Sequence record: PZ357121.2
Direction: 5' to 3' (one strand)
DNA length: 64,000 nucleotides
DNA from: a phage
In this document: one piece after another, positions 1-64,000 of the stretch
How positions within the stretch are numbered: the first letter of the stretch is position 1
Layout of the letters: every line of letters starts with the position of its first letter
Program-made: the position numbers and the translations under genes
Notes under the pieces: generated by a model
The model's database searches: none
Seen by the model: only the letters and a program-made list of their open reading frames with translations
What the model was told of the DNA's origin: nothing

Positions 1-1
1 G

Positions 2-259
2 GTGGATAAAACGGCCAATGAATATATAATTCATTTAAGTGGCCGTCATTTCTCATCTAAATCAGAATTTGCATTTTTGCCTACAAAATCTAAGACTGCT
101 GAACTTTCTTATATGTATAGTTGTCCATACTTTAATTTGGATAACATCTATGCTGGAACTGTGACGATGTATTGGTATAAGGGGAGTAATATACTTGAGG
201 AGGATCGCTTAGCGGCTATATGCAACCAAGCGGTCCGAATACTAGGAAGGGCTAAATAA
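2..259 (+). CDS. t: holin T, C-terminal fragment (5' end upstream of window)
   Basis: Open frame enters window on + strand; TAA at 257-259 abuts convergent asiA stop; C-terminus (...YMYSCPYFNLDNIYAG...RILGRAK) matches recalled T4 holin T; t-asiA adjacency as in T4. Confidence 0.55.
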   Translation: MDKTANEYIIHLSGRHFSSKSEFAFLPTKSKTAELSYMYSCPYFNLDNIYAGTVTMYWYKGSNILEEDRLAAICNQAVRILGRAK

Positions 260-532
260 TTAGTTGTTAGAATACATCGCTAAATGACGATAAATATTTT
301 CAAAACCTTCATTGAATTCACTAATTAGTGTTTTCTTTTCTTCGGCAGTTAAATTTGTAATTAGTTTTCTAAACGAATTCTGATTTAGCTGCCGACCATC
401 TTTTTTAATTCCAATCTCATTCAAGAATCCGATGAAACTTGCTCGGTCTTCAACAATATCTTCCCTAGAGAATTTAATCAAAATAGAAGCAATAGTAATA
501 ATTTCACGTACGATTTCAATGTCTTTATTCAT
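260..532 (-). CDS. asiA: anti-sigma70 factor AsiA (90 aa)
   Basis: ATG ORF; MNKDIEIVREIITIASILIKFSREDIVE... near-identical to recalled T4 AsiA; 90 aa as in T4. Confidence 0.9.
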   Translation of the reverse strand: MNKDIEIVREIITIASILIKFSREDIVEDRASFIGFLNEIGIKKDGRQLNQNSFRKLITNLTAEEKKTLISEFNEGFENIYRHLAMYSNN

Positions 533-566
533 AACGTTTTATTCATTCCATTTAGTTGATATGGAT

Positions 567-596
567 ATAGTACCAATATTAGTGTTGATTGTAAAC
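567..596 (-). promoter_or_regulatory. T4-type early promoter (-35 GTTTAC, 18 nt, -10 TACTAT) upstream of asiA
   Basis: Minus strand GTTTAC-N18-TACTAT followed by conserved leader ATCCATATCAAC; 35 nt upstream of asiA ATG. Confidence 0.5.
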
Positions 597-729
597 GGCC
601 TTTTCTACGCTTTTAACGTAATTGGTATAGTCTTCCTGTTCATACGAGTGTAAGGCCAAGAACGGAACTAATAGTTCATTATAGACTAAAGCCTCACGCT
701 CACGTTCGGCCTCTACTACGTTCTGGAGA

Positions 730-1029
730 TTATGACTCATATCGTTCCTTATAACTATCAATGTAGTCCTGTATGTCGAAGAATGACATTTCATATTCTA
801 GGGCATTAAGAGCCCGTTCTTCAGTATAGTCAGAACCAAAGACGATAGTGATTTCACCAGGCTTCATGTGATTGAAATCAACACTAAAAGGAATACGAGA
901 ACATACTTCGTCTGCCATATCTGCAACAACACTACGATATACTTCTCGGTTAACCTGATAAAGCTCTGCAAGTTCTTCGCATCGAATAACAAGTTCAGTG
1001 GCAGGATTTTCTTTGATTTTAGTAAGCAT
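730..1029 (-). CDS. hypothetical protein (99 aa, acidic; arn-region)
   Basis: ATG ORF on - strand between motB-region genes and asiA; acidic composition; T4 arn occupies this position but identity not verified. Confidence 0.5.
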   Translation of the reverse strand: MLTKIKENPATELVIRCEELAELYQVNREVYRSVVADMADEVCSRIPFSVDFNHMKPGEITIVFGSDYTEERALNALEYEMSFFDIQDYIDSYKERYES

Positions 1030-1103
1030 AGTCTTTACCCTTATGTTTTTGTTTACGTTTAGATTGAAGTTCTGATTTCTTCTTGTCCTTATGGACGGAA
1101 GCC

Positions 1104-1331
1104 TTATTGAAATCGTGTTTTGCTACAAGATTGTTCATAATGATTTATAACCTCATTTAAACATTTATCGGTAAAAGAAAACTTTTTAGCCACAGAACAT
1201 TCGATAATGTGCTCTTTCAAATCTTTAGAGTCGGTATATCCCATCTCAGTAATAAAGTGGCGAATTAAAGCTTTATTCTTATCATTAACAGAATTAAAAT
1301 AATCTACTTTAGAATCAATTATTCTCATCAT
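1104..1331 (-). CDS. hypothetical protein (75 aa)
   Basis: ATG ORF, short overlap with upstream gene. Confidence 0.5.
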   Translation of the reverse strand: MMRIIDSKVDYFNSVNDKNKALIRHFITEMGYTDSKDLKEHIIECSVAKKFSFTDKCLNEVINHYEQSCSKTRFQ

Positions 1332-1596
1332 CTAATTTCCTTAATTGGTATTGCAACGAGCTAATAATTTCTTCGTTCATTTTAATATACATGTCACGCA
1401 AGAAAGGTTTTAACCCGTCACGAATAATTGCTAATGTATCACCTTTACATAAATTAACCAAATAAGGATGGTCTAAAGCGTCCCAACCAGGCTGGTTAGC
1501 ATACATACCATAGTTTTCTTCCATCATATGATTAAGACGTTTGATATCTTGGATACGTGATTCAATAGCATCTTTCTGGAGTTGTTTAATATTCAT
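1315..1596 (-). CDS. hypothetical protein (93 aa)
   Basis: ATG ORF; start overlaps stop of upstream gene (1596). Confidence 0.55.
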   Translation of the reverse strand: MNIKQLQKDAIESRIQDIKRLNHMMEENYGMYANQPGWDALDHPYLVNLCKGDTLAIIRDGLKPFLRDMYIKMNEEIISSLQYQLRKLDDENN

Positions 1597-2057
1597 TAAT
1601 AAAGGTCCTCTGAATAAAGTTCTTTCTCACTTCCGCCACGTTCAATACGTACCTGTCCAGCATACGTTGCAATAATCATTGCTTCTTCGCGAGTCCAGTA
1701 ATTAGAGTATTGGTCGATAAAGCCTTGGTCGTCACCACAAACTTGTTGCGAGACTAATTGAGGACCAACTATATCAAGTACTTCAGCCATATCTTTAGAG
1801 TAATGACGAACTCCAGGAATAACCAGAGTTCCACCACTCTTCAATTTAAACCTATTAGCTGCACATACTATAACACGTTGAACTTTTTGGTCATTATTCC
1901 AATAGCACGTTTGCCAACAGATTTCAGGAACTTCATTCATTATATCATCAGCAGAATAATTATAACCGTAGGACTGGAATTTTTCTGCTAGACTTTCAGG
2001 GGTCTCACGAGACAAGGCCAAATCTAATAGCTCTAAACGTTCTTTAAATGATTTCAT
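1596..2057 (-). CDS. hypothetical protein (153 aa)
   Basis: ATG ORF; ATGA-type overlap with upstream gene. Confidence 0.6.
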
Positions 2058-2398
2058 TTAAACCATTCCTTAATACGTTGCCAAATAGATTTTTGTGCTT
2101 GTTTATTTACACCAATCGAACGAATAACCGGTTGTGACTGCTGATATTCTTTATAATCTTCTTTATAGATTTCGTAAGCGGCATCAACAAATGAACTGAT
2201 CGCTGCCATAAAGTTTTTACGTATACCGCCAGGAGCTACTCCATTAGGGAATTCAGAATTTTCGCGAATAATTAAATATAACCCAGCTTTAACTTTAACT
2301 ATAGTTCCAAGATAAGCCCCGTGGTACCAAATATCCCATCCTTCCTGAGTAGGTTCTGCACATTTACGAAGTTCGTTAATAATATTCAGCTTATTCAT
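2054..2398 (-). CDS. hypothetical protein (114 aa)
   Basis: ATG ORF tightly packed. Confidence 0.6.
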
Positions 2399-2408
2399 TA
2401 TGTATTCC

Positions 2409-3041
2409 TCACAGTACGTTAGTTACAAGGGTAATGATTTCTTTGGACACATTAGGGAAGTCAATGTAAGTATATTTACCACCGATCTTAATCTTAACAT
2501 CATTTTCAAGAGAAGTAAACAGCTTTGATTCAGTTTCTGACATGTTGTATGCAAAGATTCTAAGAGAACCATCTCGACGAATTTCGATCTGACGAATACC
2601 TAGAACTCGTTTTGCAAATCGAACTTCCAAGTTACTACGGTTTTCACCGATTTCTTTAACTTCAACTTTATCTTTAATATTTTCAAAAACAAAGTTTGCT
2701 AGTTCATGCATTTCAGGAGTAACTCCACGTGCTTTTCTGGTGTTACGTTTCTGAAGAAGTTCTGGAGCATTTTCTTGGGCAAAAAGGTCTGCAGCTTTTT
2801 GGATAATATCCATTGCTTCGCCTGTTGCTATAAGTCCATCACCAGATTTTTCGACTAAACCTTTCTTAATCAATACACCAATGTTAGAGTTAACAACCGA
2901 TGCATTGTATTCCGCTTCCAGAGCTTCACGGACATTGGCAGCAGTGGTGAAGTTGTTCTTAATGATATAAACCATTATTGCAGCAGTTTTTTCATTCAGA
3001 GCGTTTTCGGAAGCTTTGATGATGTAAGCAACTTTAGACAT
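2409..3041 (-). CDS. hypothetical protein (210 aa)
   Basis: ATG ORF with GGAG SD 8 nt upstream; early promoter upstream. Confidence 0.65.
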   Translation of the reverse strand: MSKVAYIIKASENALNEKTAAIMVYIIKNNFTTAANVREALEAEYNASVVNSNIGVLIKKGLVEKSGDGLIATGEAMDIIQKAADLFAQENAPELLQKRNTRKARGVTPEMHELANFVFENIKDKVEVKEIGENRSNLEVRFAKRVLGIRQIEIRRDGSLRIFAYNMSETESKLFTSLENDVKIKIGGKYTYIDFPNVSKEIITLVTNVL

Positions 3042-3080
3042 TTTATTTCTCCAATTTGGTTGTTTTGTTTTGATAGGTCT

Positions 3081-3109
3081 ATAATATCATGTTTGAAGCA
3101 CATGTAAAC
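3081..3109 (-). promoter_or_regulatory. T4-type early promoter (-35 GTTTAC, 17 nt, extended -10 TGaTATTAT)
   Basis: Minus strand GTTTAC-N17-TATTAT then AGACCTATCAAAAC leader, GGAG SD and ATG at 3041. Confidence 0.6.
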
Positions 3110-3136
3110 TGTTTTGTGAGAAAAAAATGCACAAAA

Positions 3137-3152
3137 GGGAGCTTCGGCTCCC
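3137..3152 (-). terminator. rho-independent terminator downstream of gene 52
   Basis: GGGAGC-TTCG-GCTCCC hairpin followed on - strand by TTTTGTGCATTTTTTT. Confidence 0.6.
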
Positions 3153-3228
3153 TAATCATGTTTGTCCAACCAATACAGCCAAATCACTAGTACAGCTATT
3201 GCACCGAGAAATCCTAAGGCTATGGCAC

Positions 3229-4554
3229 TCAAAGTGCCTCCAAGTCTTTAGTGTACTCTGTCACAACATCAGTAGACTTCCAATACTCATTTTCTTCTTT
3301 CTTAGCTTTAGCTTCTTCCGCTAGTTTACGTGCTTCGTCAGAAGTGATATGGAAGATGTTAAGGCCTACCAGTTTATCGACATGTTCTTTATACATTTCG
3401 ATTTGTGCTAGCTCTTCAGTCAAAGCTTTACGAGTCTTGCCCTGAATCACAATTTCGCCACTGATAACTTTTTTGATGAAGTGTGCCTTAGCAAAAGCCA
3501 GTTTAAATGCTTTTTCAGATTCAAGGATTTTGTTGTCAATACGTTTCTGAACGTAAGTCTTACGGACTTCAACAAAATCTTTGATTAAGTCCACTACATT
3601 ATCATAGACTGCTAATTTACCCTTTTCATTAATCACTGTGATGTTTTGTGAACGACGTTCGATGAGACTAAAATCTTTCATGATTTTTTCATGACGTAGC
3701 TCTTCATCATCAGGAAGCGAGTACTCTTTACGGAACTTCACCTTAAACCCAAAGCCGTGTTCACCGCAATCATCTTCCCATGAGATTAGACCTTTGTCTT
3801 CCAACGGGTCAAGAACCTTACTCACATACGTTTCACGGTCAAATTTATATGGGATTTCAGTTATCTGCATTTGAGTGCGAGATGTGAACTTATATGTTCC
3901 GTGAATCTCATAACGCCCATCAACTTCATGTACTTCACCACGGAATTCTGGGAATTCAACTTTTGGCTTAGTAACATTTTTACCTTGAAGAGCTTGTAAT
4001 ACAGCCTTTTTGACTGATTTAAAACTATGAGGCAGAATATTTGTTGCGTAACCGGTTGCAATACCAGAGACACCATTCAAAAGAACTGTCGGAATAATAG
4101 GAAGATAGAATTTTGGTGGAATGTGTTCTTTATCTTCATGAGCTGGAGCATATTCAGTATCTTTATATACGTTATAGAAATTTTTACTTACACGAGCAAA
4201 AATATAACGAGATGCTGCAGCTTTTTGGACTGTTCTAGAACCAAAGTTGCCTTGGCCATCTAACAGTGGATAGTTGTTGTTCCATGTGTTAGCCATCAAT
4301 GCACCTGCATCTTGTGCAGAGATTTCACCATGGTGATAACCTAAATCTGCAACACCGCCTGCAATTGACGCAAGTTTATGAAATTTTTCTTTATTACCAC
4401 GAGCCAAATCTAACGCACGATGAACCACAAAACGTTGAACCGGCTTAAATCCATCAATCATGTTTGGGATTGCACGGTTTTCAACGGTGTACATCGCATA
4501 TGCTAAGGCTTCGTTATCAATAATACTTTTTAGATTACGAGAATTCAATTGCAT
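3229..4554 (-). CDS. 52: DNA topoisomerase II medium subunit gp52 (441 aa)
   Basis: ATG ORF; GyrA-like N-terminal region; length and sequence match recalled T4 gp52. Confidence 0.9.
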   Translation of the reverse strand: MQLNSRNLKSIIDNEALAYAMYTVENRAIPNMIDGFKPVQRFVVHRALDLARGNKEKFHKLASIAGGVADLGYHHGEISAQDAGALMANTWNNNYPLLDGQGNFGSRTVQKAAASRYIFARVSKNFYNVYKDTEYAPAHEDKEHIPPKFYLPIIPTVLLNGVSGIATGYATNILPHSFKSVKKAVLQALQGKNVTKPKVEFPEFRGEVHEVDGRYEIHGTYKFTSRTQMQITEIPYKFDRETYVSKVLDPLEDKGLISWEDDCGEHGFGFKVKFRKEYSLPDDEELRHEKIMKDFSLIERRSQNITVINEKGKLAVYDNVVDLIKDFVEVRKTYVQKRIDNKILESEKAFKLAFAKAHFIKKVISGEIVIQGKTRKALTEELAQIEMYKEHVDKLVGLNIFHITSDEARKLAEEAKAKKEENEYWKSTDVVTEYTKDLEAL

Positions 4555-4558
4555 ATTT

Positions 4559-4699
4559 TCACCATATTAATGAACGAATAACCATTATAACATCTGAAAT
4601 GAAAAGCACTACTTGGATTAGCCCAAACATCACACCGTAGTACAGAACCGTAAGCAAAAACAAGAGCCCGAAGGCTCCTGCTAAGATTTTCTTAATCAT
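4559..4699 (-). CDS. putative small hydrophobic peptide (46 aa)
   Basis: ATG overlaps TGA of upstream small ORF; hydrophobic; ends 4 nt before gene 52 ATG; ORF contains a terminator-like hairpin so may be non-coding. Confidence 0.3.
   Translation of the reverse strand: MIKKILAGAFGLLFLLTVLYYGVMFGLIQVVLFISDVIMVIRSLIW
4664..4677 (-). terminator. terminator-like hairpin (GAGCC-CGAA-GGCTC + T-rich tail)
   Basis: Stem-loop followed on - strand by TTGTTTTTGCTT; lies inside the 46-aa ORF. Confidence 0.35.
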
Positions 4700-4845
4700 T
4701 GCTCGCCTTTTAATACGTTAAGAAGAGCTAAGACCGCTAAGGTACCTTGTGACACAGCCTGTTGAAATACTGTTGTTTCGCCTGTAACTAAAGTGTTAAC
4801 GAATAAAAACGACCAACACAGCAATGCAATAATCCATGCTACCAT
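4696..4845 (-). CDS. small membrane protein (49 aa; position of T4 ac/stp)
   Basis: ATG ORF missed by 60-aa cutoff; hydrophobic N-terminus MVAWIIALLCWSFLF; lies between ndd and 52 like T4 ac. Confidence 0.4.
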   Translation of the reverse strand: MVAWIIALLCWSFLFVNTLVTGETTVFQQAVSQGTLAVLALLNVLKGEQ

Positions 4846-4871
4846 TTTAATTACCTCAAAAATAAATTAAA

Positions 4872-4889
4872 GGCCTAACTTAATAGGCC
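4872..4889 (-). terminator. rho-independent terminator downstream of ndd
   Basis: GGCCTA-ACTTAA-TAGGCC hairpin followed on - strand by TTTAATTTATTTTT. Confidence 0.5.
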
Positions 4890-4897
4890 CGTATAAA

Positions 4898-5344
4898 TTA
4901 GTAACTCTGCAGAACGAATTTGAAATTATCTGCCAGAAGACGGTTCATTTCAGTGAGTGTTTGATATTCTGATGTATGATTGCGAGTGAATGCCAGAGCC
5001 AATTGTCCTTTACCATAACCAGTAGTCAGGGGTTTCATGTTCTTAGCTGCAACAAAGATTACATCATATTCAATATTGTTAGTGCCCATAGTACGGGCTA
5101 GTTGCGAACGGCCTTGACGAATGTGAGAAAGAATTGCATCCAACCCTTGTTTAGAACGTTGACGTCCTACAAAGAATCGTGCTGCTACTTGTCGCCAGTC
5201 AGATGAACCTTTAACAAAGAAGTAAAAACCTTCACGAGAACGAAACTCTTTAGAAACTTCAGAACCGTATTCGCCATTACGAACTACTGCAACAACTTCA
5301 CCGCCAACTGCCAGAAGGTCTTTACGAGTTAAATATTTGGACAT
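4898..5344 (-). CDS. ndd: nucleoid disruption protein Ndd (148 aa)
   Basis: ATG ORF; ...[22 protein letters not shown]...[28 protein letters not shown]...[12 protein letters not shown] matches recalled T4 Ndd. Confidence 0.85.
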
Positions 5345-5387
5345 GCTAATTTCCTCAATTGATTAATGTTTTGTAATCCATGAGAGC

Positions 5388-5416
5388 ATTATACTCTGCT
5401 CTCAAGAGTTTGTACA
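5388..5416 (-). promoter_or_regulatory. early promoter cassette (-35 TGTACA, 17 nt, -10 TATAAT) with 7-bp inverted repeat around -10
   Basis: Minus strand TGTACA-N17-TATAAT; GAGAGCA/TGCTCTC inverted repeat brackets the -10; near-identical copy at 49972-50006. Confidence 0.55.
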
Positions 5417-5419
5417 ATT

Positions 5420-5620
5420 TTATTCGGTTATATCAGAACGTTCAAAAAGCTCTTCAACAGTTAAACATTCGGTGTCATCCTCAATAAAGAATCGGGTCCA
5501 ACACGTTGGGGCGATGCAGTTATGAGTTTGTCCGGCTATAGAAGCTACACGAATAAGCTGCTGACCATTATTCAGGACAAATTTTTCACCAATTTCAACA
5601 TCTTTAAAAAGCTTAGCCAT
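5420..5620 (-). CDS. hypothetical protein (66 aa)
   Basis: ATG ORF with GAGGAA SD; promoter upstream. Confidence 0.55.
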   Translation of the reverse strand: MAKLFKDVEIGEKFVLNNGQQLIRVASIAGQTHNCIAPTCWTRFFIEDDTECLTVEELFERSDITE

Positions 5621-5648
5621 TTTGTATTCCTCGTGTTTTGATAGGACT

Positions 5649-5678
5649 ACTATACCATAATCCTACCTTGATGTAAAC
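5649..5678 (-). promoter_or_regulatory. T4-type early promoter (-35 GTTTAC, 18 nt, extended -10 TGgTATAGT)
   Basis: Minus strand motif then CCTATCAAAAC leader. Confidence 0.6.
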
Positions 5679-5870
5679 AATTAAATTACATTAAAATATG
5701 TCAAAGCCAACCATGTTCCAGTGAACGAACATGCGATGTAAAACCCCGTATCACAAATTGTTCTTAGTACAATAAGAAGTGCATTTTTCATAAGTACCTC
5801 AATACAATTGAAAATATTATACAAATCATAGGGATACTAAGCAACCATATTCCGATCCACATTTTAGAGC

Positions 5871-6134
5871 TCATATCTCAACTTCCGCGAGTTCCATATA
5901 TCCTTTGTTGATAACCTCTTTAAGGTCTTTAGAAAGAATAACACTAAAATGGTCGTTCATATGTCCATTAACCAGACGAGTTATTTCGGCTTCAGATGAC
6001 ATATAAGGCACGTCTGAGTCCCAATGAGATAGACCCAAATGGGTATAAATCATCCCTTCGTCATCTGCAGTGTTGTACATTGAAACAAATTCGCCTGTTA
6101 CTTTATGTTTTGCGTAGAAAAATTTAAATTTCAT
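5871..6134 (-). CDS. hypothetical protein (87 aa)
   Basis: ATG ORF with AGAGGA SD. Confidence 0.55.
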   Translation of the reverse strand: MKFKFFYAKHKVTGEFVSMYNTADDEGMIYTHLGLSHWDSDVPYMSSEAEITRLVNGHMNDHFSVILSKDLKEVINKGYMELAEVEI

Positions 6135-6160
6135 GATGTTATCCTCTTTTAGATAGGACT

Positions 6161-6190
6161 ACTATATCATAGTCCTACTTAGTTGTAAAC
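6161..6190 (-). promoter_or_regulatory. T4-type early promoter (-35 GTTTAC, 18 nt, -10 TATAGT)
   Basis: Minus strand motif; TAGGACT/AGTCCTA inverted repeat around -10. Confidence 0.55.
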
Positions 6191-6202
6191 ACTTTTATGA
6201 AA

Positions 6203-6679
6203 TTAAAGTTGAAGATACCACCCGTTGTAGTTGCTCTTGCGGACGATTTTCTTTAGGTCTTCATGGTCTCCCACGAACTTTATAGAATAAGAGAAGACGT
6301 CAGGTGAGGTTTCTTTGACATCTAATATAATAATGCAATCTGCGACTCGATGGTTCAAGAAGGGCCCTATGTTGATTCCGTTGCCGCCTGGATAATCACC
6401 ACTGTATCCTGTGGTAACAGAAATCCATTTAGAATCCATCTGATGTGTCTTGACTTCTACACGAATTCCACAATATTTGGGATGGGCCAACACGTCCCAT
6501 GCATACGTGTACGGGTCTTCTACGTCTTCAATACCTTTATTAACATATCCGTCTAGCCAATTTGCTACTACATACTCTGCAAAGACTGCAACCTTACAAC
6601 GTCGAACTACATCTTCTTTGTTTTGGTCTGGATTTTGGCTCAACGAATATCGAGCAGTGTCAGCAATCTTCACCTTCAT
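6203..6679 (-). CDS. hypothetical protein (158 aa; denB-region)
   Basis: Internal ATG (track ORF 6203-6823) chosen so the gene starts 16 nt after upstream stop; sits where T4 denB lies but sequence not verified. Confidence 0.45.
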   Translation of the reverse strand: MKVKIADTARYSLSQNPDQNKEDVVRRCKVAVFAEYVVANWLDGYVNKGIEDVEDPYTYAWDVLAHPKYCGIRVEVKTHQMDSKWISVTTGYSGDYPGGNGINIGPFLNHRVADCIIILDVKETSPDVFSYSIKFVGDHEDLKKIVRKSNYNGWYLQL

Positions 6680-6695
6680 TTCACTAGTCAAAAAC

Positions 6696-6983
6696 TCATT
6701 CGACAGGATAAATGTCGGAAGACTCTTCAGTCTCAACAATCCCAAGTTCGTCTTTACCATAGATACCTCTGATGTGTAGTTCGCCAAAATAAATGCGGTC
6801 ACCTTCTTCAAGATATTCTGCATCTACCGGTGGGATTTCAATAACAACTTCGTCGCATTCTAACCAGCCGTAGTGTGCATCACCAGGATGTTTTACCAAT
6901 TTAGCACAATAAACTGATTTACACTTATGATGACCACGAAGATTAGCAATTTTGGATTCTGACACGTCAAATGGATGAATCAT
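6696..6983 (-). CDS. hypothetical protein (95 aa)
   Basis: ATG at 6983 with AGGGG SD; upstream part of track ORF is encoded by the rIIB terminator hairpin. Confidence 0.5.
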   Translation of the reverse strand: MIHPFDVSESKIANLRGHHKCKSVYCAKLVKHPGDAHYGWLECDEVVIEIPPVDAEYLEEGDRIYFGELHIRGIYGKDELGIVETEESSDIYPVE

Positions 6984-7004
6984 AATTACCCCTAAAGAAA
7001 AAAG

Positions 7005-7020
7005 GGGGACCGAAGTCCCC
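7005..7020 (-). terminator. rho-independent terminator downstream of rIIB
   Basis: GGGGAC-CGAA-GTCCCC hairpin followed on - strand by TTTTTTCTTT. Confidence 0.6.
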
Positions 7021-7025
7021 AATTA

Positions 7026-7973
7026 TTATTCTGCAAATAATTCAGTAACATCTGAAATTACTTCATAACGGCAAGTACGCATCTTAGCATCACCATAGTC
7101 AACTGGGATGGATACAACATCACGTGGATGAACTTTAACTTTCACAACTTTATCTGAGCTTGAACCAAAGTGGCGAATATAAGATTTAGCACAAACGTGG
7201 AGACCGCGAGAACAGGTTTGAGTATCATCGTCATTAACTCGAGTACGAGGCATTGAAACAACTTTACCTGGGGAGTTATCAAATGTACCACTATAGCAGT
7301 CTAAATAGTCCTTACGAACTACTTTCCATGCATAGAAATACCCATCTTCAGTGATTTCAATATCATTTGCAACCAAGAAGTCGAATAAACGTTGTACAGC
7401 TTTTTCGCTTGGGTTTTCTAACAGGTTTTCAAGGAACGGCAGATAGAATTTAAAGTCTTCACCTTTTTCCATGGAATCAATAATACGATTAACCAGTCCT
7501 GAACGAATTTCTATACCTTGATAAAATAAACTACCACCTTCAATAGTAACATTACCATCAACAAACTTACTAATAGCTTTCTTGATGTTAATAAGTTCGA
7601 CAGCTTTACTAAGGTTTCCTGCGACCAGATTAGCTTTAATTTCTTCAAAATTTGCATGACTTGATGGGGTCGCATTGTATGCTACGCGTCCTTCAATAAT
7701 TGAAATAAATTTAGATGACGCGTTCCATACGATTTCAGGACGATGTCCGCCGATAATAGGTTCATCATTTTCTGGAACTTCTTCGATTACATAAGAGGCA
7801 TCGTTTGCTTCAGGGACAACGCCTTCTGCTTTAAAATTCTTAACAATCTTACGAAGAGTATCTGTTGAAATGTCGAAGTAATCGGCAATTTCTTTACGAG
7901 TCCATTTGCCTGATTCAACCAGGCCGTAAGCTTCTAACTGTTCTTCTTGGGACAAGCATTTGATATTGTACAT
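7026..7973 (-). CDS. rIIB: rIIB protein (315 aa)
   Basis: ATG ORF; N-terminus MYNIKCLSQEEQLEAYGLVESGKWTRKEIADYF and length match recalled T4 rIIB; adjacent to rIIA. Confidence 0.85.
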   Translation of the reverse strand: MYNIKCLSQEEQLEAYGLVESGKWTRKEIADYFDISTDTLRKIVKNFKAEGVVPEANDASYVIEEVPENDEPIIGGHRPEIVWNASSKFISIIEGRVAYNATPSSHANFEEIKANLVAGNLSKAVELINIKKAISKFVDGNVTIEGGSLFYQGIEIRSGLVNRIIDSMEKGEDFKFYLPFLENLLENPSEKAVQRLFDFLVANDIEITEDGYFYAWKVVRKDYLDCYSGTFDNSPGKVVSMPRTRVNDDDTQTCSRGLHVCAKSYIRHFGSSSDKVVKVKVHPRDVVSIPVDYGDAKMRTCRYEVISDVTELFAE

Positions 7974-7982
7974 AATGTTTCC

Positions 7983-10196
7983 TTATTTGGCCGCTTCCAC
8001 GGCCTTCATGAATTTAACGATTTGAGCGACCTGTTCTTTAGAAAGAGTACCACGTCGTCCCATGTATTCTGACACAATATGATAATTGGTTTCGAATTCA
8101 ATAACCATTTTATCATCATTATCGTAAGCATTATCTTTAAGCTTATCGAAAATTTTAGCACACAATTCTAACTTCCTGTTCAGGTCTCTGTTTTCAGCAC
8201 CTGCGAATCGATTCCATCCCCAACGATTATTTACTGTTGAGAGTTTTGCAAAATCTTTACTGATTTCTTTGTTTTTAGAGCTAAAATACTTACTAAGGAA
8301 GTTAAGCTCTTCATTACGAGTAATATGATTCAAATAAGGCTGTGCTCTACGACTTGGTGATACATACTCATCATAATCCACTTTATCGATTAGCGTAATA
8401 TAGTCATTAATTGATTTTTCGAACAAGCATTCTACTTCACCAAGTTTACGAACTTTCTTAGCAATCTGTGGACGAACTACAGTGAACTCTTTAATACCTG
8501 ACAAATCAGCAATACGAGTCAAGAAATTGGAGTCATAGTTCAACCAACCTTTATCTGCGTCAAGACATTCAGCGTTAGAACGATTACGAACTATAGCATA
8601 ACCTTGGATTTCATCTGCTTCACTTGCCGGAATAAAGAGGTCTTCTGATACCCAAACATCGTTTTCATTCTTAAAGAATCGATGAGCACTTGGCGATTTA
8701 GGACGAGGCTCATTAGTCCGTTTCCTGACTTCAATCCATGGCTTAACGATTTGTAAAAGCTCTGAAGTCTTGTACATGTTAATGTTGTCGCCATCAAAGA
8801 TAACTTTAAGGCGTTCCAGAAGTTTCATTGCATCTTCGTCTGTAGGGTCAACGAATAGTACGCTTTTACCAAAACCGCGTGGAACTTTACCAGTTAATTT
8901 AACCTCGTCTTTAGACATTTCAATTGAATTAAGAGCTCGCATTAATGGAACGCGTCCCTTAACGTCGTCAATAACGATTTCAACATTTTTAATGTTAATG
9001 CCAATCAGGCTGTTAATTGAAATGGTCGATGATGAGCTACCACTTTCACGAATACGACGAAGACGAGGGGATTCAACGATATCATATACGACGCCAAGAT
9101 TACACCACTCAGGCCCCATTTTAAAACGTTTGTACAACTCAGAATAAGTTAGTTGTTCTTTAGAGTATTTCAGTGATTCAATATTAGACCCGGCCTTTTC
9201 CATGTATTTACGAGCTGTATAGCCAAGAGAATCAATTTCACGGAACACATGACGTGGGTATTTACAATCAATCCATTTCTTAGAATCTTCAGCAAATAAT
9301 TTTGCATCGATTTCTGCAACACGTTTATGGATATTTGCTACTGTACGTTTATCAAATGACAATGCTTCACGAGACGGGGCGACATCTAGTTCACCCATAG
9401 GGAATTTAATATAAGCTGTAGTGCATCGCGTCATCATCCATGTTTGTTCTTTAATAACACTTCCGATTGGATATACAATACCACCGTAAACGGCCATGAT
9501 ATTACCACGTTCACCCCATGGAGCTTCCTTGGCCAAATATACATCGTCAAATTCAGGAAAGTATTTAATATCTTTAACACCACGAACTTCTGCAATATCA
9601 CCTAGAGGACGCATAACATATGCAATTTCAGATGCGAACTTTTCAAAATCTTCTGGGTTAACAGGCACAACTACTTCAACGCCAGTCCGGTCATCAGGAC
9701 CCATCTTATCTACGAAGGTCGGCTTAATCTGTGGACCACTGTCATCTTGATAAATTACATAACCACGAACTTCACCGTTGTGATAAGACGTAAGGTTAAA
9801 CGTATCGGTATATGCTAGTGGAGCTTTAGAGCCTAGTCCGAATCCACCAATGAAATCATTACTCGATGTTTTAGTTGAAGCAAAATATGAGTTATAGATT
9901 CCTGGCTCTTCGTCATTACCTCGAATGGTGAAATCACTCATACCAGGACCAAAGTCTCGAACTACAAAACGTGGGTCTAAACGACCTGGAGCCTGAACAA
10001 TAAACTTATCAGTGCAACCATTAAGAATTTGTCCATCGATACAGTTTGTGATTAATTCACGTACACAAGCCAATTCTTTGTTTGTATAAAGGTCATTAGA
10101 CAAAATCTTATAAACTTTACTATTGCCTTGAATAGTAAATGCTGTGCTCTTACCGCCTGAACCAATAATCGTTTCTTTAGCCGTTTCAATAATCAT
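7983..10196 (-). CDS. rIIA: rIIA protein (737 aa)
   Basis: ATG ORF; histidine-kinase-type ATPase fold motifs near N-terminus; size and context match T4 rIIA. Confidence 0.9.
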   Translation of the reverse strand: MIIETAKETIIGSGGKSTAFTIQGNSKVYKILSNDLYTNKELACVRELITNCIDGQILNGCTDKFIVQAPGRLDPRFVVRDFGPGMSDFTIRGNDEEPGIYNSYFASTKTSSNDFIGGFGLGSKAPLAYTDTFNLTSYHNGEVRGYVIYQDDSGPQIKPTFVDKMGPDDRTGVEVVVPVNPEDFEKFASEIAYVMRPLGDIAEVRGVKDIKYFPEFDDVYLAKEAPWGERGNIMAVYGGIVYPIGSVIKEQTWMMTRCTTAYIKFPMGELDVAPSREALSFDKRTVANIHKRVAEIDAKLFAEDSKKWIDCKYPRHVFREIDSLGYTARKYMEKAGSNIESLKYSKEQLTYSELYKRFKMGPEWCNLGVVYDIVESPRLRRIRESGSSSSTISINSLIGINIKNVEIVIDDVKGRVPLMRALNSIEMSKDEVKLTGKVPRGFGKSVLFVDPTDEDAMKLLERLKVIFDGDNINMYKTSELLQIVKPWIEVRKRTNEPRPKSPSAHRFFKNENDVWVSEDLFIPASEADEIQGYAIVRNRSNAECLDADKGWLNYDSNFLTRIADLSGIKEFTVVRPQIAKKVRKLGEVECLFEKSINDYITLIDKVDYDEYVSPSRRAQPYLNHITRNEELNFLSKYFSSKNKEISKDFAKLSTVNNRWGWNRFAGAENRDLNRKLELCAKIFDKLKDNAYDNDDKMVIEFETNYHIVSEYMGRRGTLSKEQVAQIVKFMKAVEAAK

Positions 10197-10208
10197 ATTT
10201 TTCTCTCA

Positions 10209-10409
10209 TCACAAGTTACGTTTAAAAATTTCTGCTACTTCAAGAAGTTCTTCTTTAGTAGCTGTATCGGTTTGTATTTTATATCGAATTTCCTTAAAGC
10301 GTTCTTTAAAGGCTTCGGCTGATTCGATATCAAAAAATCTTTGGATAAGCCGGAATTCCCGGAGCACTGCTTTATCAAAAAGTTCCAAGTCCACGTTATA
10401 TGTTCTCAT
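10209..10409 (-). CDS. hypothetical protein (66 aa; rIIA.1-like position)
   Basis: ATG ORF immediately upstream of rIIA. Confidence 0.5.
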   Translation of the reverse strand: MRTYNVDLELFDKAVLREFRLIQRFFDIESAEAFKERFKEIRYKIQTDTATKEELLEVAEIFKRNL

Positions 10410-10434
10410 AATATTCTCTTCAGTAGATTCCTAG

Positions 10435-10485
10435 GGCACTATTACTAAAGACCATATAATCTATCATCTTATGTGTAATAGTGCC
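10435..10485 (-). repeat. perfect 11-bp inverted repeat (GGCACTATTAC / GTAATAGTGCC) with 29-nt loop
   Basis: Seen directly; lies between glycosyltransferase stop and next gene start; loop contains TATAAT-like sequence. Confidence 0.6.
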
Positions 10486-10501
10486 TCAGGCGATTCAGGA
10501 T

Positions 10502-11602
10502 TTACGCTGTGAAGATTTTATCCCACATCGCAACAACTGCATCTCGATTATACTTCTTCCATACTGCTTCAGCACGTTTAACTCGAGCTTCGTATGTGTC
10601 AGTGAATTCTAATACAGCTTTTGTGTAAAGCGCAACTACTTCTTTCTTAGGAGTAGAGGAATCAATTTCTACACGCACAGTATCTGGGTCGTATTCGAAT
10701 GTCGCATGAGGATAATCCTTAAAAACTAACTGGATTACAGGGACACCTTTAGAGATGGCTTCAATAGAACTATTCTCTACCGTACCTGTGTCAGGACACG
10801 TATTAATAAGTGCTTTAGCTGTTTTAAGACGTTCCATGATTTCACTGTGTGGAGCATCAATAATAACAGGATACTTAGCCGGTGGTGCCCATTTGCTTGG
10901 ACAGTATCCTGCACCATTTTCGCCTAGTGCTTTAATAGCTTCAAGAGCAACATCAGTACGACGCATTTTAGTGTCATAACGTTGTGCACTAATAATCAGA
11001 TCAGTCGCCGGGAGAACTTCTGGCTTTTCAGTCAAACAAATAACCGGATAATCTTCGGCTTCAAACAACGGATTTGCTCGCCAATAATCATAATCAATTT
11101 TGTCAGTCAGACCTGAAGTCATATAACAATATTTGCGTTCAAATTCACGGAAGGCTTTAGTAGGAGCATAACTCTTACCACCATTCTTATGAATTTGAAT
11201 AGTTTGGTCCCAAATTTGAACAATGCCACGAGATACCGGTTCAAATGGTGTTGCCATAAAATTCTTATGAACTTTAGAGAGACCTACGTCTTTAATTGCC
11301 TGAACGGTTAGTTTAGTCGGTTCCATAGTAACAACAAAATCGTATTCATGGATGCCGGCTAGTTCAACAATCTTACGAGCCATAGTATAACTCATACCTA
11401 GACTGAATTTAGTCAGATGACCAACAGGATGGTGTGTAACTTTCCAGTCACCAAACGTGTCATTATCAAAGCCGATATAATCAATATCAGCACCGATGGA
11501 CACAAGATATTTCAACACATTTAAATGTACTGCTTCAAGGCCACCTTGTACACGGTCAGGATTAAATGGGACTGCACGAGATGGGATAAACATAACTTTC
11601 AT
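10502..11602 (-). CDS. GT-B family glycosyltransferase (366 aa); candidate hmC-DNA glycosyl/arabinosyl transferase
   Basis: ATG ORF; C-terminal motif TGTVENSSIEAISKGVPVI fits GT4-type E-x-E/G-x-PV signature; lies between rIIA and 39 where RB69-type phages are reported to carry their hmC arabinosyltransferase (not verified). Confidence 0.7.
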   Translation of the reverse strand: MKVMFIPSRAVPFNPDRVQGGLEAVHLNVLKYLVSIGADIDYIGFDNDTFGDWKVTHHPVGHLTKFSLGMSYTMARKIVELAGIHEYDFVVTMEPTKLTVQAIKDVGLSKVHKNFMATPFEPVSRGIVQIWDQTIQIHKNGGKSYAPTKAFREFERKYCYMTSGLTDKIDYDYWRANPLFEAEDYPVICLTEKPEVLPATDLIISAQRYDTKMRRTDVALEAIKALGENGAGYCPSKWAPPAKYPVIIDAPHSEIMERLKTAKALINTCPDTGTVENSSIEAISKGVPVIQLVFKDYPHATFEYDPDTVRVEIDSSTPKKEVVALYTKAVLEFTDTYEARVKRAEAVWKKYNRDAVVAMWDKIFTA

Positions 11603-11628
11603 AATTAAGCCTTATTAAAATTAAAATG

Positions 11629-11646
11629 AAGCTCCCGAAGGAGCTT
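11629..11646 (-). terminator. terminator-like hairpin downstream of gene 39
   Basis: AAGCTCC-CGAA-GGAGCTT hairpin followed on - strand by CATTTTAATTTT. Confidence 0.45.
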
Positions 11647-13462
11647 AGGACATCCATTCTTTACGAAGTTCTGAATCATCACCCAACAACATTTCAAAGA
11701 GTTCTTTCCAATTTTCAGGAAGTTTAACTACGTCGTACACAGGATTCTGAATCATTTCACGATATTCTGACTTTTCAAGGGAGCCCAATCCCTTGATGTA
11801 TCGAATACTATGCTTAGGCAGTGTATCTTTAACTTCTTCATACTCAGCTACAGTATAAAACCATTTTTGAGTTTTGCCAATTTGTGCAATAATTACAGGC
11901 GTTTTAACAAAGCGAATACGTCCTTGTTCGAACAATTCGGGCCAATTACTAAAGAAAGCAAGCAAAGCCGGATAAATACTTCCAAGACCATCATGATCGG
12001 CATCGGTCATAATTGCAATATTACGATAGTTCGTATTCTCTGCCTTTTCACCAAGAATAAGACCTGTGATAGCACAGATATCAAAGAGCTCTTTGTTCTT
12101 CATCATATCAGCATATGACATACCCCAGCTATTCATCACCTTACCACGTAATGGGAATCCACCGTGTAGTTCACGGTCACGAACATCAATGAGATAACCA
12201 ATTGCCGAATCACCTTCTGTTAAAAACAATGTCGTATCTGCATCTTTACCACATTGGTTAGCTTTAATATGCTTATGAACCTTAGCTTTAGTTGCCTTTT
12301 TAGCTGCTTTAGTTTCTGCAGCCTTTTCTGCTGCCAATTTACGAGCTAATGCTGCTTCAACAATAGGCATAATCAAGGCTTCGTTTTTAAGAAGTGCCTG
12401 AGCAATTTTCTTAGCATCTAATTGGATATGATTACGAATATCGCCATACGTTGACGTTAAACGTTCTTTAGTCTGAGAATCAAAACGCATGTTGCTCATG
12501 TCTCTAATAAACATCAACATTGTGAGACATTCTTTAACACGAGCTTTAGTGACTTCAATACCCTTATATTTCTTTTTAATGCCGGGCAAAAGATGTTCGC
12601 AGATATCATCCATTACACATTCAACATGATGACCACCATTTTTAGTATGGATGTTATTCACATAAGTTAAATGACGGAAGCCATCTGGTGATGTTGTGAA
12701 TGCTATAGAGACTTTATCATTTTCTTGAATGATGTTATCTTCGCCAAATTGTTTAGCAAATCGTTTAAAATTACCATCAACCTTTTTACCATTAAATGTG
12801 AACTTGATATCAGGATAAACGACTGCCAATGTTTGAAGACGGTCTAAAGTAATATCTAAATAAATTTGAGATAAATTATGCTCTTCAAATGAAGAGAAAT
12901 CAGGAGTGAAGATTACTTTAGTGCCTTTACCTTTAGATTTCTTAGAAGACCACGATTTGTTTTCCATTCCGTTTGAACAGTTAACAGTGATTTCATTTTC
13001 GCCATCTGACGTTATGCCTGTAAACAACGTAGAGAAGATATTAGTTAAACTACTCCCGACGCCGTTCATACCACCAGTCTTGCGTTCAGAGTCATCACCA
13101 AAGTTACCGCCGGCCTTTGGAATAGTCCAGGCTGCTACAGGCCCAGGAATTTGTTCACCTGTTTGGTCGGTAACTAAACCTTGAGGAATACCACGTCCGT
13201 TATCTTCCACCGAAACTTGATTATTTTTAATTTGCACATCAATTTTATTTGCAAACTTAAATGATGTACGAATAGCTTCATCAACCGAGTTGTCAATAAT
13301 CTCATCGATTAATTTAACCAGACCAGGAACATATTCAACTTGTTGATATTTACCAAACAAAAAACGCTCGTGGGCTTCTTTGGCCGAAGAACCAATATAC
13401 ATGCCACTACGTTTCTTAATATGTTCTACATCTGACAATACCTTAATTTCATTTTTAATCAT
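11645..13462 (-). CDS. 39: DNA topoisomerase II large (ATPase) subunit, fused gp39/gp60 type (605 aa)
   Basis: ATG ORF; GyrB-like ATPase motifs; 605 aa continuous, so no split gene 60 or bypass element as in T4. Confidence 0.9.
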   Translation of the reverse strand: MIKNEIKVLSDVEHIKKRSGMYIGSSAKEAHERFLFGKYQQVEYVPGLVKLIDEIIDNSVDEAIRTSFKFANKIDVQIKNNQVSVEDNGRGIPQGLVTDQTGEQIPGPVAAWTIPKAGGNFGDDSERKTGGMNGVGSSLTNIFSTLFTGITSDGENEITVNCSNGMENKSWSSKKSKGKGTKVIFTPDFSSFEEHNLSQIYLDITLDRLQTLAVVYPDIKFTFNGKKVDGNFKRFAKQFGEDNIIQENDKVSIAFTTSPDGFRHLTYVNNIHTKNGGHHVECVMDDICEHLLPGIKKKYKGIEVTKARVKECLTMLMFIRDMSNMRFDSQTKERLTSTYGDIRNHIQLDAKKIAQALLKNEALIMPIVEAALARKLAAEKAAETKAAKKATKAKVHKHIKANQCGKDADTTLFLTEGDSAIGYLIDVRDRELHGGFPLRGKVMNSWGMSYADMMKNKELFDICAITGLILGEKAENTNYRNIAIMTDADHDGLGSIYPALLAFFSNWPELFEQGRIRFVKTPVIIAQIGKTQKWFYTVAEYEEVKDTLPKHSIRYIKGLGSLEKSEYREMIQNPVYDVVKLPENWKELFEMLLGDDSELRKEWMS

Positions 13463-13511
13463 GTTGTCTCCTCGTTATGAAGGTATTCTATCATCCGAAA
13501 TCTAAAGCAAA

Positions 13512-13527
13512 AAGGGCCGAAGCCCTT
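13512..13527 (-). terminator. rho-independent terminator
   Basis: AAGGGC-CGAA-GCCCTT hairpin followed on - strand by TTTGCTTT. Confidence 0.5.
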
Positions 13528-13948
13528 ATTTAAATTTAATTTTCTGAAGTGCATCAATTGCAGCCAAACGCCCTTGTTCACTTTTAACTGTAATGACCAC
13601 ATCGCCTGATACGATCACCGAACCATCAACAAATTCTATAGAGCCTTTTTTGAAATCGACAGCTGTATCTGGTTCCGGAACTTCTTCAAAGAATTTAAAT
13701 TCTGCACCATAAAGCAGAATATCACCTTGCATACTAATGATTGTACGCCCAGGTCCATCGGTTTCAGCGGCAATCATTGAAACACCGTAACCAATCATCT
13801 CTTCTACAATAAAATCTCTTGATAATAAAACTGTATGCAGAGTAGTGTTAAGACGTTTACCAGTTGTATTAAGAATTCTCAAGAAATTATCTTCTTGACC
13901 TTTGATAATACGATATTTCTTACCAACTTCAAAACCTTTAAAAGCCAT
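13526..13948 (-). CDS. hypothetical protein (140 aa)
   Basis: ATG ORF. Confidence 0.6.
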   Translation of the reverse strand: MAFKGFEVGKKYRIIKGQEDNFLRILNTTGKRLNTTLHTVLLSRDFIVEEMIGYGVSMIAAETDGPGRTIISMQGDILLYGAEFKFFEEVPEPDTAVDFKKGSIEFVDGSVIVSGDVVITVKSEQGRLAAIDALQKIKFK

Positions 13949-13951
13949 AAT

Positions 13952-14131
13952 TAACCCTTCTTAAGTAAGTCGTAAAAACCACCGTTCACATGTTTAGGAG
14001 CAGAAACCCGACGAGTAGACAGACGATGACATTCAGGGCAAACATCGTTTTCTCGTTCAGAAATTCTTTTAATTTTTTCATATTCATGACCACAATCTTC
14101 AGATTGGCATTTATAGTCGTATAACGGCATT
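13952..14131 (-). CDS. zinc-ribbon protein (59 aa; two CxxC pairs)
   Basis: ORF below 60-aa cutoff found by reading the gap: MPLYDYKCQSEDCGHEYEKIKRISERENDVCPECHR...; fills the gap between flanking genes exactly. Confidence 0.6.
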
Positions 14132-14132
14132 A

Positions 14133-14543
14133 TTATTCCTTAAAATGTGCTTTCAACATTTGATACAAAGACCATGCCTGGTCATTATTTTCGATAGTAA
14201 TCGTCATCACAGGAAATTCAGACAATTCGCCAAGTTCACCAGAATCTTGCTCTTCAGACGCTTGATATGGATTTTCCACTTCATCAAAAAACTCTGCTTC
14301 GTTCGTGGAGAGCCAGATAAAGTTTTCATCAAGGATATCACCGCCTGTGGCGTATCCAACAGTGCCAGTAGATGTCACAATTTTAGTAGGACGTCCAAGA
14401 TGGTCAACATCTAATACTTTAAACGGTTCCATGCCAAGACGTCGTGCATAAATCCCATTATCAGTGTGGTCTTTAATAAACTCTTCTTGGGCACGTTTAT
14501 CTATAAATTGATACCATGAGTTAACGCGGAATTTATTAGCCAT
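14133..14543 (-). CDS. hypothetical protein (136 aa)
   Basis: Internal ATG (MANKF...) overlaps upstream TAA as TAATG; track ORF extends to 14561. Confidence 0.55.
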
Positions 14544-14770
14544 TAGTAAGTTTCCTTCCAATAAGTTGTACCATTTTCAGTGATTTCACGGAAGATACCA
14601 TAGATAGGCATTTTGTCACCGAGTTTTTCATAAACGTAAACCACTTCGGTGTAGCATAAAAATTCAGTCCAGTTTTTCTGTACAACAACTAAATCAGGAT
14701 TAAACAGAACATCTTCAAACTCATCGATGTTTGAATCAGTGGTTACGTTTTTAATGATTTGACGTTTCAT
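14543..14770 (-). CDS. hypothetical protein (75 aa)
   Basis: ATG at 14770 with GAGGAG SD; track N-terminal extension is encoded by the promoter. Confidence 0.5.
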
Positions 14771-14798
14771 AATATTCTCCTCTTGTTTTGATAGGTCT

Positions 14799-14827
14799 AT
14801 AGTATCATAGGCCATAGTTGTTGTACA
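14799..14827 (-). promoter_or_regulatory. T4-type early promoter (-35 TGTACA, 17 nt, -10 TACTAT)
   Basis: Minus strand motif followed by AGACCTATCAAAAC leader. Confidence 0.55.
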
Positions 14828-15352
14828 TCATTTTAGCAAAATAAAATCAACTTGTTCTGCCAATGAACGTCTAAACATTAATTGACAACTTCCGAGGATG
14901 AAATCAGGTGCTTCATAGACCGCGATGTAGTATCCTTTAGCTTTCAAAAGTTCAACATCCACCTGGTCATCAAACCATGCATAAACCGCGTCAACACTTT
15001 CAAATCCAAAATAGAACCCTTGGGCCCAATCTTCACTCAATTCAAATGTGTGCTCAATTCTATAGTATCTTAAGATATTTTGTTCAAGGAGTTTGTCTTC
15101 ATTTACTGTAGGACGATTAGGGACATTATAGTTGTCACCGTGATGGTAGAAGTTACCTGAGATTATTCCATGTTTATCAAGGAACTCCCATGTTTCTTCA
15201 GAGTTGTCGGTGCCCGACCAACCGTATGGCGAACGAGGTTCTTTATTCCAAGAGGTTTCCCAAATTCTGACGGCTTTACCATCTTCGATAGCAATTCCTG
15301 GTAATGATTCACGTTGAGTACAAAAACTACGTTCTACGCGGTAAACTAACAT
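14828..15352 (-). CDS. hypothetical protein (174 aa)
   Basis: ATG at 15352 (MLVYRVE...) with GAGGAG SD; track N-terminal extension overlaps promoter. Confidence 0.55.
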   Translation of the reverse strand: MLVYRVERSFCTQRESLPGIAIEDGKAVRIWETSWNKEPRSPYGWSGTDNSEETWEFLDKHGIISGNFYHHGDNYNVPNRPTVNEDKLLEQNILRYYRIEHTFELSEDWAQGFYFGFESVDAVYAWFDDQVDVELLKAKGYYIAVYEAPDFILGSCQLMFRRSLAEQVDFILLK

Positions 15353-15378
15353 ATTATTCTCCTCTGGTTGATATGGGT

Positions 15379-15407
15379 ATAATATCAAAACCAGAGGAGA
15401 AGTAAAC
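15379..15407 (-). promoter_or_regulatory. T4-type early promoter (-35 GTTTAC, 17 nt, -10 TATTAT) with 9-bp inverted repeat
   Basis: CCTCTGGTT/AACCAGAGG inverted repeat brackets the -10; downstream arm contains the SD. Confidence 0.55.
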
Positions 15408-15411
15408 AACT

Positions 15412-15831
15412 TTATGCGAAAGCAGCTGGGGTATATTTTTTAATTTGGAATTCAGGAACTACCATGAACTGACCAGCGAAAACGATGTTATAAAGCTTAA
15501 CACCATCTTCTACCCAACGGTCGCTGATAAATCCGGCGATTTGCTTAGTTTTCCACGGTGTTCCATCAGTTGCCGCAGCAATAGTGAATTCATGGTCTTT
15601 TTCAACAGAAACTGATCTGCATAGTCCCCATTTGAACGCTTTTTCTTCTGGTTCAATGAACTGGCTTGAGACGTAGCCAATATTACCATTAGCATCACGA
15701 ACTTTAACTTGGTTACGACCAAAAACCGGATCACTCACAGAAATAACTTCAACCAACTTCCCGGCAACTTTAGAGCGAGAAGCAACAGATACATATACGT
15801 AATCACCTGTAGAGAGATTTACAATATTCAT
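15412..15831 (-). CDS. hypothetical protein (139 aa), paralog of adjacent gene
   Basis: ATG ORF; shares SxASRSK.AGxLVEV, FKWxLC and GFISDxWVEDGxKLYNIVF motifs with 15841-16338. Confidence 0.65.
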   Translation of the reverse strand: MNIVNLSTGDYVYVSVASRSKVAGKLVEVISVSDPVFGRNQVKVRDANGNIGYVSSQFIEPEEKAFKWGLCRSVSVEKDHEFTIAAATDGTPWKTKQIAGFISDRWVEDGVKLYNIVFAGQFMVVPEFQIKKYTPAAFA

Positions 15832-15840
15832 AATAATTCC

Positions 15841-16338
15841 TTAAGCTTTATGAGGAGACACATAGCGAGTGATTTCAGATTCTTTAACAACTCGGAAGTC
15901 ACCTAAGAATACGATATTGTATAACTTTTCACCATCTTCAACCCATTGGTCACTAATGAAGCCACACATAGTATCAGTTTTGCTTGGATAACCGTATTCG
16001 TCGATGTAATCAAATTCTTTATCGGTTATAAATTCAACGCCTTTGCAAAGAGCCCATTTGAACTGTGTAGTAGGCTCAACGATATCGCTTGAAGCAAAGT
16101 GTGCAGGTGCAACTTCTTCGCTTGAAGCAAATTGGACTCGTATATGTTTTTCCAGGAATTTAGGACTTACGTAAGCATACTGGGCATCTTGTCCGCCAAA
16201 ACTGGGCATGATTCGAACTTTAACTTCTTTAATACGTCCCATGCCATTTGTGCGAAGTCCGACAACTTCAACCAGACGACCTGCGGCTTTAGACCGGGAT
16301 GCAGTTGATACACGCTTAATTTCACCAATAGTAATCAT
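15841..16338 (-). CDS. hypothetical protein (165 aa), paralog of adjacent gene
   Basis: ATG ORF; tandem paralog of 15412-15831. Confidence 0.65.
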   Translation of the reverse strand: MITIGEIKRVSTASRSKAAGRLVEVVGLRTNGMGRIKEVKVRIMPSFGGQDAQYAYVSPKFLEKHIRVQFASSEEVAPAHFASSDIVEPTTQFKWALCKGVEFITDKEFDYIDEYGYPSKTDTMCGFISDQWVEDGEKLYNIVFLGDFRVVKESEITRYVSPHKA

Positions 16339-16369
16339 AATTTTTTCTCTCTTTGTTTAAGTTGAATTC

Positions 16370-16399
16370 ATTATACTCCATCCATCCTTGGATGTAAAC
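16370..16399 (-). promoter_or_regulatory. early promoter (-35 GTTTAC, 18 nt, -10 TATAAT) with CCAAGGATGG spacer motif
   Basis: Minus strand GTTTACATCCAAGGATGGATGGAGTATAAT. Confidence 0.55.
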
Positions 16400-16404
16400 T
16401 GATT

Positions 16405-17082
16405 TTATCGCTGTTTTACACTTAACGGGTCAGGATTCTCAGGGACATCTTCAAGGCCAAGCGCATAACGCTGAGCATATTTTAACATCAAAATATCTTT
16501 AGCACAATCATGAATACTATCATGGGCAACGAATCCTTTTAGCGTACCCATCGGTAATGGACACATACTTAATCCTCGTGTCAACGAGTAAGCTTCGATT
16601 GCCGTACGAATATCGCGTTGAGCCCAGAATTTAACCGGTTCTAATTTATCAGTATCAATCTCTGGTTCAAGAACACCTTCATCACGATAGAGGTCACGAA
16701 TCAAATCGACCAAGATCGGGAAGTCAAAGCTCATACCACGGCACCACATCTGTGATTTCCATTGGTCAACTTTATTAGCTCGGCAATAGTCTAAAAAGAT
16801 TTTAATGCCTTCAAGCGTAGTGACGTCGTCTTCAGACGGAGCCAAGTTTTTACGTGCTTCAGCCGATTGTTCTTTCCACCATTTCATAGTGGATTTAGCG
16901 AAAACTCGCTTCCCTTTCTGAGAAGCTAAATTAAATTTAATTCGCTTACCTCGTTGAACAAGTTCTTCAAATGATTCAACAACTTCAGGGTCGGAATTAT
17001 ATGCAATAACCGCAAGGTCAATAACAGCCGCTTTTGATGTATTGCCGAATGTTTCAAAATCTATAATAACATCAGTGCTCAT
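16405..17082 (-). CDS. dexA: exonuclease A, DEDD 3'-5' exonuclease (225 aa)
   Basis: ATG ORF; N-terminal DFETFG exonuclease motif; adjacent to dda as in T4. Confidence 0.85.
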   Translation of the reverse strand: MSTDVIIDFETFGNTSKAAVIDLAVIAYNSDPEVVESFEELVQRGKRIKFNLASQKGKRVFAKSTMKWWKEQSAEARKNLAPSEDDVTTLEGIKIFLDYCRANKVDQWKSQMWCRGMSFDFPILVDLIRDLYRDEGVLEPEIDTDKLEPVKFWAQRDIRTAIEAYSLTRGLSMCPLPMGTLKGFVAHDSIHDCAKDILMLKYAQRYALGLEDVPENPDPLSVKQR

Positions 17083-17091
17083 AATTTTCTC

Positions 17092-18405
17092 TCAAATAAA
17101 ATGGACGTCAAACCGACCACGAGTTGTGCCGACATACAATAACTGTTTAGCTAATTCTGAATCGGCGTAATGGATACACGGTGTATAAACAAAGGCCGTG
17201 TCAACAGACATACCCTGGGCCTTATGGAAGGTCGATACTGGTAGTGCCTTCACCTTAGTGAACATACGTTTAGCATCCCAGAATTCGCTCCATGGGGCTT
17301 TACCACCTTTATTCCAAAATTTGTATGTTTCTGCGGTCTTAGCCAAAAACAAATTGAATTTATAAAGCTCTTCTTCAGAAGAAATAACCTTTATATCTTC
17401 GCGGATGTATTCTTCATCATCCCCATATGTTTCTACTGTAAGATTCCAGTATCGTATCATATATTCGCCTGAAACACCACGTGCTTTAACGAATGTAGAC
17501 GTTTCTACAGCATCTCGAATACGAACGAATTGACCGTTATTGAAAAGCATTTCGGTCATATTTTTACCATCTAGCTTATATGTCTTAGTAAATGGCTCTT
17601 GTAGAACAATGACTTCGTCTTTAATAAATGGTTTTTCTGTTTCAAGAAGTTTTCGGCGAATAATTGAATTTAACTTGTTCACCGACTTATTTGTGAATGC
17701 CATCATTCGATTTTCGAAAAGGTCTTCAGGAGTTTTAACGACGTTAAAATAGTTCATCATATACGATTTAAGGTCTGTATATCCGTGAACACCATGTCCA
17801 TCAACTACTTTATCATAAATCCATTTGCCATTACGAATATCAGTCGCAACATCAATAATCGGTGCATTGCTACGTTTAACTTCTGTAAGGTTGCATTGCA
17901 CGAAGTCTTTGTGGGTGAAGAAAGGACTTAGATACGCAGTTGATTCACCTGGGTCTACCGGACGAATCTGACATCGGTCGCCGATTCCAATTACTGTACA
18001 CCATTTAGGGATACTAGCTAACATTATTTTAAACAGAGAACGGTCGCACATTGACGCTTCATCAAATAACAGTACACGGCACAAGGCTAAGTCAGGAACC
18101 TTTTTCTGTTCAAACAATACGTTTTCTTCGTATGTAGTTGGGTTGATTTTAAGAATGCTATGAATAGTCGATGCTTCTTGACCCGCAAGTTTGCTTAGAA
18201 CCTTTTTAGCAGCATGTGTAGGGGCTGCTAAAATAATACCTGATTCTCCGGAAGAAATAAGGGCTTCAACGATGAATCTAGTAAGGGTTGTTTTACCTGT
18301 ACCAGCAGGCCCATTAATAGTTACGTGATGTTTCTTTTCTTTAATAGCGTTCATAACAACGTTGAAGGCGTTTTTCTGACCTTCAGTCAAATCATCAAAT
18401 GTCAT
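17092..18405 (-). CDS. dda: Dda DNA helicase (SF1, 437 aa)
   Basis: ATG ORF; MTFDDLTEGQKNAF...INGPAGTGKTT Walker A; near-identical to recalled T4 Dda. Confidence 0.95.
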   Translation of the reverse strand: MTFDDLTEGQKNAFNVVMNAIKEKKHHVTINGPAGTGKTTLTRFIVEALISSGESGIILAAPTHAAKKVLSKLAGQEASTIHSILKINPTTYEENVLFEQKKVPDLALCRVLLFDEASMCDRSLFKIMLASIPKWCTVIGIGDRCQIRPVDPGESTAYLSPFFTHKDFVQCNLTEVKRSNAPIIDVATDIRNGKWIYDKVVDGHGVHGYTDLKSYMMNYFNVVKTPEDLFENRMMAFTNKSVNKLNSIIRRKLLETEKPFIKDEVIVLQEPFTKTYKLDGKNMTEMLFNNGQFVRIRDAVETSTFVKARGVSGEYMIRYWNLTVETYGDDEEYIREDIKVISSEEELYKFNLFLAKTAETYKFWNKGGKAPWSEFWDAKRMFTKVKALPVSTFHKAQGMSVDTAFVYTPCIHYADSELAKQLLYVGTTRGRFDVHFI

Positions 18406-18713
18406 CGTAAAGTCCCTGCAATTGGAATACTAACAATACGGCCTGTATCCAGGATTCGTTGATACAATTTTTGCGTCTCCGCATCTAGTTTAATGTGTTT
18501 CATTTCAAGCTTATTAAACCAGAACTTACGCGGAGTTTCGACCATTCTTAGAACTCCCATTTTTAAATCTGTTTTATACTGTGTTTTCAAAGTATCGAAA
18601 ACTTTATCTGCAATATCCTTTCTAAAAAATACTGCAGGACGATGCTCATCAAGTGGAACCGGGACAGTAAATCCTTCCATATCTCGATAAACTATTGCAT
18701 ATACATAAACCAT
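18402..18713 (-). CDS. hypothetical protein (103 aa; dda.1-like position)
   Basis: ATG ORF overlapping dda start by 4 nt. Confidence 0.6.
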   Translation of the reverse strand: MVYVYAIVYRDMEGFTVPVPLDEHRPAVFFRKDIADKVFDTLKTQYKTDLKMGVLRMVETPRKFWFNKLEMKHIKLDAETQKLYQRILDTGRIVSIPIAGTLR

Positions 18714-18715
18714 AA

Positions 18716-19462
18716 TTAACCTTTAATCAGTTGGAATAATGATGCGCTAAGTGGTAAGCCACGTTTCAATTTTAATTTACCAATGAAACCAATCTTTTCA
18801 AAACGTTGCAGACCTTGGATAACTTTATCATATGTATCGAAAAGCGATTCAGCGTCAGTTAATTTAGTTTTAGTTTTCCAGTCAGAGCCTTTAAGAAGAA
18901 CGTTGAGTTTAGTAAGTTCATGGCCTTCTGCTTGATGTGAGCCATTAATGCGTGCTTTCAAAGCAACAATTCTAAGTTTAGATTCGTTAGATAAAGGTTG
19001 ATTTTTCATCATGTTCGCCATATGCTTAACACGATTTTCACGTTTTGCTCGGATTTTTAAAATAGTGCCATAAACCTTTTTAATTTGGGCCCATTTCTTC
19101 TCGTCGAGATTAAGTTTCTCTACTTTACGGACAGAAGGATTAGCGATACGTCTTGCAATGGCATCACGTTTCTCAATAAGTTCTTCTAATGTTAAATCAG
19201 AACGAGCCGTGTTATATTTTTTCTTAACTGGGATAACATTACCTTTAATGTAGCCGATATCGTTATTAAAACGTTCTAAGGATAATTTCTCACCTTCAAC
19301 AGAGTTATTGAAAGATTCACCTGAGTAAGCGCAGACCTTTTGATCAAGAATGTTTTTAAGGTAATTAAAGTCTAAGTTAAAATCCTTAGAGCGTCTCTTC
19401 GCAGAAGCTCTGGTGTGGTCAAGACGACGATTGATTTTGTTAATTTTATTATTTGATAACAT
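18716..19462 (-). CDS. hypothetical protein (248 aa; srd-like position)
   Basis: ATG ORF, basic/coiled-coil-rich; position between modA-like and dda as T4 srd; identity not verified. Confidence 0.55.
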   Translation of the reverse strand: MLSNNKINKINRRLDHTRASAKRRSKDFNLDFNYLKNILDQKVCAYSGESFNNSVEGEKLSLERFNNDIGYIKGNVIPVKKKYNTARSDLTLEELIEKRDAIARRIANPSVRKVEKLNLDEKKWAQIKKVYGTILKIRAKRENRVKHMANMMKNQPLSNESKLRIVALKARINGSHQAEGHELTKLNVLLKGSDWKTKTKLTDAESLFDTYDKVIQGLQRFEKIGFIGKLKLKRGLPLSASLFQLIKG

Positions 19463-19512
19463 AATATTTTCCTCTGTCTTACGGACGTTAAGGTCATTTA
19501 GCTGATAAGCTT

Positions 19513-19541
19513 ATAATATCATGCCCTCAGGTAGTGTACAC
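19513..19541 (-). promoter_or_regulatory. T4-type early promoter (-35 TGTACA, 17 nt, -10 TATTAT)
   Basis: Minus strand motif upstream of 18716-19462. Confidence 0.5.
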
Positions 19542-19615
19542 TCTTTTTTCATAAAATGCTTTAATTTTTTATGTGTTATAATGGTTCTGAATTCCATCCG
19601 GTTATTCCAATCCAG

Positions 19616-20224
19616 TCAGTAACCAACAATAGACAGATTCCAGATTGTATAACGTCCATCTTGAATAATAGAATCTACACGCAGTGTAGTCCCTATAGGG
19701 AGCATAAATTCACATTCGTCAGATATAAGTCTAGCATTAGACCGTCTTGTCGCTTCAGGGAAAGCTCCATTGAACTCACAAGATGGCGCAGCCAGAATCA
19801 TGTTAAGCATATGTTCACGGAAGTTGAAAGCAAATGGTGCATCTTTGATGCAGAACATAGTAAATGTTCCGTAAAAATTATACGAAGCAAAGTTACGTGC
19901 TACACCGAACACTGGGCTGAAGCTCATTACTCTGTCAAATTTAATAATACTACCAATGCCTTTATCATCGAGTGTGGCCATAGTTTTCTTAGAGATTCCA
20001 CGATACATTGTCTCAGGAACAGAAGACGTCCAATTTCTACGAACGATTGAACTTAACTCCTGTTGAATACAGTCTGGCTTGTTTTCCATACATTGCCATA
20101 GTACACTTTGTTCAATGTCGCTGAATTGACTATCAATTTCGTACTGCAATACATCTTGATATTCGGGGTTTTGAGCACGACGAACCATTTCTTCAATTTC
20201 ACACTCATTATACGGCATAAACAT
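19616..20224 (-). CDS. ADP-ribosyltransferase, ModA/ModB-like (202 aa)
   Basis: ATG ORF; R (MYRGIS), S-x-S (SFSP) and E-x-E (DECEF) motifs in the order typical of R-S-E ADP-ribosyltransferases; position matches T4 modA/modB. Confidence 0.7.
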   Translation of the reverse strand: MFMPYNECEIEEMVRRAQNPEYQDVLQYEIDSQFSDIEQSVLWQCMENKPDCIQQELSSIVRRNWTSSVPETMYRGISKKTMATLDDKGIGSIIKFDRVMSFSPVFGVARNFASYNFYGTFTMFCIKDAPFAFNFREHMLNMILAAPSCEFNGAFPEATRRSNARLISDECEFMLPIGTTLRVDSIIQDGRYTIWNLSIVGY

Positions 20225-20252
20225 TTAGGTTTCTCCTCTGGTTGATAAAAGT

Positions 20253-20281
20253 ATAGTATCATCGTCGGTAGAGTTTGTACA
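20253..20281 (-). promoter_or_regulatory. T4-type early promoter (-35 TGTACA, 17 nt, -10 TACTAT)
   Basis: Minus strand motif then TATCAACCAGAGGAG leader; first of two tandem promoters. Confidence 0.55.
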
Positions 20282-20382
20282 CTAAAAATTCAATATTTTC
20301 AAATGAATGATTTTGTTAGGTATTCGCGTTCTTGAAGTTCAGATTGACATGTCATGATAGACCTCCATTTAAAGATAAGCCT

Positions 20383-20411
20383 ATCATAACACGAGAGGAG
20401 GGAATGTAAAC
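20383..20411 (-). promoter_or_regulatory. T4-type early promoter (-35 GTTTAC, 17 nt, -10 TATGAT)
   Basis: Minus strand motif; second of tandem pair upstream of the ModA-like gene. Confidence 0.5.
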
Positions 20412-20575
20412 TACTTTTTAAGCTTTCCTACTAAAGGTCCTGATGGACCTGGTTGTTCTAACATGAATAATGATGCTTTAAAAAGCAATGCCAACCCTTT
20501 CACCATTCGATACCATGCCTCAAAGTCTTTTTCCTTGATTTCTAGTAAGAATTTCTCTTTAAATTTCTCTTTCAT
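20411..20575 (-). CDS. hypothetical protein (54 aa)
   Basis: ORF below cutoff; ATG overlaps upstream TGA (ATGA coupling). Confidence 0.45.
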   Translation of the reverse strand: MKEKFKEKFLLEIKEKDFEAWYRMVKGLALLFKASLFMLEQPGPSGPLVGKLKK

Positions 20576-20751
20576 TTCCAAGGACTCCATGGTGGAGGGT
20601 CGTCATAATAAGAGGCAAGGTCTTTCAGGGCTTCAACAGGTAAACTAAAGCCGTGACGTTGTATAATACTATCTAGTTCATCAACAAGTTCACTACGATG
20701 CACTTTAGGAGCCTCAACTTCGGGCTCATCAAACATACTCATCAAGTCCAT
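20572..20751 (-). CDS. hypothetical protein (59 aa)
   Basis: ATG at 20751; track start at 20760 is GTG. Confidence 0.45.
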   Translation of the reverse strand: MDLMSMFDEPEVEAPKVHRSELVDELDSIIQRHGFSLPVEALKDLASYYDDPPPWSPWK

Positions 20752-20752
20752 A

Positions 20753-21217
20753 TTATTCACCGAGATAAAAACTAGCAGGTTCAGAGAATGTTTCTAGTGC
20801 TACACCTTTTGTCTTAAAAAATTTCCAAATAGCCCGTTGCAAGTGGATTAAATCTGCTAATGATGTAATAAAGTATTTTTTGGCAAAATACTTATGGTCT
20901 CGCTTTTCAAACAAGTCTAAACGCTTTTCAGGATTCACATAAACTGCATTTTCCGTGGATTCATAACCTAAGTCCTTTATGCCTTCTTCAAGACTAAACG
21001 GAGAATTTTTAGAATGAGTAATAGCTCCAACTCGCTCTACACGAATTTTGTAACCTTTAGGAATCTGCAATTTACAGAATTCTTCTACGATATATTGCGG
21101 ATTATTTAGACTTTTGTTAATGAGAATAGCTATTTCTAGTGGAGTCTTATCTTCTACTGGTATATGTTTAAACGACTTGGCTTCAAGCAAATACATTTTA
21201 AATAACATAGCATCCAT
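20753..21217 (-). CDS. hypothetical protein (154 aa; mrh-region)
   Basis: ATG ORF. Confidence 0.6.
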   Translation of the reverse strand: MDAMLFKMYLLEAKSFKHIPVEDKTPLEIAILINKSLNNPQYIVEEFCKLQIPKGYKIRVERVGAITHSKNSPFSLEEGIKDLGYESTENAVYVNPEKRLDLFEKRDHKYFAKKYFITSLADLIHLQRAIWKFFKTKGVALETFSEPASFYLGE

Positions 21218-21392
21218 TATAATTTCCTCGATGGTTCACCCATATAAAGTTTTACAATACGTTCGCCTTCATCTTCGATGAGCTTCTCTTCGTGTTTCTG
21301 GAATTCTTTAGCCATATTCTCTTCAAGAACATCCAGCCAATCTTCTGGTTCGACTCCATCATTCCAGCTTTTAAACCATTTTACTATTTTGT

Positions 21393-21593
21393 TCATTCAC
21401 AGCTTCCTGAGCTTGAACCACAATCAGAATAACTTGACCCAGAATCACCAGGCCAAGACGATACATATGAATGATTATAATCGGAAGAGCTTGAAGCATT
21501 AACCTGTTTTGTTTTTGGACGAACAACTTCTTCCATCATTCCGTCACCGTTATATTCCCAACTTTTTTCATGTGTATCAGGAATAGGCATCAT
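21393..21593 (-). CDS. hypothetical Ser/Gly-rich protein (66 aa)
   Basis: Internal ATG chosen to avoid 110-nt overlap; low-complexity C-terminus. Confidence 0.35.
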   Translation of the reverse strand: MMPIPDTHEKSWEYNGDGMMEEVVRPKTKQVNASSSSDYNHSYVSSWPGDSGSSYSDCGSSSGSCE

Positions 21594-21606
21594 ACCTTCG
21601 CCTGGA

Positions 21607-21834
21607 TTAACAGCAAACAACTTCTTCAGCATCGTAAGCATTAATTGTTCCTCGAACAAAACGAACACCACCATCATCCCAACGAATTTCGGCATTAAAT
21701 TTGACGTCTTCACCATCCATCATGAATGAGTGTACGACTACATCATCATAGTATCCAAGACCGTATTTCAACGAAACTTCTTGAGCAATCAAAGCCCCTA
21801 ATGTGTTATTAGGTTTAATCCAACGATTTAACAT
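21607..21834 (-). CDS. hypothetical protein (75 aa)
   Basis: ATG at 21834 with GAGGAG SD; track N-terminal extension overlaps promoter. Confidence 0.5.
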   Translation of the reverse strand: MLNRWIKPNNTLGALIAQEVSLKYGLGYYDDVVVHSFMMDGEDVKFNAEIRWDDGGVRFVRGTINAYDAEEVVCC

Positions 21835-21862
21835 ATTGTTCTCCTCTTGAGTAAGTAAGAAT

Positions 21863-21892
21863 ATCTTAACACAGTTTTTAGTGGTTGTAAAC
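21863..21892 (-). promoter_or_regulatory. T4-type early promoter (-35 GTTTAC, 18 nt, -10 TAAGAT)
   Basis: Minus strand motif. Confidence 0.45.
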
Positions 21893-21910
21893 TGTAGAAA
21901 CAAAAAAAAA

Positions 21911-21932
21911 AAGGAATCCCGAAGGATTCCTT
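21911..21932. terminator. strong bidirectional rho-independent terminator downstream of soc
   Basis: AAGGAATCC-CGAA-GGATTCCTT hairpin flanked by A10 on one side and T-rich on the other. Confidence 0.7.
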
Positions 21933-21939
21933 AAATTAT

Positions 21940-22176
21940 TTAACCACTTACTGGTGTAGGGGTAAACATTGCAGCGTTCTTAGTTTTCCAGGCAGCCGCA
22001 TCAGAAACTACAGTAGAATAAGCTGCCTTTTCTGATGGAAAGATTTGGTAATGAGAATCTGCAATCCGATGTTCGTTTGAATAAATCTCAAACGGCACAG
22101 AAACTTCCATACCTTTAACTTCTTTGCCTTCACCAGCAGGATGCGTAAAGGTTTTGATGTTTACATAACCACCCAT
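21940..22176 (-). CDS. soc: small outer capsid protein Soc (78 aa)
   Basis: ATG ORF; ...GYVNIKTF...HYQIFPSEKAAYSTV... matches recalled T4 Soc. Confidence 0.85.
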   Translation of the reverse strand: MGGYVNIKTFTHPAGEGKEVKGMEVSVPFEIYSNEHRIADSHYQIFPSEKAAYSTVVSDAAAWKTKNAAMFTPTPVSG

Positions 22177-22207
22177 AATTAACTCCTTTGTTGTTTAATT
22201 ACAGGTG

Positions 22208-22215
22208 TATTTATA
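22208..22215 (-). promoter_or_regulatory. T4 late promoter TATAAATA upstream of soc
   Basis: Exact TATAAATA on - strand about 32 nt upstream of soc ATG. Confidence 0.6.
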
Positions 22216-22221
22216 ACTTAA

Positions 22222-22743
22222 TCAGTAACCATTATCCTGGCGTTCAAAGTTGTGTTGGTTTTTCAAGTAGTAAAGTTTAAAGATTTCTTCAGCGGAAAGA
22301 CCCAGACCTTGGAACATGTTCAGGACAAAGTGCAGAATATCAATCATCTCGAATTTAATTTCAAGCTGGTCTTCAGGAGACAGTTCATCGATACGACGAT
22401 TTCGATATTCAGCATGTTGAGCTTTCCACGGCTTCCATACAGAGCTAGCGGCTTTTTCACCATTGCTCATACCACCAAGTGAAGTCAACAGTTCACGGAA
22501 TTCATCATCAATATAATCTTTCTGATTACGCAGCCAATCAACAACATCACCAGCAGTGGCTAATTCATCGGGATGTTTGTTATGTTCAGGCTTGTCATTT
22601 GCCAGACGAACCTGTAAAGATTTCTGCATATCAAGCATTACCTGCAGAGGGTCTTTATCTTCGTGAATCAGAGCATTAAAATAAGCTTCTTCTGCTTTAT
22701 CAACACCAGAAATAAGTTGTGAACATTCGTTAAAGTGCGCCAT
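22222..22743 (-). CDS. 56: dCTP pyrophosphatase gp56 (173 aa)
   Basis: ATG at 22743 (MAHFNEC...); ...PLQVMLDMQ...ETAGDVVDWLR...IDDEFRELLTSLG...LSPEDQLEIKFE...HFVLNMF...EEIFKLYYLKN matches recalled T4 gp56. Confidence 0.9.
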   Translation of the reverse strand: MAHFNECSQLISGVDKAEEAYFNALIHEDKDPLQVMLDMQKSLQVRLANDKPEHNKHPDELATAGDVVDWLRNQKDYIDDEFRELLTSLGGMSNGEKAASSVWKPWKAQHAEYRNRRIDELSPEDQLEIKFEMIDILHFVLNMFQGLGLSAEEIFKLYYLKNQHNFERQDNGY

Positions 22744-22833
22744 TATTTTTCCTTTCAATTCAGTATAAGAGAGTTTAATTCTAACATTAATTTTATAAAG
22801 CGTAATAAATAATAAGGTAACTAAGGAGATATT

Positions 22834-23031
22834 ATGTTTAAACTTCCATCGTTAATCAACGCTATTAAAGGCAATAAAAAGAAAACTGCTATCGCTGCAA
22901 TAGTTGTAGGTGGCATTATTTCGTGGAACTTCGGGATTGCGCCATTGTTAGTTGCCCATGGTGTTATGGTTCCTTCTGTTCCATTGGATACTGTAGTTGA
23001 TTTGGCCTTTGCTATTATAGGGCTTGTTTAA
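22834..23031 (+). CDS. putative small membrane protein (65 aa), opposite strand
   Basis: ATG ORF on + strand with AAGGAG SD 7 nt upstream; hydrophobic; convergent with gene 61. Confidence 0.5.
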   Translation: MFKLPSLINAIKGNKKKTAIAAIVVGGIISWNFGIAPLLVAHGVMVPSVPLDTVVDLAFAIIGLV

Positions 23032-24050
23032 ATCTTAGAATAACGAGATAATCTCATTTTAGCATGCAACCCACTTGAAATATTCTGTTTCATATATTCT
23101 AAAATTTCTTGTGGTGTTGCATTTTCTTTCATTACCATATCATTCACATCCTTTGATCTCCACGGAGCTCGGTCCCAGAACATGACACGTTCGCCTGCAT
23201 CAACTAATCGCTTCATGCGAGCTATAGTATCTGGATGCCTAGGTTCATTATCCATTACCCATACCCTACGTTCTTTAAATGGTACCACATCTAAATCTAT
23301 TGAGCCGCCTGTAATAGCGATTGCATTGGGTATGAATAAACTATCAATAGGGCCTTCCATTACCCAGACGTCTCCTTCCTTAACACGTTCAACACCATAA
23401 ATTTTTGTTGCAGACTCAAACGCTTTAATAGTGATATATTTCTGAGGAGCATCTTTACGAAGTGCACGTCCTTGGAATGACTCAGCCTTCCCATCTTTAT
23501 TAAAAATAGGAATCACTAAACGTGGTTCGGGAATCTCTTTCTTATACGTACCAGGTTGAATCTTGTTGACCAATTTAGGCCATTCTAATGTGAACCATAG
23601 TCTATTCCATGATTCTTTAGGAATACACCGAGACTTAACATATTTCACAATAGGATGCTCTTCTGGCAGTTTGTCCAGGCGAGAACAAGACGGCAAAGAA
23701 TTTATAGTCTTTTTCTCTGGCTCCGGCTTAGCTTCAGGAACCTTTTCAATCTTTGGTTCCATTCTAGCTTTTTCTTTACGAACTTCCATTAGATATTCGC
23801 GATAAAGCTCTTCATCATATTCTTTTAAGTATCCGGAAATTGTATTGTGGTATTGGCAGTTATAGCAATGTACATTACCAGGAGTACCGCCATAATACCA
23901 ACCGCGAGCTTTCATTGCATCTGTCTGGGAGTCGCCACAAACTGGACATCGAAATGTTAATTTAAATGTGCTTGAATTATTGATTTGTCTAAAACGAGGT
24001 AGGTGAGAAAACGCACGATAAGCAAATTCATTATCTATCCATTCAGCCAT
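23028..24050 (-). CDS. 61: DNA primase gp61 (340 aa)
   Basis: ATG ORF; N-terminal zinc ribbon CPVCGD...CYNC and Toprim-like region; size matches T4 gp61. Confidence 0.9.
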   Translation of the reverse strand: MAEWIDNEFAYRAFSHLPRFRQINNSSTFKLTFRCPVCGDSQTDAMKARGWYYGGTPGNVHCYNCQYHNTISGYLKEYDEELYREYLMEVRKEKARMEPKIEKVPEAKPEPEKKTINSLPSCSRLDKLPEEHPIVKYVKSRCIPKESWNRLWFTLEWPKLVNKIQPGTYKKEIPEPRLVIPIFNKDGKAESFQGRALRKDAPQKYITIKAFESATKIYGVERVKEGDVWVMEGPIDSLFIPNAIAITGGSIDLDVVPFKERRVWVMDNEPRHPDTIARMKRLVDAGERVMFWDRAPWRSKDVNDMVMKENATPQEILEYMKQNISSGLHAKMRLSRYSKI

Positions 24051-24089
24051 AGTATTCTCCAGAGGCCTTAAATTAATAAGGCCATCATA

Positions 24090-24557
24090 TCACAACTTAT
24101 TAATATTTACTTTAATTCGCTTTCTTTTCTTGGAAGGAATTTGTTCTGGACCTTTATTTACTACTGCACCTGTAGTTGTTCCTGATGCAATAGCTTGAGG
24201 GTTGCCACCTGAATCACCAGCAACCATATCCTCAAATAAAGGGAGTTCTTTAAATATTTCTTTCTGCTGTTCTTCCGTAATGTTATAGCGTGAAGCTACA
24301 GCACTCCAGGCAGACATCATTGAGGCCATTCCATTAAGACCTGGAACAGTGCTCATCATTCGCTTCATTGAACGAACTGAAGCATGAAAAGGTGTATAAG
24401 CCGCTTTCTCTTCAGGAGTGGAAGGGCGTTTAAGAACACTTCCACGTTCATCGATGATTTTGGCTTCGTATGCTTTCCATTCGGTAAAAGGTTTTTGCAT
24501 TAGTCGAATAAACTTATATGCATAAACAGAATCTATTGCAGTGTTAATAATACCCAT
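24090..24557 (-). CDS. hypothetical protein (155 aa; 61.1-like position)
   Basis: ATG at 24557 with GGAGG SD; track start is TTG. Confidence 0.55.
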   Translation of the reverse strand: MGIINTAIDSVYAYKFIRLMQKPFTEWKAYEAKIIDERGSVLKRPSTPEEKAAYTPFHASVRSMKRMMSTVPGLNGMASMMSAWSAVASRYNITEEQQKEIFKELPLFEDMVAGDSGGNPQAIASGTTTGAVVNKGPEQIPSKKRKRIKVNINKL

Positions 24558-24576
24558 AGGTACCTCCTGAGTATAT

Positions 24577-24774
24577 TTAATCAATTACAAAGATTGCTTT
24601 GTCACCATTTATATCTGTGACTTCATACGTAGTGCCTTCATACTGTGGAATATTCCAAATTACACCATCATTAGCTTTTACGCTAATATGGCATTGGTGT
24701 TTTGAAACAACTTCATAATCTTCAAAACTTGTAAAAACACTAATTTTAGAACCCGTGCAAATTGCAGTAGTCAT
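24577..24774 (-). CDS. hypothetical protein (65 aa)
   Basis: ATG ORF. Confidence 0.5.
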   Translation of the reverse strand: MTTAICTGSKISVFTSFEDYEVVSKHQCHISVKANDGVIWNIPQYEGTTYEVTDINGDKAIFVID

Positions 24775-24775
24775 T

Positions 24776-25426
24776 TTAACCTCGATTCATAAATGCATTA
24801 AATATTTGGTCATCAACAGAAATTTCTAATTCGACTTCAATTGCTTCAGCCTTTTCTTCAGGTGGTAATTCGTATCCACACACTACAATTTTTTCATCGA
24901 TATCAAAATATACAGAAGCAATATGATTAATGTTATTTTCGGTTAAGTCTAAATCAACATCAACATCTTTTTGACCTACACTTAAAGGATAACTAATACG
25001 GGTTATTTTATTATCTTTAACAAAGAGTCCGCCAACATACTCTGTACTACGTTTGAAGTTTACACGTTTCCGAAATGAAAGATATGATGCATCTTTACCG
25101 TGAGCTCGGCTCATAGGACATAATGAATAGCTAGAATAAGAGATGTCAAATCCTACGCCTTCAATATGAGCCAACGTGTCATGAGTAAACCAATTATAAT
25201 CATATGCCAAATCCATTATATTGTAATATGTGAAAGGCACAGGATTAACATCATATGTTGTACCTTTAAAATCTGCCCAGGCAACGATTTCATTATCTTT
25301 AACAATTACAAAAATTACACCAATATGGTATCCGTTATTATTTTCATTCGGCGTTATATTATAACATTGTGCATTAGGAAATTTACCATATTTAAATGGT
25401 GCGTTTTTGTGCATGTAATAAATCAT
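24776..25426 (-). CDS. hypothetical protein (216 aa)
   Basis: ATG at 25426 just after sp stop; track start is GTG. Confidence 0.55.
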   Translation of the reverse strand: MIYYMHKNAPFKYGKFPNAQCYNITPNENNNGYHIGVIFVIVKDNEIVAWADFKGTTYDVNPVPFTYYNIMDLAYDYNWFTHDTLAHIEGVGFDISYSSYSLCPMSRAHGKDASYLSFRKRVNFKRSTEYVGGLFVKDNKITRISYPLSVGQKDVDVDLDLTENNINHIASVYFDIDEKIVVCGYELPPEEKAEAIEVELEISVDDQIFNAFMNRG

Positions 25427-25427
25427 A

Positions 25428-25721
25428 TTATTCACCTGTGATTTCGGTTACGATATCTTTGTTATCGAAATTAGGGTCACAATACAAAACATAGTTGTAC
25501 TGCATGATACCGCCAGACTTAAGTTGTTCAACAACTTTATTAACCATATTAGGACGGTCTCGTTTAGTGATGTTCATGATATCAGAGAAGATTTGTTGTT
25601 CAACATCTTCTTGATTTGCAGTCATTGACCACTCACAGAGGTCTTTATCATAACCTGCTGTAACTGGAGCCGGTGCACATGATACTGCAAGTAAGATTGC
25701 TGCCAATGATAACTTTTTCAT
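25428..25721 (-). CDS. sp: spackle periplasmic protein Sp (97 aa, signal peptide)
   Basis: ATG ORF with AAGGAG SD; MKKLSLAAILLAVSCA...GYDKDLCEWSMTA...KSGGIMQYNYVLYCD... matches recalled T4 Sp (61.3). Confidence 0.85.
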   Translation of the reverse strand: MKKLSLAAILLAVSCAPAPVTAGYDKDLCEWSMTANQEDVEQQIFSDIMNITKRDRPNMVNKVVEQLKSGGIMQYNYVLYCDPNFDNKDIVTEITGE

Positions 25722-25750
25722 TTTAACTCCTTAGTTGATTTGATAGGACT

Positions 25751-25780
25751 ACTATACTATAGTCCATTTATAATGTAAAC
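25751..25780 (-). promoter_or_regulatory. T4-type early promoter (-35 GTTTAC, 18 nt, -10 TATAGT)
   Basis: Minus strand motif then AGTCCTATCAAATCAAC leader. Confidence 0.55.
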
Positions 25781-25784
25781 AACT

Positions 25785-26033
25785 TTATTCTTTTTCGCGA
25801 ATAATAATTACTTGTTGAGGCTGCTGAGCAGATTTCTTTTCGGCAACGATAGACCAAATTAAAGTTCCAATCCAACCAATCATCGTCCAGTTAAAGAGTA
25901 AAGATACAAAGAAGATTGCCGTTGTGCTTTTTGTGCCACGAATAAGTGCGATTACCCAAGGCAACATGTAAATGATGATTGAACCAATACCTGCGATTAA
26001 AACTGCTACTGAACTAGCCACGAATAATTCCAT
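25785..26033 (-). CDS. small membrane protein (82 aa, 2 predicted TM helices)
   Basis: ATG ORF; hydrophobic segments. Confidence 0.6.
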   Translation of the reverse strand: MELFVASSVAVLIAGIGSIIIYMLPWVIALIRGTKSTTAIFFVSLLFNWTMIGWIGTLIWSIVAEKKSAQQPQQVIIIREKE

Positions 26034-26061
26034 GTTAATTTCCTCTTGATTTGTTATGTTT

Positions 26062-26091
26062 ATAGTATCTTATTTTAACTTTGGTGTAAAC
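26062..26091 (-). promoter_or_regulatory. T4-type early promoter (-35 GTTTAC, 18 nt, -10 TACTAT)
   Basis: Minus strand motif. Confidence 0.5.
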
Positions 26092-26094
26092 CAA

Positions 26095-26463
26095 TTAATT
26101 AAATTTGTTTAAACGTTCAATACACTGGACGTAGTTATTTGCGATTTGTTTCTGGGTAGGCTCTTTACCAGTTGTTTCAACATAGCGAATGAATGCGATT
26201 TCAGTAGCCTGTAAGCAATGTTCTTTAACGCGCTGTTCTTTTGACATAGCTACAGTATCGGAATCACGATAACGTTGAGCATGAGCATCAGCTTGAATCA
26301 TTCGATTACCTACAGTAACCGGGTCTTCCACTTCAACTTTAGGTTGTTCATACTGTTTAACATTCGGATTGTAAATCAGTTGGCCGACGTTATTAGGAAT
26401 AAAGCCATGGGCACCACATCCGGTTAATCCAAATACCATTGCTAAAGCGATTAATTTTTTCAT
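26095..26463 (-). CDS. putative lipoprotein (122 aa)
   Basis: ATG ORF; signal peptide with lipobox-like LTGC. Confidence 0.6.
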   Translation of the reverse strand: MKKLIALAMVFGLTGCGAHGFIPNNVGQLIYNPNVKQYEQPKVEVEDPVTVGNRMIQADAHAQRYRDSDTVAMSKEQRVKEHCLQATEIAFIRYVETTGKEPTQKQIANNYVQCIERLNKFN

Positions 26464-26523
26464 TTCAATTTCCTCTGTAGTTGATAGAAAGATAGTAACA
26501 CAGTATGTGGGGCTTGTAAACAG

Positions 26524-26736
26524 TTATTTTAAACTTTTGCGAAATTTGCGTTTTTCTTGACGAATCTGTCGTTTAGTCGGACGTACAGCAAATTTAACGA
26601 AGTCCACTTTGCCGTGTGGAAACTTTTCAGATGCTTCACAGTCCATCATTAGTTCCCATCCTTCCAGAATAAGAGCTTTCCATTGTGTAGTTGATGCAAA
26701 TTCGTATGTTGATGGTTTAAACACAGTTGAATACAT
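26524..26736 (-). CDS. hypothetical protein with basic VRPTKRQIR tail (70 aa)
   Basis: ATG at 26736 (track start is TTG); C-terminal motif shared with 57553-57723. Confidence 0.5.
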   Translation of the reverse strand: MYSTVFKPSTYEFASTTQWKALILEGWELMMDCEASEKFPHGKVDFVKFAVRPTKRQIRQEKRKFRKSLK

Positions 26737-26737
26737 A

Positions 26738-26929
26738 TTATCCTCTGAAATCAGCTTCGAAAACTTTCTCGTCATTAACAAATGCTTTAACTAATGCGTT
26801 GTTCACTTCAGCAAGTTGTACCGCAACCCACTCGATTTCTTCACGGTCGCCTGATAACATGATATCTTTAGTGAACGTATTATCATTTTTAAACCAGCCA
26901 ATAAAAGTAACTTTAGTTAATTTGCTCAT
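26738..26929 (-). CDS. hypothetical protein (63 aa)
   Basis: ATG overlapping upstream stop (ATGA); track ORF extends to 26950. Confidence 0.45.
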   Translation of the reverse strand: MSKLTKVTFIGWFKNDNTFTKDIMLSGDREEIEWVAVQLAEVNNALVKAFVNDEKVFEADFRG

Positions 26930-27243
26930 ATTTCCTCGCAAAATGCCCATTCAGCGTGATAAACTGTAGCACCTTTAGTATTATTCATTTGAACTACATC
27001 TACCGGAGAAATTACTCGATAGAGACGTGGTTCACCTCCATAAGAGCGTGCTGCTCGTCCTGCATAAATCTTTGCTAAACCGATATCTTCGGTAAAGAAT
27101 ACACGATCCAAGTTTTTCTTACGTCCTGTTTCAGACAGAACTCCTGTTTCTTCAGGAGGACAAAGCATGTTTTCGATGTTAGCTGAACTACTTGAACCGT
27201 GATAAAAAATCTTAAATTCTGCTTTACAATCGATGGTTTTCAT
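26926..27243 (-). CDS. hypothetical protein (105 aa)
   Basis: ATG ORF with GGAG SD. Confidence 0.55.
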   Translation of the reverse strand: MKTIDCKAEFKIFYHGSSSSANIENMLCPPEETGVLSETGRKKNLDRVFFTEDIGLAKIYAGRAARSYGGEPRLYRVISPVDVVQMNNTKGATVYHAEWAFCEEI

Positions 27244-27269
27244 TTTGTTCTCCAGTAGTTGATAGGTCT

Positions 27270-27298
27270 ATAATAACACAACTACTGGAGAAGTAAAC
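27270..27298 (-). promoter_or_regulatory. T4-type early promoter (-35 GTTTAC, 17 nt, -10 TATTAT) inside a 12-bp perfect inverted repeat
   Basis: CTCCAGTAGTTG / CAACTACTGGAG brackets the -10; downstream arm includes the GGAG SD. Confidence 0.6.
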
Positions 27299-27673
27299 TT
27301 AAAAACGTAATTTAGATATATCTGCGTTGATTTCGTTTTGGTTTGCGTCGTATGCAATTAAACGAACCGCTTTAGATGGGTCATTCAATGCATAGAAATG
27401 ATGGAACATTGCTCGAACGATATCACCATTTACGAGTTCTACCTGGACAGGAGAACCTTTTTCGAGTTGGAAATGTTCATAAGCTTTGATGGTTCGCAGA
27501 TAATCAAGTTTTTGATTTCCGGCTCCAACAATTTGTACGATACGTTTGCCCATGTTTTCCATACGAGATACAATAGTTTTAGGAGCAAGAATAACGTAGG
27601 TTGCCAGCGGAGAAACTACTTCAACAGTTGTGTTTTCGGTGATTGCAGTAAAAATTGCTTGAGACATATTCAT
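27299..27673 (-). CDS. hypothetical protein (124 aa)
   Basis: ATG ORF. Confidence 0.6.
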   Translation of the reverse strand: MNMSQAIFTAITENTTVEVVSPLATYVILAPKTIVSRMENMGKRIVQIVGAGNQKLDYLRTIKAYEHFQLEKGSPVQVELVNGDIVRAMFHHFYALNDPSKAVRLIAYDANQNEINADISKLRF

Positions 27674-27702
27674 AATGTTTTCCTCTTGGTTTGTGTAAGT
27701 AC

Positions 27703-27732
27703 ATCATATCATGCCTAGAGGAAGATGTAAAC
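27703..27732 (-). promoter_or_regulatory. T4-type early promoter (-35 GTTTAC, 18 nt, -10 TATGAT)
   Basis: Minus strand motif immediately after the gene 41 terminator hairpin. Confidence 0.5.
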
Positions 27733-27739
27733 CCCGAAA

Positions 27740-27756
27740 GGAGACCGAAGGTCTCC
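27740..27756 (-). terminator. terminator-like hairpin downstream of gene 41
   Basis: GGAGAC-CGAAG-GTCTCC hairpin; T-rich on both sides. Confidence 0.5.
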
Positions 27757-27762
27757 TTTTTA

Positions 27763-29205
27763 TTAAAATTTTAACTCATTGGCTAAGCTATCTAGGTCAG
27801 CACGTGTTGCTTTGGCTTTACCTACGCGTTCCGTACGATTCACCTCTGCCTGACGCATCTGAGCACCTGCGTTTTCATTTACTGTGTTAGGTGTGTTCAT
27901 GCCTTCTTGCTCAATCTCAATCCATTTCTGGTTGCCTTTGCGTACACCCATAAGGAATTTATTCCACTTATTTTTATCACCATATCGTGATTTGATTTGT
28001 TTGATAAGTTGTTGTTCAGCTTGTGCAAGTTCTTCGGTTTCAATTACAGCCAACATGAAATCTGCCGTTGCTGGTAAACCTGCTGATTCTGCAATATCAC
28101 TCATGTTCATATCCGAAGCATCCCATGCTGCACGTCCTACTTGAGCTGCAGTCCATAGAACTGTTTCAGATTCTACTGCTAATGCACGAAGTTCTTCTGC
28201 GATAGCTTTAACTAATGTGTAGCTATTTTCAGTGTAAACTCTGATACGACAAGACCCACAAATACCTAAGTAATCAACCATGATTACAGACGGCACAAAG
28301 TTCTTCTTAAGTTTTAACTCATTAAGCAATGCACGGAATGTATTAGCATTAGCTCCACCAGTAGGATACTGCTTAACTACTAAACGTCCTAATGTGGATT
28401 TTGAACGCCATTTTTCCATCTTGGCTTTATATTCAGCATAAGATACGTTACCATCATCGATATCGTCGAGCGATACGTCAAGCATGTTTGCATCTATACG
28501 CTTAGCACAAACTTCTTCAGCCATTTCCATAGAAATATAAAGAACATTATGACCTGTTTGAAGATAATCTGCAGCAAGTGAACAAAGGCCTAAAGATTTA
28601 CCAACGTTAACGCCTGCCATTAAAACGTTTAGTGTACCGGTTTCAGCACCACCTTTAGTGATTTTATTCAGAATGTTTAATTTGAACGGGACCTTACGTG
28701 CTTTGTTCAGATAAGAAAGCCAGCGTGCTTCATAGTCTTCCATCCAGTCGTGTCCAACATAACTATCAAACGAAATTGAAAGTGCTTGACGCATAATATC
28801 AGGAATAGCTCCTACGTCAGGCATTTTCTTGTTACGTTGTTCTGGAGGTAGTTCAGCATTAGACTGAATCTCAATGATTTTGGACGTAGCGTTATACATC
28901 GCTTTTTGCTGGACATATTTCTCAGTTTCTTTAACCAACCATTCGTGGTCTTCAGGAGTATCAGCCAATTTTTCAATTAGGTCTGAAGTTCCTTTATATT
29001 CGGCTTCAGTTAAAGAACTGTTATCTAAAGCCACCTTTAACGCATTGATAGATGGCATTGCATTATATTCGTTAACGTGGCTCTTTATAATTTTAAAGAC
29101 GTTTTTTGCCGGTCCACGCTCAAAATACTCAGAATCCATATAAGGCCAGACCTTAGAAAAATAAGCCTGGTCATATACTAGATGAGACAAAATAATTTCT
29201 ACCAC
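27763..29205 (-). CDS. 41: replicative DNA helicase gp41 (DnaB-like, 480 aa), GTG start
   Basis: ORF MVEIILSHLVYDQAYF... matches recalled T4 gp41; start codon is GTG preceded by AAGGAG SD. Confidence 0.9.
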   Translation of the reverse strand: MVEIILSHLVYDQAYFSKVWPYMDSEYFERGPAKNVFKIIKSHVNEYNAMPSINALKVALDNSSLTEAEYKGTSDLIEKLADTPEDHEWLVKETEKYVQQKAMYNATSKIIEIQSNAELPPEQRNKKMPDVGAIPDIMRQALSISFDSYVGHDWMEDYEARWLSYLNKARKVPFKLNILNKITKGGAETGTLNVLMAGVNVGKSLGLCSLAADYLQTGHNVLYISMEMAEEVCAKRIDANMLDVSLDDIDDGNVSYAEYKAKMEKWRSKSTLGRLVVKQYPTGGANANTFRALLNELKLKKNFVPSVIMVDYLGICGSCRIRVYTENSYTLVKAIAEELRALAVESETVLWTAAQVGRAAWDASDMNMSDIAESAGLPATADFMLAVIETEELAQAEQQLIKQIKSRYGDKNKWNKFLMGVRKGNQKWIEIEQEGMNTPNTVNENAGAQMRQAEVNRTERVGKAKATRADLDSLANELKF

Positions 29206-29214
29206 GATAACTCC

Positions 29215-29556
29215 TTAAAAGAATTTAAATTTTTTCTTGGTCCGTTCATTAAAAGCTTGTTGTACTTGCATTGTAACACATTTTTCAACATGTGGTGCAA
29301 GTTCTGCTTTTCTGTCCTGGTCAAGAACTGCAAAGTCCATTACGATTTTACCATCAACCCAGTCTAGTTTTGTAATATAGACTATATGATGAGAACCATC
29401 TTCAAGTGTAATCAGAATCTCTTGAATGACATTTTCCATTGCTGAACGGATAATTTTAAGAGATTCATTAAACACTCGTTCTTTGCGAATGTCTTCCCCT
29501 TCCGAAGAAGGGGATTCATCAACGATTTCTAGATTTAAATCATCGAGATTATTCAT
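29215..29556 (-). CDS. 40: gp40-like protein (113 aa)
   Basis: ATG at 29556, 2 nt after uvsX stop (track start is TTG); position uvsX-40-41 and size as T4 gp40. Confidence 0.6.
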   Translation of the reverse strand: MNNLDDLNLEIVDESPSSEGEDIRKERVFNESLKIIRSAMENVIQEILITLEDGSHHIVYITKLDWVDGKIVMDFAVLDQDRKAELAPHVEKCVTMQVQQAFNERTKKKFKFF

Positions 29557-30721
29557 CGAAATCTTCCATTTCGTCAAGGTCGTTTTCTATATCTGCTGCA
29601 GACGGAGCATCAGAAGTTTTAACCGGAACTTTAGTTGTTGCTTTGCAATTAATAAGGTCGTTAACAGCGTCATCAACTTCTTTAATAGAAGAGATAGCAC
29701 CTAGTTTATATTTAGTTTCAATTGCATCTCGGAAAGGTTTGTGTTTAAACAACGGTCCCCAGAATTCTACACAATCAGTAGCTTTAGCACGCCATGATTT
29801 TTCTTCACGAATCATTTCGCCTGTTTCTTCGTCAAGGAATTCTCGAGCATACCACCCGGCTTTAGGCTTAACTACAAAACCAATTTCAGTTGCCATTTCT
29901 AACAAGCCACTGAATGGGTCAATACCACCATCGAAATTAACCGTGATTGGGAAAGTAGATTTTTCTTTAACGGTGCGAGATTTTTCTGCTTTCAACGTGA
30001 AGTCATAACCGGTCAATTCTGTACCTTCTTTAACCTGACGTTTAGAGATAAAGAATACAGTGTTAGCAGAGTAAAGAATACCTGTACCACCACCCATAAT
30101 CTCTTTAGGATACAATCCGCCGATTTCCATTGCTGTATGGTTGATTGCAACACATGGAATATCTTTAATAGTCAGATAAGGAGTCACAATGCGGAACAGA
30201 GATTTAAGTGCCTTAGCACGAGACATATCACCTACAACTTTCTCGTTCAATGCATCTTCAGTTTCTTTCTTAGATGCAGTATTACCGATTGAATCGATAA
30301 AGATAATAACTTTATCACCGCGTTCAATCGCGTCAAGCTGATTAGTCATATCAACTTTAAGTTGTTCGACAGATTGAATCGGAGTATGAACTACACGGTC
30401 TAAATCAACACCCATTGAACGAAAATAAGATTCTGAAGCACCAAATTCCGAATCATAGAACAAACAAATTGCATCTTTATATTTCTTCATATATGCTGCA
30501 ACCATGGTCAGTCCAAACAACGTTTTAAAGTGTTTAGAAGGAGCAGCAAAAATAGTTAAGCCTGATTGCAACCCAGCATTCAGTGCACCACCTAATGCAA
30601 TATTCAACATCGGAATACGAGTAGGGACTTCATCACGATTATTAAACAGCTTAGACTTAGTCAAGTCTGCAGTCATTTTAGAAGTAGAAGCTTTAATCAG
30701 ACGAGATTTTAAATCAGACAT
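29549..30721 (-). CDS. uvsX: UvsX recombinase (RecA-like, 390 aa)
   Basis: ATG ORF; MSDLKSRLIKASTSK... and RecA-fold motifs match recalled T4 UvsX. Confidence 0.95.
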   Translation of the reverse strand: MSDLKSRLIKASTSKMTADLTKSKLFNNRDEVPTRIPMLNIALGGALNAGLQSGLTIFAAPSKHFKTLFGLTMVAAYMKKYKDAICLFYDSEFGASESYFRSMGVDLDRVVHTPIQSVEQLKVDMTNQLDAIERGDKVIIFIDSIGNTASKKETEDALNEKVVGDMSRAKALKSLFRIVTPYLTIKDIPCVAINHTAMEIGGLYPKEIMGGGTGILYSANTVFFISKRQVKEGTELTGYDFTLKAEKSRTVKEKSTFPITVNFDGGIDPFSGLLEMATEIGFVVKPKAGWYAREFLDEETGEMIREEKSWRAKATDCVEFWGPLFKHKPFRDAIETKYKLGAISSIKEVDDAVNDLINCKATTKVPVKTSDAPSAADIENDLDEMEDFDE

Positions 30722-30820
30722 TGTATTTTTCCATAGGCATCATTATATTTTACTCATGTTTAAAAGATAAGACGATTATATACTAAGGGTTATACAGCAT
30801 TTAAAACTTTAAACAGGCTC

Positions 30821-31369
30821 TTAACGAGCCCATTTGATAATTTCTGTAATCAAATTATTACGTTCGCTTGCATTAAATCCTATAACTTTGTTAGCACCAT
30901 CATGATTAAGTAATTGATACGTTTGGATTTCGTTATGAATTGCAAACTCTTCAAAATACGAAATGACTGTATTAAACCTGAATGAAGACAAAGTAATAAG
31001 GTCGTCTTCAAAACTTTCAGTCATTTCGTTACGTGTTAAAATAATTGTGAACACATCATGGTTTTGGCAAAGACGAACATAATCCTGTTCATAAACGTCA
31101 AGAACCGAGTCCGCATCTTGTCGAATACGTCCATAAACCCAGTTACTAATATATCCACGGTCTAACAGATAAATCTTAGTAGGGTCTAAATAATTCAACA
31201 TCGTTTCGAAACAGCCAACTTCATTTCGAGACTTAACATCGAAACGTCCATCAACTGTTCGTTTAGGGAAATCAATCTTTACATATCTTTCACTAATTTC
31301 CATTATGTCATTAATGAAAGTTGTTTTACCAGCATTATCCGGGCCATCTACTAAAATAATTTTAGCCAT
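30821..31369 (-). CDS. P-loop nucleotide kinase, thymidylate-kinase-like (182 aa)
   Basis: ATG ORF; Walker A VDGPDNAGKTT and LLDRGY (DRY-type) motif typical of Tmk-like dNMP kinases. Confidence 0.65.
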   Translation of the reverse strand: MAKIILVDGPDNAGKTTFINDIMEISERYVKIDFPKRTVDGRFDVKSRNEVGCFETMLNYLDPTKIYLLDRGYISNWVYGRIRQDADSVLDVYEQDYVRLCQNHDVFTIILTRNEMTESFEDDLITLSSFRFNTVISYFEEFAIHNEIQTYQLLNHDGANKVIGFNASERNNLITEIIKWAR

Positions 31370-31370
31370 T

Positions 31371-32270
31371 TTATTCCTCGATTACGACATCTTCATATTT
31401 AGGTATATTATACGGCGAAGAAATTAAAGCATTAAAGTAGATGAACTCGCCAAGACCTGGATGGAATACTTCTTCAGGATTTTCGAAGTATTGAATCTTC
31501 GGACGTCCTTTAAGAATTTGATAGTACTCAGTTTTAGTTGGTTTAAAAATTCGAATCAGCGCTTCTTCAGGATACTTATTTCTGTCGAAGCTATTATTTG
31601 GATCGGTTATATAAAGCGGTTGACCTAATTGAATTGCACATTCAACCACTTGTTCAAAACGATAGCACGGGTCACTAATTCGAAATGGATGAAAAATACC
31701 ATCTAGATGAATAGGAGCCAAATCACCTACAAGACGCTGCATGATGGAAGGACGTATAACTTTCTGCGTTACGATAATCTTATTACCATCTGCACCTGCG
31801 TTAACCAGCACTTCTTTTTGACGTTCATTCAACACAGTAGTTTGAAGTGAACGATTAACAGACAACATGTCGGTTTTTAAGAATTCGTCAATATAAAAAC
31901 GTGGTTTATTAGGGTCTGCAGTGATATTGAAATTGAATTCTACGTCAAAATTGCCGTCATATCCAGTGATATCTGTGATTAGAAAATCACAATCATAATA
32001 ATCAATTAATGAATCAACCACAAATTCATTTTCAGACCAGAAATATTTACGAGTGTTATATGCGTTATCTTTATACCATAATGGAACAAACTTAAATTCT
32101 GGGAAAAGACGTTCGCATTCTTTAATATCAGATGCATTACGTGGATATGTAATCACATCACCCGGATTAGCACGGTGCAAATGAAGTTGGAAGTTGCCAT
32201 CCTTAAGGATAGCATACTGTCCAGTTTCATAAGACCGCATACTCAAGATAGGTACGCGGAAAATAGCCAT
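31371..32270 (-). CDS. hypothetical protein (299 aa) at the beta-gt locus
   Basis: ATG ORF between uvsX and gene 42 where T4 has beta-glucosyltransferase; no motif recognised. Confidence 0.6.
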   Translation of the reverse strand: MAIFRVPILSMRSYETGQYAILKDGNFQLHLHRANPGDVITYPRNASDIKECERLFPEFKFVPLWYKDNAYNTRKYFWSENEFVVDSLIDYYDCDFLITDITGYDGNFDVEFNFNITADPNKPRFYIDEFLKTDMLSVNRSLQTTVLNERQKEVLVNAGADGNKIIVTQKVIRPSIMQRLVGDLAPIHLDGIFHPFRISDPCYRFEQVVECAIQLGQPLYITDPNNSFDRNKYPEEALIRIFKPTKTEYYQILKGRPKIQYFENPEEVFHPGLGEFIYFNALISSPYNIPKYEDVVIEE

Positions 32271-32986
32271 TAGTCAAGGAATCCTTTAACATAATCAAAA
32301 TCACGGTCAAACACATGGGCACTTACCATGGTATGAGTATAATCACCAACTTCTACACCACATTCTTTAGCGATATAATGAAGTAATTTTCCTTGGAGAT
32401 AAAAATCCAACTGCATAACAACAGCACAGTTCTGAGAACGCATATGACAGTGGGTATAAAGCTTACCATCACGAATATAATAAGTCACTGAGTCAGTACA
32501 TGGATATTCAAGTGTTTCGTCCGAATCAAGCAAAGCCTGATCTGAACTTTCAAGAATTTGAAACACAACTCTTCGTGAATTAGGTTTCTCTTTAAGTTCT
32601 TTGAGAAGAGCTGGTAACTGGGCCGCAATTCGTGGACCATAGAAAGTGTTGAAGTTTGCAGGCAAAGCGTCTGATTTAGGTTTAGAAATAAATTTAGCAA
32701 CGTTAGGATATGCCTTAAATGCTTCTTCTGCGTCGGTACCACCAGAAATCATAAATTTCCAGAAGTCTTCGGCATATTCATAAGAGATGCGGTTAATACG
32801 TGGGTCGGTCATTTTGAATGATGATGGAGTGTCAACAACTACTGTCATAGACCCAATTTCATTACAACGTCCAATACGAGAATCAGTTACGAATTCCGGG
32901 TTTTCTAAAATTTCACGATTGACTGCTTTAAATGCGGATTGAAAATCTGCGGCTTTGATATATTTCATTGTGTTATGTTTTCCCAT
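32270..32986 (-). CDS. 42: deoxypyrimidylate hydroxymethylase, gp42-like (238 aa)
   Basis: ATG ORF with GAGGT SD; catalytic-site region EYPCTDSVTYYIRDGKLYTHCHMRSQN resembles the CT(N/D)xVQYxIRD...MRSND core of T4 dCMP hydroxymethylase; divergent elsewhere. Confidence 0.7.
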   Translation of the reverse strand: MGKHNTMKYIKAADFQSAFKAVNREILENPEFVTDSRIGRCNEIGSMTVVVDTPSSFKMTDPRINRISYEYAEDFWKFMISGGTDAEEAFKAYPNVAKFISKPKSDALPANFNTFYGPRIAAQLPALLKELKEKPNSRRVVFQILESSDQALLDSDETLEYPCTDSVTYYIRDGKLYTHCHMRSQNCAVVMQLDFYLQGKLLHYIAKECGVEVGDYTHTMVSAHVFDRDFDYVKGFLD

Positions 32987-33091
32987 GTTTACCTCAATAC
33001 AGTTATTATATACTCAATTCATAAAGCTTATTTGAATTTCTTAGCGATGTTGATATAACGTAAAGCTTCAGCATCGATACTTCCAAGAACA

Positions 33092-33265
33092 CTATGAAGA
33101 AATGCATCAGCGTAGTATTCTAGTTGAACAGGTTTTAATCACTTTAGCCGCTTTAGTTTCAAACAGGCCCTTATGGGCCTTTTTAAGAATTTGTTCGTTG
33201 CTGTTAATTTTCGTAGTCAAAATCTCTTCGTTAAGTTGGTGGTTAAAAGTTTTTCTAGAAATCAT
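33092..33265 (-). CDS. hypothetical protein (57 aa)
   Basis: ORF below cutoff; ATG overlaps upstream TGA (ATGA coupling). Confidence 0.4.
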
Positions 33266-34422
33266 TCTGGGTACCTCAAAGCGTCGTCAGAGTTAGTTAT
33301 ATCAATAATAGATATAGAATTTTCTGATAACCCATTTTTAGATAACTGACGTTTATAATATCTTTCACAATATGTACACGTCGTCCCGCAGATTTCATTA
33401 GCACAATCGAAATCTGGATGTTTGAACCACCTTTTTTCTAAAAAGCCATCTAACAAAGAGGTTTCAATATTTACCGTATGTGAAAACTCAGTTTCGTTTT
33501 CAAGAGTGAAAATGGTCTCTAAAGGCTTCCACAATTCCAACAAATTACCTTCAAATTTTTCAGAAGCATAAGCTTCAAGAACTTTCAAAATGTAGTCTGT
33601 GCTACCTGTACGTCCCGAAACTTTAAATTGGGTGATACCAATATCGTTATAAAGTTTCAAATCTTGTGGACGAACAAAACGAGTTCTCAACCAGTTAAAT
33701 GGGTCTGTATCACGAGCTTTAATACAGTGCTGCATTGGATATCCATTTAAGGATTTGGCATCATCTACTGTAACATCGGTGCTATGGAAAATATAGCAAG
33801 AGTCACGATAACTACAATGTGTTGTATACCCTTTACCAGCATTAGAACAGAACTCATTTACAAGAACTTCAAATATTATATTGTTCTTATTGCAAAACTC
33901 TGCTGCACGCTTCAGGAAAGAAACTGAACGGTTCTTATGAATTCCACAGCAGACCTTTTTGATATTATATTGGTCATGCAAGTATTTGATTTGAGTTACA
34001 GCATCGACATGTAGAATTGTTGAAACTTCAATCTCAATGTCTTTATTGACTTCACGAACAATTTCCATAACAACAGGGTTAGCGATAGTAATACGCCATA
34101 CGCCTATTGACCAAAGATACTGAACATAATCCTGAATAGCTTTCTTCTTCCACTCAACTAGTTCTCTTTTTGAACCAGGATTTATCGTGTTGAGTGTATA
34201 GTTAAAGCAAATACCTAATTCGTTACAACGTTTAACGTAATCTTCTAACATCTTTTTGTCAACGTCGGGAAGCCTAAAATCAGGTCTGGCTGCTACAAAA
34301 GCCATTTCTCTTGTAGAGCCGTATACTTCGTTTATCAAGCTATTAGGATAAGTTTTATTGAGCTCTACGATTTTATCAAGAAGAGCTAAATCAAAATTCG
34401 TTCCGATTTTAAAGGTATTCAT
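33262..34422 (-). CDS. hypothetical protein (386 aa) with C-terminal Cys cluster
   Basis: ATG ORF; C-terminus CANEICGTTCTYCERYY (Cx4Cx3Cx2C); no family recognised. Confidence 0.65.
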   Translation of the reverse strand: MNTFKIGTNFDLALLDKIVELNKTYPNSLINEVYGSTREMAFVAARPDFRLPDVDKKMLEDYVKRCNELGICFNYTLNTINPGSKRELVEWKKKAIQDYVQYLWSIGVWRITIANPVVMEIVREVNKDIEIEVSTILHVDAVTQIKYLHDQYNIKKVCCGIHKNRSVSFLKRAAEFCNKNNIIFEVLVNEFCSNAGKGYTTHCSYRDSCYIFHSTDVTVDDAKSLNGYPMQHCIKARDTDPFNWLRTRFVRPQDLKLYNDIGITQFKVSGRTGSTDYILKVLEAYASEKFEGNLLELWKPLETIFTLENETEFSHTVNIETSLLDGFLEKRWFKHPDFDCANEICGTTCTYCERYYKRQLSKNGLSENSISIIDITNSDDALRYPE

Positions 34423-34476
34423 TTTTGCATCTCGCGTTAATTGTTGCGATGGTTTTTGCAGGTCTTACTTAAATTA

Positions 34477-34863
34477 TTATAGATTCGGTTTATATGATTT
34501 AAATGTTTCGAATTCGCCTTTATTCATAAGAGCTTTGAATTCGTCAGGACGCATAGCTTTGTCGTCGATAATCCAATCATATACTGGTTTATGTGTTAGC
34601 AAATTATGGTACTTCAATCCAATGTTTGCCAAGTTCTGAATCAGACTTGGGAGAATGTCAATTGCTATACGACCAGGACCGACTGACTTCATACCGCGAG
34701 CAGTGTAAAGCGTTATGGTATGCCCTGCATCATACAGGGCATTAATGGCAGACACCATTTCGACGTCTGGTTTGAAGTTCACGTAATCACGATTGTTATT
34801 CCACTCTGTTATACAATCATCGACATCAAAACAAAGATTAAGCATGTTTTCTACACGGTGCAT
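34477..34863 (-). CDS. HAD-superfamily phosphatase (128 aa)
   Basis: Motif I FDVDDCIT (DxDxT) near N-terminus; start at 34863 overlaps upstream TAA (alternative ATGs at 34878 and 34845). Confidence 0.65.
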   Translation of the reverse strand: MHRVENMLNLCFDVDDCITEWNNNRDYVNFKPDVEMVSAINALYDAGHTITLYTARGMKSVGPGRIAIDILPSLIQNLANIGLKYHNLLTHKPVYDWIIDDKAMRPDEFKALMNKGEFETFKSYKPNL

Positions 34864-36548
34864 TAGATTCGTTCCCATTGATGAGTGATATCGCCACCGA
34901 TTGGACGATAAGAAACACCAGTTTCTTTATCAGTTAGTACCCATTTACCAGGATTTTTTGTAATCAGAGTAGCCGTTACAGGTTCTGCTACATCATAACT
35001 AATAGTGCCGTCCTGAAGTACACGGCCCATGTTACGTAATTGCTTAGTCAGAAGTTCCATACCTTTATAATATGCGGCTACCGCTTTAAGTGGATTATTC
35101 TTGAAATAACCACCTAATGCAATCCAGATAATTGCCACTGCCAAATGATGATACTCGTTAAACGAACTCATCTTTCCATATTTGTAAACTAACGGATTGA
35201 TGTTAATAGTCACATTACAAGTTGTTTCATCAATAGTAAACTGTCCCCAAGTCGGATTAGCGTTGAATTCATCATAACCTGAAACAGCGTAAAGCACTTT
35301 AGCTTCATCATACAATTTTGGCCCATAAATCTTGGTTTCACCAAAATATCCACGAGGGTCGATAAACTTGACTTCACCATTATCAGTAATCATAGTATTA
35401 CTGAAGTTCGGGTCACCATGAATAACAGAGTACTGTCCCTGAGAACGGTTATGATAACGAATAAGGTGTTCTAAAGCTTGTTTCAACATTGGCTTCAGAC
35501 GCCCAATCTTAGTGTAGTTCACATGTGTGATTTTACCAAATGAATCAATCAATGGTTGAATACTTTCACAACGATCAATAACTTTAGTATAGAATTCTTT
35601 AGTGAAATCACGACGAACAGTTTCAGGACTTACAAAATAAGTGTCTGTGCTGAATTTCAGTGCATCTAAAATTGCATCAACAATTTGTGGACGAGCAAGA
35701 CTTGATTTGGATTTAATATATTCAAATGCCGGCTTACCTTTAATGCGTTCCATTTCAAAGTTATTTTCATTAACAGAAACTAACTGAGGAACTGAATCTG
35801 ATTTCACTTTAAGATACCATGAAATCTCATCTTTCTGAAGAGCTCGGCCCTGTTCGGTTAATGCGAATTTAGTTACAGTTTCTTCACCAATTTCAACTGC
35901 ATTAAAACTACGATTAAGTTCACGAACTTCATGAGCTTTTTCAAGTTTAGGCATATCACCTAAATCAATTAGATTCATAAGCTCTGATTTATTGAATGCG
36001 CTGCCGTAAAGGAATTCTACGAAATCACGTCCTTTGCAGTATTCATGAATTTCCTCATCAGTAGAACCCATATAGAATTCCCAGTCTTTGAACTGATAAA
36101 TTCCTACAACATTACCACCTGTTGAACCTACATTAGTGATATTTTCACCGTCGAAATTATATCGACATTCGTCACCCTTAACATAGATTGCGTTAACATT
36201 CCAAGACCACGAACCAAAATCAGGAATAATATCACACCAGTTAACAATTACATTATGGCCGTCTAAATCTTTGTGCAATTTAGCAAGAGCATAAGCAGAA
36301 CCATACGCTTCATCAACTGTACGAATAGTCACATTGAACCCTTCTTGCTCACAATAAGCTCGAACAGTTTCAGCAAATTTTGAATGAACTACTACAATAA
36401 TTTCATCTGCGCCAAGGTCAGAATAAATTGTATACAAATTGCTCAGAATAGTGTCTTGTTTATAGTTAACAAGCACCTTAGGAATATGATGCGTTATTGG
36501 ATACAAACGAGTTGCCAGTCCAGCACCAAGAATAACAGCTTTTTTCAT
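34863..36548 (-). CDS. bifunctional sugar-1-phosphate nucleotidyltransferase / sugar kinase (561 aa)
   Basis: N-terminus MKKAVILGAGLATRL is the nucleotidyltransferase G-x-G-x-R signature; C-terminal IHGDPNFSNTMIT is an APH/choline-kinase-type catalytic loop. Confidence 0.75.
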   Translation of the reverse strand: MKKAVILGAGLATRLYPITHHIPKVLVNYKQDTILSNLYTIYSDLGADEIIVVVHSKFAETVRAYCEQEGFNVTIRTVDEAYGSAYALAKLHKDLDGHNVIVNWCDIIPDFGSWSWNVNAIYVKGDECRYNFDGENITNVGSTGGNVVGIYQFKDWEFYMGSTDEEIHEYCKGRDFVEFLYGSAFNKSELMNLIDLGDMPKLEKAHEVRELNRSFNAVEIGEETVTKFALTEQGRALQKDEISWYLKVKSDSVPQLVSVNENNFEMERIKGKPAFEYIKSKSSLARPQIVDAILDALKFSTDTYFVSPETVRRDFTKEFYTKVIDRCESIQPLIDSFGKITHVNYTKIGRLKPMLKQALEHLIRYHNRSQGQYSVIHGDPNFSNTMITDNGEVKFIDPRGYFGETKIYGPKLYDEAKVLYAVSGYDEFNANPTWGQFTIDETTCNVTININPLVYKYGKMSSFNEYHHLAVAIIWIALGGYFKNNPLKAVAAYYKGMELLTKQLRNMGRVLQDGTISYDVAEPVTATLITKNPGKWVLTDKETGVSYRPIGGDITHQWERI

Positions 36549-36589
36549 GTTGTGGTCCTCATTGGTAAGTAGGAGTATTGTACACTATT

Positions 36590-36733
36590 CTAGTTAAAGC
36601 ATTCATACTTTGCTTGTAGTCCAATCATAATCCATCCGATTATAAGAGTCGGAATCATTACTGGAGCCGTTAAGCTCCAGTAGATAGTCATGACAAGCAT
36701 CAATAGTAAAAGTCCTATTGTTATTGCTTTCAT
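36590..36733 (-). CDS. small membrane peptide (47 aa, 2 TM)
   Basis: ORF below cutoff; ATG overlaps SIS gene TGA (ATGA coupling); hydrophobic. Confidence 0.45.
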   Translation of the reverse strand: MKAITIGLLLLMLVMTIYWSLTAPVMIPTLIIGWIMIGLQAKYECFN

Positions 36734-37365
36734 TGTTCGCCTCGTAACATGGCACCTAGTGCACCACCAGGGTGGAACTTAAGGAAGTCATTAGAGGTAA
36801 ATCCACGTTCAGACGAAAGGTTGATAGCAAACGTATCGATAAGCGCTAACAACAATGTAGTGGACATGGTCGGAGCCAGAGAATTCTCATCAACCTCTAC
36901 TGCGATGCCTGTACAGAACGTATAATCAAAAAGAGCTTCGTATTCTTGTGGAATGTCCGGGTTACAATGCAACAGAATCTGTTTGACGTTCGGACGAATC
37001 ATTTTAAGATGCTTAGCCACGCCTATCATTTCTTCAGTTTTACCAGAACGACTAATATGAATCAACACATCATTAGGCGCAATGAATCCTGCATCACCGT
37101 GAGAATAATGCCCAGTGTTCAAGTACATACTCGGGATACCAAGTGAAGCAAATGTCTCAGAAGCTTTAGTTGCAATATTAGCATTCTTACCAACACCTGT
37201 AATAATTACTCGGCTTTCATAATTACTAAGTCCTGGGCGTCGAAGAGTTTCTAGAATAGCATTATAACGAGCAGGGTTTTGACTAATTACTTTGGCCATA
37301 GCGGCCAAAGAAGAAGCTTGTTTTATGATTGCGTCAATAGCGATAGTAATAGGAGTAGTTTTCAT
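36730..37365 (-). CDS. SIS-domain sugar-phosphate isomerase (211 aa)
   Basis: ATG ORF; SIS signatures GVGKNANIA and HISRSGKTEEM as in GmhA/KdsD-type isomerases. Confidence 0.75.
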   Translation of the reverse strand: MKTTPITIAIDAIIKQASSLAAMAKVISQNPARYNAILETLRRPGLSNYESRVIITGVGKNANIATKASETFASLGIPSMYLNTGHYSHGDAGFIAPNDVLIHISRSGKTEEMIGVAKHLKMIRPNVKQILLHCNPDIPQEYEALFDYTFCTGIAVEVDENSLAPTMSTTLLLALIDTFAINLSSERGFTSNDFLKFHPGGALGAMLRGEQ

Positions 37366-37405
37366 ATTTCTCTCATTTAATTAGTTTACCGTCCATGTCA
37401 TTATA

Positions 37406-40117
37406 TCAAAAATCGAACATATCGAACAGAGATGCTTTCTTCTCGTAATCGAGTTTCGCTGCTGATGTGAATCCTTCAAGTGGTTTAATAAATGTCTTCT
37501 CAAGGAGAACAGTGTAGTCCATCCAATGAAGTACATCGTCTTTAATTAAATCTGTGATTTCAGTACCAGAAGGCCATGCGATACATTTATCACCGAATGG
37601 GTTTCCTTCACGTAAAGGCAGAACATATACTTTTTCACCTTCTACAACTTGCGGTGCATCGATATTACCTTTGATAGCCCGGTTATACGTCAGAATTCCA
37701 CGAATATGGAACGGGCATTTAGGACCAGGGAATCCACCTACATCATATTTAGCAATGTTATTCGCAGAAGATACCGACGCGATGCTAATATAATTCAATT
37801 GACGGAATTCTTTTTCAAACTCTTTAAAATATTCTTGTAATGATTCTTCACCTTCTTGAAGCATACGACGAATACATTCTTTAAGAGCTTTCTGTACTGC
37901 TTTAGGAGTCGAAGATTTCTGAGTCTCTAGACCCATGATTTTGAGTTTAGGCTCAGCGTATCTGGTTCCTTCCATATCCCACACGTTTAATGCATAACGT
38001 TTCTTACCAGTCCAGAATCCACCAATACCTTTAGAACCGAGTGGAGGACCAGCGATAGCTTCTCGGTCCATGAACATTAAGTGTTGTTTATTGTTCATGT
38101 ATTCACACATTTCACGGAAACCTCTATCAATAGCAGGTTCCATACGTTCACGTGCAAACTTATCTAAGAAGTCTACCCAATGGTTGGTATCACGGAATTT
38201 AGATTCACCAACCTTATCGATAATTTTATCAGCAGATACGTAAATAGAGTCCGTATCACCATAAAGAACGAAAGCTTCACCTTCCGTACCACAAACTTCA
38301 TTCAGATATTCATTAACTTTACGTTCAATCCACTGTAAAGCCATTTGACCAAATGTTGTGATTGCAGTAGCATTACGCAAATCATAATAACGGAACCAAA
38401 CGTTGCCAAGTGCACCATAAAGTGAGTTGATAAGCAATTTACGGTTAATTTGGGCAGTCATACCTGCAACTTCAGTACGTTGAGCTCTAAACAACATTTC
38501 GTTAAGAGATTTAGCGGACAACTTTTTAATCTTTTCTTTAATCTCATCACTGAAGTCGAAACGATAATCAACATCTAATGGTTCGTCAACAGAAAGATTA
38601 GGATTATGCAATGCCTCTTTAATTATTTCACCATTACGTTGAGCTGCAAGCATGTAACCTTTATGTTCTTTACGTTGATTAAAGACCTTAGTGATTTCAG
38701 TTGGAACAACACCGTCACGGTCTTTATAATACATCATGCCGTTAGGAGAGCAACTATACACATCTGAAGGACGTTCAGCAACAGCGTTAATATAATCATG
38801 CAATGGAGCTACTTTAAACGTTCCTGCTATTGTTTCTGGGCTAATATTCACTTGGCGAATAATACTTGGATACAGAGATGTAAGGTCGAAACTCATTACA
38901 TATTTGTATCGATTTGGAATAGGTTCCTTAACAAAAGCGCCGGGATAAGGTTGAACCGGGTGAGAACGACCTTGTGGAATCACCTTGTTCTGCTCTTTAA
39001 GGCTATTAAAAATAATAGCATCCCATGTTTTAATTGGGCTAAACACAGATTGAATCTGAATTTTAGCATAATAACCCATGTCCAAACTCAAGTTGATGAA
39101 CTGACGCTTAGCATCAATTTGCAATACACGATACACGTCGATAATGTTATAAGAAATATATCGTTGGTGATTGCTTTCACGAAGCTTAGAAATAGGGCCG
39201 TCATATTTCAGTTTACCAACGTTCAATTCAAATTCTGAAATGTAATCCAGAGAATATGATGGTTGATTGGTAAAAGAGAATTTTTTGTAAAGGTCAATGT
39301 AATCAAGAACAGAGATACCGAACAATGTAATGATTTCACGAGAACCATACATGTTTTCGATAACTTTAACACGAGTTTTACGATGTGGTGACAAACGTTT
39401 CGCAGTAGATTCGCCAAAAATATTCTTGATTCGGTTATACACATATGGAATATCAAATGACTCAACGTTCCATCCAGTCAAAATGACAGGAGTTTTTTGT
39501 TGCCAGAAGTTGAGATATTCCATCAACAATTCTTTTTCGTTATCGAACGGCATATAAATGATTTTATCGATAATTTCGGATGGAACTTCATCACCACCTT
39601 GTTCTTGAAGCTTAGCCGCAATTTCAATAGACCATTCTTCTACATTACCATATGGAGAATTCAATAGATCAAATACGTAGAACCTGTCATCAATTGAGTC
39701 ATAATGGGTGATAGCATCAATTGGATGTTTTGCTTGTGACGGCTCAGGGAACCCATCTGGAGATGTTACTTCGATGTCGAAGTTAGCCACACGAATTTTT
39801 GTATGGTCGTATTTAATTTCATAGTTATAAGTGTCAGACAAATACGCCAATTTGAAATCGTCCATGCCAAGTGCTTCAAGTCCGATATCTTCCATGCGTT
39901 TAATCCATTGGGAGGCATCACGCATATTAGCGAACAACTTACGAGTACACGGCTTACCATAGATATCGAAATATTTCGTAGCCTGACTTTCCGGACAATG
40001 AGCAAACAGTGATGGTTTATATTCTACTTCACGAGTACGTTCACGGCCGTTAGAATCGATGTAACGTTCAAAAATTGAATCACCAATCTGTTCAACCGTT
40101 AAGTAAAATTCTTTCAT
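37406..40117 (-). CDS. 43: DNA polymerase gp43 (family B, 903 aa)
   Basis: ATG ORF; MKEFYLTVEQIGDSIFERYIDSNGRERTRE..., exonuclease and YGDTDS polymerase motifs; 903 aa and sequence match recalled RB69 polymerase. Confidence 0.95.
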   Translation of the reverse strand: MKEFYLTVEQIGDSIFERYIDSNGRERTREVEYKPSLFAHCPESQATKYFDIYGKPCTRKLFANMRDASQWIKRMEDIGLEALGMDDFKLAYLSDTYNYEIKYDHTKIRVANFDIEVTSPDGFPEPSQAKHPIDAITHYDSIDDRFYVFDLLNSPYGNVEEWSIEIAAKLQEQGGDEVPSEIIDKIIYMPFDNEKELLMEYLNFWQQKTPVILTGWNVESFDIPYVYNRIKNIFGESTAKRLSPHRKTRVKVIENMYGSREIITLFGISVLDYIDLYKKFSFTNQPSYSLDYISEFELNVGKLKYDGPISKLRESNHQRYISYNIIDVYRVLQIDAKRQFINLSLDMGYYAKIQIQSVFSPIKTWDAIIFNSLKEQNKVIPQGRSHPVQPYPGAFVKEPIPNRYKYVMSFDLTSLYPSIIRQVNISPETIAGTFKVAPLHDYINAVAERPSDVYSCSPNGMMYYKDRDGVVPTEITKVFNQRKEHKGYMLAAQRNGEIIKEALHNPNLSVDEPLDVDYRFDFSDEIKEKIKKLSAKSLNEMLFRAQRTEVAGMTAQINRKLLINSLYGALGNVWFRYYDLRNATAITTFGQMALQWIERKVNEYLNEVCGTEGEAFVLYGDTDSIYVSADKIIDKVGESKFRDTNHWVDFLDKFARERMEPAIDRGFREMCEYMNNKQHLMFMDREAIAGPPLGSKGIGGFWTGKKRYALNVWDMEGTRYAEPKLKIMGLETQKSSTPKAVQKALKECIRRMLQEGEESLQEYFKEFEKEFRQLNYISIASVSSANNIAKYDVGGFPGPKCPFHIRGILTYNRAIKGNIDAPQVVEGEKVYVLPLREGNPFGDKCIAWPSGTEITDLIKDDVLHWMDYTVLLEKTFIKPLEGFTSAAKLDYEKKASLFDMFDF

Positions 40118-40198
40118 TTAATTTCCTTTAGACGAGTTATTGTCTTTTGTTTGTTGATGAACTTATTATACTCCAAATGGGACCGAAGTCCCATTGCT

Positions 40199-40567
40199 TT
40201 AATTACCAATTGTATATTTTGCTTTCAAAGTCCAGTCATCTTTCTGTTTAAAAGAGATAACACGGAAGTTATTAGTCAGGCCAAACAGATCTTCACGAGC
40301 AGAGTCTTCAATAACAATCAACCCCCAGTCTTCAAGCAACTGAGCAATCGAATCACGTCGCTGATAGTCTTCACCATCAATATCAACCTGACGTCCGTCC
40401 ATACGCAGCATTTCTTTAAAGTGGACGATGTAGTATTTACCTTGCTTTTGGAGGATATGACAGGACTGATAAAGAACTTTATCCTTGTTATTAGCGATGC
40501 CCATACGGGTCAAAGTCTCTTTGACTTTCAGAAAATCTTCAGGGTTCTTCAATTTAATTTCAATCAT
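40199..40567 (-). CDS. regA: translational repressor RegA (122 aa)
   Basis: ATG at 40567 (MIEIKLKNPEDFLKVKETLTRMGIANNKDKVLYQSCHILQK...) matches recalled T4 RegA; follows gene 62. Confidence 0.85.
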   Translation of the reverse strand: MIEIKLKNPEDFLKVKETLTRMGIANNKDKVLYQSCHILQKQGKYYIVHFKEMLRMDGRQVDIDGEDYQRRDSIAQLLEDWGLIVIEDSAREDLFGLTNNFRVISFKQKDDWTLKAKYTIGN

Positions 40568-40569
40568 TT

Positions 40570-41133
40570 TTACCATTCCAATGCTAATTTTTTAAATTGT
40601 TTTTGTTCTTTCACATTTTTTGTAACTTCTTTGAGAAACTCATCAGTGACCATGGCCTTCAGCTCTTTAAGGACTATTGGCAACTTGTTATTTTTTTCAA
40701 GGAGCCGCTTATACTCGGTAGCATCATTCATGTTGATTGTGTAATGTTTCATCAACAGTTTGATAACTAGTAACTCTGAAGTGTCTTCGACTAGTTTAGC
40801 CCATTTAGAGAATCGACGACCACGCGGAATTGCCGCCATCATATAGTTGAAGTGCGCTTCATCACTTAATTCAGAACCTACTAAGTTCATCATGTAAACA
40901 GCTGGCATACATTCCGGGAACTGGGATAATGAGTTCTCAACCATAAATTTTGAGTAGTCGACCTGAGCAATTGACATAGATTTCTTTTCATTAATAGCAT
41001 TAATGATTTTAAAGAATTCATTCTCAGGTTTTTCTTTAAACATGTCAGCACATTTTTGAATCGCATCAGCGTCATTAGACTTCCATGCAATTTGGTGCTC
41101 GTTAAGTTGGACGTCATCATCAAATAAGTTCAT
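40570..41133 (-). CDS. 62: clamp loader small subunit gp62 (187 aa)
   Basis: ATG ORF; ...QLNEHQ...[25 protein letters not shown]... matches recalled T4 gp62. Confidence 0.9.
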
Positions 41134-41134
41134 A

Positions 41135-42097
41135 TTATTTCCAAGTCAGTTCGCAGGTCAGTTGAAGAAGCATATACATAACATGTAATTCAATATTACT
41201 TGCTAATCCATGAAACTTATTATTTTCGCCTGCAATTTCATAAAGCGAAATAATACTTTTACCTGGTGCAACTTTGTCATAACACTCAGAAACTAATTTA
41301 TCGATGAACCATGAATAATCAGCGGCATATTTTGGAGCTAATGCACGAAGTTGTTTGATATCTTTATTCTTCATTGCTTCGATAACGTCAGAGACTGTGC
41401 CACGATCATTGGTTACAATCGACAAAATACCTGCATCAAGAACACCTTTAGACGAGTACTGGTCTAATTGGCCAATTGTACGACGAAAGTCTGGGAAGTT
41501 CTTTTTAACCAGAGCTGCAACAACTTTCATATCAGCGATTTCGATATTTTCGTTCTTACAGATTTCAACCATGCGATGAATCATTTTCTTCATCATTGAG
41601 ATTTTATCTTCTTCGGTTGGACGTCCGAATTCGATAACTCGACAACGACTACGTAACGGTTCAATAATTCCATCGATGTTGTTAGCAGTAATAATAATAG
41701 AACAGTTACTAGAGAATTCTTCCATAAATGTACGAAGGTGTCGTTGTGATTCAGCAAGGCCACTACGGTCAAATTCATCGATAACGATAACTTTCGGCTT
41801 GCCTTCCATTGAGACTGAACGAGCGAATGCAGTTAACGGACCGCGTACAAAATCAATCTTACAATCAGAACCGTTGACGAACATCATTTCGGCGTTGATA
41901 TCGTTACATAATGCTTTTGCTACGGTTGTTTTACCGGTACCAGGAGATGGAGAGTGTAAAATAATATGAGGAAGTTTTCCTTTAGATACTAAAGACTTGA
42001 ATGTTTCATGGTCATACGCAGGCAGAATACATTCGTCAATGGAAGAAGGACGATATTTCTGTTCCAGAATGTGTTCTTTAGAATTGATAGTAATCAT
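41135..42097 (-). CDS. 44: clamp loader large subunit gp44 (AAA+ ATPase, 320 aa)
   Basis: ATG ORF; Walker [18 protein letters not shown] motif. Confidence 0.95.
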
Positions 42098-42172
42098 GTA
42101 ATTTTCCTCATTGTCATTAAACTGGAGGATTTCTCCTCCATAATCATACTACATTAAACGTAAAGCTTTGTC

Positions 42173-42859
42173 TTAGAAGTCGTGGGTAGAATCAGCTTCC
42201 ATTGCAATAACATAACTTACTTGAGAGCTTTCAAACTTAGCTGCAACTTTATCACCAGCTCCCCACAACATTACTTTATAGTTACCTGGCTGGATTTTCA
42301 TATTAGCCATATTGATTACGAAGTTAAAGTTGTTAGAACCATCATAATCGGTAAGAGTCAAAGAATACTTAGGACGAGTTAGTCCGGAATCTTCAACTTT
42401 ATTATAGCCATTGATAACAATTTTACCATCTTTATTTGTAATAGCAATTGTATCAATCTGAAGACCACGTGAAACTCGAAGCAATTGTTGAAGGTCTTCA
42501 GCTTTAATTTCAGTAATCACAGAAGCCACTGGGAATTGAATTGGCTTATTAGGAAAAACAATGGTGCTCTTGTCAGCGGCAGGCCAATAAACTGTGGAAC
42601 GTGTATCTGCAATTTTAATATTGCCATCAGTGTGCATTGAAATTTCAGCATCATCAGACACTAGACTCAAAATGCTTAAGAAGCTATTCAAATCATAAAG
42701 TGCTACGTCAAAATCAATTTCATCAGAGATATTTGCTTCCGCATAAGTGGTGCCATTAACTGCACGAGTCATAATAAATTTACCTTGACTCAGCAGAATA
42801 CCAGAGTTAATAGAGGCAAAGTTTTTCAGAATAGCGATAGTATCTTTAGACAGTTTCAT
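42173..42859 (-). CDS. 45: sliding clamp gp45 (228 aa)
   Basis: ATG at 42859 (MKLSKDTIAILKNFASINSGI...) matches recalled T4 gp45; track ORF has a 5-codon extension. Confidence 0.9.
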   Translation of the reverse strand: MKLSKDTIAILKNFASINSGILLSQGKFIMTRAVNGTTYAEANISDEIDFDVALYDLNSFLSILSLVSDDAEISMHTDGNIKIADTRSTVYWPAADKSTIVFPNKPIQFPVASVITEIKAEDLQQLLRVSRGLQIDTIAITNKDGKIVINGYNKVEDSGLTRPKYSLTLTDYDGSNNFNFVINMANMKIQPGNYKVMLWGAGDKVAAKFESSQVSYVIAMEADSTHDF

Positions 42860-42901
42860 TTTATTTCCTTTCAAGACAATTCAAAGTTTATAACAAATTT
42901 A

Positions 42902-43318
42902 TTATGCAGCAACCATCTGCTTTTTAATAGCTTCAGGCAGTGATTCAATATATTCTGGAATTTTAGAAGCAACAATTTCGCCAGCTGCAATTAGTTGTTC
43001 GTCGGCATCAACACAGTAAAAATCTTCAAGGCGCTCAGAACCGTCTTTATCAAGAACGATTTTAGCACCTGCTTCGATAGAATCTTTATAGTGTTTACGC
43101 ATCAGATGAATCCACATATCAGATACATCGTTATCAATAAAACCATAAATCATAAAACGAGTTTCTTGCGGCAAAGATTGGAGTTTTTTAGCACTTGCGT
43201 CATCACAATGCAGGACCCATGCTTTACGAACACGATTATGGTTATGTGGGTTAGCGTCAGTACGGATAGAAGTAACTTTCAGATCAGCAGCAGTGAAACC
43301 TTTAGCAGTAGTAAACAT
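42902..43318 (-). CDS. hypothetical protein (138 aa; rpbA-like position)
   Basis: ATG ORF between 45.2-like and 45, where T4 rpbA lies; identity not verified. Confidence 0.55.
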   Translation of the reverse strand: MFTTAKGFTAADLKVTSIRTDANPHNHNRVRKAWVLHCDDASAKKLQSLPQETRFMIYGFIDNDVSDMWIHLMRKHYKDSIEAGAKIVLDKDGSERLEDFYCVDADEQLIAAGEIVASKIPEYIESLPEAIKKQMVAA

Positions 43319-43330
43319 ATTATTTCTCTC

Positions 43331-43522
43331 TTATTCGTAGAAGTCGGTAACTGTCCATGCGGAATTGCGATTAGACATTATTTTATTATACTCATCTTTA
43401 AAAGCAGATTTGAGCATTTGTTCAGTAACAATATGTTCTTCACCTGAAAACGTATTGGTCAAAACATATTTTTTAATTTCAGGGACAACGAGAAGATGTT
43501 GTCCGGTTGAATACTCCGCCAT
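43331..43522 (-). CDS. hypothetical protein (63 aa; 45.2-like position)
   Basis: ATG ORF. Confidence 0.5.
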   Translation of the reverse strand: MAEYSTGQHLLVVPEIKKYVLTNTFSGEEHIVTEQMLKSAFKDEYNKIMSNRNSAWTVTDFYE

Positions 43523-43546
43523 TATAAATCTCCGTGTTTAAAGCAA

Positions 43547-43554
43547 TATAAATA
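43547..43554 (+). promoter_or_regulatory. T4 late promoter TATAAATA on + strand upstream of HNH endonuclease
   Basis: Exact TATAAATA about 45 nt upstream of the + strand ATG at 43600. Confidence 0.5.
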
Positions 43555-43599
43555 GGTTTATCAATTTATCTGTTGCTGTATCAAATAAGGATTTAGTAA

Positions 43600-44316
43600 A
43601 TGAATTATAACTCAATATACGAAAAGCTTATCACCAATGCTAAATCAAGAAGTTTAGATGGTTATACAGAACGTCATCACATTATACCACAATGTTTAGG
43701 TGGAAGTGATGATGCTTTAAACTTAGTAGACTTAACACCAGAAGAACATTATTTGGCACATCAACTGTTGGTAAAAATCCATCCAGATAATGCCTCTTTA
43801 ATATATGCTGCTCGTATGATGACTATCTCATCTCCTAAAGCAGATAGAAGCAAAAACAAATTATTTGGATGGCTTCGACGTAAGAATCAAGAAGTTCAAA
43901 AGAACAAAGAATTCACTGCTGAAACCCGTAAGAAAATGTCCGAGTCTGCAAAAAATAAACCAAAGATTACATGTCCACACTGCGGTTTAACCGGCACTGA
44001 AGGAAACATGAGACGTTGGCATTTTGATAACTGTAAACAGGGCCCTACGCCTAAAATAGTAAAACTTGATCAAGAAACAAAGGATAAAATAATTAAAACC
44101 ATGGCCACGAAAATTTGGAAAGAAGATTCTTGCCCGTTTTGTGGCTTAACTACTAAGTTATCGGCGTTAAAGCCGCATATAAAATTCTGTAAATCAAATC
44201 CTAACAGAAAGAAAAAAGAGGACAAGAAAATTAAATGTCCTCATTGCGATAAAATAGGGATCCCTGCTAATATGCATCGTTGGCATTTTGATAACTGTAA
44301 ACATAAGCCTCATTAA
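43600..44316 (+). CDS. free-standing HNH homing endonuclease with three C-terminal zinc-knuckle repeats (238 aa)
   Basis: ATG ORF on + strand with AAGGA SD; HNH core ERHHIIPQCLGGSDDALNLVDLTPEEHYLAH; three copies of CP(H/F)CG...(NM(R/H)RWHFDNCK). Confidence 0.8.
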   Translation: MNYNSIYEKLITNAKSRSLDGYTERHHIIPQCLGGSDDALNLVDLTPEEHYLAHQLLVKIHPDNASLIYAARMMTISSPKADRSKNKLFGWLRRKNQEVQKNKEFTAETRKKMSESAKNKPKITCPHCGLTGTEGNMRRWHFDNCKQGPTPKIVKLDQETKDKIIKTMATKIWKEDSCPFCGLTTKLSALKPHIKFCKSNPNRKKKEDKKIKCPHCDKIGIPANMHRWHFDNCKHKPH

Positions 44317-46001
44317 GAGGCTTTCATTACAGTAAATCGTCCAACTTTGCTCATTTGCAAATGTTGTCCATAAGCTTGTGGGTCATGGTCTCTGTGGCTA
44401 ATTATAAACACGTTTGCATCGGTTAGAGAGTTAAGAATTGTTGAAATAGCTTTAATACCTTCAGAATCAGTCGCGGAATCCATGACTTCGTCCATAATTA
44501 ATGTATTGATTCTAACACCAGAAACCTTTTCAGCAATATCTCGCCATGTAAACAACAGTGCGATATCGATACGTGCCTTTTCACCTTGACTAAATGAAGC
44601 ATAACTAAAGTCTTCACGACCACGTGATTTTATAGATTCATTGAATTCTTCGTCAATAGAAAACACGTAATCAGCTTCCATGATTTTAAGATAATGGTTA
44701 ATCTGCTTATTAAACAGAGGCACATATTTTTTAATGATAGCACCTTTAATACCAGAATCTTTTAACATATCTGTGATAATACCACGATGGTATTTTTCAA
44801 GAACGATATCCGATTTTGTTTTAATGATTTTATCAAGTTCTTTTTGAAGCAAAGCTATCTCATCGGCATGGTCGATAAATTCTGCTGAGGCTTGCTCTAT
44901 TGCAGCTTTAACTTTCTTAGCTTTATCAATAGTGGCAATCATTGCTTGTTTCTTGGTACGAATATCAGATGCAAGGTCCTGCTTAGTCTTAACATTAGCT
45001 CTATATTCATCAACTAGGACACTCAGATTATCTCTGTGACAGGTAAGTTGCTCGAATGAGTGATTACATTCATGAAGCTTATCGGTAATCTTAGAGACAA
45101 TAGGGTCACCCTGGTGCAACTGTGATGCACAAGTAGGACATGTCCCGCCATCATGATACATCTTAATAACTTTGTTGTATGAGTCAATTTTAGATTTAAT
45201 CAAGAATGCTTCTTGTCCTATCTTGTTGAATGCCTCAGTAGGGTCTTCATCAAGAACGATATTAAGTAGACGCTCATTAGCTTCTTCGATTTCTGCTTTT
45301 AATGAACGAGCTTCTTTGGCTAGGTCGTCATACATATTCTGTAGACGCGCTACATTATCGCCAGATAATTTCTTTTGACGTTCGATATTCTCGTTATAAA
45401 TCTTAATTTGTTGGATAATACCATCTTTCTTGGCATCAAGAACTTGTCCCTGAGAATTAAGTTCTCGAACTTGAGACTTATTGATTTTATCCATTTCAGC
45501 GAGTGTGCCGACTTCTAAAAGGTCTTCGACAAGTTTTCTACGAGCAGGGGTGCTAAGAGCCATGAAAGGGGTATACCCTGCCGTCCCAAGCACAACGATC
45601 TGTTTAAAAGACGCGTATGACATTCCGATGCTACGTTCAAATTCTTCTTGGAAGTCACGACTGCTGGCAGATTCATCAAGACGAACACCGTCAACGGAGA
45701 TTTCGAAAATATTGGGCTTTTGGCCACGTTTAATGAAGTATTTTTTATCATCGAATTCCATCCAAAGCTCAACTAAGAGCTCTTTCTTGTTCGTGCTATT
45801 AATGATTTGTCCTTTCTTAACATCACGAAATGGTTTACCGAAAAGTCCGAAAGTAATGGCTTCTAACATCGTAGATTTACCACCGCCATTTTTACCAGTG
45901 ATTAATGTCTTTTGGACTTTATCTAATTGGATATCAATAGGATTCCCACCTACCGACATGATGTTTTGATAACGAACACGATTTAATTTAAATGATTTCA
46001 T
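44313..46001 (-). CDS. 46: recombination nuclease subunit gp46 (Rad50/SbcC-like, 562 aa)
   Basis: ATG ORF; Walker A GKNGGGKST; central coiled coil; C-terminal signature/Walker B region. Confidence 0.95.
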   Translation of the reverse strand: MKSFKLNRVRYQNIMSVGGNPIDIQLDKVQKTLITGKNGGGKSTMLEAITFGLFGKPFRDVKKGQIINSTNKKELLVELWMEFDDKKYFIKRGQKPNIFEISVDGVRLDESASSRDFQEEFERSIGMSYASFKQIVVLGTAGYTPFMALSTPARRKLVEDLLEVGTLAEMDKINKSQVRELNSQGQVLDAKKDGIIQQIKIYNENIERQKKLSGDNVARLQNMYDDLAKEARSLKAEIEEANERLLNIVLDEDPTEAFNKIGQEAFLIKSKIDSYNKVIKMYHDGGTCPTCASQLHQGDPIVSKITDKLHECNHSFEQLTCHRDNLSVLVDEYRANVKTKQDLASDIRTKKQAMIATIDKAKKVKAAIEQASAEFIDHADEIALLQKELDKIIKTKSDIVLEKYHRGIITDMLKDSGIKGAIIKKYVPLFNKQINHYLKIMEADYVFSIDEEFNESIKSRGREDFSYASFSQGEKARIDIALLFTWRDIAEKVSGVRINTLIMDEVMDSATDSEGIKAISTILNSLTDANVFIISHRDHDPQAYGQHLQMSKVGRFTVMKAS

Positions 46002-46249
46002 ATGTATTCTCTTCGAATGAAGTCCTCTACATATTTTAACATGTCATCCCTATCAGCAAAATATTCATCTAGTTCTGCATACATAACAACACCTGGTGCG
46101 TACTCACAGGTAACATACATTGTTCCGAAGAAACGAGGAGATGATTCCTCGTAATTCTCAGTCCATTCAACGATACCAATATAACCGTCACCAATACTAA
46201 ATTCATGACGATGGATTTCATAGTCAGTCTTCGTAGTCATTATAAGCAT
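45998..46249 (-). CDS. hypothetical protein (83 aa)
   Basis: ATG ORF between 47 and 46. Confidence 0.55.
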   Translation of the reverse strand: MLIMTTKTDYEIHRHEFSIGDGYIGIVEWTENYEESSPRFFGTMYVTCEYAPGVVMYAELDEYFADRDDMLKYVEDFIRREYI

Positions 46250-46484
46250 CCTCGATGCAGGCTTCAGCCATTTTCAGAAGAGAACCAGGAGTATCACCGT
46301 CCATTACATTGAAACTGAATTCCACAGCCCAGTCTGTACAGACACGAACTGCTTTAACTTCACCGTCTTCAACTCGTAATGGTTCAATCCAGTATTTCAC
46401 TGTGTTCTCGAATCCGTCGTCGTCAATAACGTCTATTTCAACTTCAAGCCCGAGCCCAGCATTGTTAAATTCATCTAAAGTCAT
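46224..46484 (-). CDS. hypothetical protein (86 aa)
   Basis: ATG ORF overlapping gene 47 stop. Confidence 0.55.
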   Translation of the reverse strand: MTLDEFNNAGLGLEVEIDVIDDDGFENTVKYWIEPLRVEDGEVKAVRVCTDWAVEFSFNVMDGDTPGSLLKMAEACIEDAYNDYED

Positions 46485-47500
46485 TGTGTTGCCTCAATAT
46501 AAAGTTCGTTGGAATATTTGACCAGCGCTTCTCTGTCTTCGTCTGAGATATCTGGAATCGCGTCAATATATTCTTTAATGATATCTTGAAGTGATTTAAT
46601 CTCGATTTCCTGGTCGTCATCAGATTCAACACTGTTATCAACTTTAGAAACCATACGAAGAGAGTGAACTACTTTTTCAAGTTCAGATTCAAACTTAGTC
46701 AAATCTGAATCAATTTCTGATACTATAACACGTACGGCTAGATTAGTATAATCAGAATAATTGATTTTGCCTTTAAACGGATAAGTGATTCGTCGATGCC
46801 ATGTTGTTTCATTAGGAATAAATTCCATACGTTCGACATCAGTGTCAAATACCCAGAATCCGCGCGGGTCGTTCTCATCACCTGCAGTAAGAGTCCATGG
46901 TGTCCCAATATATTTGACGTTAGCAGCTTCAGAGATTGTGTGGAAGTGGCCGGACCAGACTTGTTTATAGGTCTTTAAGAAATCAGGTTCAAGCCCATGA
47001 GACTTCATTCCTTTATAGAAATAAAAGCCGTTCAGTTCCCAGTGACCAACACAATATGCAGCAGAAGAAGTCTTGATGTGCTCTAAGATTTCACCTGTAT
47101 TTTCTTCACACATCCATGGAACGATATCAATCAGGCATCCGTCAAAATCTACAGTAGTTGGATGTTCGTAAATAGTAAAGTTTTCAAATTGAGTTAACAA
47201 TTCAGAAACAGTGTTAGGTGTTATTGTATTCTTAAACGCCATGTCATGGTTTCCTATCGTGACATGAACGTGAATGCCTGCTTTAGAAATCATATCAACG
47301 ATTTCACGATTGAATTCCATTGTACGATGTGTTATTGCTTTACGGACGTCAAACCAATCACCGTACTGAATCCAAGTTTTAATCCCGTGTTTCTTAGAGT
47401 ATTCAATTGCTTGTCGAATACCATCACGTTGAATATCTTGAACCCATGGGTCGTCTTGTTTGACTCCGATATGGAAGTCGCCTAAGTGCAAAATTTTCAT
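46481..47500 (-). CDS. 47: recombination nuclease subunit gp47 (Mre11/SbcD-like, 339 aa)
   Basis: ATG ORF with GAGGAA SD; calcineurin-type phosphoesterase motifs (LHLGDFH, GNHD). Confidence 0.95.
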   Translation of the reverse strand: MKILHLGDFHIGVKQDDPWVQDIQRDGIRQAIEYSKKHGIKTWIQYGDWFDVRKAITHRTMEFNREIVDMISKAGIHVHVTIGNHDMAFKNTITPNTVSELLTQFENFTIYEHPTTVDFDGCLIDIVPWMCEENTGEILEHIKTSSAAYCVGHWELNGFYFYKGMKSHGLEPDFLKTYKQVWSGHFHTISEAANVKYIGTPWTLTAGDENDPRGFWVFDTDVERMEFIPNETTWHRRITYPFKGKINYSDYTNLAVRVIVSEIDSDLTKFESELEKVVHSLRMVSKVDNSVESDDDQEIEIKSLQDIIKEYIDAIPDISDEDREALVKYSNELYIEATQ

Positions 47501-47552
47501 ATTATTTCCTCATTAGTTAATTCATTCTATCATCCGTTTATAAAGCAAAAAA

Positions 47553-47570
47553 GGAACTCCGAAGAGTTCC
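47553..47570 (-). terminator. rho-independent terminator
   Basis: GGAACTC-CGAA-GAGTTCC hairpin followed on - strand by TTTTTTGCTTT. Confidence 0.6.
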
Positions 47571-47743
47571 TATCCACATAGTACACCGTACAGAGGCTCA
47601 TTTGAACTTTTAAATCGAATGGGCTTGTACGTAATAGTTCCTTCGGCTTTAGCTTTATCATAAGACTCTTTAAAACGTCTCATTCTTTCTGCTTTGCCTT
47701 TACGGATTTTATCAAAATTTTCAGAAGTCGGGATGTTCGTCAT
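47570..47743 (-). CDS. hypothetical basic protein (57 aa)
   Basis: ORF below cutoff with GAGAGGTG SD; stop immediately precedes terminator. Confidence 0.45.
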   Translation of the reverse strand: MTNIPTSENFDKIRKGKAERMRRFKESYDKAKAEGTITYKPIRFKSSNEPLYGVLCG

Positions 47744-47782
47744 GCATAAGCACCTCTCAGAAAATGCCTAAATCGATTTCTC

Positions 47783-47989
47783 TCATCGTTTCCACCATTT
47801 CTTAACTTGAAATGAATCAACCCACACGAGTTGTTTTGGATCTGCCTTTACAATAGGCGGACAAATTTCTGTAATAGAACCGTCGTGATATTCCTTTTCG
47901 GAAATTTTAACACAAAGAGGACCACCCAATTTAACGGTGAACCCTGCGTTCAGCTTCAGACGTTTAAACTTTGTTTGAACTAGCGCCAT
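47783..47989 (-). CDS. hypothetical protein (68 aa)
   Basis: ATG at 47989 (track start is TTG); 26-nt overlap with upstream gene; weak SD. Confidence 0.3.
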   Translation of the reverse strand: MALVQTKFKRLKLNAGFTVKLGGPLCVKISEKEYHDGSITEICPPIVKADPKQLVWVDSFQVKKWWKR

Positions 47990-48287
47990 TAATGATGTCC
48001 TCAATAGCCTGACGAGTAGTAACCCACTGGATTTTAATTAACTTGTCATTATACGGTTGTCGTAGAATATCCCGAGATTTCTTAATAGCATATTCGTAAG
48101 CTTCGAAGTTGTTTTGAATTGCTGCTTCTTGAGCATGTGCATAAAGACGGTTTAGTTCAAAACGATTCTTTTTAAGAATCTTTTCGGATTTTTTACGTGC
48201 TTCAGCTTCATTTTTCTTTTGGATTTCTTGTAGCATTTTAGCTACTGCATCTTCTGCTTCTTTATTTTCAATAATCTCGGTAGTCAT
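47964..48287 (-). CDS. hypothetical protein (107 aa)
   Basis: ATG ORF, charged/helical. Confidence 0.55.
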   Translation of the reverse strand: MTTEIIENKEAEDAVAKMLQEIQKKNEAEARKKSEKILKKNRFELNRLYAHAQEAAIQNNFEAYEYAIKKSRDILRQPYNDKLIKIQWVTTRQAIEDIINGASSNKV

Positions 48288-48288
48288 A

Positions 48289-48498
48289 TTATCTCATTAA
48301 ATTAAAATAAAAACGTCCATCCTCTTCAATACAGAACTCATACTCAACTGGAGTCCCATTTATTGAAAATGACACGTCATGTGGGTTCAAAGGGTCGATG
48401 TCAAAATTAATTTTAAATTCACGACCCAACAGTTTTACCAAATAAGGGATTGCTTCGTCAAAAGGTTCTTCTAAGTAGTTAGAGATGTCAATTGTCAT
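48289..48498 (-). CDS. hypothetical protein (69 aa)
   Basis: Internal ATG chosen (11-nt overlap with gene 55); track ORF overlaps gene 55 by 95 nt. Confidence 0.45.
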
Positions 48499-49045
48499 CC
48501 TCATATAAAAAATCCAAACTAGGCGAATCGCTAACAACTTCCTTCTTTTCAGCCCCAGGAGCTTTATAAGCGGATTCTTCATAATGCGTCATTTTATCGT
48601 AGATGTCTTGAATAAACGTTTCATCTACCAACGCTACCATATCATCGTCATGACTGTCGTAGACATTATGAACGAAGTAACTATATTTCTTTGCAACTTC
48701 CTTACGTTCTTTTTTGATACGTTGGACAAAAGCATTAAAACAAGCTCGAGTTATGTATGCATGTGGGTTATTGTACTTAGTTTCGTCGAAATTATGAAGT
48801 CCCTTAATAGAGGCTTCAATCCCATCTGCAATCATCTCCTGCTTCCAAGACTGGGTATATCCTGAAAAGTTGAAACGTTTGGACAGGCCTTCGGCGATAA
48901 GCATAATTGCTAAACCGATGGTATCATTCTGACGAATAATTTTGTTTGGGTCTTTATTATTTAAGAGCTCCTTTTTCCACTCGATTATAGCGGCGAGAAG
49001 CTCTTTATTATTCACATAGTTATTTTTAGGTTTTTGTTCAGTCAT
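48488..49045 (-). CDS. 55: late sigma factor gp55 (185 aa)
   Basis: ATG at 49045 with AAGAGGT SD; ...[10 protein letters not shown]...[52 protein letters not shown]... matches recalled T4 gp55; 185 aa. Confidence 0.9.
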
Positions 49046-49117
49046 AAGTACCTCTTGGCTCAATTCATAGGTCTATTATATCATAATATTTAGAGACCTA
49101 TCTTAAAGCACGAGATA

Positions 49118-49387
49118 CTATCGGAGCAAACAATAAGCCTGAAACACTTTTTCCATTAAACGTTTGAACTCATGGATATCGATATAAAGCTCAGTAAGAC
49201 CGGCATTATAAAGAAAATCTAAAAAGTTCTCATGTGTTTCGTTATAGTCGCCTTCGTTTAATTGAGATACATGAGTTTCCCAAAAACCAACACCTTTAAC
49301 AAATGGAAAATACGTAACTTTCATAAAGTTGTCGACGTAAAATTCACCCAGCTTTTCTTCAGTTATACTGATTCGAGTTAATTTCAT
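49118..49387 (-). CDS. hypothetical protein (89 aa)
   Basis: ATG ORF. Confidence 0.55.
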   Translation of the reverse strand: MKLTRISITEEKLGEFYVDNFMKVTYFPFVKGVGFWETHVSQLNEGDYNETHENFLDFLYNAGLTELYIDIHEFKRLMEKVFQAYCLLR

Positions 49388-49611
49388 TCTAGTTCCTTTG
49401 CTGCTTCAAGAGCAACATCCAGCGAATCAAATTGGTCTACGAAATCAATATTCAACGCATCATCAACCGTAGCATATAACCACCATTGTTTGAATTCGTA
49501 TTCTAGAATAAATCCAGGACCTTCAATCTGAGGAAGACCTAGGCTATTTGTACCAACTTCGTAACCAGCTAGACGCAGGTCATTAATCAAAGTTTCTGTT
49601 AATACGCTCAT
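49384..49611 (-). CDS. hypothetical protein (75 aa)
   Basis: ATG ORF with ATGA-type overlap. Confidence 0.55.
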   Translation of the reverse strand: MSVLTETLINDLRLAGYEVGTNSLGLPQIEGPGFILEYEFKQWWLYATVDDALNIDFVDQFDSLDVALEAAKELE

Positions 49612-49940
49612 TTTGCCGCCTTAACAATTTTCAGGTCAACGAATTTTTTCTTACGTTGATTTTTCATACGACGGATAGTCTTTTCAGAGATTTCATGTTT
49701 CTGATAAGCTTTAGATTCAACACCAAATGCAGCAACGTCAAATTCAGAAAGAATATATTGTACTAGAATTTCACGAATAGAATTACGTCCAATTTTCTGG
49801 TCGTGTTTTTGCATGATTTCATAAAGACGGAATTCCCACGCATCAAGAACTTGAGGAGTAACAATATTGCCAGATTCCAGAAGAGCAACAACTTTATCGA
49901 AAGCGAAAGAATTAACTACGTTTTTGATTTTAGTAGACAT
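49608..49940 (-). CDS. hypothetical protein (110 aa)
   Basis: ATG at 49940 with GAGGAA SD; track N-terminal extension overlaps promoter. Confidence 0.55.
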   Translation of the reverse strand: MSTKIKNVVNSFAFDKVVALLESGNIVTPQVLDAWEFRLYEIMQKHDQKIGRNSIREILVQYILSEFDVAAFGVESKAYQKHEISEKTIRRMKNQRKKKFVDLKIVKAAK

Positions 49941-49977
49941 ATTATTTTCCTCGGTTATTTTATTATCCAACGAGAGA

Positions 49978-50006
49978 ATTATACTCATCTCTCAAGAGTT
50001 TGTATA
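49978..50006 (-). promoter_or_regulatory. early promoter cassette (-35 TATACA, 17 nt, -10 TATAAT) with 6-bp inverted repeat
   Basis: About 35-bp near-identical copy of the ndd promoter at 5382-5416. Confidence 0.55.
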
Positions 50007-50246
50007 CTATTTTTTAAGCATGAAAAGTAAGTAATTTGTATCACGTGGAGTAATATCAACACCCATATCAAAGATGCCTTTATAGATTGGGTATTTGTTT
50101 TCGGTTGTATCGAAGCTGAAACTATTTCCATCACAACTAACAGTAATAGCATCTGTTAAAATGTCATACTCAATCCTAACAATTGAATCCCCAATTTTAA
50201 CGTCGAGGTGTTTTTTGAATTTGATAAAATCTAATTCTTGGGCCAT
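50007..50246 (-). CDS. hypothetical protein (79 aa)
   Basis: ATG ORF. Confidence 0.55.
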   Translation of the reverse strand: MAQELDFIKFKKHLDVKIGDSIVRIEYDILTDAITVSCDGNSFSFDTTENKYPIYKGIFDMGVDITPRDTNYLLFMLKK

Positions 50247-50277
50247 GATATTTTCCTCATTTTAAGACGATAGGAAG

Positions 50278-50306
50278 ATAATAACATGTCTTCCTATCGT
50301 TGTACA
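50278..50306 (-). promoter_or_regulatory. T4-type early promoter (-35 TGTACA, 17 nt, -10 TATTAT) inside 10-bp inverted repeat
   Basis: GATAGGAAGA / TCTTCCTATC brackets the -10. Confidence 0.55.
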
Positions 50307-50309
50307 TTA

Positions 50310-50510
50310 TTAACCGAACTTTTTAGCGCCTTTCCAGCCTTCGTACATAACTGCACAAGTCAGTAGTACAGCGTGCTGGCATTCTTTGTATTTGTAAATC
50401 CAGAACCAGCGTAAGAAGTCTTCATCCTCAACGCCGTTGAGTTTCATATTGGCAAAGAATTCGGCACGTTCTTCACGAAGCTTTTGCGATAACATAGATT
50501 CAGGATTCAT
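50310..50510 (-). CDS. hypothetical protein (66 aa)
   Basis: ATG ORF. Confidence 0.5.
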   Translation of the reverse strand: MNPESMLSQKLREERAEFFANMKLNGVEDEDFLRWFWIYKYKECQHAVLLTCAVMYEGWKGAKKFG

Positions 50511-50641
50511 TTTGTGTTCCAGGCCCCATTTTCATCGATGAACTTAATCCAGTCATTTACAGACCATTTAGTTGTATCACCCTTTGGATTAACATTTAAA
50601 GTATATAATCCCTGCTTAAAAAGCATTCGTTTGATATTCAT
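50507..50641 (-). CDS. hypothetical protein (44 aa)
   Basis: Internal ATG with GAGGAAAT SD; track ORF 50507-50734 overlaps upstream gene. Confidence 0.4.
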   Translation of the reverse strand: MNIKRMLFKQGLYTLNVNPKGDTTKWSVNDWIKFIDENGAWNTK

Positions 50642-50648
50642 AATTTCC

Positions 50649-50942
50649 TCAACTGTAACGATAACATTCGTTAGCTTTACGTTTGGCTTCAGTATGAGAA
50701 GTATTATAATCATACTCTTCTTTACTGTAAACATCTTTTTTCAACTTACGAACTTCTTTGCGGAGTTGTCGATTCATTTCATTCTTGACTTCAGAATCAA
50801 CGCCTTTCATACGCTTCCATTTATCAGAGCGGAATATGTTTTCAACCATGTCTTTGTGGCTAACACCGTCAGGAGCTTTACGCTTACCAAAATAGTCGTA
50901 ATCGCGAACTTTCAAATCTTTACGACGATATGTTTTACCCAT
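50649..50942 (-). CDS. hypothetical basic protein (97 aa)
   Basis: ATG at 50942 with GAGGT SD (track start is TTG). Confidence 0.5.
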   Translation of the reverse strand: MGKTYRRKDLKVRDYDYFGKRKAPDGVSHKDMVENIFRSDKWKRMKGVDSEVKNEMNRQLRKEVRKLKKDVYSKEEYDYNTSHTEAKRKANECYRYS

Positions 50943-50949
50943 AAGTACC

Positions 50950-51198
50950 TCAGAGGTTGATTGATACAACGCGTTTGATAAAATTCACTTCACTTACTGA
51001 AAGGTCTTTAAGACCGATTGATTCTAAACGCTGAGTAAGCGTCAACATCGGGATATAATCCCAATGAGTTTTATTTGCTTGATAAGTACGAACGCCATTA
51101 GCAATTTCAACGTTCAAATCAGAAATGGTAATGAATATCGGACGTTCGTCATTAACTTTAAGGGTTAGAACAACTTTCTTTGAATCTAAACTAATCAT
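50950..51198 (-). CDS. hypothetical protein (82 aa)
   Basis: ATG ORF. Confidence 0.5.
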   Translation of the reverse strand: MISLDSKKVVLTLKVNDERPIFITISDLNVEIANGVRTYQANKTHWDYIPMLTLTQRLESIGLKDLSVSEVNFIKRVVSINL

Positions 51199-51377
51199 GA
51201 CTTAATTTCCTTCGCAATTGAACAGAAGATACCACGGTCACAAAGCATTTCACCAATTTCTGGATATTTGATTGAACGGTACCAAACATCCAGGTTTGAA
51301 ACTTTGGTTATCTGTACTGCATTACCGTTGACAGAATAGTACTGGTCAACCTTAATTTCTTTATCTTCAATTGTCAT
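51195..51377 (-). CDS. hypothetical protein (60 aa)
   Basis: ATG at 51377 with GAGGAA SD; track N-terminal extension overlaps promoter. Confidence 0.45.
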   Translation of the reverse strand: MTIEDKEIKVDQYYSVNGNAVQITKVSNLDVWYRSIKYPEIGEMLCDRGIFCSIAKEIKS

Positions 51378-51405
51378 TTTATTTTCCTCTATAGTAGATG
51401 GTTTA

Positions 51406-51434
51406 ATCTTAACACATTTATTGAGGATGTAAAC
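51406..51434 (-). promoter_or_regulatory. T4-type early promoter (-35 GTTTAC, 17 nt, -10 TAAGAT)
   Basis: Minus strand motif. Confidence 0.45.
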
Positions 51435-51543
51435 TGTTTTATGAAAATATTTTTTGATTTGAGAGGGGCACAAGGAGATAGTGAAGTGAAGATTCCAATG
51501 GATTATATTAGAAATGAGATAAAGAAGACCAGGCGGCACCTGG

Positions 51544-51867
51544 TCAATCTTCTATGATATCAGAGTCATATCCTAATGAAATCAAGGACTTTTTAAACTC
51601 TGCAATATTCTTTTGTTTCTTATCATTTAAAAATATGACAGGATAACGAATATTAAGTGAAGTGAATCCTGCACGTTTAGCAAGAGATACGATTAAAGGA
51701 CGGTCATATTCAATCTTACCATTATTAGTGAGGACTTTATAAAATGTATAAGGAGCATTGAGCTCCTTTAAAAGTTTTGTAACAGTATAACATCCTGGAC
51801 AACGTCCAACTTCTTCAGGGATGCCATAAATTTCAATCTTGTTCTTTAAGTTCGAGTTTTGTTCCAC
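51544..51867 (-). CDS. nrdH: glutaredoxin-like protein, NrdH-like (about 107 aa; start uncertain)
   Basis: Thioredoxin-fold pattern IEIYG...CPGC; no in-frame ATG after upstream stop, so GTG at 51867 with AAGGA SD is proposed; position next to nrdG as T4 nrdH. Confidence 0.45.
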   Translation of the reverse strand: MEQNSNLKNKIEIYGIPEEVGRCPGCYTVTKLLKELNAPYTFYKVLTNNGKIEYDRPLIVSLAKRAGFTSLNIRYPVIFLNDKKQKNIAEFKKSLISLGYDSDIIED

Positions 51868-52150
51868 GAGAAATAATTCCTTGGTAAGCCCAATAAGGAG
51901 GATTAACAGAATCCTCGCCAGAGTTTTCTTCAGGAAAATAAACCTGGATAACGAAGCCGGATTCATCAAAGGTAAAATAAACCGTAGGCAGTTCACCTAA
52001 CAAATCGGCACGAGCGTTGATTTCTTCGAGGTCTTGTTCACGTCCAGCCCAGAAGCTTGGGTTCAGACTACATTCATAGAAATAATAGTCATTACCGAAC
52101 ATATCAAAACCATTCCAACTCTCTACTACATACCGCTCAAAACTAATCAT
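51833..52150 (-). CDS. hypothetical protein (105 aa)
   Basis: ATG ORF. Confidence 0.55.
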   Translation of the reverse strand: MISFERYVVESWNGFDMFGNDYYFYECSLNPSFWAGREQDLEEINARADLLGELPTVYFTFDESGFVIQVYFPEENSGEDSVNPPYWAYQGIISRGTKLELKEQD

Positions 52151-52152
52151 AA

Positions 52153-52368
52153 TTAAGCCTTTTTATCAAGAACAGAGTTCAGTTTATTAGTAATTTTGTC
52201 CAAACGTTCATTGAATTCGCTGGAGGATAAACCCTTTTCTGGAGAAATTAAACTAATCACGAAAAATACACCAGTAAAAGGAATAAGAAAAATAGCTCCA
52301 ACTGCCATAAACAAAAAGAACGTTACAGTTGTAAGAAAATCAGCTAAACCTTTACGAAATTTGTACAT
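52153..52368 (-). CDS. small membrane protein (71 aa)
   Basis: ATG ORF with hydrophobic core. Confidence 0.5.
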   Translation of the reverse strand: MYKFRKGLADFLTTVTFFLFMAVGAIFLIPFTGVFFVISLISPEKGLSSSEFNERLDKITNKLNSVLDKKA

Positions 52369-52478
52369 ATTTACCCTTAATTAACTAAGCATTGATAATC
52401 ATTAAACTATATTGCGAATAAAATTCTGGACCAAAACGAAAAATCATATCATTTATAGTATCCATAATGTAATTCAAT

Positions 52479-52949
52479 TTAATCATGTTTCCACACCCCA
52501 TCGGTATTTGACCAAAGTCGCTGATTATCTGATCCTCGCCACAGCTTTTTAGTCGGAAGATTTTTCTCATACTTCCCATCAATAATAACATCAACATATT
52601 TAAGCATTTCTAGTTGTTTAATATCTTCAAACTTATATCCTGTCCACAACCAAATGCTTTTATTGGGATAAAGATTTTTTACTGTTTGAGCAATGCAATG
52701 AATAACATCTCGGTTATCAGGATAGAGAGGGTCACCTCCGGTTATAGTTAATCCTTCTATATAATCATTATTCAAACATTCAATTAATTGTTCTAGTGTT
52801 TCACCAGTGAATGGAACACCATTTCTAGCATTCCATGTTGATTTATTATAACACCCTTCGCATTTATGCAAACAACCTGTAACGAAAAGAACGACCCTGC
52901 ATCCAGGACCATTCACAAAATCGCAAGGATAAAATCTATCATAATTCAT
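52479..52949 (-). CDS. nrdG: anaerobic ribonucleotide reductase activating protein NrdG (radical SAM, 156 aa)
   Basis: ATG ORF; N-terminal Cys cluster CLHKCEGCYN typical of RNR activases; overlaps nrdD stop. Confidence 0.9.
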   Translation of the reverse strand: MNYDRFYPCDFVNGPGCRVVLFVTGCLHKCEGCYNKSTWNARNGVPFTGETLEQLIECLNNDYIEGLTITGGDPLYPDNRDVIHCIAQTVKNLYPNKSIWLWTGYKFEDIKQLEMLKYVDVIIDGKYEKNLPTKKLWRGSDNQRLWSNTDGVWKHD

Positions 52950-54225
52950 TGGTGTTTAACCCTATGCATGATTTCTTTATTTTTACCGAGATTAAATCCG
53001 CGTTCGTTCGGATTTCCCAAATAACCACATGTTCTTCTTATTGTGTTCATCTTTTTAGGATCAGTTTCTCCACAAACTGAACAAACAAATCCGTTTTCAG
53101 TAGGAGTCATTTCATGGGTACTTCCGCATGTAAAACATTTATCTACTGGCATATTAACACCAAAATAATCTAAATGTTGTGCAGCATAATCCCATACGGC
53201 CTCAAGACCTTTTAGGTTATTTTTCATATCAGGAAGTTCAACATAAGAAATGTGACCGCCGGTCGCTATGAAATGATATGGCGCTTCACGAGAAATCTTT
53301 TCAAACGGAGTAATATTTTCTTCTACTGAAACGTGGAAACTGTTAGTGTACCAGCCTTTATCGGTAACATCCTTTACACTTCCATATTTTTCTGTATCGA
53401 GTTTACAGAAGCGATAACAAAGGTTTTCAGCAGGAGTCGAATATAAACTAAAAGCAAAACCGGTTCTTTCAGTCCACTGCTTAAGATGAGCATTCATTTT
53501 AGTTAAAATTTCTTGTCCAATATCACGACCGACAAGAATATTCAATTCGTGAATACCAATGTATCCTAAGGACACTGAACTTCTACCGTTTTTAAATAAC
53601 TCAATTATATCGTCATCAGGTTTAAGACGAACCCCGAATGCACCTTCTTGGTAAAGAATAGGAGCAACAGTCGCTTTAACACCCTTTAAAGAACTAATTC
53701 TACACATCAAGGCTTCAAAACACAGATCCATTCGTTCATTAAACAACTCGATAAATTTCTGTTCATTGAACTGTGTTCCAATATAAGAATCTAATGCGAT
53801 GCGAGGAAGATTCAGCGTTACAACACCGAGATTATTACGTCCATCAAGAATTTCATTACCAGTCGAATCTTTCCATACGCTCAAGAAACTACGGCAACCC
53901 ATTGGAGAAACTGGAACTGAAGAACCGGTAATAGCTTTATTATTCTTAACCGAAATAATGTCAGGATACATTCTTTTGCTTGCGCATTCTAACGCAAGTT
54001 GTTTAATATCATAGTTCGGATCATCTTTATAAAGATTAACACCTTCTTCAACAAACATAACAAGTTTAGGAAAAATAGGAGTTATTCCATCACGACCAAG
54101 ACCTTTAATGCGGTTTTTAAGAATTGCCTTCTGAATAATTCGTTCAGTCCAGTCAATTCCCGTACCAAATGTAATTGTCACAAAAGGCGTTTGTCCATTA
54201 GAGCTGAAAAGTGTATTTACTTCAT
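52946..54225 (-). CDS. nrdD: anaerobic ribonucleotide reductase NrdD, exon 2
   Basis: Reading frame continues NrdD (...EVNTLFSSNGQTPF...) to the glycyl-radical C-terminus; 3' splice site placed after intron-terminal G so that exon1 T + AT GAA GTA gives ...QAYEYEVNTLF; spliced product 605 aa as T4 NrdD. Confidence 0.8.
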
Positions 54226-55270
54226 CATTATATTCAGCATGAGTCGCAAATTCATGCCCGTTTATATGAAACAACAAAATTTGGATAGTCCATAGATATG
54301 CAACGTTCTTTTATAGTGCTAGGATGAAAATTTAGCGCTTTAGCTGCTTCTATATAAGACGTATACTTAATACCGTCAACAACCACATATTCAGGAACTT
54401 TATGAATAGTAGTCTTAATACTCAAAACAAGAGGATGAGTTTCGACTTCACTTTCAGTGCAATTTAAATATTCCGCTGCTTTTTTAAAACTTCTAAAAGT
54501 TTTATTTTTAAGCTTTATCGATACTTGTTTTTTACTTTTTCGACTATTGATATTATTTTGCACATGTTCCTTAGATCTTCCGTTTTTAGCATAATATTCA
54601 GCTACAGAAGATTTTATATTGTTTTTATGAGATTCGGATAACACTTTACCCTTATGAGCATCTCTTAATTTTTGAATATGTTCTTCAGTATCCGGATGCT
54701 TATAAAACTTTTTACCGCCTATGGATTTATTTAAACATTTTTTGCTATAAAAATATTTACGTATGACCTCTTCTTCATGTTTTAATGCATCTTTATAACT
54801 ATCAAATGTTTTTAAAATTATCCATTTAGTAGGTGTATCAGTTTTTAAGCGTTCATTTATATACTTAGATGACGTTGTGTAAGTTTTCCAGTTTGTGGGC
54901 TTGTTTTTAATTGTTCTAAATTTTTTATAACCGATATAAATGTCACCATTAGAAAACTTAACTAAGTATGTAAATGCGTCTTTATCTTTTATTTTAGTAC
55001 AACGTCTTTTTATCCATTTCATTGTTTCACCTCGTATTCATAAGATAATCTTATTTATACAAGATGACTGCTGCATGTCGCCATGCAGATTAGACTATAT
55101 CTTCATCTTTCGATGCCGGCCGTTTCGAATAGCATTAGCTTCTATTCTACACCGCTACATTCATCACGGTTAGTCGTTAGGCATTTAGTTCAAAAGAACA
55201 TTTAGCACGGGATTGTCTACTAGAGAGGTTCCCCGTTTAGACCGGTTTTACATGAGCCTGAATTAAATTA
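54226..55270 (-). mobile_element. group I self-splicing intron (nrdD/sunY-type) carrying a homing endonuclease ORF
   Basis: Interrupts nrdD reading frame; 5' intron sequence ...TAAACGGGGAACCTCTCTAGTAGACAATCCCGTGCTAAA... matches recalled T4 sunY intron core; exon 1 ends in U, intron ends in G. Confidence 0.8.
54252..55022 (-). CDS. GIY-YIG homing endonuclease, I-TevII-like (256 aa), intron-encoded
   Basis: ATG ORF inside the intron; N-terminal GDIYIGY...KF GIY-YIG motif; basic C-terminal DNA-binding region. Confidence 0.8.
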   Translation of the reverse strand: MKWIKRRCTKIKDKDAFTYLVKFSNGDIYIGYKKFRTIKNKPTNWKTYTTSSKYINERLKTDTPTKWIILKTFDSYKDALKHEEEVIRKYFYSKKCLNKSIGGKKFYKHPDTEEHIQKLRDAHKGKVLSESHKNNIKSSVAEYYAKNGRSKEHVQNNINSRKSKKQVSIKLKNKTFRSFKKAAEYLNCTESEVETHPLVLSIKTTIHKVPEYVVVDGIKYTSYIEAAKALNFHPSTIKERCISMDYPNFVVSYKRA

Positions 55271-55808
55271 ACTCATACGCCTGGAATGCATCGTATACGT
55301 CTTTTTCTGTTTTAGATTGGGCATAATTCAACGCATCAGCGATTTGCCATTTTTCTGCATCCTCAATATGTTTTGCATAGGTGCGTTTAACATAAGGAGA
55401 AAGAACTTTATCGACATTCGCAAATGTAGTTCCACCATACTGATGCGAAGCAACTTGTGCAGTAATTTGTGCCATAATTGCAGTAGCAACACCAATAGAT
55501 TTAGGCGTTTCAATTTGAGCATTGCCGAGCTTAAATCCGTTTTCAAGCATTCCTTTTAAATCTACTAAACAGCAATTAGTAAAAGGCAATGATATACTGT
55601 AATCTAAATCATGAAAATGAATTAATCCAACATTATGGGCATTTACAATATGACTTGGAAGAATACGACAAGCGATATGTTTAGAAACAATACCGGCCAT
55701 TAAATCTCTTTTTGTTGGAAAGACGCGAGAATCTTTGTTGGCGTTTTCTGTATTTAATTCTTTATCTTTATTTGAAATAAAATTTAAAACATCTTTTTCT
55801 AAAGACAT
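55271..55808 (-). CDS. nrdD: anaerobic ribonucleotide reductase NrdD, exon 1
   Basis: ATG ORF; MSLEKDVLNF...NENANKDSRVFPTKRDLMAGIVSKHIA...CCLVDLKGMLENGFKLGNAQIETPKSIGVATAIMAQI... matches recalled T4 NrdD N-terminus; frame ends in intron stop. Confidence 0.85.
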
Positions 55809-56620
55809 AATTCTAATTTATCCTTTTGAAATTCTTCGTCTAAATATGGGTTCCAACCCATTTTAAACCTTTTGATGAAATTATCAATTCTAAATTTCGG
55901 TAAGTTTAAATCCGCAAAAATAGATGATTTACTTTTAAAATCTGGACTTAAATAATCATATAAAATTTCTGCGTATTTTAACCATAATATACAAGTACCA
56001 GATTTAATTGCTCTCGGAGTTTTCCAAGGTTTTACACCATACATCGGATTTCCACTTCCTTTATGCCTGATAGAAGATGAAATTCCAATTTTAATTTTAG
56101 CTTCCTTTGTATGCGAAAATCCACGATGTGGATTTTCTTTCCAGTATTTTTTAGAAGCTTCTGATATTTTCTTTCTGGCTAAATTAGTATGATGCTTTCC
56201 ATAAAATCCATGATTTTTGCCTTTATTACGATTTCTTTTAATCATGGTTATTGATTGCTTTTCTCTAGTTTCTTTAGAAGGAGAAATACCATATGTCGTA
56301 AATTGGCCATCAGCATATGCTAAATTAAAATACTCTTTATTCCATACATCTTTTTCTATATTCTTTTGAAATTCAGCTTCAATGCTAGTTATTTGTTCAT
56401 CTCCGACTAATTGAAAATATAATATCTCAACTTTCGGCGTTTCTTTCAATAAGGCTTTTTGAAATTCGGAAGATGACGAAGACGAATAATAAAATTTACC
56501 ATTTTTATCAATAATATTCGTTCCGTCAAAAGTGCAATTGGTTTTACTTCCAATGTAATAATATGGCGGGGTTTTAGCATTAATTCTACTAATAAACGAT
56601 AGTTTATATACTACATTCAT
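55799..56620 (-). CDS. free-standing GIY-YIG homing endonuclease, Seg-like (273 aa)
   Basis: ATG ORF; N-terminal YYYIGSKT...(GIY-YIG-type) and repeated basic helix (NUMOD-like) segments; inserted between 49 and nrdD. Confidence 0.7.
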   Translation of the reverse strand: MNVVYKLSFISRINAKTPPYYYIGSKTNCTFDGTNIIDKNGKFYYSSSSSSEFQKALLKETPKVEILYFQLVGDEQITSIEAEFQKNIEKDVWNKEYFNLAYADGQFTTYGISPSKETREKQSITMIKRNRNKGKNHGFYGKHHTNLARKKISEASKKYWKENPHRGFSHTKEAKIKIGISSSIRHKGSGNPMYGVKPWKTPRAIKSGTCILWLKYAEILYDYLSPDFKSKSSIFADLNLPKFRIDNFIKRFKMGWNPYLDEEFQKDKLELCL

Positions 56621-57090
56621 TTTAAACTCTTTCTAAGCTGCTTTTTGAATGAAGCTATTAATTGTGTTTTAGTATCAGATTCATTATATTCAAATCCTCT
56701 TTGAAGCATCTCGGCCATCATTTCCTCTTTACCTAGTCTCGAGAACTCTTTAGTTTTGTCTGGAACAAAATTAGGATGGATATTATTATCAGAATAATCT
56801 TGTTTCAAATAAGCAAGAAGAGCTTCAAGCCATTCGAGGTAGTTGACATCACGGCCTTTAAGACCGGAACGGTTGAACTTATGCTTCATTTGACCTTCTG
56901 CTGCGTTGCACAGATTACAGAGTAACCCACGAACTCTACCGGCTTTTGGCCCGTTTAATTCGTGGTCGTGGTCAAGATGGTTACCTTGAACATCAGGGTC
57001 TAATTCACGGTGGCAAATAGGACACTTACCGTTCTGTGCATCATAAAATTTTTGTTTTTCTTCTTTATATTTTGCGCCTGATAATAACAT
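56617..57090 (-). CDS. 49: recombination endonuclease VII gp49 (157 aa)
   Basis: ATG ORF; ...KQKFYDAQNGKCPICHRELDPDVQGNHLDHDHELNGPKAGRVRGLLCNLCNAAEGQMKHKFNRSGLKG... near-identical to recalled T4 endo VII. Confidence 0.95.
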   Translation of the reverse strand: MLLSGAKYKEEKQKFYDAQNGKCPICHRELDPDVQGNHLDHDHELNGPKAGRVRGLLCNLCNAAEGQMKHKFNRSGLKGRDVNYLEWLEALLAYLKQDYSDNNIHPNFVPDKTKEFSRLGKEEMMAEMLQRGFEYNESDTKTQLIASFKKQLRKSLK

Positions 57091-57125
57091 GATAAACCCT
57101 TACCTTAAATAGATAAGGGTATTTA

Positions 57126-57551
57126 TTAACTTAAACGTCTTTCTAAATATTCAATGTATTCTGCGGCTGCTTGCATCAGGTTACCTTCATAGCCGTCGTT
57201 ATTTTCTTGTCCAGCTAATTTAGCTAATGCATAAGAAATTCGTTCACCTTCGAATTCACCAAGTTTACTACCTAGCACATCCGCAATATCAGCCGAATCA
57301 ATTTCTTCGAGTTCATCTATTGAATGTGATTCCCAGAAGCACCAAAGAGAAGTATCACGGTCATAGATGCAAAGTTTCTCACCAGTGTTCAACATCACTT
57401 CAATAATGCCATGGTCGCCATAACCATCTTCGGTCGTAGTACCAATTACCTTGATGATTGTTCCTTTCTTTAATTCAGGAAACTTGACTTGTAGTTCTTC
57501 ATCTTCTTTAACAATCTTGAACCATTTACCACGTGTGTCAGAAATATTCAT
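57126..57551 (-). CDS. hypothetical protein (141 aa)
   Basis: Internal ATG with AGAGGA SD chosen to avoid 137-nt overlap; between nrdC and 49 where T4 pin lies (not verified). Confidence 0.45.
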   Translation of the reverse strand: MNISDTRGKWFKIVKEDEELQVKFPELKKGTIIKVIGTTTEDGYGDHGIIEVMLNTGEKLCIYDRDTSLWCFWESHSIDELEEIDSADIADVLGSKLGEFEGERISYALAKLAGQENNDGYEGNLMQAAAEYIEYLERRLS

Positions 57552-57552
57552 A

Positions 57553-57723
57553 TCAATATCCTCTATAAAAGTTACGATGAGAACGTTTAGCTTTGCGAAG
57601 CTGACGTTTAGTAGGACGAACTGTAAATGGTTGTCCAGAGAAAAAATTCGGATCTGTTTTAATAAGCAAATACCAATCATGCTTGCCATTTTTTAATAAA
57701 CGGTACAATAATTTAACTTGCAT
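57553..57723 (-). CDS. hypothetical protein with basic VRPTKRQLR tail (56 aa)
   Basis: ATG at 57723 with GGAAGAGA SD (track start is TTG); C-terminal motif shared with 26524-26736. Confidence 0.45.
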   Translation of the reverse strand: MQVKLLYRLLKNGKHDWYLLIKTDPNFFSGQPFTVRPTKRQLRKAKRSHRNFYRGY

Positions 57724-57851
57724 AATAATCTCTTCCCATTTCCATATCAATCATATCGTTTACTGTAGGTTCATCATAACACGTTTCTTCGTCGTTGTAA
57801 ACTGTTTCGACGTCTGGCTCGACAGTTTCCCATCGAGCCGAATACCATGGC

Positions 57852-58208
57852 TTAACCCCGGAGTTTATTGAGCTCTTCATAATCAATCCAGGATTCTAGC
57901 CCTGACGGCAGGTCACATTCAATGTTCCACAGAAGCTCTTCAATGGCTTGCAGGCGATTATATTCTTCAACGGTAATGGTAACCATTGGTGTAACCGGTT
58001 CTGCCTTTTTAACCATCATGTCGTTCATCAGGACGTAAAGGTCATCACGAACGACAGTGTCGTTCCAACCCCATGATTTGGCTTCGTAAGCTAATGATGA
58101 AGGGAGCACATTTAAAACTTCAATAATAGTTGGAGCATCAGGACCAAGTTCATTGGCACAAACTTCGTATACATCTTGGAAATCTTTAAGATTTAATGAA
58201 TATGTCAT
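57852..58208 (-). CDS. hypothetical protein (118 aa)
   Basis: ATG ORF; shares an identical 23-nt translation-initiation region with the next gene. Confidence 0.55.
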   Translation of the reverse strand: MTYSLNLKDFQDVYEVCANELGPDAPTIIEVLNVLPSSLAYEAKSWGWNDTVVRDDLYVLMNDMMVKKAEPVTPMVTITVEEYNRLQAIEELLWNIECDLPSGLESWIDYEELNKLRG

Positions 58209-58227
58209 TTAAAATATTCTCGCAGTT
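58205..58227 (-). repeat. 23-bp direct repeat, copy A (tcatttaaaatattctcgcagtt)
   Basis: Identical to 58520-58542; covers SD and start codon of the downstream gene. Confidence 0.7.
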
Positions 58228-58523
58228 TATTGTTCTACACATGCACAGGAAACTTCGAAATCAGGACCGTCGTACTTCCAGTGATATTCACCAACAGGAA
58301 TCCAGTCACCATGCTCGTTTTCTTCATAGTCCTCAGGCTCAAGGCCAACGAATCGCCATTGGACACCGATGATTCTATTACCCATCATTACTCGAAATTC
58401 GCCCCATGGATTATCAATAGCATACTGAATATCGTTCTTAGCACGAGAACACATTTCTTGATATAACAAAGTTTCTAATTCGTCCTGGTCATAAGGGCCT
58501 GGGAAAGTTAAATCGATATTCAT
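58227..58523 (-). CDS. hypothetical protein (98 aa)
   Basis: ATG ORF. Confidence 0.55.
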   Translation of the reverse strand: MNIDLTFPGPYDQDELETLLYQEMCSRAKNDIQYAIDNPWGEFRVMMGNRIIGVQWRFVGLEPEDYEENEHGDWIPVGEYHWKYDGPDFEVSCACVEQ

Positions 58524-58542
58524 TTAAAATATTCTCGCAGTT
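58520..58542 (-). repeat. 23-bp direct repeat, copy B
   Basis: Identical to 58205-58227. Confidence 0.7.
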
Positions 58543-58783
58543 GGTCAAATCCACCAATGTGACTTCCGTCAGGAGCAAACACTTGAGGCATCGTCAATCC
58601 AACATGTGTTTCACGTCCAAGCTTAGCCAGAAGCTCAGCAATTTTTTCTTCATCGAATACACCTTTTTCTGGCATAACATTAATGAATTCGAACGGCTGT
58701 TTCTTAACAGTCAGCAATCGTTTCGCATTATCACAATAAATGCATTTATGAATAGTAGAGTCATACCCGTACACTTTAAACAT
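58520..58783 (-). CDS. nrdC: glutaredoxin NrdC (87 aa)
   Basis: ATG at 58783 (MFKVYGYDSTIHKCIYCDNAKRLL...GGFDQLREYFK) matches recalled T4 NrdC thioredoxin; track ORF has a 6-codon extension. Confidence 0.9.
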   Translation of the reverse strand: MFKVYGYDSTIHKCIYCDNAKRLLTVKKQPFEFINVMPEKGVFDEEKIAELLAKLGRETHVGLTMPQVFAPDGSHIGGFDQLREYFK

Positions 58784-59189
58784 TATTTTTCCTTTCATCA
58801 ATTAAATATGCAATGCCAAATACAATACATGTAATAAAACCTGTGATACAGATAGAAACCAACAACACTGTACCAAAGAACCAAATCAAGTTATCTTTAG
58901 TAGTTTGTTTGATATCCATCTCACGAATTTCTATAGCTATCGTATCACCTTTATTCAGAAGCGTATAAAACGATGGCGATACACGCCTGTCAAAAACTCG
59001 TCCTTGCTCATCTTTATAGACTGCAATAAATTCTAATTTAGAATATTTTCCTGTAGATTGACCTGAGATTAGCTCTACTACCTCCACAGGAATTACTTTA
59101 GTTTCCATGTAAGTATTCTGGCTGTTCCAAATGAATGGAATGATGGCAAAAACTAAAGCTGCAATAAAGCAACGAAGGCTATATCTCAT
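58776..59189 (-). CDS. membrane protein (137 aa, N- and C-terminal TM segments)
   Basis: ATG ORF; hydrophobic termini. Confidence 0.6.
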   Translation of the reverse strand: MRYSLRCFIAALVFAIIPFIWNSQNTYMETKVIPVEVVELISGQSTGKYSKLEFIAVYKDEQGRVFDRRVSPSFYTLLNKGDTIAIEIREMDIKQTTKDNLIWFFGTVLLVSICITGFITCIVFGIAYLIDERKNNV

Positions 59190-59494
59190 TATAATGTTCT
59201 CTCAAATTTGTGGAAGCATTTACGGCATTTCAATTTCAAGTTATCAGTGGTCCAGTTAACCAGTTGGACTTGGATAGTTCCACATTCCGGACATGGATGT
59301 TTTGCTGCCGATTTGGCAGCATTTTCACGTCGTTCAACCATTTTCATGATTTCGTTCCATGCCGGAGGAACGAACTCTTCTTCACTGTGGATTTTATCTC
59401 GCTGAACAAATTCAATCTTTGAACTATCGTCAATAAACTTAACCAAGCCGTGATTAGTGCTCATATCAATATCCTCTAAAAGACGTAGTTTCAT
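59189..59494 (-). CDS. zinc-ribbon protein (101 aa)
   Basis: ATG ORF; C-terminal CPECG...CRKC. Confidence 0.6.
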   Translation of the reverse strand: MKLRLLEDIDMSTNHGLVKFIDDSSKIEFVQRDKIHSEEEFVPPAWNEIMKMVERRENAAKSAAKHPCPECGTIQVQLVNWTTDNLKLKCRKCFHKFERTL

Positions 59495-60444
59495 TATAAA
59501 ACCTCAATGGCATTTCGTAAACCGTCCGCTTTCGCATTCAGAGCTTTTAACGATTTAGTTTGTTCTGCAATCTGGGCTTCGACTTCTTTCAGACGAGATT
59601 TGAGATATTCGCGTTCTTCTCTTAAGTTATCAACTTTTTCTGCTTTAGGCTCTTTAATAGGCTTAGGCTTATACTCGTTAGGGTTCTTCAGCTTAATTTG
59701 AATACGAGAACTGAATAACATTGAACCGTTATCTTCGGTTTCATCATACATTTCTACCACGTCCATGATTCTTAACATCATGCGAAGTTTATAAGACAGC
59801 GAACGAATGGTTTTGTTGCGCTTATTAATTTCTTCGGCTTTCATGGTACCGAGATTACGTGAGTAGTAATAAGGAACCTGGATATCAATTGTCAATGATG
59901 CGTTACCATTACCGGTTGGTTTGAATACTGCAGTAACCCAATCTTTAACATGAACTTTATTTGTACGACCATCGCCGCCTGTGAATAATTTACGTGAATG
60001 TTTAAAAAGCATATTCACTTGGTTATTGAATTCACAAGCAAATTTATCGGCAAATTTAGTTTCAGGAATGGTAGATAACCAATCAGCCAAATGAGTCTTT
60101 TTAACATCGTTAATAATAGTAAATTCAACTAAATCAGTTTTAGGTGTCACAGATTTAATAAAGCTCGGCTTCATAAAGTTTTTAATGTTATCACGAGCTA
60201 CAGTAGAAGATAATAAACGAGAACGTTTGAACCATTGAAGCAGTGTCCCTAATGAATGAGAATACGCATTCTGAGTATCTTTACAGATATGATTTTCTTG
60301 GCCTGTGTATGTACCAAAATCGCGAAGAATACCACTTACTACAACTCGGTGTGGAACATCAAATCCTAATGAACCAGAAGCACGTTGGGCATGAACGTTA
60401 GCGATAAGACCTGCAAAATAATCAATGTAATGTGAACGTGTCAT
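59494..60444 (-). CDS. hypothetical protein with C-terminal coiled coil (316 aa)
   Basis: ATG ORF; heptad-rich charged C-terminus; own upstream promoter. Confidence 0.65.
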   Translation of the reverse strand: MTRSHYIDYFAGLIANVHAQRASGSLGFDVPHRVVVSGILRDFGTYTGQENHICKDTQNAYSHSLGTLLQWFKRSRLLSSTVARDNIKNFMKPSFIKSVTPKTDLVEFTIINDVKKTHLADWLSTIPETKFADKFACEFNNQVNMLFKHSRKLFTGGDGRTNKVHVKDWVTAVFKPTGNGNASLTIDIQVPYYYSRNLGTMKAEEINKRNKTIRSLSYKLRMMLRIMDVVEMYDETEDNGSMLFSSRIQIKLKNPNEYKPKPIKEPKAEKVDNLREEREYLKSRLKEVEAQIAEQTKSLKALNAKADGLRNAIEVL

Positions 60445-60472
60445 AATATTTTCCTCTCGTTAAGATAGAAAG

Positions 60473-60502
60473 ATTATACTCCAACCGTCCTTGGTTGTAA
60501 AC
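60473..60502 (-). promoter_or_regulatory. early promoter (-35 GTTTAC, 18 nt, -10 TATAAT) with CCAAGGACGG spacer motif
   Basis: Minus strand GTTTACAACCAAGGACGGTTGGAGTATAAT. Confidence 0.55.
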
Positions 60503-60506
60503 TGAT

Positions 60507-61439
60507 TTATGATTTTAATGCATTCATTGCGTTAAAAAGTTTAGAGTACTGCAACTGGAGCTTGGTAACTACTTGTTGAGCATCACGAAGCTTAGCTTGT
60601 GCTTTGTCAAGTTCAACAGACAGTTGGTCCACAGTGGCTTTGATTTGATTATAATAGTAATCTTCTGCAGGAAGAAGACCGTTAGAGATTTCCAGTTTAG
60701 ACGACGGTGTGCCGTTAAACATAACAGGTTGTGCTGAAGCTGAATTAATCTTACCGATAGTCGGGGCGACAATAATTGACGCTTCGAACGTTGCATTTTC
60801 CTTTTTAAGATTTTTATAATATTCAGAGTCTTTGTGCCACCATGGCGCAGGAACCTTTTTACCAATAGATACACGAGCCTGGATAGCGATATGGCCCTTA
60901 TTCTTGATAACGTCGATAATATTAAGCTCACGAGAATAAATTGCTTTAATCTGGTGAATATTATCACCTAACACTTCCAACGCTTGGTGGAATACACGAG
61001 CAACGTTATCATTCTTAGGTTTATACGTAAGAGTGAACTCGTTCTCACTGATAACCATGATTTCCAACTTATCGTAAGTATATTTCAAATGTTTCATGTT
61101 AATTGCTTGAGGACGAATACGAGAAGCAATGGCCATCAGATTGTTAAGGTTATTCCGGAACTGCTTAGCGAAATATTGTCCTTCACCACCAATACAAAAA
61201 TTACGAAGTTTCTGTTTGGCTAATAAACGGCTGAACTCACCATTTTTAATGAACTCTTTAACGGGGGTGTTAGTAACGCATTCAAATTGAGTAAACTTAC
61301 GAGAAGTAATTCCATAATACGAACAGATTTCCTCAATCTCTTCAGGAGTCTTTACAGGCATACGGATAGGATTAGGACCTGGGGTATATGCGTTCGAGGT
61401 AAATTCTTTGATAAGTTCTCTACGTGTAATAAAAGCCAT
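60507..61439 (-). CDS. hypothetical protein with C-terminal coiled coil (310 aa)
   Basis: ATG ORF; C-terminal heptad region. Confidence 0.65.
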   Translation of the reverse strand: MAFITRRELIKEFTSNAYTPGPNPIRMPVKTPEEIEEICSYYGITSRKFTQFECVTNTPVKEFIKNGEFSRLLAKQKLRNFCIGGEGQYFAKQFRNNLNNLMAIASRIRPQAINMKHLKYTYDKLEIMVISENEFTLTYKPKNDNVARVFHQALEVLGDNIHQIKAIYSRELNIIDVIKNKGHIAIQARVSIGKKVPAPWWHKDSEYYKNLKKENATFEASIIVAPTIGKINSASAQPVMFNGTPSSKLEISNGLLPAEDYYYNQIKATVDQLSVELDKAQAKLRDAQQVVTKLQLQYSKLFNAMNALKS

Positions 61440-61465
61440 TTTATATTCCTCATGTTGAAAAATTT

Positions 61466-61494
61466 ATTATACTCCAACCATCCTTGGTTGTACA
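61466..61494 (-). promoter_or_regulatory. early promoter (-35 TGTACA, 17 nt, -10 TATAAT) with CCAAGGATGG spacer motif
   Basis: Minus strand TGTACAACCAAGGATGGTTGGAGTATAAT. Confidence 0.55.
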
Positions 61495-62490
61495 TCATTC
61501 CTTAAGAAGTTTTACTACCTGAATAAGATTAGCTCGTTCTGTTTTATTTTTACCGTTTAAGCCTGCTAATCGTGAGATTTCATCGTCAGTCTGTTGAATA
61601 GTTACATTAAGTTCGTTAATCAAAGCTTCAAAGTATTTGATTTGCTCAGCATGTTTTGATTCAAATTTCTGAACTGGAATAACGTCTTGGTTTAGTTCAT
61701 CAATAAGGTCTTTAAGAGCATCTTCTTGGTTGATATCATATTCAACTTCTTTTATTTCTTCAATGAGCTCGTCTTTATATCTAACGTCTTTTAGTCCTGG
61801 TGCTGGTCCTGAAATCTCTTCTTTAGGAGTACAAACATATCCAATACGGTATCCAATGCCGTCTCGCTTGATATCAACTTCGTCAATAAATCCACAATGT
61901 TTAAGACCAGAGCCGATTAGGTCAAAATATCCTTGACGTCGTCCTTCAAACGTTACACGAACTACTAAGACAGTTTTACCTGCAACCTTTTGAAGCTCAC
62001 ATTTATAAAAGTCTGTTGAACCTGAATAACGTGGATGAGTTTTAAAGTTCATCTGACGATCTAGGCCCATTTGTAAGCGTGCTGATACGGCCATAAAACG
62101 TGTTTGGTTCTCGTTAAGATGAGCAACAATCCATTTCAAAGGCATTTTACACTGTTCACGACCGAACAAATCAGTATATCCTAGATTACGCAGAATGTTG
62201 TTAGAGTTAATCATCGACAGAACGTTAAGTTTATTCAGCGCGCTGAAGATTCCATCGGCCATTGATTTTCCGTAACCTTTACACGCTTTAATAAGCGCTC
62301 GCGGTAGATTAGTATAGATTTCAGACGGCATATGAAAATCAAATTTACTAGTCAGTAATTGATGAACTTGGATAGCAATTTGCTCATAATTAAGCGCTCT
62401 GCGATCATTATGGTCTTTAAACCACACTTTAATCTGTGAAGCACATAAACCGTTAATTTCATGTTTTACCGCATCAGATGTAATGCTCAT
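61495..62490 (-). CDS. hypothetical protein with C-terminal coiled coil (331 aa)
   Basis: ATG ORF; C-terminal heptad region. Confidence 0.65.
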   Translation of the reverse strand: MSITSDAVKHEINGLCASQIKVWFKDHNDRRALNYEQIAIQVHQLLTSKFDFHMPSEIYTNLPRALIKACKGYGKSMADGIFSALNKLNVLSMINSNNILRNLGYTDLFGREQCKMPLKWIVAHLNENQTRFMAVSARLQMGLDRQMNFKTHPRYSGSTDFYKCELQKVAGKTVLVVRVTFEGRRQGYFDLIGSGLKHCGFIDEVDIKRDGIGYRIGYVCTPKEEISGPAPGLKDVRYKDELIEEIKEVEYDINQEDALKDLIDELNQDVIPVQKFESKHAEQIKYFEALINELNVTIQQTDDEISRLAGLNGKNKTERANLIQVVKLLKE

Positions 62491-62552
62491 AACTATTTCC
62501 TCAGATTGAATTGGAACTCAAAACCATTATAACCCGTCCTTGGGTAAAGCGT

Positions 62553-63080
62553 TTATGCGTGAACCGTCTTTAAACGTTCTTCAAATTTCCGAAGAGTACT
62601 AATACGTTCTGCTTTCTGTTTTGTATAGTTTGCAATACGTTCTGAAGTGAGAGCGTATCGTTCGTTTACTGTTTCTTTCATGAAGTCAGGGATTTCACGA
62701 GAAGCTTTAATTTCATCAAACTTATCGAGTACTGCCTGGTCTTCAGCGATTAAATTTTCGTACATCTCGATATCTTTCTTGATAAACTCGATATCTTCCT
62801 GGGTTACTTTGGATAAACGAGATGCTTTATCCTTTTTGTACTGCTCGTTAGTTTCACGAGACCAGAATAATGTACGTTTTTTGTTAGTGTTTTTGTAGAC
62901 TTCCACAATTCCAACTGAATCGATGATAGCAATCCAATTCCAGCGAGATTTGAAAATCTGACCTCCGTCCACGGTAATCTCGTTACCATAAGCAACGTCA
63001 TTAAAGAACTTGCTTTGTGCTTCAGATTTAAATTTACCGTCGTTATAATTTACCAGGTTGAAAATATCTTTAGCGTTCAT
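62553..63080 (-). CDS. hypothetical protein (175 aa)
   Basis: ATG ORF; leader identical to that of 26926-27243. Confidence 0.6.
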   Translation of the reverse strand: MNAKDIFNLVNYNDGKFKSEAQSKFFNDVAYGNEITVDGGQIFKSRWNWIAIIDSVGIVEVYKNTNKKRTLFWSRETNEQYKKDKASRLSKVTQEDIEFIKKDIEMYENLIAEDQAVLDKFDEIKASREIPDFMKETVNERYALTSERIANYTKQKAERISTLRKFEERLKTVHA

Positions 63081-63101
63081 GTTTTACCTCCAGTAGTTGA
63101 T

Positions 63102-63130
63102 AGGTCTATAATAACATAACCATAGACCTT
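63102..63130 (-). promoter_or_regulatory. T4-type early promoter (-35 GTTTAC, 17 nt, -10 TATTAT)
   Basis: Minus strand motif then AGACCTATCAACTACTGGAG leader. Confidence 0.6.
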
Positions 63131-63138
63131 GTAAACAA

Positions 63139-63426
63139 CTAAAAGAAACTTTTTTCGGTATTTTTTCCACTGAACCAAACCGATTTCGGAATTTTCTGTA
63201 ATTTTTCAGATTTAAGTTTCTCTTCCTGTTCTTTCTTATATGCATCCTTGTCGTACCGGAACAACTCTAGGGCATTCTTTTGTAGACGGTCTAAGGTAAT
63301 TAAGGCTTTAGTTTTTCCTTTCAAGGAAGAGTCCTGGCGAACCTCCTCGCTATATTGCATCGTAGAACTAACCATACGATGAGCATAGAGTTCGACTGCG
63401 GCTTTAATTTTTTGCATAAAATCCAT
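63139..63426 (-). CDS. hypothetical protein (95 aa)
   Basis: ATG ORF. Confidence 0.55.
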   Translation of the reverse strand: MDFMQKIKAAVELYAHRMVSSTMQYSEEVRQDSSLKGKTKALITLDRLQKNALELFRYDKDAYKKEQEEKLKSEKLQKIPKSVWFSGKNTEKSFF

Positions 63427-63564
63427 AACATATCCTCTTTGATTTGTACATCATTATTTTTAAATATTTCTATGCCCTCAGTAGGTTCCTGGTGTCCTTA
63501 TTTGAGGTAAGCCATATGATTATTCATCTTTATGGCTTTTGTTACCTCAGAACTTCCTATAAGC

Positions 63565-64000
63565 TTATTTCAGTAAAGTTACTTCAGAGATTTCCTCCCA
63601 ACCATCTTTGTCAGTTGAAATAAAATCTGCTACGTAAAGAGCCGTACGTAATGATACATTGCGAAGACGAGATACGTTAGCCTTCATCCAGGACAAGGCT
63701 TTATACGTTTCTGCATCTGTCAGACCACGTTTCTGCATCATGTCAGTAGATAATATTACATCTTCAACTCGAACCATAATCTCTTCATTAGAGTGTACTC
63801 CAAGGTCGAGATACACTGAACGAGATACTAAAGCTTGAAGGTGTGGGGCAAGTTTCGAACCGCGTTCTAACTCTTTATCGATATCAACGTTTGTAATGAA
63901 AACGATAGTACCTTCAAACTCAAATTCTTTATCAATACCCTTATCATCGAGATAAGATGACGCAGTGCTCCAGCAAACTTTGCGTTTATCTCCAGTATCT
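63565..64000 (-). CDS. hypothetical protein, C-terminal 145 codons (5' end beyond window)
   Basis: Frame is open from window edge to stop at 63565; track lists only the part after an internal GTG. Confidence 0.5.
   Translation of the reverse strand, partial: DTGDKRKVCWSTASSYLDDKGIDKEFEFEGTIVFITNVDIDKELERGSKLAPHLQALVSRSVYLDLGVHSNEEIMVRVEDVILSTDMMQKRGLTDAETYKALSWMKANVSRLRNVSLRTALYVADFISTDKDGWEEISEVTLLK

Follow-up and report, generated by a model that had tools for sequence, protein, structure and literature searches.

The gene that lies between gene 49 and nrdD in the 64,000-nucleotide stretch of phage DNA analysed here (the window) is probably that of a free-standing GIY-YIG homing endonuclease in the SegG subgroup, one that would spread by intronless homing together with its own 5′ segment of nrdD. 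The gene lies on the minus strand, in the order pin, gene 49, endonuclease ORF, nrdD exon 1, group I intron, nrdD exon 2 and nrdG (Table 1); the nrdD ORFs downstream of it match Pfam NRDD. It is tightly fitted to both neighbours: its ATG overlaps the stop codon of gene 49 (ATGA, 56617-56620), and its last 10 nt (55799-55808) overlap the ATG of nrdD. The G+C content of the ORF is 0.29, compared with 0.38 for gene 49 and 0.37 for the whole window. An earlier note, made from the sequence of the window, had proposed a seg-like gene at this junction that is missing from T4, and two GIY-YIG elements in the nrdD region. Both proposals hold, the second element being the I-TevII-like ORF within the nrdD intron.

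Table 1. Features of the nrdD region of the window, with positions, strand and the evidence for each
Feature	Position	Strand	Evidence or remarks
nrdG	52479..52949	-	
nrdD exon 2	52946..54225	-	
Group I intron in nrdD, 1045 nt, after nrdD nt 538	54226..55270	-	Rfam RF00028, 70.6 bits
Intron ORF, I-TevII-like GIY-YIG, 256 aa	54252..55022	-	56% aa identity to T4 I-TevII; Pfam SegE_GIY-YIG
nrdD exon 1 (nt 1-538)	55271..55808	-	Pfam NRDD 4.9e-40; alignment to intronless ST0 nrdD
Endonuclease-linked nrdD 5′ allele (nt 1-225, codons 1-75)	55584..55808	-	Co-inherited with the endonuclease gene; presumed cleavage-resistant version of the target
SegG-like homing endonuclease gene, free-standing, intact	55799..56620	-	273 aa, ATG start; PHROG 7504, SegG similarity
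C-terminal helical domain (aa ~198-273), presumed DNA-binding	55802..56029	-	Poorly modelled
Linker with NUMOD3-type DNA-binding motifs (aa ~115-200)	56021..56278	-	Pfam NUMOD3 6.3e-7; profile matches to 1I3J
N-terminal catalytic domain (aa 1-105), divergent GIY-YIG fold	56306..56620	-	VVY(3-5), YIG(22-24), E81, N99
Gene 49 (endonuclease VII), upstream flank	56617..57090	-	Pfam Endonuclease_7 and EndoVII dimerisation domain, E 2.5e-32
Site resembling a T4 middle promoter (MotA box TGCTTCA, 13 nt, TATAAT), within the 3′ end of gene 49	56683..56708	-	Pattern scan
pin	57126..57689	-	

Comparison with relatives showed that the junction is otherwise empty. In T4 (KJ477684) and T2, gene 49 and nrdD adjoin by a 4-nt overlap (ATGA) with nothing in between, and the Mosigvirus phages mar005P1, F27 and SHSML-52-1, which are the closest backbone relatives of the window, likewise have a direct junction. 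Since this junction is clean in T4, T2 and the close Mosigvirus relatives, the endonuclease gene represents a real insertion, polymorphic among these phages, rather than an ORF that arose by chance. As judged by sequence, the window has a Mosigvirus-like backbone: in gene 49 it shares 96-98% identity with F27, mar005P1, SHSML-52-1 and ST0, and only 81% with T4. The gene has the further features of a Seg element: it is located between host genes, outside any intron or intein, has the same orientation as its neighbours, and is present or absent at a fixed site.

The closest known relative of the protein is T4 SegG, to which its first 128 residues are 40% identical (6e-27; tblastn and BLASTP). 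PHROGs assigned it to family 7504, 'homing endonuclease' (3e-34), and NUMOD3 was the sole domain detected by Pfam. Together with the motif residues described below, these results support the earlier reading of the gene as a Seg-like GIY-YIG homing endonuclease. The C-terminal domain weakly resembles the C-terminus of SegG (PWKT..R, GW.P..D.E), and the C-terminal ~75 residues show a pattern common to two metagenomic relatives (P0002 and P0004). A paralogue of the same length (P0003, 273 aa) is found at positions 4001..4822 of an ENA contig (NODE_202, locus L013), from another T4-like phage, where it is flanked by the gp5 gene and, downstream, by a gene of T4 type (Pfam Phage_T4_Y07E). Its catalytic domain is 57% identical to that of the window protein and its C-terminal half is different, a combination that fits domain shuffling, by which Seg enzymes may be retargeted to new sites.

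By profile search, the GIY-YIG assignment was upheld in part. A family profile that included canonical GIY-YIG members matched the catalytic domain of I-TevI (1LN0, 1.2e-8) as well as its DNA-binding domain (1I3J), whereas a profile restricted to SegG-like relatives reached 1I3J but not 1LN0. The Pfam GIY-YIG models (PF01541 and PF19835) matched neither the whole protein nor the N-terminal domain alone. This miss was not counted against the GIY-YIG reading because T4 SegG, included as a control, had no Pfam match either. The score of the protein against NCBIfam TIGR01453 was 22.9 bits, below the cutoff of that model; a phmmer search of the PDB gave no matches, and Foldseek with the full model returned nothing significant.

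The first GIY-YIG motif is V3-V4-Y5, of which Y5 is conserved in at least 90% of the SegG-like relatives, and the predicted model has a β-strand at residues 2-8. The second motif is Y22-I23-G24, with Y22 and G24 conserved in at least 90% of sequences even when canonical PF01541 members are included. E81 is near-invariant (at least 90%) in one alignment (A1) and invariant in another (A2), and N99 is invariant in both; these two residues align to the metal-binding E75 and N90 of I-TevI (1LN0). At the position of I-TevI R27 the aligned residue is D32, and T4 SegG is also without Arg there. R12 or K26, both near-invariant in the SegG-like subgroup, might stand in for this Arg. The modelled fold is α/β with a three-stranded sheet, as expected for GIY-YIG domains. 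Membership of the GIY-YIG superfamily is therefore supported by the fold and by four of five signature residues, while the R27-equivalent Arg and the curated profiles fail for this protein exactly as they do for SegG. With D32 at the R27 position, the case for a catalytically competent enzyme is one of analogy: SegG shows this feature as well, and by this analogy the protein would be an active nuclease.

T4 SegG is a free-standing GIY-YIG homing endonuclease whose gene occupies the 59/32 junction (Liu et al. 2003, as cited in PMC2988022), and is listed as experimentally active (PMC2988022 Table 1). The catalytic domains of the two proteins share the opening MN(I/V)VY...PPYYYIGSK...E...YFNL, and a similar motif occurs at both C-termini. 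Both genes are apparently promoterless cassettes co-oriented with their neighbours, and each enzyme would be expected to act at a distance on the essential gene next to its own, with co-conversion of that gene. They differ in locus (59/32 for SegG, 49/nrdD here), in presumed target (gene 32 and nrdD, respectively) and in length (211 and 273 aa). The predicted architecture of the window protein is that of SegG plus ~80 extra residues of NUMOD3 linker, which SegG does not have. I-TevI (td intron; 1LN0, 1I3J) differs in that it is encoded by an intron and cuts within 25 bp of the insertion site; it also has R27 where D32 is found here, its identity to the window protein is ~20%, and no zinc finger is evident in the latter. 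Closer to hand, mobC and SegH (PMC2988022 Table 1, ref 41) are free-standing too and are found in the same anaerobic ribonucleotide reductase operon, at the nrdD-nrdG junction. However, they flank nrdD at its opposite end and represent other families (HNH in the case of mobC), and their site is empty in the window.

The endonuclease gene was present in 50 of about 700 phage records matching gene 49, with 95-100% nucleotide identity and always at the 49/nrdD junction. According to their gene 49 type, ~15 of these carriers are Mosigvirus and ~35 are Tequatrovirus. The near-identity of the copies crosses this boundary: the window and the Tequatrovirus carriers share only 81% identity in gene 49, but 98-99.8% in the endonuclease gene. 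The ORF was intact in all 50 records, each being recovered at full length as a single tblastn piece. Among eight loci, 24 variable codons had synonymous changes only and 14 had amino-acid-changing ones, and this synonymous skew runs across the whole ORF. Most carriers have the gene annotated as 'homing endonuclease' or 'hypothetical protein', and one as 'SegG homing endonuclease'; no description of an endonuclease gene at 49/nrdD turned up in our searches of the literature. Scans of IMG/VR and metagenomes for diverged copies returned only copies of ~99% identity, plus one unrelated N-terminal homologue.

These data bear on whether the gene is still a nuclease gene at all. The lack of Arg at the position of I-TevI R27, and the failure of canonical GIY-YIG profiles to find the protein, could be signs of a domesticated or inactive relic, which would no longer cut and would be kept because it carries the ribosome site of nrdD and couples its translation, or because it acts as a DNA-binding regulator. 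The nrdD start and its likely Shine-Dalgarno sequence do lie within the 3′ end of the ORF, and downstream-gene promoters embedded in endonuclease ORFs are known to favour endonuclease retention (PMC2988022). Nevertheless, we consider a relic unlikely. The motif pattern is that of an experimentally active enzyme, T4 SegG, which Pfam likewise fails to detect; E81 and N99, the catalytic residues, are conserved across the family; substitutions are skewed towards synonymous ones over the entire ORF; the near-identity of the copies in two genera points to a recent spread; and the nrdD of phage OLB35, described below, does without the endonuclease gene.

In carriers the endonuclease gene is accompanied by a distinct version of the start of nrdD. 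A column-by-column test identified 78 fixed differences between carriers and non-carriers. Every one of them falls within nrdD nt 4-225; nrdD nt 226-540 and the last 300 nt of gene 49 are free of such differences. In a sliding comparison, this nrdD segment was ~100% identical among carriers of both genera, while gene 49 tracked the genus. The segment encodes a distinct allele of NrdD residues 1-73, of equal length to the other allele, with 28 codons changed and 23 silent; from residue 74 onward NrdD is identical between the two. Its G+C content (0.289, compared with 0.342-0.347 for the other allele) is low and resembles that of the endonuclease gene. The linked allele is restricted to carriers plus OLB35, and a search for its donor found no endonuclease-less phage closer than ~75%, except for OLB35, which is a deletion derivative. 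The inherited unit is thus larger than the endonuclease ORF, at ~1.04 kb (56620..55584). On the left it is bounded by the conserved end of gene 49, where the 3′ ~100 nt of that gene provide homology, and on the right by the conserved stretch of nrdD that encodes PFTNCCLVDLK.

A block with such edges could, in principle, spread without any nuclease activity. The sequence on either side of it is strongly conserved between genera, so that any recombination would resolve there, and the T-even region is mosaic throughout, with the nrdD intron and the pin gene also varying independently. Free recombination among co-infecting T-even phages could then have moved a 1-kb heterology block by ordinary homologous exchange, with the endonuclease gene as a passenger. 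Yet the only large heterology in the region is precisely an endonuclease gene that is strictly linked to a diverged segment of the neighbouring gene, a linkage pattern that matches the marker exclusion associated with SegF, SegG, SegB and SegE (PMC2988022). Moreover, the block keeps an identity of 98-100% in backbones whose gene 49 differs by 19%. We judge passive carriage to be quite improbable, and homing, more than ordinary recombination, to be the likely driver of the spread.

Intronless homing by a SegG-type enzyme, the reading that we favour, would proceed as follows. A promoterless cassette would have taken over the ribosome site and the ATGA start of nrdD. In a mixed infection, the enzyme would cleave the genome of a co-infecting phage without the gene, in the 5′ region of nrdD, and double-strand-break repair from the carrier genome would copy both the endonuclease gene and the first 225 nt of the carrier's nrdD. 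The carrier's own diverged first 225 nt would presumably be uncuttable. This mode, in which cleavage occurs at a distance and the flank is co-converted, is termed 'intronless homing', and the cut sites of free-standing T4 endonucleases do lie hundreds of bp or more away from the genes that encode them, with co-conversion of the flanks (PMC2988022). The right-hand boundary at nt 225 was considered as a cut site and was rejected: resection has to reach homology on either side of the break for repair to occur, so a heterology block gives sharp edges wherever the cut falls.

Two genomes carry footprints of the loss and decay of the element. In the Mosigvirus OLB35 (MH992122, an UNVERIFIED record; locus L012, 1480..1560), the endonuclease gene has been deleted in frame, such that the first 22 nt (7 codons) of its ORF are fused to nrdD at nt ~23 (codon ~9). 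The resulting NrdD starts MNVVYKLLYFISNKDKEL, and the carrier-type nrdD allele has been kept. Judging by this record, which is flagged UNVERIFIED, NrdD evidently tolerates a foreign N-terminus.

The second footprint, in a Logan contig (SRR27536177, positions 2188..3180; L015), is the sole diverged copy that we found at the 49/nrdD junction. It comes from a more distant T4-like phage, whose gene 49 is 67% identical to that of the window. Here the order is gene 49, a 55-codon nrdD remnant, a decayed endonuclease copy and a complete nrdD. The 55-codon ORF is what remains of a non-carrier-type NrdD N-terminus (FPTQRDL) and ends at nrdD nt ~165, the endonuclease copy is 68% identical and is interrupted by stop codons after ~residue 50, and the 5′ end of the complete nrdD has the carrier-type signature (K33, FPTKRD, GLIH, HDLDY). 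The presence of a carrier-type nrdD 5′ end beside a copy of only 68% identity indicates that the pairing of endonuclease and nrdD segment is old. From this arrangement, we infer that the cassette in the L015 lineage landed inside nrdD at ~nt 165. In being inside the old nrdD frame and leaving a separate 5′ fragment, the cassette is similar to Aeh1 mobE, which splits nrdA (PMC2988022). In contrast to mobE, however, it is followed by a complete nrdD, and the upstream piece is a redundant remnant, so that nrdD is not split functionally.

The end of the L015 remnant, at nt 165, may serve as a lead, from a single locus, to the position of the cut, and the fixed differences that separate carriers from non-carriers are clustered most densely at nrdD nt 138-158. 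It is conceivable, although we would hold it only tentatively, that a self-contained cassette with its replacement nrdD 5′ end lands by one-sided homology in a foreign nrdD, and that nt ~165 and nt 138-158 mark the cleavage site. The cassette would then restore a complete nrdD, so the old 5′ end would be left as a dead remnant, as in L015. If true, one-sided landing would let the cassette cross between phages that are too diverged for two-sided homologous repair.

The L015 copy is also informative about the function of the enzyme. Homing endonucleases exclude rival markers, and nrdD is a presumed target, deduced from the sequence comparisons; the main role of the enzyme might instead be competition or defence, through the cutting of rival genomes or of sites other than nrdD, with the linkage to nrdD incidental. 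The confinement of carrier-specific differences to the adjacent nrdD segment, and the fact that the distant L015 copy is likewise tied to nrdD, make such a role very hard to credit.

As to its expression, the cassette appears to be promoterless. No exact T4 late promoter (TATAAATA) was found upstream of the endonuclease ORF, a scan for sigma-70 promoters and terminators gave nothing above shuffle expectation (terminators, none), and RNA folds at the endonuclease and nrdD starts had z values of -0.3 to -2.0, with no convincing hairpin that would sequester a ribosome-binding site. The MotA-box-like site within gene 49 was identical in all 11 aligned phages, carriers and non-carriers alike, and is presumed to drive both the endonuclease gene and nrdD. 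The endonuclease gene would use the ribosome site and the ATGA that serve nrdD in non-carriers, both of them provided by the conserved 3′ ~100 nt of gene 49, and the 3′ end of its ORF would supply a new coupled start for nrdD, with AAGGA, 12 nt upstream of this start, as the likely Shine-Dalgarno sequence. Promoterless cassettes are also described for seven free-standing T4 endonuclease genes, segG included (PMC2988022).

A further conserved element was seen upstream of gene 49, at ~57095..57127 on the minus strand. It comprises AATAAATA, a one-mismatch match to the T4 late promoter (57127..57120), followed by an inverted repeat, CCCTTA-N11-TAAGGG. From ATAAATA through the inverted repeat, the sequence is identical in all 11 phages aligned, which represent both genera; in the 10 nt that separate the repeat from the gene 49 ATG, the only variation is one genus-specific base and one single-base insertion. 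This area is annotated as 'terminator' in fPS-2 and Lutter. The inverted repeat may correspond to a hairpin known from T4, which has a regulatory role at the ribosome site of gene 49.

Other sites nearby are also variable. The group I intron was missed by Rfam at its gathering threshold and was detected with laxer filters. It is a second variant of this intron: F27 and SHSML-52-1 (Mosigvirus) as well as GRNsp7 and Lv5cm (Tequatrovirus) have introns that match it at ~100% identity, but the intron of T4 and fPS-2 has only ~65% DNA identity to it. Like the seg-like gene, the intron variant in the window is shared across genera, but the two are distributed independently. The ORF within it and I-TevII itself are GIY-YIG homing elements targeting nrdD, as the SegG-like protein presumably is, and lie ~530 bp downstream within the gene; they differ in being intron-borne and in belonging to another subfamily (Pfam SegE_GIY-YIG), and all four combinations of presence and absence of the two elements occur. 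At the nrdD/nrdG overlap (52946..52949) the window has no insert, whereas T4 and HP3 have mobC there, and Ec_MI-02, GRNsp7 and Lv5cm have a seg-like gene of ~279 aa at that junction. Lv5cm and fPS-2 have endonuclease genes at all three sites of the operon. The pin gene, which encodes the PinA protease inhibitor (57161..57580 in the window), is present in the window, mar005P1 and F27, and is missing from the close Mosigvirus relatives ST0 and SHSML-52-1. The pin ORF of the window (187 aa) extends ~50 codons upstream of the Pfam PinA match, and the true start is therefore probably internal to the listed ORF.

The element is thus a real but fairly ordinary example of the known T4 Seg type. It is already present in many public genomes, where its annotation is generally correct, and so it is not a new kind. 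Its linked nrdD segment, its spread across genera and the two footprints add useful detail, but all of these would be expected from the biology of homing endonucleases. With it, the 49/nrdD junction becomes the third homing-endonuclease site in the T-even anaerobic ribonucleotide reductase operon, beside the nrdD intron and the nrdD/nrdG junction. One consequence is that codons 1-75 of nrdD in carriers are a hitch-hiking foreign segment, which should not be taken for vertical divergence. As a putative SegG-type nuclease with a predictable target window of ~225 bp, the enzyme should be easy to characterise. The locus offers a clean natural example of the life cycle of such an element, from invasion across genera and linkage to a presumably immune allele, to in-frame loss and decay.

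Follow-up and report, generated by a model that had tools for sequence, protein, structure and literature searches.

Two small genes of a T-even phage, here called ORF A and ORF B, are paralogues belonging to the TifA protein family (Pfam DUF7279). Judged by its sequence, ORF A is TifA itself, the known inhibitor of the type III toxin ToxN, and is nothing new. ORF B is a putative RNA-binding protein which would have a different partner, and we give this combined reading a probability of about 0.6. For ORF B the best inference from sequence and predicted structure is an RNA-binding counter-defence factor of different specificity.

The stretch of DNA analysed, referred to below as the window, covers 64,000 nucleotides of sequence record PZ357121.2 and derives from an RB69/JS09-like T-even phage (Mosigvirus). 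Megablast searches with the regions around both genes returned hundreds of T-even phage genomes. For both regions the best matches show 96–98% identity, and JS09, TU01, AlbertHofmann, APCEc01 and other RB69 relatives head the list. ORF A (26524–26736) and ORF B (57553–57723) are both located on the minus strand amid early genes, and the coordinates given in the preliminary description proved exact.

ORF A encodes 70 amino acids (ATG at 26736, stop codon at 26524–26526). In tblastn comparisons it is 100% identical to RB69 gp61.4, that is TifA_RB69, and 57% identical to gp61.4 of T4. The name tifA for gene 61.4 comes from Srikant, Guegler & Laub (eLife 2022; PMC9391042), in whose study T4 escaped ToxIN, a type III toxin-antitoxin system, by amplifying dmd-tifA. 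In their work the TifA protein inhibits ToxN and is pulled down together with it, the RB69 version has the greater potency and is sufficient on its own, and a recoded tifA still works, the inhibitor of ToxN being the protein and not the mRNA (PMC9391042). The dmd-tifA operon described there is present in the window: the first gene of the pair, dmd (26738–26929, minus strand; Pfam Dmd, E = 1.4e-20), specifies the RnlA/LsoA antitoxin and is annotated as Dmd in AlbertHofmann, and ORF A starts 1 nt past its stop codon with a GAGGA ribosome-binding site in front. This proximity to dmd, which marks TifA proper, is found for ORF A and not for ORF B, whose neighbours are instead a homologue of T4 gene 49.1 and pin. 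At least 69 records carry ORF A at ≥95% identity (tblastn), compared with at least 131 which cover the region (megablast).

A second study (Guegler et al., NAR 2023; PMC10853763) provides the biochemical background. Synthetic TifA_RB69 binds RNAs of 15–45 nt with KD values from 2.3 to 0.36 µM; binding shows no clear sequence specificity and short DNA is bound in vitro with similar affinity. TifA co-purifies with bulk cellular RNA without ToxN, and 16S rRNA is enriched in its complexes with ToxN (PMC10853763). TifA is described as a sheet of three strands packed against a basic C-terminal helix with a conserved Pro-Thr pair as its cap, and the substitutions P53A/T54A or K55A/R56A/R59A in TifA_RB69 abolish RNA co-purification, ToxN neutralization and ToxN co-precipitation alike (PMC10853763). 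Counted along ORF A, these five positions (P53, T54, K55, R56 and R59) form the P-T-K-R-x-x-R of the motif shared with ORF B and lie in the block of residues 49–67, FAVRPTKRQIRQEKRKFRK (26536–26592, minus strand). TifA also includes a loop of about 20 amino acids carrying residue 41, at which substitutions tune ToxN inhibition and which AlphaFold places at the ToxN interface; gain-of-function substitutions likewise tie the loop to ToxN recognition (PMC10853763). ORF A has this long loop, with H41 as in RB69, and its fold is assigned through its identity to TifA_RB69 as modelled in PMC10853763 (a prediction). The ToxN-trapping mechanism is published for the RB69 protein that is identical to ORF A (PMC9391042, PMC10853763). 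ORF A would accordingly bind RNA through its Pro-Thr-capped basic C-terminal helix and, in addition, the endoribonuclease toxin ToxN. The toxin would be kept inactive in a ribonucleoprotein complex, for the most part on 16S rRNA, and the ToxIN abortive-infection defence would fail.

A third gene of this kind, adfA (24776–25435, minus strand; anti-DarT factor A, homologous to T4 61.2; Pfam AdfA, E = 1.4e-120), is located about 1.1 kb beyond tifA, and the presence of dmd, tifA and adfA together in the window fits what the authors call an "anti-TA island". Between adfA and the dmd-tifA pair lie an ORF resembling DUF5481 lipoproteins (26095–26463), imm and sp. On the other side, between gene 41 and dmd, there are two ORFs of 105 and 124 amino acids (26926–27243 and 27299–27673, minus strand). 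Neither has a Pfam match or a T4 counterpart at this place, dmd of T4 following gene 41 directly. AlbertHofmann annotates the first of these as only 80 amino acids.

The preliminary description had drawn attention to a C-terminal motif, VRPTKRQ(I/L)R, common to ORF A and ORF B and had called the two genes paralogs. The motif is present in both. The block of ORF B that matches FAVRPTKRQIRQEKRKFRK is FTVRPTKRQLRKAKRSHRN (57571–57627, minus strand), and BLASTP aligns the two with 12 identities in 19 positions (E = 7e-7 as a single comparison). When all 607 stop-to-stop segments of the window were compared with each other by BLASTP, the pair reached E = 1e-3 and ranked fifth among pairs of segments at different places, a level at which about 0.6 chance pairs are expected. 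On pairwise BLAST alone the homology is only borderline. It is settled by independent profile evidence from Pfam, PHROG and hhalign. Almost the entire length of either protein is covered by a match to Pfam DUF7279 (PF23945), at 72.1 bits (E = 3.5e-20) for ORF A and 54.5 bits (E = 1.1e-14) for ORF B, far above the family cut-off of 24.5 bits. ORF B matches PHROG 3272 (E = 1.3e-26), and each protein also matches the PHROG family of the other. When eight short forms were set against fourteen long forms in hhalign, the probability was 97.3% and E = 1.9e-11 over 41 columns, which span the W-x-L strand with its conserved tryptophan, the third strand and the tail. Alignment statistics, named in the preliminary description as the test of the resemblance, are thus borderline for the pair by BLAST and decisive for the profiles. 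At the sequence level the two genes are confirmed as paralogues of the TifA family, and their likeness is one that reaches beyond the C-terminal tail, along most of their length, to judge from these alignments. Across 21 family members the conserved positions are W17, P37, T38, K39, R43 and K46 (ORF B numbering).

The similar nucleotide sequence also remarked upon earlier is real in a modest way, with 39 of 57 bases identical over the 19-codon block and 35 of 45 over the best local stretch, and the latter might be taken to mean that the two loci carry copies of one DNA or RNA element, with a role in regulation or recombination for instance. We regard this explanation as having a negligible chance of being correct. 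At all positions of VRPTKRQ.R where the residue is the same, the base differences are synonymous third-position changes (GTA/GTT, CCG/CCT, CGA/CGT and CGT/CGC); the one other difference, ATT/CTT, accounts for I/L. This pattern implies selection on the peptide and not on a nucleic-acid element. The protein likeness also persists where the DNA has diverged, and for tifA it is the protein rather than the mRNA that inhibits ToxN, a recoded gene being functional (PMC9391042). The conserved unit is the peptide and not the DNA.

A third copy of the family was found neither in the window, using a regular expression for the motif and two HMMs, nor in the remainder of the genomes of two relatives (JS09, 1–50 kb, and TH12, 45–125 kb). 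A basic segment of 28 amino acids at 62602–62685 was considered as such a copy and rejected as noise (E = 0.11–0.27). Large protein searches were sparse because the queries are so short: each single query gave 2 matches and the family alignment 20, and HMMER over 1.84 billion representatives gave 8. NCBIfam contains no match for the family and our literature search found no paper mentioning DUF7279.

ORF B (56 amino acids, 6.9 kDa; ATG at 57723, stop codon at 57553–57555) is a short member of the TifA/DUF7279 family and is tightly inserted between its neighbours. Its start is overlapped by the last 11 nt of the gene 49.1 homologue (57713–57886, minus strand), recognizable by its C-terminal end (...IDMEMGRDYYAS compared with ...IDMEMGHDYSR in T4). 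A single nucleotide separates its stop codon from the ATG of pin (57126–57551, minus strand), the gene of the host Lon protease inhibitor PinA, and the GAGGA ribosome-binding site of pin is included in the last ORF B codons. This 141-amino-acid Pin matches Pfam Inhibitor_I24 over residues 7–141 (E = 4.7e-49). Scans for promoters and terminators near ORF B gave nothing above the shuffled background. We refer to ORF B and its orthologues, located upstream of pin, as U-type short forms. In tblastn they appear at 80–100% identity in about 146 phage records, with few outside Mosigvirus, and they are annotated as a hypothetical protein gene of 171 nt in APCEc01, AV113, MM02 and SHSML-52-1. AlbertHofmann and other records list no ORF B and call pin as a gene of 184–187 amino acids across this stretch. 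The longest pin ORF in the window (57126–57689, minus strand) does encode 187 amino acids from an ATG at 57689, overlapping ORF B in another frame, and the long pin of AlbertHofmann is annotated as 555 nt; APCEc01 annotates the 141-amino-acid version, 426 nt long. The long pin was rejected as an artefact. We take the ATG at 57551 to be the true start, since the Pfam PinA domain of the 141-amino-acid protein extends from residue 7 and the start of T4 pin is at the corresponding place.

These annotations, and the state of the short genes in certain relatives (the RB69 copy of ORF B is frameshifted, and T4 and T2 have lost the related gene downstream of pin), raise the question of whether ORF B is functional at all, since it might represent a decaying tifA-like duplicate or a spurious ORF overlapping a longer pin. 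This is very improbable. Compared with AV113 and MM02, ORF B has pN/pS ratios of 0.15–0.20, and 20 of the 32 variable sites fall on the third codon position; AV113 alone differs from it by 13 synonymous and 7 non-synonymous changes (pS 0.36, pN 0.053, ratio 0.15). Such purifying selection in the ORF B frame, the full-length Pfam match, a confident structural model (below) and the artefactual nature of the long pin all stand against non-function. To judge from this substitution pattern ORF B is a genuine gene under purifying selection, and its occurrence in about 146 records and its T4-style packing between its neighbours point the same way.

Short genes of the same family are also found on the other side of pin. 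These downstream D-type forms, located between pin and gene 49, encode 58–61 amino acids, are 36–44% identical to ORF B and have in common with it a K-R-x-H-R-x-F-Y ending. They include RB69ORF087c and PP01_083 and forms from RB32, JS10, vB_EcoM_005 and DK-13, and are distributed over Tequatrovirus of the PP01 and RB32 type, Dhakavirus, Gaprivervirus and some Mosigvirus (SF, RB69). Two Mosigvirus genomes, ATK47 (KT184309 / NC_055708) and SA35RD (OL960577), carry both short forms, one on each side of pin, which indicates that the U-type and D-type are separate genes and not alleles. Counting TifA, these two genomes have three family members each. In the window, only 35 nt separate pin from gene 49, which implies that the D-type is absent here and that the upstream form is the only one.

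Presence of the short genes is irregular. In the RB69 reference (NC_004928) the ORF B orthologue (3376–3545, minus strand, of the stretch compared, near 48.5 kb of the record) is frameshifted by a homopolymer run of A7 in place of A6, which may be real or a sequencing error. RB69ORF089c is annotated in the wrong frame, and RB69ORF087c (59 amino acids) is the intact downstream form. The upstream gene is absent from Mosigvirus SF. Comparison of T4 (NC_000866, 46897–47382) with PP01 (LC348379) uncovers a deletion of 137 bp at the 3′ end of T4 pin, which takes the last three codons of pin with the stop codon and, from the downstream short gene, codons 1–42. T4 Pin (161 amino acids) is consequently an in-frame fusion to the last 16 codons of the short gene, MIQQYKRLHQMFYNT, and T2 pin, with the same length of 486 nt, carries the same fusion. 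The deletion and fusion explain the seeming lack of a T4 counterpart, and the losses in RB69, T4 and T2 show that the short genes are dispensable. T2, which is sensitive to ToxIN, was considered as a guide to the function of the short forms and was dropped, as it carries the T4-like pin fusion. No mention of short forms beside pin was found in the literature, including both TifA papers (PMC9391042, PMC10853763), and PMC10853763 makes no mention of a TifA paralogue or second copy.

Aligned with TifA, ORF B retains the same residues at M1, Y7, W17, L19, F27, G30, F33 and V35 and over the RPTKRQ.R..KR..R stretch, and is shortened by about 10 residues in its N-terminal part and by 6 between the tryptophan strand and the last strand. 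Its P37, T38, K39, R40 and R43 are the equivalents of P53, T54, K55, R56 and R59 of TifA_RB69; P37, T38, K39, R43, K46, R47 and R50 are invariant in eight aligned short forms. The protein is strongly basic (pI 11.1; 14 K+R and 2 D+E, net charge +12), with 9 K/R in its 21-residue tail. An AF2 model built from the family alignment of 21 sequences (pLDDT 84.9, pTM 0.62) has strands at residues 2–9, 15–23 and 27–33 followed by a helix at 39–55 which begins directly after P37-T38; a single-sequence model, all-helical with pLDDT 65, was discarded in its favour. The segment comprising the Pro-Thr cap and the basic C-terminal helix (residues 37–55, PTKRQLRKAKRSHRNFYRG; 57559–57615, minus strand) is the predicted RNA-binding element. 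The long TifA loop is not found in ORF B, strands 2 and 3 being joined in the model by about three residues (D24–N26). As modelled, the fold of ORF B matches the three-stranded sheet and PT-capped basic helix of TifA, minus the long loop. Structure matches in BFVD are solely small uncharacterized T-even proteins, including Merlin proteins of 54 and 75 amino acids, and the PDB yielded no sequence match for the family, nothing informative by structure and no solved structure.

The preliminary description had spoken of a short basic tail that would suit nucleic-acid or ribosome binding. The C-terminal motif is basic as stated, but it is not a free tail, being a structured helix packed on a β-sheet. 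The binding guess is essentially right. For ORF A it agrees with the published RNA binding and 16S rRNA enrichment of the identical TifA_RB69 (PMC10853763); for ORF B it would follow from P37, T38, K39, R40 and R43 together with the predicted fold.

ORF B most likely binds RNA with a TifA-type helix, as suggested by its conserved residues, its charge and its predicted fold, and its sheet surface would most likely hold a partner other than ToxN. We favour another partner because the ToxN-recognition loop has been lost and because closer homologues of TifA already fail on ToxN and TenpN. The relevant data come from PMC10853763, where ten TifA homologues were assayed, none having the 54–61 amino acids of the short forms. 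Six divergent long-form homologues (from JS98, VR7, EcS1, vB_EcoM_005, PM2 and CB4) neutralized none of the seven toxins tried, which comprised six ToxN homologues and one TenpN, and the authors' reading was that specificity is tuned to different toxins (PMC10853763). Because of this result, an anti-toxin role outside the TifA group of T2, T4, T6 and RB69 is itself no more than putative. The likeliest partner of ORF B would be a different RNA-targeting toxin or a defence nuclease, which would make ORF B, next to the Lon inhibitor Pin, a second factor directed against toxins. By analogy with TifA, the highly basic helix of ORF B could equally bind DNA instead.

That ORF B is a redundant second inhibitor of ToxN-type toxins which backs up TifA would be in keeping with its family, its RNA-binding residues and its fold class, all as in TifA, and with the requirement of RNA binding for ToxN inhibition (PMC10853763). 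The idea is nevertheless quite improbable, given that the β2-β3 loop with residue 41 is cut to about three residues in ORF B, that the JS98, VR7, EcS1 and vB_EcoM_005 proteins, much closer to TifA, neutralize no ToxN (PMC10853763) and that TifA_RB69 alone suffices (PMC9391042). Less unlikely than such redundancy, and the main alternative to a counter-defence factor, is the possibility that ORF B is an accessory protein of phage gene expression, binding RNA or ribosomes in a general way and with no dedicated defence target, concerned for example with mRNA protection or translation control; the anti-toxin role of TifA would then be a specialization of the long forms. Several observations agree with this: the RNA-binding helix is the only element conserved throughout the family, ORF B is without the loop implicated in ToxN recognition, TifA co-purifies with bulk RNA and its ToxN complexes are enriched in 16S rRNA, and the divergent homologues neutralized no toxin tried (PMC10853763). 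The patchy presence of the short genes, their frameshift and deletion and their shifting place around pin are, on the contrary, typical of accessory counter-defence genes, and the sole family member of known function is an anti-toxin. We consider a purely general role improbable, with perhaps one chance in several, and prefer a counter-defence factor with a partner other than ToxN.

The constant linkage of ORF B to pin extends this preferred reading in a more tentative direction. Lon inhibition by PinA is regarded as an anti-TA strategy in a review (PMC10286901), and the linkage is compatible with a second anti-toxin module, of which it is no proof. It is possible, though on balance doubtful, that the short genes flanking pin (ORF B and the RB69ORF087c type) together form such a module, hitherto unrecognized, in T-even phages. 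They would supply, alongside Pin, minimal scaffolds of 56–61 amino acids made up of a small sheet and a PT-capped basic helix, and each scaffold might anchor its own host target, an RNA-targeting toxin or a defence nuclease, on abundant RNA. Which of the genes a phage has would change, by gain, loss and exchange, with the defence repertoire of the host.

Compared with TifA, ORF B belongs to the same Pfam family and has in common the tryptophan strand, the P-T cap, the equivalents of K55, R56 and R59 and a predicted β-β-β-α fold. It differs in its length (56 rather than 70–85 amino acids), in the lack of about 10 residues from the N-terminal region and about 6 loop residues including the residue-41 loop, in its own C-terminal signature K-R-x-H-R-x-F-Y and in its location beside pin and not dmd. 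Since more TifA-like homologues fail to neutralize ToxN, ORF B should not be called TifA. Its closest relatives are the D-type forms, which resemble it in their short architecture, HRxFY ending and position adjoining pin, and differ in being located between pin and gene 49 whereas ORF B is located between 49.1 and pin. TifA in turn resembles Dmd (T4 61.5), encoded directly upstream, in that both are small early phage proteins which neutralize a host endoribonuclease toxin. Dmd acts by directly occluding its toxin and is not known to require RNA binding, and it belongs to an unrelated sequence family (Pfam Dmd). Arginine-rich helices such as those of lambda N and HIV Rev/Tat are short basic RNA binders too; they recognize specific hairpins and are usually unstructured alone. 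The TifA helix, unlike these, packs on a β-sheet and has no clear sequence specificity (PMC10853763).

T-even phages thus have, in addition to tifA, one or two much shorter genes of the same family at a second locus beside pin. Their annotation is inconsistent: they are often hidden under a pin gene that is called too long, the RB69 reference has a frameshifted copy, and in T4 and T2 the remnant is joined to pin. If the short genes do encode anti-toxins of other specificity, the mechanism by which a toxin is trapped on RNA would reach past ToxN, and the short forms, as very small natural scaffolds, would lend themselves to studies of the way in which specificity is encoded. Otherwise they would be small RNA-binding accessory proteins, and the annotation of the pin region is corrected either way. 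The family is an ordinary one and represents no new kind of system; the value of these observations is in flagging the short subfamily beside pin and in the corrected annotation.

Two further features of the window may be mentioned. Close to the pin region, between nrdD and gene 49, is an ORF of 273 amino acids (55799–56620, minus strand) with a NUMOD3 motif, which resembles a homing endonuclease. Most relatives match the window only from about position 56616 onward, and this ORF looks like a mobile insertion present in few genomes. The strongest protein pair within the window is formed by two tandem paralogues (15415–15840 and 15844–16356, minus strand), which are 40% identical (E = 1e-27) and both belong to the Pfam family motB (modifier of transcription).

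Follow-up and report, generated by a model that had tools for sequence, protein, structure and literature searches.

A putative PeSL-type cassette of T4-type phages with an AAGGA-loop hairpin nested in the spacer of its early promoter

Introduction

The closest described counterparts of the elements analyzed here are the PeSLs, small cassettes that combine an early promoter with a stem-loop and mediate modular shuffling (Arbiol et al. 2010, PMC2839356; Comeau et al. 2014, PMC4122927). PeSLs have been reported from RB49/phi1 and T4/PST, including around 43-51 kb, and in the published examples the stem-loop is located upstream of the promoter and the conserved part is the stem, which takes the form G_n...C_n in RB49 and AGNA...TCNT in PST/T4 (PMC2839356, PMC4122927). 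A second point of reference is provided by the RNA targets of the host regulator CsrA, for which SELEX established the consensus RUACARGGAUGU; the ACA of this consensus was 100% conserved and the GU nearly so, and the GGA was displayed in the loop of a hairpin of no more than 4 pairs in 51 of 55 ligands (PMC7652899).

Here we analyze a 64,000-nucleotide stretch of phage DNA (PZ357121.2), referred to throughout as the window, for which a first-pass annotation had noted a CCAAGGA(C/T)GG core in the spacers of four promoters, proposed a dedicated regulator or a co-regulated gene set as its explanation, and suggested a motif search of relatives. The region around the motif is ~98% identical to Escherichia phage vB_EcoM_JQD51 and is also matched by hundreds of T4-type phages, and by this similarity and its gene order the window is assigned to an RB69-like T4-type phage. 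In the window and its relatives, the core recurs as the fixed loop of a short hairpin whose stem varies, located between genes of the early-gene strand.

Motif copies and their genomic setting

The window displays two segments with RB69-like gene order, the first running nrdC, nrdC.7, nrdC.2, nrdC.3, nrdC.5, nrdC.6, nrdC.8, and the second comprising dda and dexA followed by a cluster of MotB-family genes. The MotB-family cluster of RB69 is larger than the pair in the window. Product names in the JQD51 record (PV204681.1) appear to be shifted by approximately one gene relative to the T4 order, as exemplified by the gene in the gp45 position being labelled 'RNA polymerase binding protein', and these labels were not relied on. 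The minus strand carries every gene near the four motif sites, and the motif is therefore read on the minus strand (Table 1).

Exactly four copies of CCAAGGAYGG are present in the window (16382-16391, 60485-60494, 61478-61487 and 62534-62543), all on the minus strand, which is the gene strand at each site, and all just upstream of TATAAT. By our own arithmetic for 2 x 64 kb, ~0.24 exact copies would be expected by chance, and the annotated motif is real and non-random; with one mismatch, six copies were found against 2.64 expected. The full pattern AAGGAYGGNNGGAGTATAAT occurs exactly at 16370, 60473 and 61466, and the context common to these three full copies is TACA(A/T)CC AAGGAY GG(T/A)TG GAG TATAAT. 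The copy at 62521-62545 is shorter, in agreement with its original description as truncated, and is directly abutted by its TATAAT.

Three of the four copies take up the 17-bp spacer of strong sigma-70/T4-early-type promoters (TTTACA/TGTACA...TATAAT). Those at 60501-60473 and 61494-61466 match sigma-70 sites at 11/12 and 10/12 positions, respectively, and are the top sigma-70-like matches on the gene strand of that region, while the site at 16398-16370 reads TTTACA-17-TATAAT. The fourth copy (62545) has the arrangement CTTTAC-12-TATAAT and was not called in the promoter scan; with its nearest -35-like hexamer only 12 bp away, cassette C is probably a weak promoter or none. Placement of the motif within the spacers of four promoters thus holds for three copies and fails for the copy at 62545. 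The intergenic gaps that hold the cassettes measure ~55-65 nt, and each hairpin described below starts 4-10 nt past the stop of the gene upstream. For hairpin A, which follows the 310-aa gene, the distance from the stop codon is 10 nt, and the -35 hexamer of cassette B abuts the upstream stop codon at 61495-61497.

The genes downstream of the cassettes have no assigned function and are unrelated to each other, representing three different PHROG families and the MotB family. Three of the copies had been described as preceding three coiled-coil genes, but those genes are not detectable as paralogs. Co-duplication of the motif with paralogous genes was considered and rejected on the same grounds, as the 310-331 aa gene products fall into three PHROG families and gave BLASTP E values of only 0.7 and 4.4. 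The only paralogs among the downstream genes are the tandem pair at 15412-16338, which encodes two MotB-family proteins (PF17613) with 41% identity (E 5e-30). Since the downstream genes share one promoter type, their early co-expression is plausible, as inferred from the promoter sequences.

Table 1. Cassettes, hairpins and neighboring genes in the window
Feature	Position	Strand	Details
Cassette A, predicted promoter of nrdC.3-like gene	60473..60501	-	-35 TTTACA 60496-60501, 17-bp spacer, -10 TATAAT 60473-60478
Hairpin A, CAACC.AAGGAC.GGTTG	60482..60497	-	loop 60487-60492; RNA fold -4.6 kcal/mol; covariance model 30.0 bits
Cassette B, predicted promoter of nrdC.5-like gene	61466..61494	-	-35 TGTACA 61489-61494, 17-bp spacer, -10 61466-61471
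Hairpin B, CAACC.AAGGAT.GGTTG	61475..61490	-	covariance model 28.7 bits
Cassette C, shortened	62526..62545	-	hairpin ACCC.AAGGAC.GGGT 62532-62545, then TATAAT 62526-62531; covariance model 24.7 bits
Cassette D, predicted promoter of first MotB-family gene	16370..16398	-	-35 TTTACA 16393-16398, 17-bp spacer, -10 16370-16375
Hairpin D, CATCC.AAGGAT.GGATG	16379-16394	-	covariance model 30.8 bits
nrdC.3-like gene, downstream of cassette A	59494..60444	-	316 aa; homolog of RB69 nrdC.3; phrog_1435, no assigned function
nrdC.5-like gene, downstream of cassette B	60507..61439	-	310 aa; homolog of RB69 nrdC.5; DUF7235 (PF23882, E 1e-111)
nrdC.6-like gene, downstream of cassette C	61495..62490	-	331 aa; homolog of RB69 nrdC.6; phrog_2257
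nrdC.8-like gene, upstream of cassette C	62553..63080	-	175 aa; stop codon 7 nt before hairpin C
First MotB-family gene, downstream of cassette D	15841..16338	-	165 aa; first of tandem paralog pair
Second MotB-family gene of tandem pair	15412-15831	-	
dexA exonuclease gene, upstream of cassette D	16405..17082	-	stop codon 10 nt before hairpin D

Covarying stems around a fixed loop

The window contains 59 AAGGAY hexamers, only four of which are flanked by at least three complementary pairs, and these four are the motif copies, each with 4-5 pairs. The stems within the window differ from each other by compensatory changes (CAACC/GGTTG, CATCC/GGATG and ACCC/GGGT), and further stems enclose the unchanged loop in T4, namely AGCC/GGCT before nrdC.3, CCAC/GTGG before nrdC.4, TACCAC/GTGGTA before rIIA.1 and TTATACC/GGTATAA before nrdC.7. 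The suggested search of relatives was productive, as the same hairpin class precedes unrelated genes in T4 (rIIA.1, nrdC.3, nrdC.4 and nrdC.7), RB69, JQD51 and JS98. Genome-wide counts are four hairpins in T4 and seven in JQD51, all on the early-gene strand and all abutting a -10, with at least five in the first 62 kb of RB69 and two in the 24 kb of JS98 that were examined. A search for related loci started from a single protein yielded two loci only.

Among 14 distinct variants, a set gathered by looking for stems, 95.7% of cells are paired and double changes are found in four of the five pairs. Double-change cells number 22 compared to 8.4 in shuffles, none of 500 shuffles reaches the observed covariation, and controls in which the register was slid are 24-51% paired. 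A less biased check is provided by a survey of stem lengths around AAGGAN positioned 2-12 nt upstream of a -10-like hexamer in T4, JQD51, RB69 and JS98, where the distribution is bimodal, with 59 sites showing no pair, 12 showing one, six showing two, a single site showing three and 15 showing at least four. With a covariance model, 22 sites scored 21.6-31.3 bits in the sequence searched and the next match reached 15.7 bits; within the window the model returned the same four sites only (24.7-30.8 bits), and it found no more diverged copies. No Rfam family matched at gathering score anywhere in the window.

The predicted folding energies of the RNA are weak (-4.4 to -7.4 kcal/mol). Intrinsic terminators, which have a G+C-rich stem of at least 5 pairs and then a U run, were considered as an identity for the hairpins and rejected, given the weak stems, the lack of a T/U run and the absence of the four sites from the terminator-like matches of a simple scan. 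A general excess of GGA in the hairpin loops of T4 was likewise not seen, with 71 of 1394 loops on one strand and 50 of 1394 on the other.

The loop consists of AAGGA followed by one free base, and five of its six positions are invariant across the 14 distinct stems. The sixth base flips between T and C at orthologous sites of close relatives, for example at nrdC.3 in the window versus RB69, and is A in one JQD51 copy; a rare loop variant in JQD51 reads AAGGATT. Since the stem is kept by compensatory changes and AAGGA is kept as sequence, something appears to read the loop. Variant hairpins followed by a TACTAT-type -10 are also present at T4 167061 (TACCAC.AAGGACC.GTGGTA, before ndd.6), T4 137497 (CCACA.UGGAG.UGUGG, before rnlA) and JQD51 109091 (AACACC.AAGGAA.GGUGUU).

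As a separate observation, many early promoters of T4 overlap inverted repeats that usually flank the -10. Examples on the minus strand of T4 (NC_000866) are located at 57990, 20612, 65799, 129918, 133331 and 7215, with arms in the spacer and just past the -10, an arrangement in which the -10 would sit in the loop and which would represent a second way to overlap a hairpin with a promoter.

RNA hairpin or DNA operator

Three features, the covariation, the G·U wobbles on the sense strand and a displacement of 4-5 bp against the -10, favor an RNA hairpin within read-through transcripts over a DNA operator. Wobbles that pair only on the sense strand were identified in two related contigs, L094 and L112 (CUUCC/GGAGG and UUGUAUC/GAUAUAA), and no A·C positions, which would correspond to wobbles on the other strand, were found within the stems of T4-type copies. 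With respect to spacing, the loop occupies -26 to -21 in the window copies with a 17-bp spacer, -22 to -17 in the 62534 copy and in the T4 nrdC.4 and rIIA.1 copies, and -27 to -22 in the T4 nrdC.3 copy, such that the shift between copies amounts to about half a helical turn.

These measurements bear directly on the view taken in the first-pass annotation, in which a dedicated phage or host regulator binds the spacer as duplex DNA and switches the promoters together. That view draws on a 10-bp core conserved inside three promoters and found at several promoters per genome in three genera, and on the fact that the shut-off of T4 early promoters is still unexplained (PMC2988021). However, the arms covary to preserve pairing and offer no constant half-site sequence, and compensatory arm changes are a signature of base pairing, not of protein half-sites. 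The G·U wobbles are strand-specific, the core moves by 4-5 bp relative to the -10 where a regulator acting with RNA polymerase would be expected to keep a fixed phase, one copy retains the hairpin without a usable -35, and a cruciform with a 5-bp stem would not be expected to extrude. We therefore consider a spacer operator very unlikely. The part of the original proposal that survives is a gene set with a shared promoter type; a DNA-binding regulator that reads the spacer is at odds with covarying arms and a core that shifts against the -10. Judged from the sequences, the similarity among the motif copies is better explained by a portable, recombining promoter/stem-loop cassette than by a dedicated regulator.

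Recombination between cassettes

The gene order downstream of dexA provides an opportunity to view the cassettes in a comparative context. In RB69 and JQD51, dexA is followed by a first cassette with a CAACC stem, a small gene, a second cassette with a CATCC stem and a MotB-family gene. Cassette D of the window is a chimera of the two, in which the dexA flank and the -35 side of the first cassette are fused to the stem, the -10 and the downstream sequence of the second; the junction (16397/16396) falls inside the cassette, and the flanks are identical at 122/124 and 49/50 positions. The window is without exactly the 557-bp cassette-to-cassette unit that is present in JQD51 (146962-147519) and RB69 (8363-8923) and that consists of one cassette and the small gene beginning MNIN..., and arrangements with and without this unit both segregate among close relatives. 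These alignments show the cassettes in the role of crossover points at the dexA/motB junction of the window and offer direct evidence, as read from the aligned sequences, that the dexA/motB cassettes mediated gene loss or gain there.

Similarity between cassettes is not confined to neighbors, as ~45 nt of the first post-dexA cassette in RB69 and JQD51 recur without change in the cassette that precedes nrdC.3, ~40 kb away. The gene following the nrdC.8 cassette also differs, being nrdC.7 in T4 and nrdC.6 in RB69, JS98 and the window, and the similarity of this cassette stops ~10 nt past the -10. Cassette C is homologous to the TTATACC.AAGGAT.GGTATAA element located downstream of nrdC.8 in T4 and JS98. 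In T4, the element lies within a 51-nt intergenic stretch (53320-53370) for which 474 of 588 phage records show an identity of at least 99%, an unusually strong degree of conservation for non-coding DNA in a variable region.

Identity of this kind could indicate that the likeness of the spacers is a leftover of cassettes having recently duplicated and exchanged sequence by gene conversion, with no function beyond that of the promoter. Recombination between cassettes is evident, distant cassettes share long identical stretches, and the near-identity of the 51-nt stretch downstream of nrdC.8 is consistent with such an origin. The relic reading nevertheless has to contend with a loop that is fixed while the stems change in a compensatory manner across T4, RB69 and JS98, and with flanks past the -10 that are completely diverged. 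Because the stems and the sequence past the -10 have diverged around a fixed loop, drift or gene conversion alone is insufficient, and we regard a functionless relic as quite improbable.

Related hairpins beyond T4-type phages

Viral contigs were also scanned with a loose pattern, which yielded mostly chance matches and brought up two uncultivated phages with a hairpin inside a consensus promoter. The first, L027 (IMGVR_UViG_3300021514_000002, 363 kb), carries TTGACA-G-TAGCCC.AAGGAT.GGGCTA-TAAT, and the second, L071 (IMGVR_UViG_3300013126_000015, 102 kb), carries TTGACA-A-ATCGCC.AAGGAT.GGCGAT-ATAAT; sister promoters in these loci have GGGA or CGGA at the centre of the loop. Both loci harbor dense arrays of TTGACA-N16-18-TATAAT promoters before small genes, with several spacer hairpins displaying A(A/G/C)GGAU loops. 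Neither locus had a megablast match among GenBank phages. In a scrambled-loop control, stems of at least 5 bp flanked 16 of 110 AAGGA loops and 1 of 92 scrambled loops, indicating that long stems are enriched specifically around AAGGA, and as most of this excess derives from T4-type contigs, the evidence outside T4-type phages consists of a few loci.

Candidate readers of the loop

The form of the hairpin raises the prospect that the loop is a binding site for CsrA, a reading we treat as a lead, not a finding, and consider rather unlikely. A CsrA dimer would bridge the hairpin of a read-through transcript to the GGA of the downstream Shine-Dalgarno sequence and would thereby affect the following cistron at the level of translation, stability or Rho termination, while transcripts begun at the embedded promoter would lack this hairpin and escape. 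CsrA prefers an ANGGAN loop that sits on a short stem and is closed by C-G, and in every copy the GGA is unpaired within a hairpin of 4-7 bp and the variable sixth loop base is compatible with ANGGAN. At the level of the SELEX consensus, the T4 nrdC.4 and rIIA.1 copies read exactly ACAAGGAUGU, but the full ACA...GU is found only in these two and in the 167061 variant, whereas all four window copies are CCAAGGAYGG and their CCA...GG departs from the consensus at SELEX-invariant positions.

A second GGA is present in the Shine-Dalgarno sequence ~36 nt downstream in three of the four window copies, but GGA-rich Shine-Dalgarno sequences are the norm in T4 and the second GGA is therefore uninformative. 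The likeness of the loop to CsrA sites could be no more than a resemblance to a Shine-Dalgarno sequence. Hairpins of the form C[A(A/G/C)GGAU]G also occupy consensus sigma-70 spacers of the uncultivated phages L027 and L071, in keeping with the CsrA-preferred form. The host sRNA CsrB, which sequesters CsrA, is reportedly stabilised during T4 infection (PMC9697503), a point that may matter if the hairpin loops bind CsrA. Our literature search found no report linking CsrA to T4 mRNAs. A literature search for the motif strings likewise returned nothing relevant.

We judge as unlikely the broader proposition that the hairpin displays an ANGGAN loop so that a GGA-reading factor of the host, with CsrA as the most plausible one, is recruited to the polycistronic early RNA of the phage. 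If true, the site, being hidden in the promoter spacer, would be present in read-through RNA but not in promoter-initiated RNA, and the two RNA populations of a gene could then differ in translation, decay or Rho termination. Its recurrence as C[A-N-GGA-U]G inside TTGACA-N17-TATAAT in two uncultivated phages unrelated to each other would then suggest a general phage strategy instead of a quirk of T4-type phages.

The loop could alternatively serve as a processing site at which the phage endoribonuclease RegB, acting with ribosomal protein S1, separates cistrons by cutting at the unpaired loop GGA or at a GGAG just 3' of the stem. [quoted passage not shown] The sequence GGAGUAUAAU is a partial fit to the consensus GGAGRAYARAA, and the regB gene is present in RB69 and JS98. 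Published in vivo tests nevertheless disfavour this assignment, as all 30 T4 intergenic GGAU sites were tested and cleavage was found only at those of 55.2 and motB.2, with GGAC being the poorest substrate and structured sites resisting cleavage (PMC1702504). Several copies are also without a GGAG after the stem, and in place of the A-rich 7-mer of a RegB/S1 site, the GGA(U/C) of the loop has the G-rich 3' arm after it and the post-stem GGAG has UAUAAU, the latter a partial fit. A RegB site accordingly ranks as extremely unlikely. It is also possible that the loop is read by the anti-Shine-Dalgarno sequence of the ribosome or by S1.

Discussion

The motif copies probably represent, in a reading we hold with some but by no means full confidence, PeSL-type cassettes with a nested hairpin, in which a T4-type early promoter and its spacer hairpin form a portable recombination point between non-essential early genes. 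The motif comprises the invariant loop together with the C-G pairs that close a hairpin of 14-16 nt, and this hairpin is nested in the sole part of a T4-type early promoter that is free of sequence requirements, the 17-18 bp spacer. Such a spacer may be the one promoter stretch where an RNA element of 14-16 nt fits without harm to the promoter. Promoter and hairpin would together constitute a compact portable cassette of ~35-50 bp that fills the spaces of ~60 nt by which non-essential early genes are separated in variable regions of T4-type phages. Through their repeated homology, the cassettes would become crossover points at which the genes between them are deleted, inserted or swapped.

Under this cassette model the same bases would serve two roles. 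As DNA, the cassette is predicted from its consensus match to act as a host sigma-70 early promoter for the downstream gene. As RNA, the spacer would fold into a hairpin 4-10 nt past the upstream stop codon in read-through transcripts. The covariation demonstrates that the spacer folds as RNA; its folding in vivo, the read-through and the activity of the promoter are what we infer. The hairpin may mark or insulate the boundary between cistrons, potentially as a 3'-end barrier, a weak attenuator or a binding site for a protein or the ribosome.

Several implications follow from the nested cassette. Promoter spacers may carry a second message, with 17 'free' bases encoding an RNA hairpin in a genome with 60-nt gene gaps, and since a spacer can encode an RNA hairpin, conservation of a spacer need not mean a DNA-binding regulator. 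The 557-bp unit that is present or absent among sister phages shows cleanly how a gene can be lost or gained by way of cassettes. PeSLs would be extended, in nested form, to RB69- and JS98-type phages, and the identity of the reader of the loop bears on how T4-type phages handle the read-through of early transcripts into downstream genes.

With the CsrA/RsmA hairpins of the CsrB repeats and the glgC leader the present elements share an A-N-G-G-A-N loop, C-G closure and a short stem, but most copies have CCA...GG in place of ACA...GU and all are set in phage intergenic regions overlapping a promoter. With RegB/S1 sites they share an intergenic GGA(G/U) in early transcripts, but the A-rich 3' consensus is missing. 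As T4 early promoters, they present a GTTTAC-type -35, a 17-18 bp spacer, TATAAT and A-rich upstream sequence, and the hairpin copies of T4 itself also have a TGG extended -10. The window copies differ in having GAG before TATAAT and thus no TGn extended -10, one of them has 12-bp spacing, and the described consensus of these promoters includes no spacer element.

The most extensive correspondence is with the PeSLs, from which the present cassettes are nonetheless distinguished in three respects. Here the stem-loop is positioned inside the promoter spacer and not upstream of the -35; the stems are 4-5 bp in length without a U tract, making the terminator role of RB49 PeSLs doubtful in this setting; and it is the AAGGA+N loop that is invariant while the stems vary, a feature not described for PeSLs. 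In common with PeSLs, a sigma-70/T4-early promoter and a short stem-loop are combined in one small intergenic unit, and the units are repeated with sequence similarity and clustered in hyperplastic regions beside non-essential genes, here dexA-motB and nrdC.3-nrdC.8. They likewise sit at the boundaries of insertions, deletions and replacements that set close relatives apart, and the loss of 557 bp between two cassettes in the window fits the mini-circle excision model.
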